DNA of 64,000 nucleotides, from NCBI GenBank assembly GCA_002269645.1, contig NIVC01000975.1, positions 62,001-126,000 on the forward strand. The letters are read 5' to 3'. Made by a program: the position numbers and the translations under genes. This DNA is from Macrostomum lignano. Lineage: Eukaryota. Below are positions 1 to 64,000 of the stretch, in pieces. How positions within the stretch are numbered: position 1 is the stretch's first letter; each line of letters opens with the position of its first letter. The notes below the pieces were generated by a model. The model did no database searches. It was given only the letters and a program-made list of their open reading frames with translations, and was not told the DNA's origin.

Positions 1-255
1 GCGGCCCGCCTCCACCGAGCCGCTGATTGACACGATCAGCTGACGGGCGGCGTCGTCACTTCGGGAGACTCCATGAGCGCCTCCACCGCCCCTGCCACCA
101 CCACCGCCGTCGTTACAGCTGTCCCTGAAGTTGCAGCCGCCGCTGGCCGATGAGAGCTGAGGCTCGGGAGACAGCGAGCTGAGCTGCCCGCTGCTGGGCT
201 GCTGAACTGCCGGGCTGCTGGAGCCGCTGCTGCTGGTCATTGAGTCCTTCTGAAT
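1..255 (-). CDS. Probable exon of an unidentified gene running off the window start (S/G-rich, low complexity)
   Basis: Minus-strand ctctgtag|att acceptor at 257/256, then 85 stop-free codons to position 1 (IQKDSMTSSSGSSSPAVQQ...). All three plus frames stop early. No recognisable domain. Confidence 0.35.
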   Translation of the reverse strand, partial: MQKDSMTSSSGSSSPAVQQPSSGQLSSLSPEPQLSSASGGCNFRDSCNDGGGGGRGGGGAHGVSRSDDAARQLIVSISGSVEAGR

Positions 256-1138
256 CTACAGAGCTCCCTGCAGAATTCTTTTATCAGGTGACGAAGCTAT
301 CAAAGAGCCGACAGCCGACTGTCTTCCGGACCTGATGCCTCCAATATCCGACTGAGCTGCTATCAATTAAATTTTTTAACAGTCAGTAAATGAAAACAAA
401 ATAATTAAGTTGATGAACTTGCAATCGATCTACAAGCGTATGAGCTCAATCTCACAGAAAGTGCACAGAAGAAACACATTCTTGCTTGGCAGTCTCGGCC
501 ATAGACATCGTTTTTGAACTTTTCCTTGCGTCTTTGATCAGCCTTTAGGAGGAAATTTCCAGGTTTTGCACGTGTTGCTTCAGTGCTTCATTTCCTCTCC
601 TGAGTAGTGTCTTGCATCTGCGCTGAGAGTTGAGCATCGATTTGTTAGCAAGGTGCGAGAGGCTCGCACAAGCGGGAATGGGGTTATATATTCAAGTGTC
701 TGGGACGCCATCGTTGCTAATACTAGCGCTCTCCGATATCGAGTGCTGTTAGAAGGTAACGTTGGCGCAGTTCAACCGGCTTGCTAGAGTCTGCGTCCTC
801 TACTTCCAGTCAGTCTGCCGCTGTCTGATTCCTGGAGAATCACTAAGCTGCTACGTGTTCCTTCGAGTGCCAATTGACCATTGAGATGAGTCCAAAGCTC
901 AAGAATGTTGGAGCGGAGAGGTGAACAGACAGGAGAATCTGGTGTACAGGCTGATAAGTACACAAACTGGCCTGTACCCGGTAAGCATTCGGTAGAGCCG
1001 AGATGGTGCGATCGCTCAGTAGCTTTCGCCATGGCTAACAAGTCCAGCATCAGATTCTTCATCGGAATCACCTGGCTGGTGAGGATCAAGAGGCAGTTCG
1101 AGACTTCAGCAACATGCAGGCCGCGGAATTCACATGTT

Positions 1139-1737
1139 GGGGACCAGCTCAGGAGTATGTTCGCTACATGTGAATCACGGGACCAGCTCAGGAGTATGTT
1201 CGCTACATGTGAATCACGGGGACCAGCTCAGGAGTATGTTCGCTACATGTGAATCACGGGACCAGCTCAGGAGTATGTTCGCTACATGTGAATCACGGGG
1301 ACCAGCTCAGGAGTATGTTCGCTACATGTGAATCACGGGACCAGCTCAGGAGTATGTTCGCTACATGTGAATCACGGGGACCAGCTCAGGAGTATGTTCG
1401 CTACATGTGAATCACGGGGACCAGCTCAGGAGTTTGTTCGCTACATGTGAATCACGGGGACCAGCTCAGGAGTTTGTTCGCTACATGTGAATCACGGGGA
1501 CCAGCTCAGGAGTATGTTCGCTACATGTGAATCACGGGACCAGCTCAGGAGTATGTTCGCTACATGTGAATCACGGGACCAGCTCAGGAGTATGTTCGCT
1601 ACATGTGAATCACGGGGACCAGCTCAGGAGTATGTTCACTACATGTGAATCACGGGGACCAGCTCAGGAGTATGTTCGCTACATGTGAATTACGGGGACC
1701 AGCTCAGGAGTATGTTCGCTACATGTGAATCACGGGA
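1139..1737. repeat. 39-40 bp minisatellite (gggaccagctcaggagtatgttcgctacatgtgaatcac), ~15 copies
   Basis: Near-perfect tandem copies differing mainly in G-run length. Confidence 0.95.
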
Positions 1738-1758
1738 ACTGACATGCCAAGCGTTCTA

Positions 1759-2070
1759 TCACAAAGAAAAACTCTCGACTTGCGCGCCTGTCCGGCCAGT
1801 GACACCAATGCCTGCCGCTTGCTTGTACTTTGGCTTAAGAATCCAAGGGTCAGCACTGGCCGCCAGCAGCAGCCGCAGCAGGTCGTCGGAGCCAGCTCGG
1901 ATGGCCATCTGAATGGCCGTCTGGTCGTCTTCAGCCAGCTGGTCCGCCAGCTGGAGATGGTCTCGCTGAACCGTCATGTACGGCGGGCTGGAGCCGATGT
2001 CAGCAGCTGCTTGGATGAGGCGCTCGGCAGCCCGGCAGTTCCCCAGCGGTCGCGTTGACGTCCCAGCTCC
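1759..2070 (-). CDS. Possible ankyrin-repeat coding exon fragment
   Basis: Frame reads ...DDQTAIQMAIRAGSDDLLRLLLAASADPWIL, resembling the ankyrin consensus TALhxA..g...lv.lLL..gAD. Splice sites are unresolved and a plus-strand ORF (1744-2058) overlaps. Confidence 0.35.
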   Translation of the reverse strand, partial: GAGTSTRPLGNCRAAERLIQAAADIGSSPPYMTVQRDHLQLADQLAEDDQTAIQMAIRAGSDDLLRLLLAASADPWILKPKYKQAAGIGVTGRTGAQVESFSL

Positions 2071-2553
2071 ATCAAATATTTGTGCATTTTACTTCAAGCT
2101 TTACTCACCAGATTTCTGCGACAAGTTGCAGCTAAATTGCGATTGTAGACATATTTTAGGCAAACTATATGTATGAGACGGTATTTATTTTTACGGAACC
2201 TAGTCATTAAATTGGTGCACTTTATTAAATTCTTTTGCTTTTAGATAAGGTACCTGCAGGTGAAACCCTGAGCTCTGAGGCTGGTCACAGGCCGCACATT
2301 CACATCTGCTAGCAAGTGCATTTCAAATATTTGAAACTGGTTTGTCATGGCTGATTAACTTGTGCATTTTGCACTCAAGCAGAGTCTCTTCTGCTCGTTC
2401 AGGCGCAACACCATGCTTAAGATTTTTATCTGTAAAGCTAAAAAAGCTAAAACGGCGCAGACCTGCGATATATTGGGCGTGAAAGTACCCACTTTGACAT
2501 GACAGCCAGTGTTTGCCTCAAGCAATTTCTGCAACATGTTTTGCTGCTTTCAG

Positions 2554-3205
2554 TCCAAAACTCCAAGTAGCGTCGAAAGCCATGGAGACAAAATGGTGAG
2601 AGCTGAGATTGTAACTGAAACCCAGCATCCTTTATCTGCGCATCCCAGCATCCTTGAGCTGCGCATCCCAGCATCCTTGAGCTGCGCATCCCAGCATCCT
2701 TGAGCTGCGCATCCCAGCATCCTTGAGCTGCGCATCCCAGCATCCTTGAGCTGCGCATCCCAGCAACCTTGAGCTGCGCATCCCAGCATCCTTGAGCTGC
2801 CCGTCCCTAAACCTTAAGCTGCCCATCCCAGCATCCTTGAGTGCCCATCCCAAAACTTTAAGCTGTCCATCACAGTGTCATTGAGCTGCCCGTCCCATCC
2901 CGCAGTCCCCAGCCGCCGCCAGAATCTCCAACGCCGCCCTCGCCGAGGACATGCGGCAATGGCAGCAAGCTCAGACGCGGATCAACGACTTCCTGCGTCA
3001 GAGACGGACTCAGGCGGCCTCTGATGACGACGCGTTGTACGCGAATATCGGCGAGAGGTCGATAAGCGGACCAGAGGAGGCGTCCGTGGGCAGCTCAAGA
3101 GTCGAGCGTGATGGCGAAGACGGCGAGGTGGCGACACACGCAGCGTCGGATCCCGAACAGTGCGAAGCTGTGTATGTTGTCAGTGCCAGTGCTGACAGTG
3201 ACTGA
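2554..3205 (+). CDS. Last two exons (2554-2595, 2906-3205) of an unidentified gene
   Basis: tttcag|TCC...ATG|gtgaga and cccgcag|TCC joins are both phase 0, and the frame continues into ORF 2951-3205 and its stop. The intron is filled by a 23-bp array, as in the other genes here. Confidence 0.45.
2634..2872. repeat. 23-bp minisatellite (gcatcccagcatccttgagctgc)
   Basis: Tandem copies seen directly. Confidence 0.9.
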
Positions 3206-3992
3206 CTGACTGACTGACAGACAGACAGACAGACAGACGGACTTACTATTTTTTAGAACGAAAAGCTTAATGAATGTCAATATAGATCGCTATAAGAAAT
3301 TAAGGCAAAACATACGAGTATCAAAAGATGAACAATGGGTCATTGGGATGAAAAAGTGTATTTTTTCGAAACAACCTACCCCTAAAATTTGTCAAGAAAC
3401 GAGGTTTTCCATCCTTTTTCTTGAGTAGTCCTTAAATTTTAAGGACTTACCTGTAACTCGTCATTTTTAATCACTTGCATGTCAAGTCGTCATTTTTAGT
3501 CACTCATGCGTCACCCACAAAACAATCACCTGCTATTCATCAGCCTCAATTACGGGTCAGGGACAGCTGAACGCACATGGAGAACACAGTTAACCCAGGG
3601 ATCAGGAGGAAACGCGCTGTTGTTTCATTTACTTTGTTTTCATGTGTACCAATGCGTATCAGTCAGTCCGGTACTTTATGGCATTATAACAGGCTGAAAG
3701 ATAAATACAAGCCATTTTACCTAAAATCCACCAGAAACTGGTAAAGAGTAAAAGAAATACTGTAGAAATAGTAGTTTTTGTAGTGATAAACGGCCTATGG
3801 ATTCTTTATTTTTAAATATTTTTTCTATGAAATGTTTCTAAGAACTCGAACAGTTTATTGGGCGTGGTGCGACGACCACCAGTCAACTAAAAGCACAATT
3901 TCTATATTGTGACGAAAATTGAGACGTGTAACGATGGGTCGACAACTAGGGCTTACAATGACATCAGAGGGTGCTGCTCTTGGTCCTTGGAT

Positions 3993-4204
3993 GCAGGTGC
4001 GGATCCAGGGGGTGGCCATGGGGACCATGCCCCCTCGCCGTCTCGCCCTCAGCTGTGGCCAAAAAAATTGGGTTGGGTCACACTTTTTGGGCCTGCCTGG
4101 CTGCCTGCAAATATGCCAAGTCTGTTTTCCAATATTGGGTTGTAGTGCTCATTGCTTAGTATAGCTTGCCTCCCCCGTCAAAAAATCCTGGATCCTGCAC
4201 CTGC
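3993..4204. mobile_element. MITE-like element, TIR GCAGGTGCGGATCCAGG
   Basis: gcaggtgcggatccagg at 3993 and cctggatcc(t)gcacctgc ending at 4204. No clear TSD. Confidence 0.6.
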
Positions 4205-4928
4205 TTGCAAGTTGGATGCTTTTTAGCCTTTCTATATATTTCTAGACCGGTTGGAACTTGGTTGTATTGTAAGGTTTTTAACACTTATTATAGGCCTAAG
4301 TCTAGTCTAGTCTAGGCATTAGCTCAATTTTAATAAAATTAGGAACAAACATGTATTCAAATGTGGTTATGTTTTTAGAAGAAAGACATACATTGTCAAA
4401 ATTTAATACTTACACGGTTTACACCTTTACATTTAATTTAGGGCCTAACTTTAAGCACTCACTGACACAAGGCCAAGTACTTTGGAATGAGTAGCTAGCT
4501 TGCCTTGCTTTAACTAAAACCTTTTAGTTTAGAGCACTGTGTGACTTTAGTTTTGAAATAGTTAGGCCTATATAATTACAAAAGGTATTCTTTAAGTAGG
4601 CATCCCCATTGCCATTGGCATTGCATAGGCCTAGCCAATAGGGTATCTAGTCAATCTAGCAACAGACAATCTGGTGACAGTTAATTTAGTGACTGTCAAT
4701 CTGGCAATGAGGTGTAATATGGGTAAAAGCTATTTAATTAGCTATTTAGCATTTACACAGATTATTAGATCTAATTAAAGCTATACAATTTATTATTCTT
4801 ATTTTTAATATTATTAAATTTTGTAAATGTTTATCTATGTAGAATTTGTTAAACTAAATAGAATAGTTACAACCATATGTTGCATTCTATATTTTGCAGA
4901 CTATAATATATATGCATATAAGTGGCAA

Positions 4929-5226
4929 CATACATGCGCAACCTCTGAAATTCGGTCGGCCATGCGACTTAGTTTTAACAAAAATGCGACGTAGTTTTTG
5001 GCCAAAAATGCGACTTACATGTAAAAAAACCCTAAAGCAAAATTAACGCAACTTTGGGTAAACGGCAGGAGTAACTATGACTGTCTTACCAAGCCAAAAT
5101 GCCTCGTCAGCTACTTAGTACTACTACTTGATTATTTTTTCGGGTGGGCATTTTTGCGACTTCCTTGGTTGGCCGCCAAATCGGTCGGCCGGATCGGCCG
5201 ACTCGGCCGACTGTTGCGCATGTATG
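4929..5226. mobile_element. Non-autonomous hAT-type MITE
   Basis: Perfect 14-bp TIRs CATACATGCGCAAC/GTTGCGCATGTATG with a perfect 8-bp TSD AGTGGCAA (4921-4928, 5227-5234). An 8-bp TSD is typical of hAT. Confidence 0.85.
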
Positions 5227-5764
5227 AGTGGCAATGCAACTAGCAAATTGATTAGAAAAAATGGCTCAAATAATTTTCTCCAAACTTATATTATTTGATC
5301 AGAAATTTTCCTGGGACAATACATGTATCTTGGCTAAGAAATTGCTTAATGTTAAAGGGATTAAATATTCAAAAAACATGTTTTTATAAGAATGCTAGAG
5401 GCAAAACTGACTAGCTGAATTCCAATTCTGATAATTATTGCATCACAAAAAGTTGAAAACAATGTCAGAAAAGCACACAAGACTTGACTGACATTGCGTA
5501 ACCATATTGCTAACTTAAATTTAGACTGATACTGGTTGACTATAAAATTGATTATGTCATAACTTTTTACTCTAACTGACTTGCTGTAAGAATTGAATTA
5601 TAAGGGCAACAGTTCATGATCTCCAATTGAAAAGAGATAGCTTGGATGCAAACAGACTGGACTACTAATGTAGCGACCTGGGTTTGAATCTTAGTAGTGC
5701 AAAATAATTTTTTATTACAACACCTTAAAAGCAAAGGGTGTTGTAATTAATTACAGTCAAATAT

Positions 5765-6085
5765 TAAAGAGCCACCATGTCAAACATAAAAGAGCCACCA
5801 TGCCAAACATTAAAGAGCCACCATGTCAAACCTAAAAGAGCCACCATGTCAGACATAAAAGAGCCACCATGTCAAACATAAAAGAGCCACCATGTAAAAC
5901 ATTAAAGAGCCACCATGTCAAACATAAAAGAGCCACTATGTAAAATGTAAAAGTGACTCTATGTCTAACATAAGAGAGCTACCATGCCAAACAAAAAGAG
6001 CCACCATGTCAAACATAAAAGAGCCACCATGTCAAATATTAAAGAGCCACCATGTCAAATATTAAAGAGCCACCATGTCAAACAT
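5765..6085. repeat. ~23-bp minisatellite (taaaagagccaccatgtcaaaca)
   Basis: Tandem copies seen directly. Confidence 0.9.
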
Positions 6086-6373
6086 AGGCAATGGCTAGAG
6101 TTCCGGCACCAGCCATTTCCTAAGGACTATGGATCTGGCAGTGGTATTCTAGTAGTGCAATTTATGGGTATAATATGGCAGAAACATTTTACTTTTTTTA
6201 AAGGTTGGTTGATATAGAGATTTTGTTCAAGATAAGATCAAAACAAAATGATAAGATTCAAAACAAGATTCTAATGTTCAAAGACTTTATTAGTAGATAA
6301 CTGCCTACTGAAGACTGCTAGATGCATAGCCCTTAGAAAATGGGTTCCGCTGCCAGAACTCTAGCCATTGCCT
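6086..6373. mobile_element. MITE with 23-bp TIRs inserted at the end of a minisatellite
   Basis: aggcaatggctagagttccggca / tgccagaactctagccattgcct (1 mismatch), flanked by direct repeat CAAACAT (6079-6085, 6374-6380). Confidence 0.8.
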
Positions 6374-9140
6374 CAAACATATGTCAACATGTCAGCTATC
6401 CGGTATATACTTGCTATCTAGGGGATGCTTGCTATCTGGGGGATGCTTGCTGTCTTGGGATGTTTTTTTAGAGGGTATGTCTATTGTCTTTGTGAAGGCT
6501 TTATTTTACTGTCTTTTTGTTACTTGTAGATAGAGAACAGAGATTCTATCTAGATCTCCCCCATTGGGGGGCAAAGATTGCTAGTATATATTCTTAATAG
6601 GAAAAAGAATCTTAATGATTAATTGCTTAAAGGCTCTTATTTATTTTTATAGTTCACATGTAACAACAAATATATGCATAAATTTAATATGCATATTAAC
6701 GTCCAATTTATATAGGATTGTATCATAATAAGCAGCTTTAGTCATAATAATAACTTTGAAGATAAAATTTAATTACTATAGTAACCTACATTGCGATTGT
6801 ATGATGCATCTTAGATACTATATACATGTATAAAACATTAGATATAGTCCTAAAATCCATTAAATCTACAAACATTTATTGCAAGATTGTCTGTTGTTGG
6901 ATTGTCTTGTTACCAAATTGACTAAAAGCTGCCAATTGTAGATATGTTAATTATCTGGGGAATTTTCTTAGCAAGGACCCTAGGAAATTTATTGTTATTC
7001 CCTGAGGATCTCAAAAAAGCAAAAATAAGTAAAAATGGTAGAAAGCTTTATTTTAAAAGGCATTGCAAGTTTGAATTGCAATAATAATAATATTATCAAT
7101 AGAAAACTTTAACAATATTTATTTTACAATATATTAGAAAATGTGATATTACCAAATTGTGTATATATCTTTGTCAGAAAGAGTCCAGATGCAAAAATGC
7201 ATACTCAGCAGCTATATTTGTGGGAAATTATATCTCAACTGGATAGTAAAAGCAATCAGCAATAAAAAGTAAGCAATGAGTCAATAAAAGGTTCTATTTG
7301 GTATAACAGATTGATATTATATGCTATAGGCGTAAAGCCTGATATGATCTATTATAGCCTGATACTATCAATTACAACCTAATGCTATCTATTAGGCCCT
7401 ACTATTAGCTACTACTATCTGCTTCCTACATGGTGCCATCTGTTGATCTATTTTGGCTTCAATAGTTATTTGCTACTTCTTTTGCTTTGTTTATTGCTTG
7501 CTGCCTTCTAGCTGTCTTTTGTTTTCTGTTGTAGTCTATTGCCTTATGGTACCTTCTATAGAAATCAGAGATTCAGAAGAATAGTTATTCAACCTGGGAC
7601 CTTGTGTTTTTCAATGGTATTCTATTTGCTTTTTATATTCTTTTTTGTCATTTTGAGGCAAAAGTTTTTGTCCTATCTTGGTAAAATACCTATGTTAACA
7701 CATGTTATTAGAAAGGGCCATGTTTAAATTAATATGTGGGTAAAAGTAGAGGCAAAATTAAAAACCTACTGTTTGCAACAGATTCCATGATAGTTTTTTG
7801 CAGTAAAGGAGTGATGCTAGCAATGAAATGTATCAGTCCTATTAATAGAAAATGTATTTTGAATATTACAAAATTTTTTTTACAATGAATTTTTCTATTG
7901 AAAAAATAATGCTATAGTAAGTATTTTTATTGCTCTTTCAGACTCACTAGAGGCTTACTTACTAGAGTTCTTGCCTTTATATATAGCCATCTTTACACTA
8001 TAGCCCTAACCCAAATCCACTTTATATGCCAGAAAAAGCTATGCTCTGTGCTTAACATCCTGTGTTCAACATGCTCAAAATTCTTAGAGCAAAGCAAGAT
8101 TATATAGTAGTATAATTCATTTTTATTTATTTATTAACTATAATTTATTTTTAAATCTTTATTTCAGACAATTGTTTGATAAAATATACAGAGTATTGTC
8201 TGAAGAATTTTTTGAGAAAAAGGTCTAGATACTACTACATTAGTAGTAGTCAAACAAACACATTTTAAATTTTGCTAGCTATATTTGTTTGTATTGGTCA
8301 GTGCAATTCTAATGATAAGTGCTACATTTTGGGTTCAATTCTATAAAAACAATGCATTTTAGAGTTCATTAAAGGTAATCTAGTTGGTTAAGAAAAAAAT
8401 AGGATATGAATCTTTTCAAAGAATTTTTTAAACTAGAAATCAGGGTATGCCAAATCTATAGCTTAGCACTCATTTTCAGACCAATTAAGGCTGTTCTGCA
8501 GTCCATTCATATTATCGAACCTTGGATATACTTAGTTTTTTAAATAATAATTATCATAAGCTTGTTGGTCATTTTATTAGCTGAATATAAAAATTTTAAT
8601 TTGCACTTTATATTAAAAACCTTTTCTGACCCACAGAAGTTTCAAGTTTGTAGACTCTATGTGTACAGATTATTTAATTGTCATCATGTGACCTTTGTTT
8701 TGTAATTCTATCAGCCCCTAATAGTCATCATTAAATAGGCTGTTTGCAAGATGAAATAGATCCTTAACTTTTTGCCAACTAAATGAAAATTAGTTCATTT
8801 CAGCTAAACCAAAGACACAGGAACTGACCTATCAGCCTTAACTGGTCCGAAAATGAAGGTTTAGGGGTTAGATTTGGGTATTGCAGGTCGCAGTTGTAGA
8901 ATTTCATGGCCTAGGCGTATGCCCTAATTAATTATTAATGCATATCTTGGAGCTTGTCAGTGAGCAAGACTCAAGGGATAGAGACAGTAGAAATAAGAGA
9001 GTGAGGTAATCACGTGATTGTCATCTAATAAATAATTAATTAGGCTTCAGGTTTATATTCTTTCTCTAAGGTTTGAGTTTCTAGGCATAGCTTCAAAGAT
9101 TGCTGGGCACTGTTAACAGATTGCAAGAATCAAAGCGACT

Positions 9141-12100
9141 ATGAATATTATCTCTTCTGCTAAAAGAAAGTCAAAGCTGGCTGCTTCAACTTCAACTATG
9201 GGACTGAGAGCTGGCGGCGGCCACAGCCAGCCTTCGCCCTCTGTAGCGTCCAACAATCCTTTGGTGCAAGAGATTCAGAGCTACTTGGAGAGCGGATTCT
9301 CCCAGGCTGACAGAGTGCTAATCACCAGCATTCTCAGTCAGTACCAGCGCGATCGGGATGTGCCAACCCTGGTCCATCGGCTGGGTCCTTACATAAGCGA
9401 GCGGCCAGAGCTGGTGCCTCTGCTGACCACAGCTCTGCCTCGTGGCGATCAGAAACGATTCAGGCACCTGTGCGAGAATCAGGACTTTCTACCTTTGATG
9501 AGGCCGGCTTCGCAGCAGGAGGATGGACAGAAAAAGCAGCAAAAGAAGAATCGTGCTAGCAGCCGCAGCAGCCTGGGTGGCAGAGGTAAGACTTGCTTTC
9601 TTATATCATGAAGTTTACGTTGCTTTATAATTCAATCACATCTACAGAGTAGCTATAATGTCTACAGAATAGAACTCTATCACATCTACAGAGTAGCTAT
9701 AATGTCTACAGAATAGAGCTCTATCACATCTACAGAGTATGTAGCTATAATGTCTACAGAATAGAGCTCTATCACATCTACAGAATAGCTATCACATCTA
9801 CAGAGTAGCTATCACATCTACAGAGTAGCTATCACATCTACAGAACAGCTATCGTATCTACAGTATCTAATCACTAAGCTGCCACAATGTCAACCTCTTA
9901 CAGCCAGCGCCCCGGGACCCGCCAGCAACGGCTCCACAGCCCAGTCGCGCCCAATACGCGGCGTCGAGCTGGCGCCAAACGAGCGCCAAGGCTTCGGCTT
10001 CTCGTTGCGCGGCGGCACCGAGCACGGAGTCGGCCTCTATGTGTCTGCCGTTGTTGAGGACTCCGAGGCCGACAGGCGCGGGCTGCGGGTCGGCGACGAG
10101 CTGGTCGGCGTTGGCGACACTTCGGCTGCGGGACTCGCGCATGGGGAAGCGGTAGCTGTAAGTAAATGGGGATTTGTTTAGTTGGGGATGCCTTAGTCTT
10201 GGGGAATGATGGGACTCGGTTCCTAGTGCTTGTCCTTGTTATCTCCCTCTCCTCTGCTCCCTCTCCTCTCTCTTCCCCTCCTCCCCTCCTCCCCTCTTCC
10301 CCTCTTCCCCTCTTTCCCTCTCTCTTCCCCTCCTTCCCTCTTCCCCTCCGTCTTCCCCTCTCTCTTCCCCTCCCTCTTCCCCTCTCTCTTCCCCTCTCTC
10401 TTCCCCTCTCTCTTCCCCTCCCTCTTCCCCTCTCTCTTCCCCTCTCTCTTCCCCTCTCTCTTCCCCTCTCTCTTCCCCTCTCTCTTCCCTCCCTCTTCCC
10501 CTCTCTCTTCCCCTCTCTCTTCCCCTCTCTCTTCCCCTCTCTCTTCCCCTCTCTCTTCCCCTCTCTCTTCCCCTCCCTCTTCCCCTCTCTCTTCCCCTCT
10601 CTCTTCCCCTCTCTCTTCCCCTCTCTCTTCCCCTCTCTCTTCCCCTCTCTCTTCCCCTCTCTCTTCCCCTCTCTCTTCCCCTCTTCCCATCTTCCCCTCT
10701 TCCCCTCTTCCCATCTTCCCCTCTTCCCATCTTCCCCTCTTCCCCTCTTCCCATCTTCCCCTCTTCCCATTTTCCCCTCTTCCCCTCTTCCCATCTTCCC
10801 CTCTTCCCCTCTTCCCATCTTCCCATCTTCCCCTCTTCCCCTCTTCCCATCTTCCCCTCTTCCCCTCTTCCCATCTTCCCCTCTTCCCCTCTATCTTCCC
10901 ATCTCTTCCCCTGTTCCCCTGTCTTCCCCTCTCTCCTCTTCCCCTTTACCCTTTCTTTTCTTCCCCTCTATCATCTTCCCCGTGTATTTCGATATACAAT
11001 AATTGCTTCCATTAATAACTGTCTACCGATATCGGTTTTACTTCTTCATAAAGTGCCAATATTAGCACTCCCAATAACGATACGAGATAAATAATTTCTA
11101 CTATGTTCAGCGGAGGCAGCAGTTGTATTTTACAATGCGGCTCTACAAACTGATAAGCCAGCTGAAAAATAGTCGGTCGCCATAAAACCGAAAATCTTCC
11201 TGGCAAATGTTTAATTTCAGATAAGAATTACTGTGTTCTCAGTAGATATAGAAGGCGTTTGCTTGCCTCTAGCTAAATCTGCATATTTAATTAGCGTGTG
11301 AAACTAATTTTATTTAAATAAAAATTAGTTATTAATTGCGTACACACAACAGCGAAGCCATAACAATTTGTTTTAGCTAATTAAATCTGCTCAAAAGTCC
11401 GGTCGACCTCTTCGTTTGGCGCTCCGATCGCCGGCCTCACCTAGCAGGCCGTACCTGCCCGGCGACTCGTCCGGCCTGCGCCAGTTCTCCTGGGTTGACG
11501 CCCAGGGCCGGCCCGTCAGCCCGCCCGCGCCGCTGCCTCTGCATGCCGATGCTGCTGGACCGCCGGTTAAGCAGCTTCTGGTTCAAGGCCAACCTCTGGG
11601 CGTGTCTGTCCGCGGCGGAGCGGATTATGGTTTAGGGATTTTTGTTAGCGCTGTGGATCCCTTCTCTGCGGCTGAACAGGTTTGGGATAAGGAATTTGTT
11701 GTGCTTTTTCCCTTCTTAGTATGCTTTTACATACCCCCTCTCAGCCCTCTGTTATCCTCTCTCTCTCTCTGATCCCTGTTATCCCTTTCTCCACCCCCTG
11801 TTATCCCCTCTCCGCCCCTGTTATCCCTTCCCTGCCCCTCTAATCCCCTCTCTCTCCGCCCCTGTTATCCCCTCCCTGCACCTCTAATCCACCTCTCTCT
11901 CCGCCCCTGTTATCCCTTCCCTGCCCCTCTAATCCACCTCTCTCTCCGCCCCTGTTATCCCCTCCCTGCCCCTCTAATCCCCTCTCTCTCCGCCCCTGTT
12001 ATCCCCTCCCTGCACCTCTAATCCACCTCTCTCTCCGCCCCTGTTATCCCCTCCCTGCCCCTCTAATCCACCTCTCTCTCCGCCCCTGTTATCCCTTCCT

Positions 12101-15100
12101 TGCCCCTCTAATCCCCTCTCTCTCCGCCCCTGTTATCCCCTCCCTGCCCCTCTAATCCACCTCTCTCTCCGCCCCTGTTATCCCCTCCCTGCCCCTCTAA
12201 TCCCCTCTCTCTCCGCCCCTGTTATCCCCTCCCTGCCCCTCTAATCCACCTCTCTCTCCGCCCCTGTTATCCCTTCCCTGCCCCTCTAATCCCCTCTCTC
12301 TCCGCCCCTGTTATCCCCTCCCTGCCCCTCTAATCCACCTCTCTCTCCGCCCCTGTTATCCCTTCCCTGCCCCTCTAATCCCTTTCTCTCCGCCCCTGTT
12401 ATCCCCTCTCAGCTCCTGTTATCCCCTCTAAGCCCCCTGGTATCCCCTCTCCGCTCCCTGTTATCCTCTTTCTTTGATTCCTGTTATCCTCTCTCTCCGT
12501 CCCCTTTATCCCCTCTCCGTCCCCTGTTATCCCCTTTCCGCCCAGGTTATCCTCTCTTCGCCCCTGTTAATCCCTCTCTGCCCCTGTTATCCCCTCTCCG
12601 CCCCCTGTTCTCCCCTCTCCACCCCTCCGCCCCCTGTTATCCCCTCTTCGCCTCCTGTTAACTCCTATCCATTCCCCTTTCTCCATTTCCACCTCTCTTC
12701 TACCTTCTTCGCCACTTTTGTTCCCTTTCAGCTTTTTTAACCTATTAACCTATGTGTAAAGCTGTTTTCGCTACATATCGGCATTGCACTTACTTTCCAT
12801 TTCATTTCGCAGGCTGGCCTACGCGTTGGCGACGAGATCCTGTCAGTGAACGGCGAATCCCTACTGGACAAAAGCCACTCCGAGGCGGTCGCCCGTCTGA
12901 AATGTTCGCCGCCTCGCCTATCGCTAACCATTCGCCGTGTAGGCAAGCTGCCCTACGCCAAGTCTACTTTTGCTAATTCTCTATTCTCCCAGGCCACAGC
13001 CGGCGGCGGTTCCGGGTCTAACAATGGGCGCTGGCGTTCGGAGCCGAGTCTGCTGCTGCAAGACCGGAGTCTGGCTAGCATGATGGAGCAGCAGCAGCAG
13101 GAGCCGCATATTGCCGGTTTAGTTGCCGAGCTGACTAACGAGATTGTGTCACCCGAGCAGGCCGGCAGTCTGGTGTACTATCTAGAAGAGTACAAACGCG
13201 GTGAAGTCGATGTCAGAGGTTTAGTATTGGCTCTGCGCCACCTGCTGTTGGATCCGCCTAGAGCTCATCCCCATCTCAGACCGCTGCTCAGGCCGGCAGA
13301 CCGACCTACCTACGACAGGCTGTTTCAAACTTACGAAGCCGATGCGGACACTGATAATCAATATTTGACTTATTTCCCGCCGGAGGAATCCTCCGATACT
13401 GACAATGGCGGCGGCGGCCGCGGTTCTCGAGCTGGTCGATTTGCTAAGAAGCGTCGCGCTGTCTATAGCAATAGTCCTCAGGCTGGCCCTGGCAACAACC
13501 ACGGCATTGAGGAGGCTATACGGCAGCTTAACGATAGTCTAATCATGTCTAACGATCGTAATAGAGATGGCAAAGATGGCGGTAGGACTCTGCCGCAGCC
13601 TGGCAGCGACGATAGCGGAGTGGAGCTGCTCATTAACACCATCCCGGTTGAGCCGGAGGAGGACTTCGACGGAGTTGATGGCGGCGCCGGCGGCGACAAC
13701 GAAGGCGTCGTGTTGGTCGCCTCAGAGGACGACGAAGTTGACAGACCGGAGCGGAGAAGGTTTGAATCTTTTTGCTTGCGTTTTTCCGATCCCTTCCGGC
13801 ACTCCCTCCCGCTTCTCTCCCTCCGCTTCTCTCCCTCCGCTTCTCTCCTTCCGCTTCTCTCCTTCCGCTTCTCTCCTTCCGCTTCTCTCCTTCCGCTTCT
13901 CTCCCTCCGCTTCTCTCCTTCCGCTTCTCTCCCTCCCGCTTCTCTCCCTCTCGCTTCTCTCCCGCCCGCTTCTGTCAGTCCCGCTTCTCTCCCTCCCGCT
14001 TCTCTCCCGCTTCTCTCCCTCCCGCTCTCCCTCCCGCTTCTCTCCCTCTCGCTTCTCCCGCCCGCTTCTCTCCCTCCCGCTTCTGTCAGTCCCGCTTCTC
14101 TCCCTCCCGCTTCTCTCCCTCCCGCTTCTCTCCCTCTCGCTTCTCTCCCGCCCGCTTCTGTCAGTCCCGCTTCTCTCCCTCCCGCTTCTCTCCCGCTTCT
14201 CTCCCTCCCGCTCTCCCTCCCGCTTCTCTCCCTCCCGCTTCTCTCAGTCCCGCTTCTCTCCCTCCCGCTTCTGTCAGTCCCACTTCTCTCCCTCCCGCTT
14301 CTCTCCCTCTCGCTTCTCTCCCTCTCGCTTCTCTCCCTCTCGCTTCTCTCCCTCTCGCTTCTCTCCCGCCCGCTTCTGTCAGTCCCGCTTCTCTCCCTCC
14401 CGCTTCTCTCCCGCTTCTCTCCCTCCCGCTCTCCCTACCGCTTCTCTCCCTCCCGCTTCTCTCCCTCCCGCTTCTCTCCCTCCCGCTCTCCCTCCCGCTT
14501 CTCTCCCGCTTCTCTCTCGCTTCTCTCCCTCTCGCTTCTCTCCCGCCCGCTTCTCTCCCCCCCGCTCTCCCGCCCGCTTCTCTCCCTCCCGCTTCTGTCA
14601 GTTCCGCTTCTCTCCCTCCCGCTTCTCTCCCGCTTCTCTCCCTCCCGCTCTCCCTCCCGCTTCTCTCCCTCCCGCTCTCCCTCCCGCTTCTGTCCCTCTC
14701 GCTTCTCCCGCCCGCTTCTCTCCCTCCCGCTTCTGTCAGTCCCGCTTCTCTCCCTCCCGCTTCTCTCCCTCCCGCTTCTCTCCCGCTTCTCTCCCTCCCG
14801 CTTCTCTCCCGCTTCTCTCCCGCTTCTCTCCCGCTTCTCTCCCGCTTCTCTCCCTCTCGCTTCTCTCCCTCTCGCTTCTTTCCCGCCCGCTTCTCTCCCT
14901 CTCGCTTCTCTCCCTCCCGCTTCTCTCCCTCTCGCTTCTCTCCCTCCCGCTTCTGTCAGTCCCGCTTCTGTCCCCCCCGCTTGTGTTCCATTTCCTGCAT
15001 AAACAAACCTTCCCAGTTCAAATGCACAACCGCAAAACAGTTCAATCTCTTCTGATTTTCTTCTCTATTTTTCACTTTTGTATTTAAAGCCAATAAAGGT

Positions 15101-18100
15101 ATAAAACATATGAAATAGTTCGTACATACGCTCGTATTTGGTATTTTTCGCCTACTTACAAGTAGCACTGCAAGCAAATTATTATGCAAAATATTGTGCA
15201 ATAACCAGCTAAATCGAATATTATTCGCATTGAATTTCAGTCGCAGAAATCTGGCGTCGCGCAGCGGATCCGTTCTGCCGTCGGGTCGACGCTACGACGA
15301 TACGGACACGACGCCGGTTAAACAGCAGGCTAGGACCATGGTGAGCTGCTGGCGTGTATGGGATCTGGGATCTGGGATCTAGGATCTGGGATCTAGGATC
15401 TAGGATCTAGGATCTGGGATCTAGGATCTGGGATCTAGGATCTGGGATCTAGGATCTGGGATCTAGGATCTGGGATCTAGGATCTGGGATCTAGGATCTG
15501 GGATCTAGGATCTGGGATCTAGGATCTGGGATCTAGGATCTGGGATCTAGGATCTGGGATCTAGGATCTGGGATCTGGGATCTGGGATCTAGGATCTGGG
15601 ATCTAGGATCTGGGATCTAGGATCTGGGATCTAGGATCTGGGATCTAGGATCTGGGATCTAGGATCTGGGATCTAGGATCTGGGATCTAGGATCTGGGAT
15701 CTAGGATCTAGGATCTAGGATCTGGGATCTAGGATCTGGGATCTAGGATCTGGGATCTAGGATCTGGGATCTAGGATCTGGGATCTAGGATCTGGGATCT
15801 AGGATCTGGGATCTAGGATCTGGGATCTAGGATCTGGGATCTAGGATCTGGGATCTAGGATCTGGGATCTAGGATCTGGGATCTAGGATCTGGGATCTAG
15901 TATCTGGGATCTAGGATCTGGGATCTAGGATCTGGGATCTAGGATCTGGGATCTAGGATCTGGGATCTAGGATCTGGGATCTAGGATCTGGGATCTAGGA
16001 TCTGGGATCTAGGATCTGGGATCTAGGATCTGGGATCTAGGATCTGGGATCTAGGATCTGGGATCTAGGATCTGGGATCTAGGATCTGGGATCTAGGATC
16101 TGGGATCTAGGATCTGGGATCTAGGATCTGGGATCTAGGATCTGGGATCTAGGATCTGGGATCTAGGATCTGGGATCTAGGATCTGGGATCTAGGATCTG
16201 GGATCTAGGATCTGGGATCTAGGATCTGGGATCTAGAATCTGGGATCTAGGATCTGGGATCTAGGATCTGGGATCTAGGATCTGGGATCTAGGATCTGGG
16301 ATCTAGGATCTGGGATCTAGGATCTGGGATCTAGGATCTGGGATCTAGGATCTGGGATCTAGGATCTGGGATCTAGGATCTGGGATCTAGGATCTGGGAT
16401 CTAGGATCTGGGATCTAGGATCTGGGATCTAGGATCTGGGATCTAGGATCTGGGATCTAGGATCTGGGATCTAGGATCTGGGATCTGGGATCTGGGATCT
16501 AGGATCTGGGATCTGGGATCTAGGATCTGGGATCTAGGATCTGGGATCTAGGATCTGGGATCTAGGATCTGGGATCTAGGATCTGGGATCTGGGATCTAG
16601 GATTTAGGATCTGGGATCTGGGATCTGGGATCTGGGATCTAGGATCTGGGATCTGGGATCTAGGATCTGGGATCTAGGATCTGGGATTTGGGATCTGGGA
16701 TCTGGGATCTAGAATCTAGGATCTGGGATCTAGGATCTAGGATCTAGGATCTAGGATCTGGGATCTAGGATCTGGGATCTAGGATCTAGGATTTGGGATC
16801 TGGGATCTGGGATCTAGGATCTGGGATCTGGCATCTAGGATCTGGGATCTAGGATCTGGGATCTAGGATCTGGGATCTAGGATCTGGGATCTAGGATCTG
16901 GGATCTAGGATCTGGGATCTAGGATCTGGGATCTAGGATCTGGGATCTAGGATCTGGGATCTAGGATCTGGGATCTAGGATCTGGGATCTAGGATCTGGG
17001 ATCTAGGATCTGGGATCTAGGATCTGGGATCTAGGATCTGGGATCTAGGATCTGGGATCTAGGATCTGGGATCTAGGATCTGGGATCTAGGATCTGGGAT
17101 CTAGGATCTGGGATCTAGGATCTGGGATCTAGGATCTGGGATCTAGGATCTGGGATCTAGGATCTGGGATCTAGGATCTGGGATCTAGGATCTGGGATCT
17201 AGGATCTGGGATCTAGGATCTGGGATTTGGGATCTAGGATTTGGGATCTAGAATCTAGAATCTGGGATCTAGGATCTAGGATCTAGGATCTGGGATCTAG
17301 GATCTAGGATTTGGGATCTGGGATCTAGGATCTAGGATCTGGGATCTAGGATCTAGGATCTAGGATCTAGGATCTAGGATCTGGGATCTAGGATTTGGGA
17401 TCTAGGATTTGGGATCTAGAATCTAGGATCTGGGATCTAGGATCTAGGATCTGGGATCTAGAATTTAAGATTATAGTATATTGAATCGAAGTCGTGGCAT
17501 TTATTGGAATTCAGTTTAAGTGCAGATGGAATGTCACTTGTTTTAAGTAAAGGCTAGCGCTGTATTGTCAGGTGACACCTCAATTATTTTGTTTTTCACC
17601 TATCTCTTTGTTTTTGCCGCACCAGCCATGAATTATCGTTAATCTGCTTGCATCCTCAGTTGCTGATCGTACGTCCCCTCTAATCAACATATTTTGTCCG
17701 CTTCAACCGACTGGCTATACTGGCTTAGGGATCTCCTCAGTCAGTTCTCTCTTGCCCTTTTAGAGCCAGGCCTCACCTCACCTGCGAGTGGAGAAGGGAG
17801 AAGGGTAGCAGCGGGGATGAAGTGGAACAGATGGGAGGCGGGGGCGAGGTAGGGAGACTAAGTCACAGTCCACCCCTGTGTAGATGGAGGTAAGGATTTT
17901 TATCGCGATAAAACAGGGCGTGGCCCATTAGTTTTATATTAGCACTCAAAAAGCCTGCGCAGATGAAGATGGCCAAACGCAAATTGTTGCTGTCAACATT
18001 TCAGCACGATTCTGGCACGGACACCGGTTTCGGCAACGATGCCCGACATTTCGGTATCGACGCTTCGACAATCACGGAGCCGGTCAGTGCTGGCGTGCGA

Positions 18101-20211
18101 AAGACTCAGCCGACTCTGGGCTTGGCTATCGAGGGCGGGGCGAACACGAGACAGACTCTGCCGAGAATTATCAATGTGCAGGTGAGTTTAGAGTTGTTTA
18201 AGCAATTGACAGCTGAAATTTGAGTCACCGAACTCATGGACCCCAAATTATAGTCTTTACCCTTTACCCTCCCAGATCCTCAGATTCCAGTCCCTACCCT
18301 CCCGGATCCTCAGATTCTAGTCCTTACTAGTCCAGGCCAGGATTCCATATTTTCAGTTGCTGTGCCAGCCTCCCAAATCCTCAGTTGCTGTGCCAGCCTC
18401 CCAACTCCTCAGTTGCTGTGCCAGCCTCCCAGATCCTCAGTTGCTGTGCCAGCCTCCCAGATCATCAGTTGCTGGGCCAGCCTCCCAAATCCTCAGTTGC
18501 TGGGCTAGCCTCCCAGATCCAGATCCAGATTAGGGTAAGGACTAGAGTCTGAGGATCTGGAAGGGTAGGGACTAGAATCTGAGGAGCTGGAAGGGTAGGG
18601 ACTAGAATCTGAGGATCTGGAAGGGTAGGGACTAGAATCTGAGGAGCTGGAAGGGTAGGGACTAGAATTTAAGGATCTGGGAGGGTAGGGACTAGAATCT
18701 AAGGATCTGGAAGGGTAGGGACTAGAATCTGAGGATCTGGAAGGGTAGGGACTAGAATCTGAGGATCTGGAAGGGTAGGGACTAGAATCTGAGGAGCTGG
18801 AAGGGTAGGGACTAGAATCTGAGGAGCTGGAAGGGTAGGGACTAGAATCTAAGGATCTGGGAGGGTAGGGACTAGAATCTGAGGATCTGGAAGGGTAGGG
18901 ACTAGAATCTGAGGATCTTGGAGGGTAGGGACTAGAATCTAAGGATCTGGAAGGGTAGGGACTGGAATCTGAGGAGCTGGAAGGGTAGGGACTAGAATCT
19001 AAGGATCTGGGAGGGTAGGGACTAGAATCTGAGGAGCTGGAAGGGTAGGGACTGGAATCTGAGGATCTGGGAGGGTAGGGACTGGAATCTAAGGATCTGG
19101 GAGGGTAGGGACTAGAATCTGAGGATCTTTTTGATTTGAACATCAGATATTCGATAGCTTAGAACTGTCATATAATAAGGTTTTCCGGATTAATAGAAAT
19201 ATTGTATTCTTCCTTTAACTGTATTTTGCTGTTTTTAATACGAATCAAATTATTTGAAATCTGGAAAATGCATCGTTATACATTAGTAATTAAAAAACGC
19301 AATGCTTCGCTTTGGCCTCGCTCAGCTGCCTGAGCAGGGCTCCTTAATAGTGCAGGGCCCGCATGACGCTCGCACTGCGGTGATCTCAGCCCCAGTGACC
19401 AAAGTGATAGCCGTGGCCAAGACCCGGCCAAATAGGCTTGGCATGTCCATTCAGGGCGGCGCTGATACGCCAAGCTGCTATTTCCCAAGGCTGGCGGCTA
19501 TTGAGGTTTGAATGCGGTTTACTTTCAGTATATTGATGATTGTATTTTAATATTGGCTAATGGAGAATAGCGCCTCGGATCCGTCTGGTGTTTTTTGTTC
19601 TTTTGTCTAATAGGTAATAGGTCTACTTTTTTGTTTGGTGATATATTCTAAAAAGATTAATAACATATTGTTTTTATGGTGATTTATTTGATGACGTCAG
19701 AATTGCACTGTAAAATTTATGATTTTTATAGGTATAAATAAAAAAATATAGTTTATAACATCTCGTACTTTCCATTTACATCATTAGGCTAATTAATATG
19801 TAAAATGGTGCATGTTTTTAACGTTAAGTGAACTTTTTGACGATAAAATTTCTTACTTTCTACTTATATCAGTAGTCTAATTAATATGCAAAATGGTGCA
19901 TGTTTTCAACGTTTAGTGAAGTTTTTGGTGATAAATTTCGTACTTTCTACCTATATCAGTAGGCTAATTTGAACATTCGGTTTATTTTTCTATGAGAATC
20001 TAAAATTTTATAAATAAAAAATTTTCAGCCTGGTGGCAGCGCCTACGACTGCGCCGAGCTACGCGCTGGTCAAGTGATTTTGGCTGTTGACGGCCTGCCA
20101 ATGAAAGGCTTGGAGCATAAGCAAGCTGCCAGGGCCATTGCTGAAGCCTTTCGCAGCTCTCGGCCTGTTATGCAACTCACTGTGGCTGAATTGCGGCCAG
20201 CGCCTGTTTAA
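9141..20211 (+). CDS. WHRN: Whirlin-like scaffold (HHD1-PDZ1-PDZ2-HHD2-PDZ3), ~816 or ~803 aa
   Basis: Exons 9141-9585, 9904-10157, 11377-11679, 12813-13759, 15241-15340, [17963-18181 or 19326-19505], 20029-20211 join in frame with GT-AG. PDZ loops GFGFSLRGG, PLGVSVRGG and TLGLAIEGG/RLGMSIQGG, plus two harmonin-homology-like helical regions. This domain order is that of whirlin/dyschronic. Confidence 0.8.
9640..9866. repeat. ctatcacatctacagagtag-type minisatellite (whirlin intron 1)
   Basis: Tandem imperfect copies. Confidence 0.85.
10255..10975. repeat. Polypyrimidine satellite (cttcccctctct)n, whirlin intron 2
   Basis: ~720 bp almost purely C/T on the plus strand. Confidence 0.95.
11760..12660. 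repeat. 44-45 bp C-rich minisatellite, whirlin intron 3
   Basis: ctccgcccctgttatcccctccctgcccctctaatcc tandem copies. Confidence 0.9.
13795..14975. repeat. C/T-rich satellite (cttctctccctcccg)n, whirlin intron 4
   Basis: Seen directly. It accounts for the long low-complexity ORFs over 13567-15087. Confidence 0.95.
15360..17465. repeat. 2.1-kb (ggatctgggatcta)n array, 7/14-bp period, whirlin intron 5
   Basis: Highly homogeneous tandem array. Confidence 0.97.
18270..19128. repeat. Composite minisatellite: 30-bp and 28-bp units (+, 18270-18525), then an inverted array of the 30-bp unit (18531-19128)
   Basis: cctcagattccagtccctaccctcccagat versus gggtagggactagaatctgaggatctggaa. Confidence 0.9.
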
Positions 20212-20984
20212 ACAGATTTTTATTATAACTACTGTTTGCTACTGTCGTTAGTAGTATAATGATGGCTGTAATATTTTTTGCTATTTTGCGTTTGCGTTTT
20301 TAAATTCATTTCTTATGCTCAATTGAGGTGAACAGGTCCATGTCTTAACTGTTTGACTACTATATGCAGAATATATTATTATTTTGCTTTAATTGTCTCT
20401 AGTCTACTAGTAGTAGGCTTCACGCGCATTCCTCTATTTTTTATATAATATTTTTATGTATCATTTGTTAGCTTTTCTAGTCACTTCTTTACTGAATTTC
20501 ATTCCCAGTATCAAAATAGCATATTGTGCCAGAACATTTACTGATGTGTATCCAGATTGCTATTGTTTCTTTTTCACTTTCCTTGAATTTGCGCTACTTT
20601 TCGTATGCTTATTGTCTTATATTAATTTCACCGGGTAGTGGCATAATGTTTTGTTTTATTAATGCGGTTAAATTGCATGCCTAAGGCAGCTGCTTATGCT
20701 TGCGTACCCCTGTCATTATATTATAGTGTTCGTCTGGGATGGCGGGCTTATTGTCAAAATTTCTTTGTACATTGCCTGAATTTTAAGTTTTATGCTGTGC
20801 ATAGTGTCTTCGAGTTCAATGGGTTGATTCAATTTAATATATTTATGGTTTTTTATTTCTCCTTAGCCCAACAAAAATTGATAAATCTCTGAAGAATTAT
20901 AGCCTATGAAAATTGCGTTTTAAAATTTATAAACATTACATTGAGGCAATTTCAATAGATGCCTGTAAATTTGTTAAAAAATTC

Positions 20985-21218
20985 TGCTTGCAGAAGACTT
21001 TGAAAACATTTCTGCTTGCAGAAGACTCTGAAAACATTTCTGCTTGCGGAAGACTGAAAACATTTCTGCTTGCGGAAGACTCTGAAAACATTTCTGCTTG
21101 CAGAAGACTGAAAACATTTCTGCTTGCAGAAGACTCTGAAAACATTTCTGCTTGCGGAAGACTCTGAAAACATTTCTGCTTGCAGAAGACTCTGAAAACA
21201 TTTCTGCTTGCAGAAAAC
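20985..21218. repeat. ~28-bp array (gaaaacatttctgcttgcagaagactct) upstream of the IP3R start
   Basis: Tandem copies. Confidence 0.9.
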
Positions 21219-21429
21219 TTAAATTTATTTCTTCCCTCTTCTAGTCATTTGTCATGACTAGAAAAAATGCGGTTTAAAAATATTTGTTTGAAATTCTTTG
21301 CTGTCACTCATTTGAAATTATTATATTGTTGATAATTGGAATTTAAGAGTCAGTTGTGAAGAAATGCTTCTTTTCAAAAATTCATGCTAGCAACCAAGGT
21401 CTGAGCGGATCTAGAATTTAAAGTTCACA

Positions 21430-48058
<26,629 letters not shown>

Positions 48059-48214
48059 CTTGGCTGGCGCTTATTTAGCTTAGCTAGCTGTATAGGAGTT
48101 TGCTGGGACTCGTTCAGAATCTGCTAGTTTTGGAAATAGTAGCAGTTTTGACAAATTTGCTAGTAGTTTGTGAAGTCGGTAGCTTTAAAAAATTGGTTAA
48201 TCTGGTAGTTTTGG

Positions 48215-48610
48215 GAATTCAGTAGCTTTGAGAATTCAGTAGCTTTGAGAATTCAGTAGTTTTGAAAATTCAGTAGTTTTGAGAATTTGGTAGCTTTGAG
48301 AATTCGGTAGCTTTGAGAATTCAGTAGTTTTTTAAGAATTCGGTAGCTTTGAGAATTCGGTAGCTTTGAGAATTCAGTAGTTTTTTAAGAATTTGGTAGC
48401 TTTGAGAATTCGGTAGTTTTGAGAATTTGGTAGCTTTGAGAATTCAGTAGTTTTGAGAATATGGTAGCTTTGAGAATTCGGTAGCTTTGAGAATTCAGTA
48501 GTTTTGAGAATTCGGTAGCTTTGAGAATTCGGTAGCTTTGAGAATTCAGTAGTTTTTTAGAATTCGGTAGCTTTGAGAATACGGTAGTTTTGAGAATTTG
48601 TTAGTTTTGA
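48215..48610. repeat. 17-18 bp array (gagaattcagtagcttt) downstream of the ITPR stop
   Basis: Seen directly. Confidence 0.9.
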
Positions 48611-49284
48611 AAAGTTTTTACTCTTGAGAATTTAGTAACTTGTAGAACTTCATGATTTTGAGAAGTTGGTAGTTTTTACCCGAGGTCATTTTTGGAAACA
48701 AGGTTAGTTTCTTTAAGAATCTGGTAGCTTTTACATGTAGGAACGGGGACAGTCTTGCTTCATTGCAAATTTGTTTGTTTTGTCATCCTAACATTAAGAA
48801 CCATTGTGCCTGCTTGAAAATCTGCTTTGAAGAAGTTCATTAGATCGATGATTGAAGCATTCCATTTTGATTTGTGTATTTTCTTGTTATTAAAGCTCCT
48901 TGTGACTAGCGGAGCGATGCGATTTAGTCCACTTCCATTATACTAAATTATATTTAAACTTCAGATTTATAAATATGTATATTCTTCTTTAAGCTTCTGT
49001 TCCGGCTTTTATTGCCAGTGCTTTAATATAATATACAGAGCTTATATATTTCTACTGAATTAATGTTCTTACGGATTCATATGTGCGCAATGAAAACTAC
49101 TAAATCATATATTACTACTTCATAGTAAAATTGTCTTCTTGGATAACTAATTCCTTAATTACTGTTTCGTACTGTTCAATTAATTTGGCCTAATACTAAG
49201 ATTAAATTCTATTCAGTTCTTTTTGAAACTTTAGTCTTGGATTTAGGGACATTCTCTTATTAAAAATTGAAAAATGCGAAATTT

Positions 49285-49810
49285 AGAGATGAGAAACTCC
49301 CCCATTATGAGAGAAGAAGAAATTCCCCCCATTATGAGAGGGATGAGAAATTTCCCCATCATGAGAGGAATGAGAAAGTCCCCCACTATGAGAGGTGTGA
49401 GAAATTCCCCCATTATGAGAGAGATGAGAAATCCCCCCATTATGAGAGGTGTGAAAAATTCCCTCATGAGAGGGATAATAAATTCCCCCATAATGAGAGG
49501 GATAAGAAATTCCCCCATTTTGAGAGGGGTGAAAAAATCCCTCATGAGAGGGATAAGAAATTCCCCCATTATGAGGGGGATGAGAAATTCCCTCATCATG
49601 AGAGGGATGAGAAGTTCCCCCATTATGAGAGGTGTGAGAAATTCCCTCATTATGAGAAGGGTGAGAAATTCCCCCATTATGAGAGGTGTGAGAAATTCTC
49701 CTATTTTGAGAGGGATGAGAAATTCTCCTATTTTGAGAGGGATGAGAAATTCTCCTATTTTGAGAGGGATGTGAAATTCCCCCGTTATGAGTGGGATTAG
49801 AAATTCCCCC
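49285..49810. repeat. ~27-bp array (gagaaattcccccattatgagagggat) upstream of ENOX
   Basis: Seen directly. It keeps several frames open. Confidence 0.9.
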
Positions 49811-50018
49811 ACATTGAGTTGATGAGAACTTGTCCCATGGAGAATCGCAAGACTAGGGGAGCATTCATAACTGATGATGAACAGCATTCATAACCTGTTC
49901 AGAAATTTTTATGGATTTGTGCCTAGGGATTAATGGGTCCGTTTATCAATAAGAGAAAACCTTTCTATTAACCTGGATCCATAATTTATAAATAATCATC
50001 ACCATATTTGCTTCAGTC

Positions 50019-53173
<3,155 letters not shown>

Positions 53174-53539
53174 CTCTGCTGGCAACTGAAAATGATAACC
53201 TTTTTTGTCATTATCCGTCCGGAAACAAACATTTGCTGTAAATTTCTTGCGTCGTCTTCTTTTTTTATACTGCCATCTATTCTAGTCTAGTCCACTATTT
53301 TCAAGCATTTCTAAACCATTTATGTTTTTTTCTAGAAAATGCCTTTTATCCTTCGCAATAAGCTGTCAACTGAAAAATAACTTTTTATTAAGCGTTATCT
53401 GTGAAATTTCTTGAAATCTATATACTTTTCTTTATTCCTAACTTTATTTATGAAAATATATATGCGGTGGTTATGCATTACTGCTGCATATTCATTTCGT
53501 TGTTTATTTTCGATATAAAAGAAACAGAAAGTGGAGGGG

Positions 53540-53820
53540 TAGGCTCCCTGGGGGCGGGTAGAATCCCTGGGGGCGGGTTAGGCTCCCTGGGGCCGGGTAG
53601 GCTCCCTGGAGGCGGGTAGGATCCCTGGGGGCGGGTAGGATCCCTGGGGGTGGTGTAGGATCCATCGGGATTGGTGTAGAATCCATCGGGGGTGGTGTAG
53701 GATCCATCGGGAGGGGGTTAGGATCCACCGGGAGTGGTGTAGGATCCATCGGGAGTGGTGTAGGATCCATTAGGCAGGTAAGATCCCTGGGGGCGGGTAG
53801 GCTCCCTGGGGGGCAGCTAG
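53540..53820. repeat. G-rich 20-21 bp array between ENOX and CPSF2
   Basis: gggggcgggtaggatccct / ggtgtaggatccatcgg units. Confidence 0.88.
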
Positions 53821-53953
53821 GACCCATGGAAGGTGCAGGTACCAGTCTACTTTAGTAGCCGGAGTGTGAAAATAATTCTCAATTCTACGTATCCGCGGTG
53901 CAACTGGATAAATTGCATGCTTATTAAGAGGTTGTCCAGCCTGACCGGTCACT

Positions 53954-56900
53954 ATGGCAACCTGTATAGTGAAGCTGCGCGCCTTCTCGGGCGCCCAGTC
54001 GGAGACTCCGCCCTGTTTCCTGTTGCAAATCGATGAGTTTAAACTGCTGCTGGACTGCGGCTGGGACTCCAGCTTCAAGGCTGACTATGTTGAGCAATTG
54101 AAGCCAGTTACTAAGGAGATCGATGCCGTGCTGTTGAGCCACTCGGATCCGTTCTACATCGGCGCTCTGCCCTACCTGGTAGGCAGGTGCGGCCTGACCT
54201 GCCCAATCTACTCCACCGTCCCGGTGCGCCGCATGGGCCAGATGATGCTGTACGACCTGCACGCCTCGCATGCCACCGTGGAAGAGTTCAACTTGTTCAG
54301 CCTTGACGATATCGACGCCGCATTCGACCGGGTGCACCAGTTGAAGTACCAGCAGACGGTCACCTTCGAGGGCAAAGGTCACGGCATCGCCATCACGCCG
54401 CTGCCTGCCGGGCACAGTCTGGGCGCCACACTGTGGAAGATAGTGGACGGCGAGGAGGAGATTGTGTACGCCCTGGGCTACAACCACAAGAAGGAGCGGC
54501 ACCTGAACGGAGCCAGCTTTGATTTGACATTCCGACCATCGCTGCTCATCACCGACTGCGCCAACATGCTGTACAACCAGCGCCGACGACGCGCCAGAGA
54601 TGAACAGCTGATGACATCGATTCTTGGCACCCTGCGGGATGGCGGCAACGTGCTGATTGCTACCGACACTGCGGGACGATGCCTGGAGCTGACTCACCTG
54701 CTGGAGCAGCTGTGGCAGAATCAGCAATCCGGCTTGATGGCCTACAGTCTGGCGCTGTTGAATTGCGTTGCTCATAATGTTGTTGAGCATGCCAAGTCTC
54801 AGGTTGAGTGGATGAGCGATCGGGTTACCAAGCAGTTCGAGCTTAGCAGAGATAATCCGTTTAATTTTCGGTATCTGCACGTTTGTCACAGCCTGCAGGT
54901 GAGAGTCTGGATTGCTAATCTAGTCAGTTTGGATATGCTGGATTAGAGGTGGATTGCTAATCTAGTCAGCTTAGATATGCTGGATTAGAGGTGGATTGCT
55001 AATCTAGTCAGTTTGGATATGCTGGATTAGAGGTGGATTGCTAATCTAGTCAGTTTGGATATGGTAGATTACAGTTGGATTGCTAATCTAGTCAGTTTGG
55101 ATATGGTGGATATGGATTAGAGATGGATTGCTAATCTAGTAGATATTGATTAGGTATAGAGGTGGATTGCTAATCTAGTCAGTTTGGATTAGGCATTAGA
55201 GATGGATTGCTAATCTAGTCAATATTGATTAGGCATTAGAGGTGGATTGCTAATCTAGTAGATATTGATTAGGTATAGAGGTGGATTGCTAATCTAGTCA
55301 GTTTGGATTAGGCATTAGAGGTGGATTGCTAATCTAGCCAACGCAAATTCCAAAACCGCAGGACCTGGCCCGAGTGCGCGAGCCCCGAGTGGTCCTGGCC
55401 TCCCAGGCCGACCTGGACTGGGGCTTCACCAGGCAGCTGTTCCAGCAGTGGGCTGGCGCCGAGAACAACGCCATCATCCTGACTCAGCGCAGCCCGCCAG
55501 GCAGCCTTGCCCGACACCTCATCGATAATCGGAATGTGCGGCATGTGAGTCCTTCGAATGGGATAAACAGTGGCCCATCAAAGGATTAGATGGGGATTAA
55601 CAGTGGCCCATCAAAGGGTTAGATGAGGATTAACGGTGGCCCATCAAAGGGTTAGATGAGGATTAAGCGCGGCCCATCAAAGGATTAGATGGGGATTGAC
55701 AGTGGCCAATCAAAGGGTTAGATAAGGATTAAGCGCGGCCCATCAAAGGATTAGATGAGGATTAACAGTGGCCCATCAAAGGGTTAGATGAGGATTAAGC
55801 GCGGCCCATCAAAGGATTAGATGGGGATTAACAGCGGCTTATCAAAGGATTAGGGGAAGATTAACAGCGGCCCTTCAAAGGATGAAGGACCTGAATTCAA
55901 TGCTGCAGAATCCGATATCAGATAAGCCGCATTCCTCTCAGGTGCAAATCGAAGTCAAACGAAAGGTGCGCCTCGAGGGCGCCGAGCTGGAGGCCCTGCA
56001 GCGAACCAAGCGCCCTCATGCCGCCGCCGCCGCCTCCTCAGCAGCACCTGGCGCCGCTGGCGACCCCGTCGACGGCCTTGACGACGAATCCAGCGACGAC
56101 GAAGACGTCGACAAGGACGACCCGATGAACGGCAGCGTCGGCGGTGTCGGCGGCCTGAGCAGCGCTGCTGGCGCTGCTGGCGGGGGCGCGGGCGCCGGAT
56201 CGAGCCTGAGTTCGAATCTGCTCACCGCGGCATCGCCGCACGACATCCTGCCGAATCCGAGCGCTGCCAAGCGGGCCGCCCAGCATCAGCAGAGGCAGCT
56301 GCATCAGCTGCATCATCTGCATCAACAGCAGCAGCAACTCGTCTATCCTCTTGTTGAGTTCAGGTAAATGATTCAGATCCTCGAATCCCACACCCTCAAA
56401 TCCCAGATCCTAAAATCCCAAATCCTCAAATGCCAGATCCTCAAATCCCAGATCCTTAAATCCTACATCATCAAATCCCAAATCCTCAAATCCTAAATCC
56501 TTAAATCCCACATGCATAAATCCCACATTCATAAATCCGAAATCCTCAAATCCCACATCCTCCAATCCCAGATCCTGAAATCCTACATCGTCAACTCCCA
56601 GATCCTTAAATTTCAGATCCTTAAATCCCAGATTCTCAAATCCCAGCTCCTCAATTCTAGATTCTCAAATCCCAGCTCCTCAAAAACCAGATCCTTAAAT
56701 TTCAGATCCTTAAATCCCAGATTCTCAAATCCCAGCTCCTCAATTCTAGATTCTCAAATCCCAGCTCCTCAAAAACCAGATCCTTAAATCCCAGATTCTC
56801 AAATCCCCGATCCTCAAATCCCAGATCCTTAAATCCTACATCATCAAATCCCAGATTCTCAAATCCCAGATTCTCAAATCCCAGATTCTCAAATCTCAAA

Positions 56901-57936
56901 TCCTCGAATCCTACATCCTTAAATCCCGCATCCTTAAATCCCACACCCATAGATCCCAGATCATCAAATCCCAGATCCTCAGATTCCAGCTCCTCAAATC
57001 CCATACCCTCAAATCCCACATCCTTATCTTAAAGTAATTAATTATTCAGTTCCAATTTCAACCGCTGCAATCCTCCCCACTTATTGAAATCCCATTAACA
57101 TCCATTGCAGGCCGACTTTCGATGACTACGGCGAGCCGGTGGACCCCAACGTGTTCAACGCCCTGTTCGCGCCGTCCGCAGTTGCCGACTTGCCCGACGG
57201 CGGTCGGGGCCGCAACACGGCCGCCCTGGCAGCCGCAGCGGCTGCCGCAGCCGCCGCAAAGGCCGCCGCCGAGAAGCGGGCCGCCAGAGACGCCGAGCCG
57301 CCCTCAAAATGCCTGGTCGAACAGGTCGACGTCGACATTCGGTGCACGGTCGCTTTCATCGACTTCGAAGGTCGATCAGACGGCGACGCGGTCAAGAAGA
57401 TTGTGTCGACGTTAAAGCCGCGCGAGACTGTGCTGGTGCTGGGCAGCCGGGATGCCACCGACCACCTGGCGGAGTTCTGCCGCACCAACATGGGCCTGGC
57501 GCCGGAGCGGATCCACACGCCAGCCAATGGCGAAACAGTTGACGTCACCAAGGAGGCGCACATCTACCAGGCCCGGGTGAAGGACTCGCTGATCTCCAGC
57601 CTGACATTCTTCCCGCTAGGCGAATACGAGCTCGCCTGGGTTGACGCCAGCATCCATCTGGAGGGTCCGACCGAGCAGCCGACTCTGGTGCCGTGGAAGT
57701 CCGGCAGGCCGCCAGACCACAAGACTGTGTTCATCGGCGAGCCCAAGCTGCACGGCGTGAAGCAGCGACTGCAGGAGATCGGCATGACCGCCGAGTTCCA
57801 GGGCGGAGTGCTGGTGGTCAACGGCAGGGTGGCGGTGAAGCGGACCGAAGCCGGGCGGCTGCTGATTGAAGGCGCCTGCAGCGAGGACTACTTCCGGGTG
57901 CGGGAGCTGGTGTACAGTCAGTACGCCATTCTGTAA
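53954..57936 (+). CDS. CPSF2: Cleavage and polyadenylation specificity factor subunit 2 (CPSF100), ~791 aa
   Basis: Exons 53954-54898, 55362-55544, 55942-56363, 57111-57936 join in frame. Motifs [48 protein letters not shown] and the C-terminal [17 protein letters not shown]. Confidence 0.96.
54910..55337. repeat. ~42-bp array (gaggtggattgctaatctagtcagtttggat...), CPSF2 intron 1
   Basis: Seen directly. Confidence 0.9.
55560..55880. repeat. ~33-bp array (ggattagatggggattaacagtggcccatcaaa), CPSF2 intron 2
   Basis: Seen directly. Confidence 0.9.
56385..57020 (+). repeat. aaatcccagatcctc-type degenerate array, CPSF2 intron 3
   Basis: A related inverted array lies at 58225-58745. Confidence 0.88.
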
Positions 57937-58224
57937 TGCTCAGCCGGATTGACATTTGTTACGTAATAATTAGGCACTGTTGTTGTTAACTATTAATTGC
58001 CTGAGCAGCAATTATGAAATAAACTCGACTGGTAATCATTTATTATGTCTGCATTTTTTATTATCGCCTGTTCGACTGGAGGGCGGCTCGCAAATTACTG
58101 CGCAATCCCCTATCGATATGGTTCATTTGTAACTCCACTAATTTATTTGATTTGATTATTCTGGCAGGTCCGAAAAATTTAAGACTCGTATTGAGTCTTA
58201 AACTTTGATTGTGGATTCAAGCAT

Positions 58225-58745
58225 CTGGGATTTAAGGATCAGGGAGTTCAGGGTGTGGGATTTAAGGATGTGGCATTTGAGGATATGGGAGTTAAGAATG
58301 TGGGATTTGAGGATGTGAGAATTAATCGCGTGGGATTTAAGGGTGTGGGATTTGAGGGTGTGGGATTTAAGGGTGTGGGATTGGGTGTGATATTTGAGGA
58401 TGTGAGAGTTAAGGTGTGGGATTTAATGGGGTGGGATTTAAGGGTGTGGGATTTGAGGATGTGAGAATTAAGCGCGTGGGATTTAAGGGTGTGGGATTGG
58501 GTGTGGGATTTGAGGATGTGAGAGTTAAGGTGTGGGATTTATGGGGTGGGATTTAAGGGTGTGGGATTGGGTGTGGGATTTGAGGATGTGAGAGTTAAGG
58601 TGTGGGATTTAATGGGGTGGGATTTAAGGGTGTGGGATTTGAGGATGTGAGAATTAAGCGCGTGAGATTTAAGGGTGTGGGATTGGGTGTGGAATTTGAG
58701 GGTGTGGGAGTTAAGGGTGTGCGATTCAAGGCTGTGGGATTTGAG
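58225..58745 (-). repeat. gtgggatttgaggat-type array downstream of CPSF2
   Basis: Reverse-complement relative of 56385-57020. Confidence 0.88.
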
Positions 58746-59063
58746 GAATAAAAATTACATTTTCATTAGTAGAACTGCAGCATGCTCAGCAGAGCCAGTT
58801 CAGTCGGTTCATTTTCAACCCACTTCGATATTCATTGTCAAGACTTGCACGAACCTCTCTCAGCAACGCATGGCTGTCTGCAAGTTCTGGCTGTTACTTC
58901 GTTGGACTTAACATGGCGTTTTAGACATTTCCATCTGGCGAGAAAACTCCCAGAGGCTAAAACTAAATTTAGCAATTTTGTGATTTAAGGAACTTAGTGG
59001 TACTAACCTTGGTCAACTCTGCTTAACTGCACTCGGCGATTCCGGAGTGCTGGAAGGCCCGAT

Positions 59064-59260
59064 GGCGCCACTTTGGATATCGTTGGCGCCACTTTGGATA
59101 TCGATGGCGCCACTTTAGATATCGTTGGCGCCACTTTCGATATCGATGGCGCCACTTTGGGTATCGTTGGCGCCACTTTGGATATCGTTAGCGCCACTTT
59201 GGATATCGTTAGCGCCACTTTAATTTGGATATCGATGGCGCCACTTTGGATATCGATGGC
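59064..59260. repeat. 21-bp array (ggcgccactttggatatcgtt)
   Basis: Seen directly. Each unit carries GGCGCC and GATATC palindromes. Confidence 0.9.
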
Positions 59261-60414
59261 TGATAGTATGTATATATCCTAATTACCCCTGTCAGTGTCA
59301 GCCTCGTGTGCGTGTCACTAGCGCTGGATTTGTCCACATTCATGGCCAAGTCATGTATTTTGAAGCAGATACATGTAGTATTCCAACCACAGAACTTCTG
59401 GAAGAACTGGTCAAACTGGCAGATCTCCCCCACATTGACCTCCCAGACGGGTCCTTTAGAGACACATCCATGTGCTCGTATTTTCGAACATGATGTTTAG
59501 CTCTTGCTCAAATTAAGCAAGCGCTCAATTAGCAGCGAGTGCAATCAATCGGACAGTTGAGTCGCAGATTGCTGTCAGTGTTTAATAAACTCCATCCTGA
59601 CCTGACATCAACGCCCAGCGATCAAGAGGGCGACACACACCGTCTACCGGATCGGTGAGTTTTGCAACAAATCGTGCGCATGCAGTCACCTCGGAGTAGG
59701 AAAAATGCATTCGTTACTAATGCTTATTTACTCATCACTCGACTCTCACCAACTTTGATTGCAGAAAACTACAAGCCAGTGACTGCACAGAGTGACTCAA
59801 TTTCTGTCCATTGCCTGAACAGCTGCAATAGCTTCGGGTGTCGGCTAAAATTGATGATGAGCACTGCACAGACTTAAAGTACACTTGTAATGACCGCTTG
59901 TTGAATAGATTATTCAGACGCAGCCGGATTGCTCGGCTGCTATCGTCTCTGCAAGTGACCTTGTTCACCAGCCGAAAACTTATTTTTGTCTCATCACGGG
60001 ATGGCAGCAGCATTCTACGGCTTGCGCAGCACTGACCTGACCGCCAGTCAATCTGCTCCTTCGCCACCGCTAACGGCATTATGCGACTATGTTCTTATTT
60101 GATATTCATAAAGCTTTTCGTTTAGAAAAAAATTCTAAGTCCGTTTTATACCTCTACGAATATAGTAAAATGGTCGTGAAATAGGTACATGCAGCTGCAT
60201 GTACATGTACAGTATGTTAAGTAAATACTGAAAGTTTGCGTACATGTATGTACAAATTGTCGCTGTTCAGCATTCCTAATATTCTTAAACTACGGGTATG
60301 AGTATACTCGCGTCTAAGTCAAGTGAACAAATGATACAAAAATCAATATCTATAAAGTAATTATGTCCTATAAGTAGAAGGCATGAGGGGGCTTCTGGGA
60401 CAAAATTTTTCACT

Positions 60415-60630
60415 TCCTCCATAATCCACCTAAATCCATCCATATTATTCCTGACAGAATCAGAAAAAAAAGGGGGTCGCACTCGCTCACAAAACGTCCT
60501 CCATAATCCCATTAAATCCATCCATATTATCCCCGACAGAATCATGAAAAAGTGGAGGGGTCGCACTTGCTCCGAAAACTTCGAACATAATCGTATTAAA
60601 TCCATCCATATTATCCCTGACAGAATCAGT
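60415..60630. repeat. ~82-85 bp imperfect direct repeat, ~2.5 copies (taaatccatccatattat..ctgacagaatca core)
   Basis: cataat-anchored copies begin near 60420, 60502 and 60586. Confidence 0.8.
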
Positions 60631-60826
60631 GCATAACAGGTGTCCACTAACACCTGTTATGCTCATTGACACCGACATCCACCCATAGCATCTTCGAGAC
60701 AATCAGAAAATAATCTGCATTCTTCTTCCCACATTCAATTCGCAACACGAAACCAGATCCCAAAGACTTTAAACCCCCTAACCCAGGGTCCTTACCCTTT
60801 GAAAAAAAAATAAATTCTCAATAAAA

Positions 60827-61069
60827 ATGTTTCCAGTTGTCTCTCCAGGTTCCTATTATACTCAGCCTCATCCATTGTACAAATCCAAGTACCGATGCAA
60901 ACTAGAATGCAGCGAGTACATGAGAAAATATTGGCCCGACGTTCATATCAATGTCCCTAATATTAATCTAGCTCTCCAAAGACACTGGTTTCATAAGTAT
61001 GGAGTAACCTATGTAAAAGATTACGACAGCTACTATAACTTTGCAGAAATCATTAAGCAATTGCGTTAA
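60827..61069 (+). CDS. Small 80-aa ORF of the Polinton, unknown function
   Basis: aataaaaATG context like the other element genes. Tyr/His-rich. No recognisable domain. Confidence 0.45.
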   Translation: MFPVVSPGSYYTQPHPLYKSKYRCKLECSEYMRKYWPDVHINVPNINLALQRHWFHKYGVTYVKDYDSYYNFAEIIKQLR

Positions 61070-61174
61070 AAAACTGAAAGGCCAAAATCGTTTTCATTTT
61101 GGCCTCGCGCGAGGCCGAAATCCTTTGCATTCTGGCCTTCACTCGAGACGGAATTCTTCCCCGGCTGGGCTCAG

Positions 61175-61699
61175 TTAAAGTGAAAATCTCTCTCCCCCCA
61201 CGCGCGCTCTCTCTACCCCCAGCTCTTTCAGCAGTCTTCCCAATTTCTTGTTAGGAGCACACAAAATAAACCCTGCTTCCAAGCCTCCGCCCTCTCTTTC
61301 CGCACACCCGCCCTCTCTCCCCAAACACCCACCTTCGCCTTGAACCCCCAAACCCAACTTTGCCTTACTAAAAATAACAGCTTTAACTAGCTTCCGAGCA
61401 ATCGACTCACGAAATCCGCTTTAAGCCCCTATATTGTCTAGTCTCTTAAGCATTTCTTTGTCCCAGCGATTCTTCTCCTCAGGAAAATCTCTATATTTAA
61501 CATCGTGCCACATGCAGACAGAGTCTAGCTCGTTCACAGGCTCATGCCCAGGATGTGGATTATTGTTTTTATCTAACTGTATTTCAAGTGGATTCAAAGG
61601 CCCGCAATATTTATAGCCGGGAAGTGTCCAGCCTTTGTTTGGATGAGGAAGCTTTTCTATCAGTCCATGTGAATCTAACTTACCACCAGAGCGTTGCAT
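61175..61699 (-). pseudogene. Parvovirus-type phospholipase A2 (PLA2X-like virion protein) interrupted by an in-frame TAA at 61421-61423
   Basis: TLPGYKYCGPLN Ca-loop, HDVKY catalytic motif and WDKEML. After the TAA the same frame continues SGFRESIARKLVKAVIFSKAKLGLG to a stop at 61175. Confidence 0.8.
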
Positions 61700-61729
61700 T
61701 ATTTTATTTTAAATTTTCTTTTTCAAAAA

Positions 61730-62737
61730 ATGACAGATCAGAAACTTAAAAAACTCTACTACAGCGACAAAGGATTCTTTGTAGGAAAAAATGCAGTCAC
61801 CAAACTCGCAGAACTAAGTAAGGAACCAAAAGCTAAAGTAGAAAAGTGGCTCTCTAAGCAGGCTGTCTTTCAAGTCTATTTCCCACCAGTAAAATTTACA
61901 AGACCTCACTTTAGCATCTATAAACCTAATGAAGCGCACCAAGCAGATCTTTTGTTTCTCCCCAACGACTCAGGCTACAAGTATGCTCTTACAATTATTG
62001 ACATTGCTTCCAGATATAAGGAAGCTCGCCCACTCAAGACGAAGAAGTCAGAAGCAGTTGCAGCCGCCCTCCAAGATATTTATAAAAACTCACCCCTTAG
62101 TTACCCTGAAATCTTTATGACGGACCCGGGTAAAGAATTCATGGGTGCAGTGATATCACTTCTACATAAGTATGACACAAAAATTCGCTATGGAAGAACT
62201 GAGCTCCACAGAGACCAGGCTTTTGTGGAAAGATTCAATCTAACTCTAGCCAAGAGGCTATTCACTAAGCAGACAGCAGAGGAGCTGAAACTAAAAGGTG
62301 GCCAATACTATACCAAGTGGACAGACCGGCTCCCCACTGTTATAGAGCAACTGAACAATGAAGTCACGCGCATGACTGGATTGAAACCGTCCCATGCAAT
62401 TAAACAAGACACTGTCGAACTTAAGTCATCTCATAGAACAGACACCTCAAACTACCCTAAGCTTCCAGGAGTTGAATCACCATACATACTGACAAACTCT
62501 GAGTTTCTACGCTTTTTATATCTACCTGGAGAGCTAGAGAAAGACACCAAAAGAAGAGCTACAGATCCATACTTCAGCCTTGATGTACATAAAATAGACA
62601 GACATTTTACCTCCGACTCTGGAGACTATTACTTTTTATCTCAAACCTTTAACCCTAAATCCCCCACGCGGTCATTCACTAGAGCTGAACTCCAGCCGTA
62701 CCAGCTGACACGGAAATTAATTAAAATATTAAAATAA
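61730..62737 (+). CDS. Retroviral-like (rve/c-integrase) DDE integrase, ~335 aa
   Basis: HQADLLFLP (D), YALTIIDIASRY, FMTDPGKEF (D), AFVERFNLTL (E), WTDRLPTVIEQLNN. The likely start is aaaaaATG at 61730 rather than the track's 61694. Confidence 0.92.
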   Translation: MTDQKLKKLYYSDKGFFVGKNAVTKLAELSKEPKAKVEKWLSKQAVFQVYFPPVKFTRPHFSIYKPNEAHQADLLFLPNDSGYKYALTIIDIASRYKEARPLKTKKSEAVAAALQDIYKNSPLSYPEIFMTDPGKEFMGAVISLLHKYDTKIRYGRTELHRDQAFVERFNLTLAKRLFTKQTAEELKLKGGQYYTKWTDRLPTVIEQLNNEVTRMTGLKPSHAIKQDTVELKSSHRTDTSNYPKLPGVESPYILTNSEFLRFLYLPGELEKDTKRRATDPYFSLDVHKIDRHFTSDSGDYYFLSQTFNPKSPTRSFTRAELQPYQLTRKLIKILK

Positions 62738-62740
62738 AAA

Positions 62741-63199
62741 ATGACAAAGATTGAAACCAGAACCATCAATAAACTCAATAAAATCATTGAATCAAAGAGA
62801 CCAGGTCTTATATCAATAAAAGGTGCCAAAGTAAAAGTCGATCCCGTGCAGCAAATAGTTCAATGTAATGAACAAAGACACAGCATCACAGATGAAAAGT
62901 CAGGAGGAATCCTACCATTAGCAGCTCTTATTCCGATCATTGCAGGCGCTGTGAGTGCCGCAGGTGGTGTAGCTGGAGGTGTAGCAACTGCTGTTAAAGC
63001 TGGGAATGATAGAGCCCACCAGCTAGAATTGCAAAAGATTGCAAGAGACAAAGGTATAACAATTAAGGCAGGAGAGGGCTGCCCTGAGGGCTGCCCGGAT
63101 CGTGATGATTGTGAGAATGAAAATTCTATAAGCAAGTCTGACATTGTCAAAGCTATCATGACACTGCACAATGCTGGGTTTACAATAATGCGCATGTGA
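62741..63199 (+). CDS. 152-aa ORF with an adenovirus pX/mu-precursor-like hydrophobic segment (putative core or membrane-active virion protein)
   Basis: KSGGILPLAALIPIIAGAVSAAGGVAGGVATAV closely resembles adenovirus pX RGGILPLLIPLIAAAIGAVPGIA. Starts 3 nt after the integrase stop. Confidence 0.7.
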   Translation: MTKIETRTINKLNKIIESKRPGLISIKGAKVKVDPVQQIVQCNEQRHSITDEKSGGILPLAALIPIIAGAVSAAGGVAGGVATAVKAGNDRAHQLELQKIARDKGITIKAGEGCPEGCPDRDDCENENSISKSDIVKAIMTLHNAGFTIMRM

Positions 63200-63323
63200 T
63201 GAGGTTTAAAACCCCACTTTATCCAGCTTCATAAACCTAACACTACTTATAGGATGTAGAAACAGTTCAACTTTTCTATCAGGGTGGTCACCCTCAAAAT
63301 TTTTTTTTATTTTATAGAAAAAA

Positions 63324-64000
63324 ATGCCAAAAGCTAATCCAGCAAAAGATTTAGTCAACAGATATTTTTCAAAAGGCGTCTCATTTCAAGACAAAAGTAA
63401 TTTACTAAGAGAAGCATGTAAACAAAAGTTTAACACCGACCCTGGTCACCTGGGAAGCTATGAAAAACAGTTGGAAATCATCAATCAATTAGAATCCAAC
63501 CAGTATGCGCCTATACAAAATCCTGCAAAGGAACACCAAGAGAGGAGTCGCAACTTAGTTAACAAATACGAAACTCTCACTGGTGAAAAAGCAAAGTACC
63601 CACAAAATAAGCAGGAACAAGAGAAATTAGAGCAATTAATCCATTTAAAAGAGTCGGAGCTTGCCATTGAAGAGATTAATTTTGCACAGAGAAAGTTTAC
63701 AGAACATTACATCGAGTACACAATCCCAATTAAGGATACCACCGCAAACATCTACGACTATAAAGACAGCATCCAATCAGTTGTTGATCACACACTCAAA
63801 ACACGCAAGACCTTTAAACTACAGATATCATTCAAGATTGCATTTTATATGCCTGCAAAACCCACTGAGCATCTCGAGTATTACATGACAACAAAGGCAA
63901 AGCCATTCACCCCTACAGACACACTGGATCCTTTCCTTCAAGATGTCACTAAGAAAATTGAAGCGTTTACATCCAGAGGTTCCGGATGGGTCGTAGGAGG
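63324..64000 (+). CDS. 5' part of a probable protein-primed DNA polymerase B (pPolB), truncated by the window end
   Basis: aaaaaaATG at 63324 and 225 stop-free codons to the window end (absent from the ORF track), ending in KIEAFTSRGSGWVV, the GSGW motif seen in Polinton pPolB N-termini. The catalytic domains lie outside the window. Confidence 0.7.
   Translation, partial: MPKANPAKDLVNRYFSKGVSFQDKSNLLREACKQKFNTDPGHLGSYEKQLEIINQLESNQYAPIQNPAKEHQERSRNLVNKYETLTGEKAKYPQNKQEQEKLEQLIHLKESELAIEEINFAQRKFTEHYIEYTIPIKDTTANIYDYKDSIQSVVDHTLKTRKTFKLQISFKIAFYMPAKPTEHLEYYMTTKAKPFTPTDTLDPFLQDVTKKIEAFTSRGSGWVVG

What the first reader, a model, noticed from the sequence alone, without database searches (positions are those of the whole stretch)
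60415..64000. Endogenous Polinton/adintovirus end with entry-protein, integrase and polymerase genes
Seen: tightly packed ORF80 (+), PLA2 (-), integrase (+), pX-like (+) and pPolB-like (+), with an intact DDE triad. Known: Polintons/Mavericks encode pPolB, rve integrase, adenain-like protease, packaging ATPase and double jelly-roll capsids. The adintovirus-type members carry parvovirus-like PLA2 and adenovirus-like core peptides. Inference: a young, possibly near-intact virus lineage in this (probably flatworm) host, with capsid genes expected downstream.
Basis: partly seen in the sequence, partly recalled or inferred. Interest (0 to 1): 0.7.

Follow-up and report, generated by a model that had tools for sequence, protein, structure and literature searches.

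The report
Polinton copy folded into a palindrome
This is one end of a virus-like jumping element (a Polinton) with well over a hundred close copies in an animal genome; unlike its sisters, this copy has no capsid genes in the assembly, where its second half mirrors the first, which is likely a real chromosome rearrangement but may be an assembly error.

Summary
The five genes are real, and the element is a Polinton/adintovirus insertion. It starts at 60373 with a 6-bp target duplication, and a homologous empty site exists on another contig. Its family is large (150 of 150 scored PLA2 matches at 92% identity or more). Three annotated sisters carry protease, packaging ATPase and a double jelly-roll capsid gene. 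Beyond the window the polymerase breaks off before motif C, and the 11.5-kb element turns back as an inverted copy of its own left arm (3 differences in about 5.25 kb, 493-bp loop). No structural gene lies within 26 kb downstream. Its PLA2 is also cut short. Whether the fold-back is real (about 65%) or an assembly chimera (about 30%) is unresolved; the read test was uninformative. ORF80 lies inside the terminal repeat, is under purifying selection and has no detectable relative. If real, the copy resembles maize Mu killer and could make silencing hairpin RNA (untested). The scan has noted Polintons on other DNA of this genome. Overall: a new member of a known kind, low to moderate interest.

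The parts
60367..60372 (+). Left copy of the 6-bp target-site duplication (CCTATA); the right copy lies beyond the window at C975:133903-133908
   Evidence: Same hexamer follows the far end; single copy at the homologous empty site C647:382988-382993
60373..61063 (+). Terminal inverted repeat, about 690 bp, starting AGTAG, with 2.5 copies of an 84-bp unit at 60420-60629; tip of type A
60827..61069 (+). ORF80: 80-aa gene inside the terminal repeat, no detectable relative, predicted three short helices (low confidence)
   Evidence: Open at 78-80 aa in 14 of 20 ends examined; crude pN/pS 0.29 over 19 variants; no homologue; pLDDT 58
61421..61699 (-). Parvovirus-type PLA2 gene, cut short by a premature stop after codon 92; no intron
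   Evidence: Pfam PF08398 E 1.7e-13; open frames longer at the 148 other scored places; no Rfam hit
61730..62737 (+). rve integrase, open frame, D73-D132-E167
   Evidence: Pfam PF00665 E 5.4e-10
62741..63199 (+). Stand-alone adenovirus pX (mu)-like core protein gene
   Evidence: Pfam PF05829 E 4.5e-7, residues 52-84
63324..64000 (+). Start of the protein-primed family B polymerase gene. It goes on beyond the window to C975:128419 (Exo I-III and motif A in frame, endonuclease VII-like insert, frame break near C975:128010, motif B in another frame, motif C absent)
60680..64000 (+). Window part of the arm that is repeated in inverted form beyond the window: the turn is at C975:128419/128420 after a 493-bp unduplicated loop, and the mirror arm runs to the far end at C975:133902, with a tip of type B
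   Evidence: 1 mismatch in 3582 bp, plus 1 mismatch and one 1-base indel in about 1670 bp; tips 90% alike; 1 base of microhomology

Best explanation
A Polinton of a young, high-copy adintovirus-type family inserted here with a 6-bp target duplication, and this copy most likely lost its capsid arm afterwards when a break in the polymerase gene was repaired by folding back and copying its own left arm. Shown: the insertion, the family's full gene set in sister copies, and the 11,530-bp palindrome without structural genes in the assembly. Inferred: the founder was a sister-like element of about 15 kb with two different tips. A broken end near C975:128419 would have annealed to the left arm near C975:127926 and copied about 5.2 kb back, then rejoined the surviving outer part of the right terminal repeat. 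The copy can make neither a whole polymerase nor capsids. It keeps both ends and two open integrase genes, so it could move only with sister proteins. For the family, function follows established Polinton biology and was not tested here: protein-primed replication, integrase-driven insertion, ATPase packaging into a jelly-roll capsid, PLA2 and pX as predicted entry and core proteins.
For: Target duplication at both ends, and an empty homologous site with collinear flanks on both sides. The arms differ at 3 places in about 5.25 kb while the nearest other integrase copy is 99% alike. Both arms share the copy-private PLA2 stop and all but one of the substitutions that set this copy apart from nine sisters over the stretch compared, so the mirror was templated on this copy after it diverged. 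The far tip is not a mirror of the near tip (90%) but a type found at 44 places, beside a whole candidate minor-capsid gene in 10 of 30 fetched loci. A full-length sister with matched target duplication (C110) has type B at one end only. Sisters show other end rearrangements: terminal repeats of 455-1125 bp, reaching into the minor-capsid gene in C1304 and C1076, and inversions in C1462 and C1098. Inference: reads anchored in the unique right flank should have pulled in a capsid arm if one were there.
Against: No independent sequence shows the junction: it occurs once in the assembly, and near-identical arms are also what a fold-back read would leave. It is the only mirrored pair within 20 kb among the 150 scored PLA2 places, so there is no second case to lean on. 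The junction has only 1 base of microhomology, which is little for fold-back priming. The order of events is inferred, not shown.
Confidence: 0.55

Rival explanations
1. The palindrome is an assembly chimera. The real locus holds an ordinary full-length copy, and a fold-back or amplification-chimeric read replaced the capsid arm with a mirror of the left arm, joined to the true right flank through the terminal repeat.
For: Arms almost identical. The junction is unique in the assembly. Fold-back artefacts are documented in long reads (PMC12870357, passages; PMC6218980, search listing only). High-copy repeats of about 15 kb are hard to assemble (general knowledge).
Against: The loop is 493 bp of genuine element sequence, larger than the 200-bp limit by which PMC12870357 defines foldback artefacts; that paper found almost none in three PacBio sets (the technology behind this assembly is unknown to me). 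The far end has its own tip type and the correct flank and target duplication. The contig has no N gap here.
Confidence: 0.3
2. A snap-back defective genome formed by template switching during free protein-primed replication, and was then integrated as such by sister integrase.
For: Exact ends and target duplication fit integration of the molecule as it stands. Terminal repeats of different lengths in sisters show that end copying occurs.
Against: A snap-back product should have identical tips, but these are 90% alike. No second insertion among those scored carries this junction or the private PLA2 stop.
Confidence: 0.1
3. A Ginger/TDD-like integrase transposon with captured viral fragments.
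For: This copy, taken alone, lacks motif C and capsid genes.
Against: The arm is 92-97% identical and collinear with sisters that continue into polymerase motif C, protease, ATPase and capsid genes between the same terminal repeats.
Confidence: 0.01

Closest known systems
Alpha-class adintoviruses / animal Polintons (Starrett et al., PMC8502044; sections 3.1 and 3.2 and supplement passages read)
   Same: pPolB, rve integrase, adenain-like protease, packaging ATPase, double jelly-roll capsid, parvovirus-type PLA2, pX-like protein, terminal repeats, host integration. The best named viral PolB match (Corynactis coral adintovirus) is in the paper's Alpha panel.
   Different: pX is a separate gene rather than the C-terminal part of PLA2X (no pX hit in a 215-aa sister PLA2). 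The capsid protein has only 9 detectable relatives. A coding gene sits inside the terminal repeat. This copy is capsid-less and palindromic.
Polintons/Mavericks as defined in PMC10748475 (passages read)
   Same: 13-25 kb, 100-1500-bp terminal repeats, 5-8-bp target duplications; sisters are mostly 14-16 kb with 455-1125-bp repeats and 6-bp duplications. Nuclease domains inserted in pPolB are known (HNH, VSR); here an endonuclease VII-like one, shared with the Corynactis protein.
   Different: This copy is 11.5 kb and in effect has 5.25-kb inverted arms.
Mu killer of maize (PMC3440606; start of abstract in the search listing only)
   Same: A transposon derivative with two terminal repeats and a partial inverted duplication of its own genes.
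   Different: Mu killer silences its family, by a proposed hairpin RNA. Here neither transcription nor small RNA is shown, and the structure itself is unconfirmed.
Polinton-driven rearrangements at C. elegans eri-6/7 (PMC11414722; passages read)
   Same: Polinton ends and remnants associated with inversions and large deletions after insertion.
   Different: There host exons are inverted between Polinton copies; here the element's own arm is duplicated in inverted form.

Membership tests
Polinton/Maverick | Terminal inverted repeats with a 5-8-bp target-site duplication | tested here: met
   6-bp duplication and empty homologous site. Of six sister loci, three independent ones show matched 6-bp duplications, a fourth repeats one of them, one is ambiguous and one was not parsed; three more matched pairs.
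Polinton/Maverick | rve integrase with DDE triad | tested here: met
Polinton/Maverick | Protein-primed family B polymerase with exonuclease and polymerase motifs (family level) | tested here: met
   Motifs A, B and C in one frame in a sister (motif patterns recalled); 7938 homologues
Autonomous Polinton (this copy) | Complete pPolB | tested here: not met
   Frame break after motif A; motif C absent from all 12 frames searched
Autonomous Polinton (this copy) | Protease, ATPase, major and minor capsid genes between the terminal repeats | tested here: not met
   0 tblastn hits for 4 of 4 proteins in the window and three downstream stretches; control positive. Subject to the assembly caveat.
Adintovirus (family level, sister copies) | Double jelly-roll major capsid protein | tested here: met
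   Pfam PF21738 E 3.1e-5, below its cut-off. The model (pLDDT 53.5) hits jelly-roll capsids in all 25 listed PDB rows, best E 3.4e-10, TM about 0.3.
Adintovirus (family level, sister copies) | Packaging ATPase and adenain-like protease | tested here: met
   Pox_A32 E 7.5e-7, above cut-off; Peptidase_C5 E 3.6e-4, 0.6 bits under cut-off
Adintovirus (family level, sister copies) | Single jelly-roll minor capsid (penton) | tested here: inconclusive
   287-aa ORF beside the major capsid gene; no Pfam or PDB sequence hit; Atlas 0.98 to unnamed viral clusters; not folded
Alpha adintovirus | PolB of the Alpha (OTU + pfam03175) class | tested here: inconclusive
   The best named viral match is an Alpha-panel protein, but no Beta comparator was tested and no tree built. 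PF03175 was not hit, nor by the Alpha-panel protein itself. An OTU-like Cys/His pair is visible in the sequence (motif recalled).
Alpha adintovirus | PLA2X: PLA2 with a C-terminal pX domain | tested here: inconclusive
   PLA2 and pX are both present but as two genes; the one longer sister PLA2 scanned has no pX hit; sister C-termini vary in frame
Adintovirus | Virions or free linear genomes | not testable with these tools
   Only contigs of public runs were available
Mu killer-like silencing locus | Hairpin transcript and small RNAs that silence the family in trans | not testable with these tools
   Only the DNA geometry and polyadenylation-like signals were examined
Group I intron-bearing Polintons noted earlier in this genome | Group I intron in PLA2 and loss of GGNCC sites | tested here: not met
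   0 Rfam matches in 14 loci; 7 GGNCC sites in the arm against 11.3 expected

The most novel reading that the evidence does not exclude
The palindrome is real and acts as a 'Polinton killer'. The polyadenylation-like signal behind pPolB is gone (a sister has one 56 bases after the stop; here the first AATAAA after the turn lies 1.07 kb on). Transcripts from the element's own promoter therefore run through the turn, fold into a hairpin with a stem of 1 kb or more, and feed small RNAs that silence a family of hundreds of endogenous viruses in trans.
Probability: 0.1. Interest if true: 0.7.

Novelty: new member of a known kind. Interest (0 to 1): 0.28.

Why it matters
As a Polinton it is ordinary: such elements are known across animals, and this scan has noted many in this genome. 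Two points add something. First, the copy shows that a capsid-less, palindromic derivative can arise (or be mis-assembled) from a young family. If it is real, its presence/absence difference against an empty homologous site makes a direct test of how an animal starts silencing an endogenous DNA virus, as Mu killer did for maize. Second, the family keeps a small, selected gene without relatives inside its terminal repeat, so a copy can carry it twice. If the mirror is an artefact, it warns that gene content of single Polinton copies in this assembly cannot be taken at face value.

Tried and rejected
Read test of the junction: Logan contigs of 6 of the 24 listed runs were laid on it. No listed piece crossed it, and loose ends there match the ordinary continuation in a sister. 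This is not evidence. 21 of 53 pieces and 409 of 435 were not shown, contigs drop rare variants, and the 20 holding runs contain only 0.61-0.71 of the words, less than the 0.77-0.87 shared with other copies, so this copy's private words seem absent from all of them. No RNA holder is listed. C957 as a second palindrome: rejected (arms 76-99% alike, no shared target duplication). The 8-kb PLA2 pairs are not palindromes: C5061 and C3589 are nested insertions, C1684 and C2806 are same-direction neighbours. ORF80: no Pfam, protein-database or PDB hit; the 4 profile hits are tandem-repeat proteins; Atlas RNase T2 fragments at 0.88 are a lead only; the fold search was uninformative (best Z 4.2, low-confidence model). 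No PolB or integrase tree was built, since the hits carry few names and no Beta comparator. Literature searches showed no description of this family or of a palindromic Polinton. Listings were judged by title and start of abstract, the library lacks most subscription papers and Repbase, and the genus name used was my untested guess. The PMC8502044 supplement was cut when stored, so its sequence and host tables may hold closer relatives.

Full report
Observation. The window is G000:C975:62001-126000. Pfam confirms parvovirus-type PLA2 (E 1.7e-13), rve integrase (5.4e-10) and adenovirus pX (4.5e-7). The integrase has D73, D132 and E167. The polymerase, read on beyond the window, matches 7938 of 7989 scored candidates at E<=1e-20, including Corynactis coral adintovirus PolB (34% over 713 aa), which sits in the Alpha panel of PMC8502044 (supplement passage). 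It carries an endonuclease VII-like insert, as does that protein.

Boundaries. The element begins at 60373; the 39 other listed places in the genome match from about there on (40 of 659 candidates scored). It ends at C975:133902 and is 11,530 bp long. Both ends are flanked by CCTATA. Contig C647 holds the same locus without the element and with one copy of the hexamer, and is collinear on both sides. The insertion is therefore real. It lies 2.4 kb behind a host CPSF2 gene.

The family. 150 of 150 scored places (520 candidates) match the PLA2 at 92% amino-acid identity or more; two of them are this copy, and duplicated haplotypes may inflate the count. The top 40 integrase matches are 92-100% identical. 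Six sister loci with both ends were compared, representing five insertions. Five loci are 14-16 kb and one is 22.5 kb; their terminal repeats are 455-1125 bp long and 88-99.6% alike. The three that I annotated carry, after pPolB, a protease-like gene region, an A32-type ATPase, a major capsid gene and a 287-aa candidate minor capsid gene, whole or in pieces. The capsid model hits only jelly-roll capsids among the 25 PDB rows listed (low-confidence model). Each of the three also shows a frame break in at least one core gene, which may be real or an assembly error. Copies have inserted into one another with a 6-bp duplication.

This copy is different. Downstream of the window there is no protease, ATPase or capsid gene: tblastn finds 0 hits for 4 of 4 proteins in the window and in C975:122001-152000, while a sister control is hit by all four. 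pPolB keeps Exo I-III and motif A, breaks frame near C975:128010, shows motif B in another frame and stops at C975:128419, before motif C. From there the sequence is the reverse complement of the left arm, from C975:127926 back to about window 60680. It differs by 1 mismatch in 3582 bp, plus 1 mismatch and a 1-base indel in about 1670 bp, and leaves a 493-bp loop with 1 base of microhomology at the turn. Both arms carry the premature PLA2 stop that no other scored copy has and all but one of the substitutions that set this copy apart from nine sisters over the stretch compared, so the mirror was made from this copy. The outer 250-320 bp are not mirrored (90% alike). The far tip is a type found at 44 places, beside a whole candidate minor-capsid gene in 10 of 30 loci fetched and a 534-bp piece of it in 2 more, and a full-length sister has that type at one end only. 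It is most simply read as the original right end.

Real or artefact. The simplest biological account is fold-back repair in the chromosome after insertion (0.55). Snap-back before integration fits the unequal tips badly (0.1). An assembly chimera remains possible (0.3): fold-back reads are documented (PMC12870357, passages), and this is the only mirrored pair within 20 kb among the 150 PLA2 places. Against a chimera stand the long genuine loop, the correct right flank and the separate tip. My test with public runs did not decide it (see Tried and rejected).

ORF80. It lies inside the terminal repeat and so can occur at both ends of a copy: it is open at 78-80 aa in 14 of 20 ends examined, shortened in 2, and no start motif was found in 4. 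A crude pN/pS over 19 variants is 0.29 (variants are related, so this is not a formal test). No relative was found by sequence, profile or fold. My best guess is a small regulatory or end-binding protein, which is inference only.

Comparison and novelty. The family works like, and by most tested features belongs to, the animal Polintons/adintoviruses. The Alpha class is likely but not fixed, and pX is a separate gene rather than part of PLA2X (PMC8502044 sections 3.1-3.2). It does not show the group I intron or the GGNCC loss that earlier scan notes report for other Polintons of this genome. It is not the integrase-less half described in other notes either, since it keeps integrase and has a cut polymerase. 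The palindromic shape recalls maize Mu killer (PMC3440606, start of abstract only). Loss of the signal behind pPolB would let a transcript fold into a stem of 1 kb or more, but no RNA evidence exists. Searches showed no report of this family or of a palindromic Polinton within the library's limits. Verdict: new member of a known kind; interest 0.28.

Noticed in passing
L030:1097-2819, L029:6925-8238, L032:746-2711, L056, L067, L037, L027, L054; window 61070-61420: The slot between the gene-side terminal repeat and PLA2 is a variable accessory cassette: empty in this copy, a RING-finger-like ORF (motif recalled) in C1304 and C1604, unrelated ORFs in other sisters.
   Followed up: partly
L028:289-1413 and L031:7996-8868: In two sisters the terminal repeat is extended (1125 and 874 bp) and takes in the 3' end of the candidate minor-capsid gene, so capsid-side end sequence has been copied to the other end.
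   Followed up: partly
L088:6717 and L095:6370 (C5061); L093:6767 (C3589): One Polinton is inserted into the polymerase gene of another, with a 6-bp duplication read at C5061.
   Followed up: partly
L038:8386-9419 (C1462); L060:3227-6902 (C1098): Terminal 1 kb inverted in one sister and a 3.7-kb internal block inverted in another; real or assembly error not tested.
   Followed up: no
C4261:14422-29719 and C1527:3796-26342: The same insertion (same target duplication and flanks) is 15.3 kb on one contig and 22.5 kb on another, the longer one interrupted inside the integrase gene by about 7 kb.
   Followed up: no
window 53954-57936 (+): Host CPSF2 (CPSF100) gene with introns made of tandem repeats; the element sits 2.4 kb behind its stop.
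   Followed up: partly
L022:8522-9199 (+): C2H2 zinc-finger-like ORF (motif recalled) 6.6 kb beyond the far end, in a region collinear with C647.
   Followed up: no
window 1-61330: 100 tandem-repeat rows (periods 3-238, overlapping) cover much of the window.
   Followed up: no
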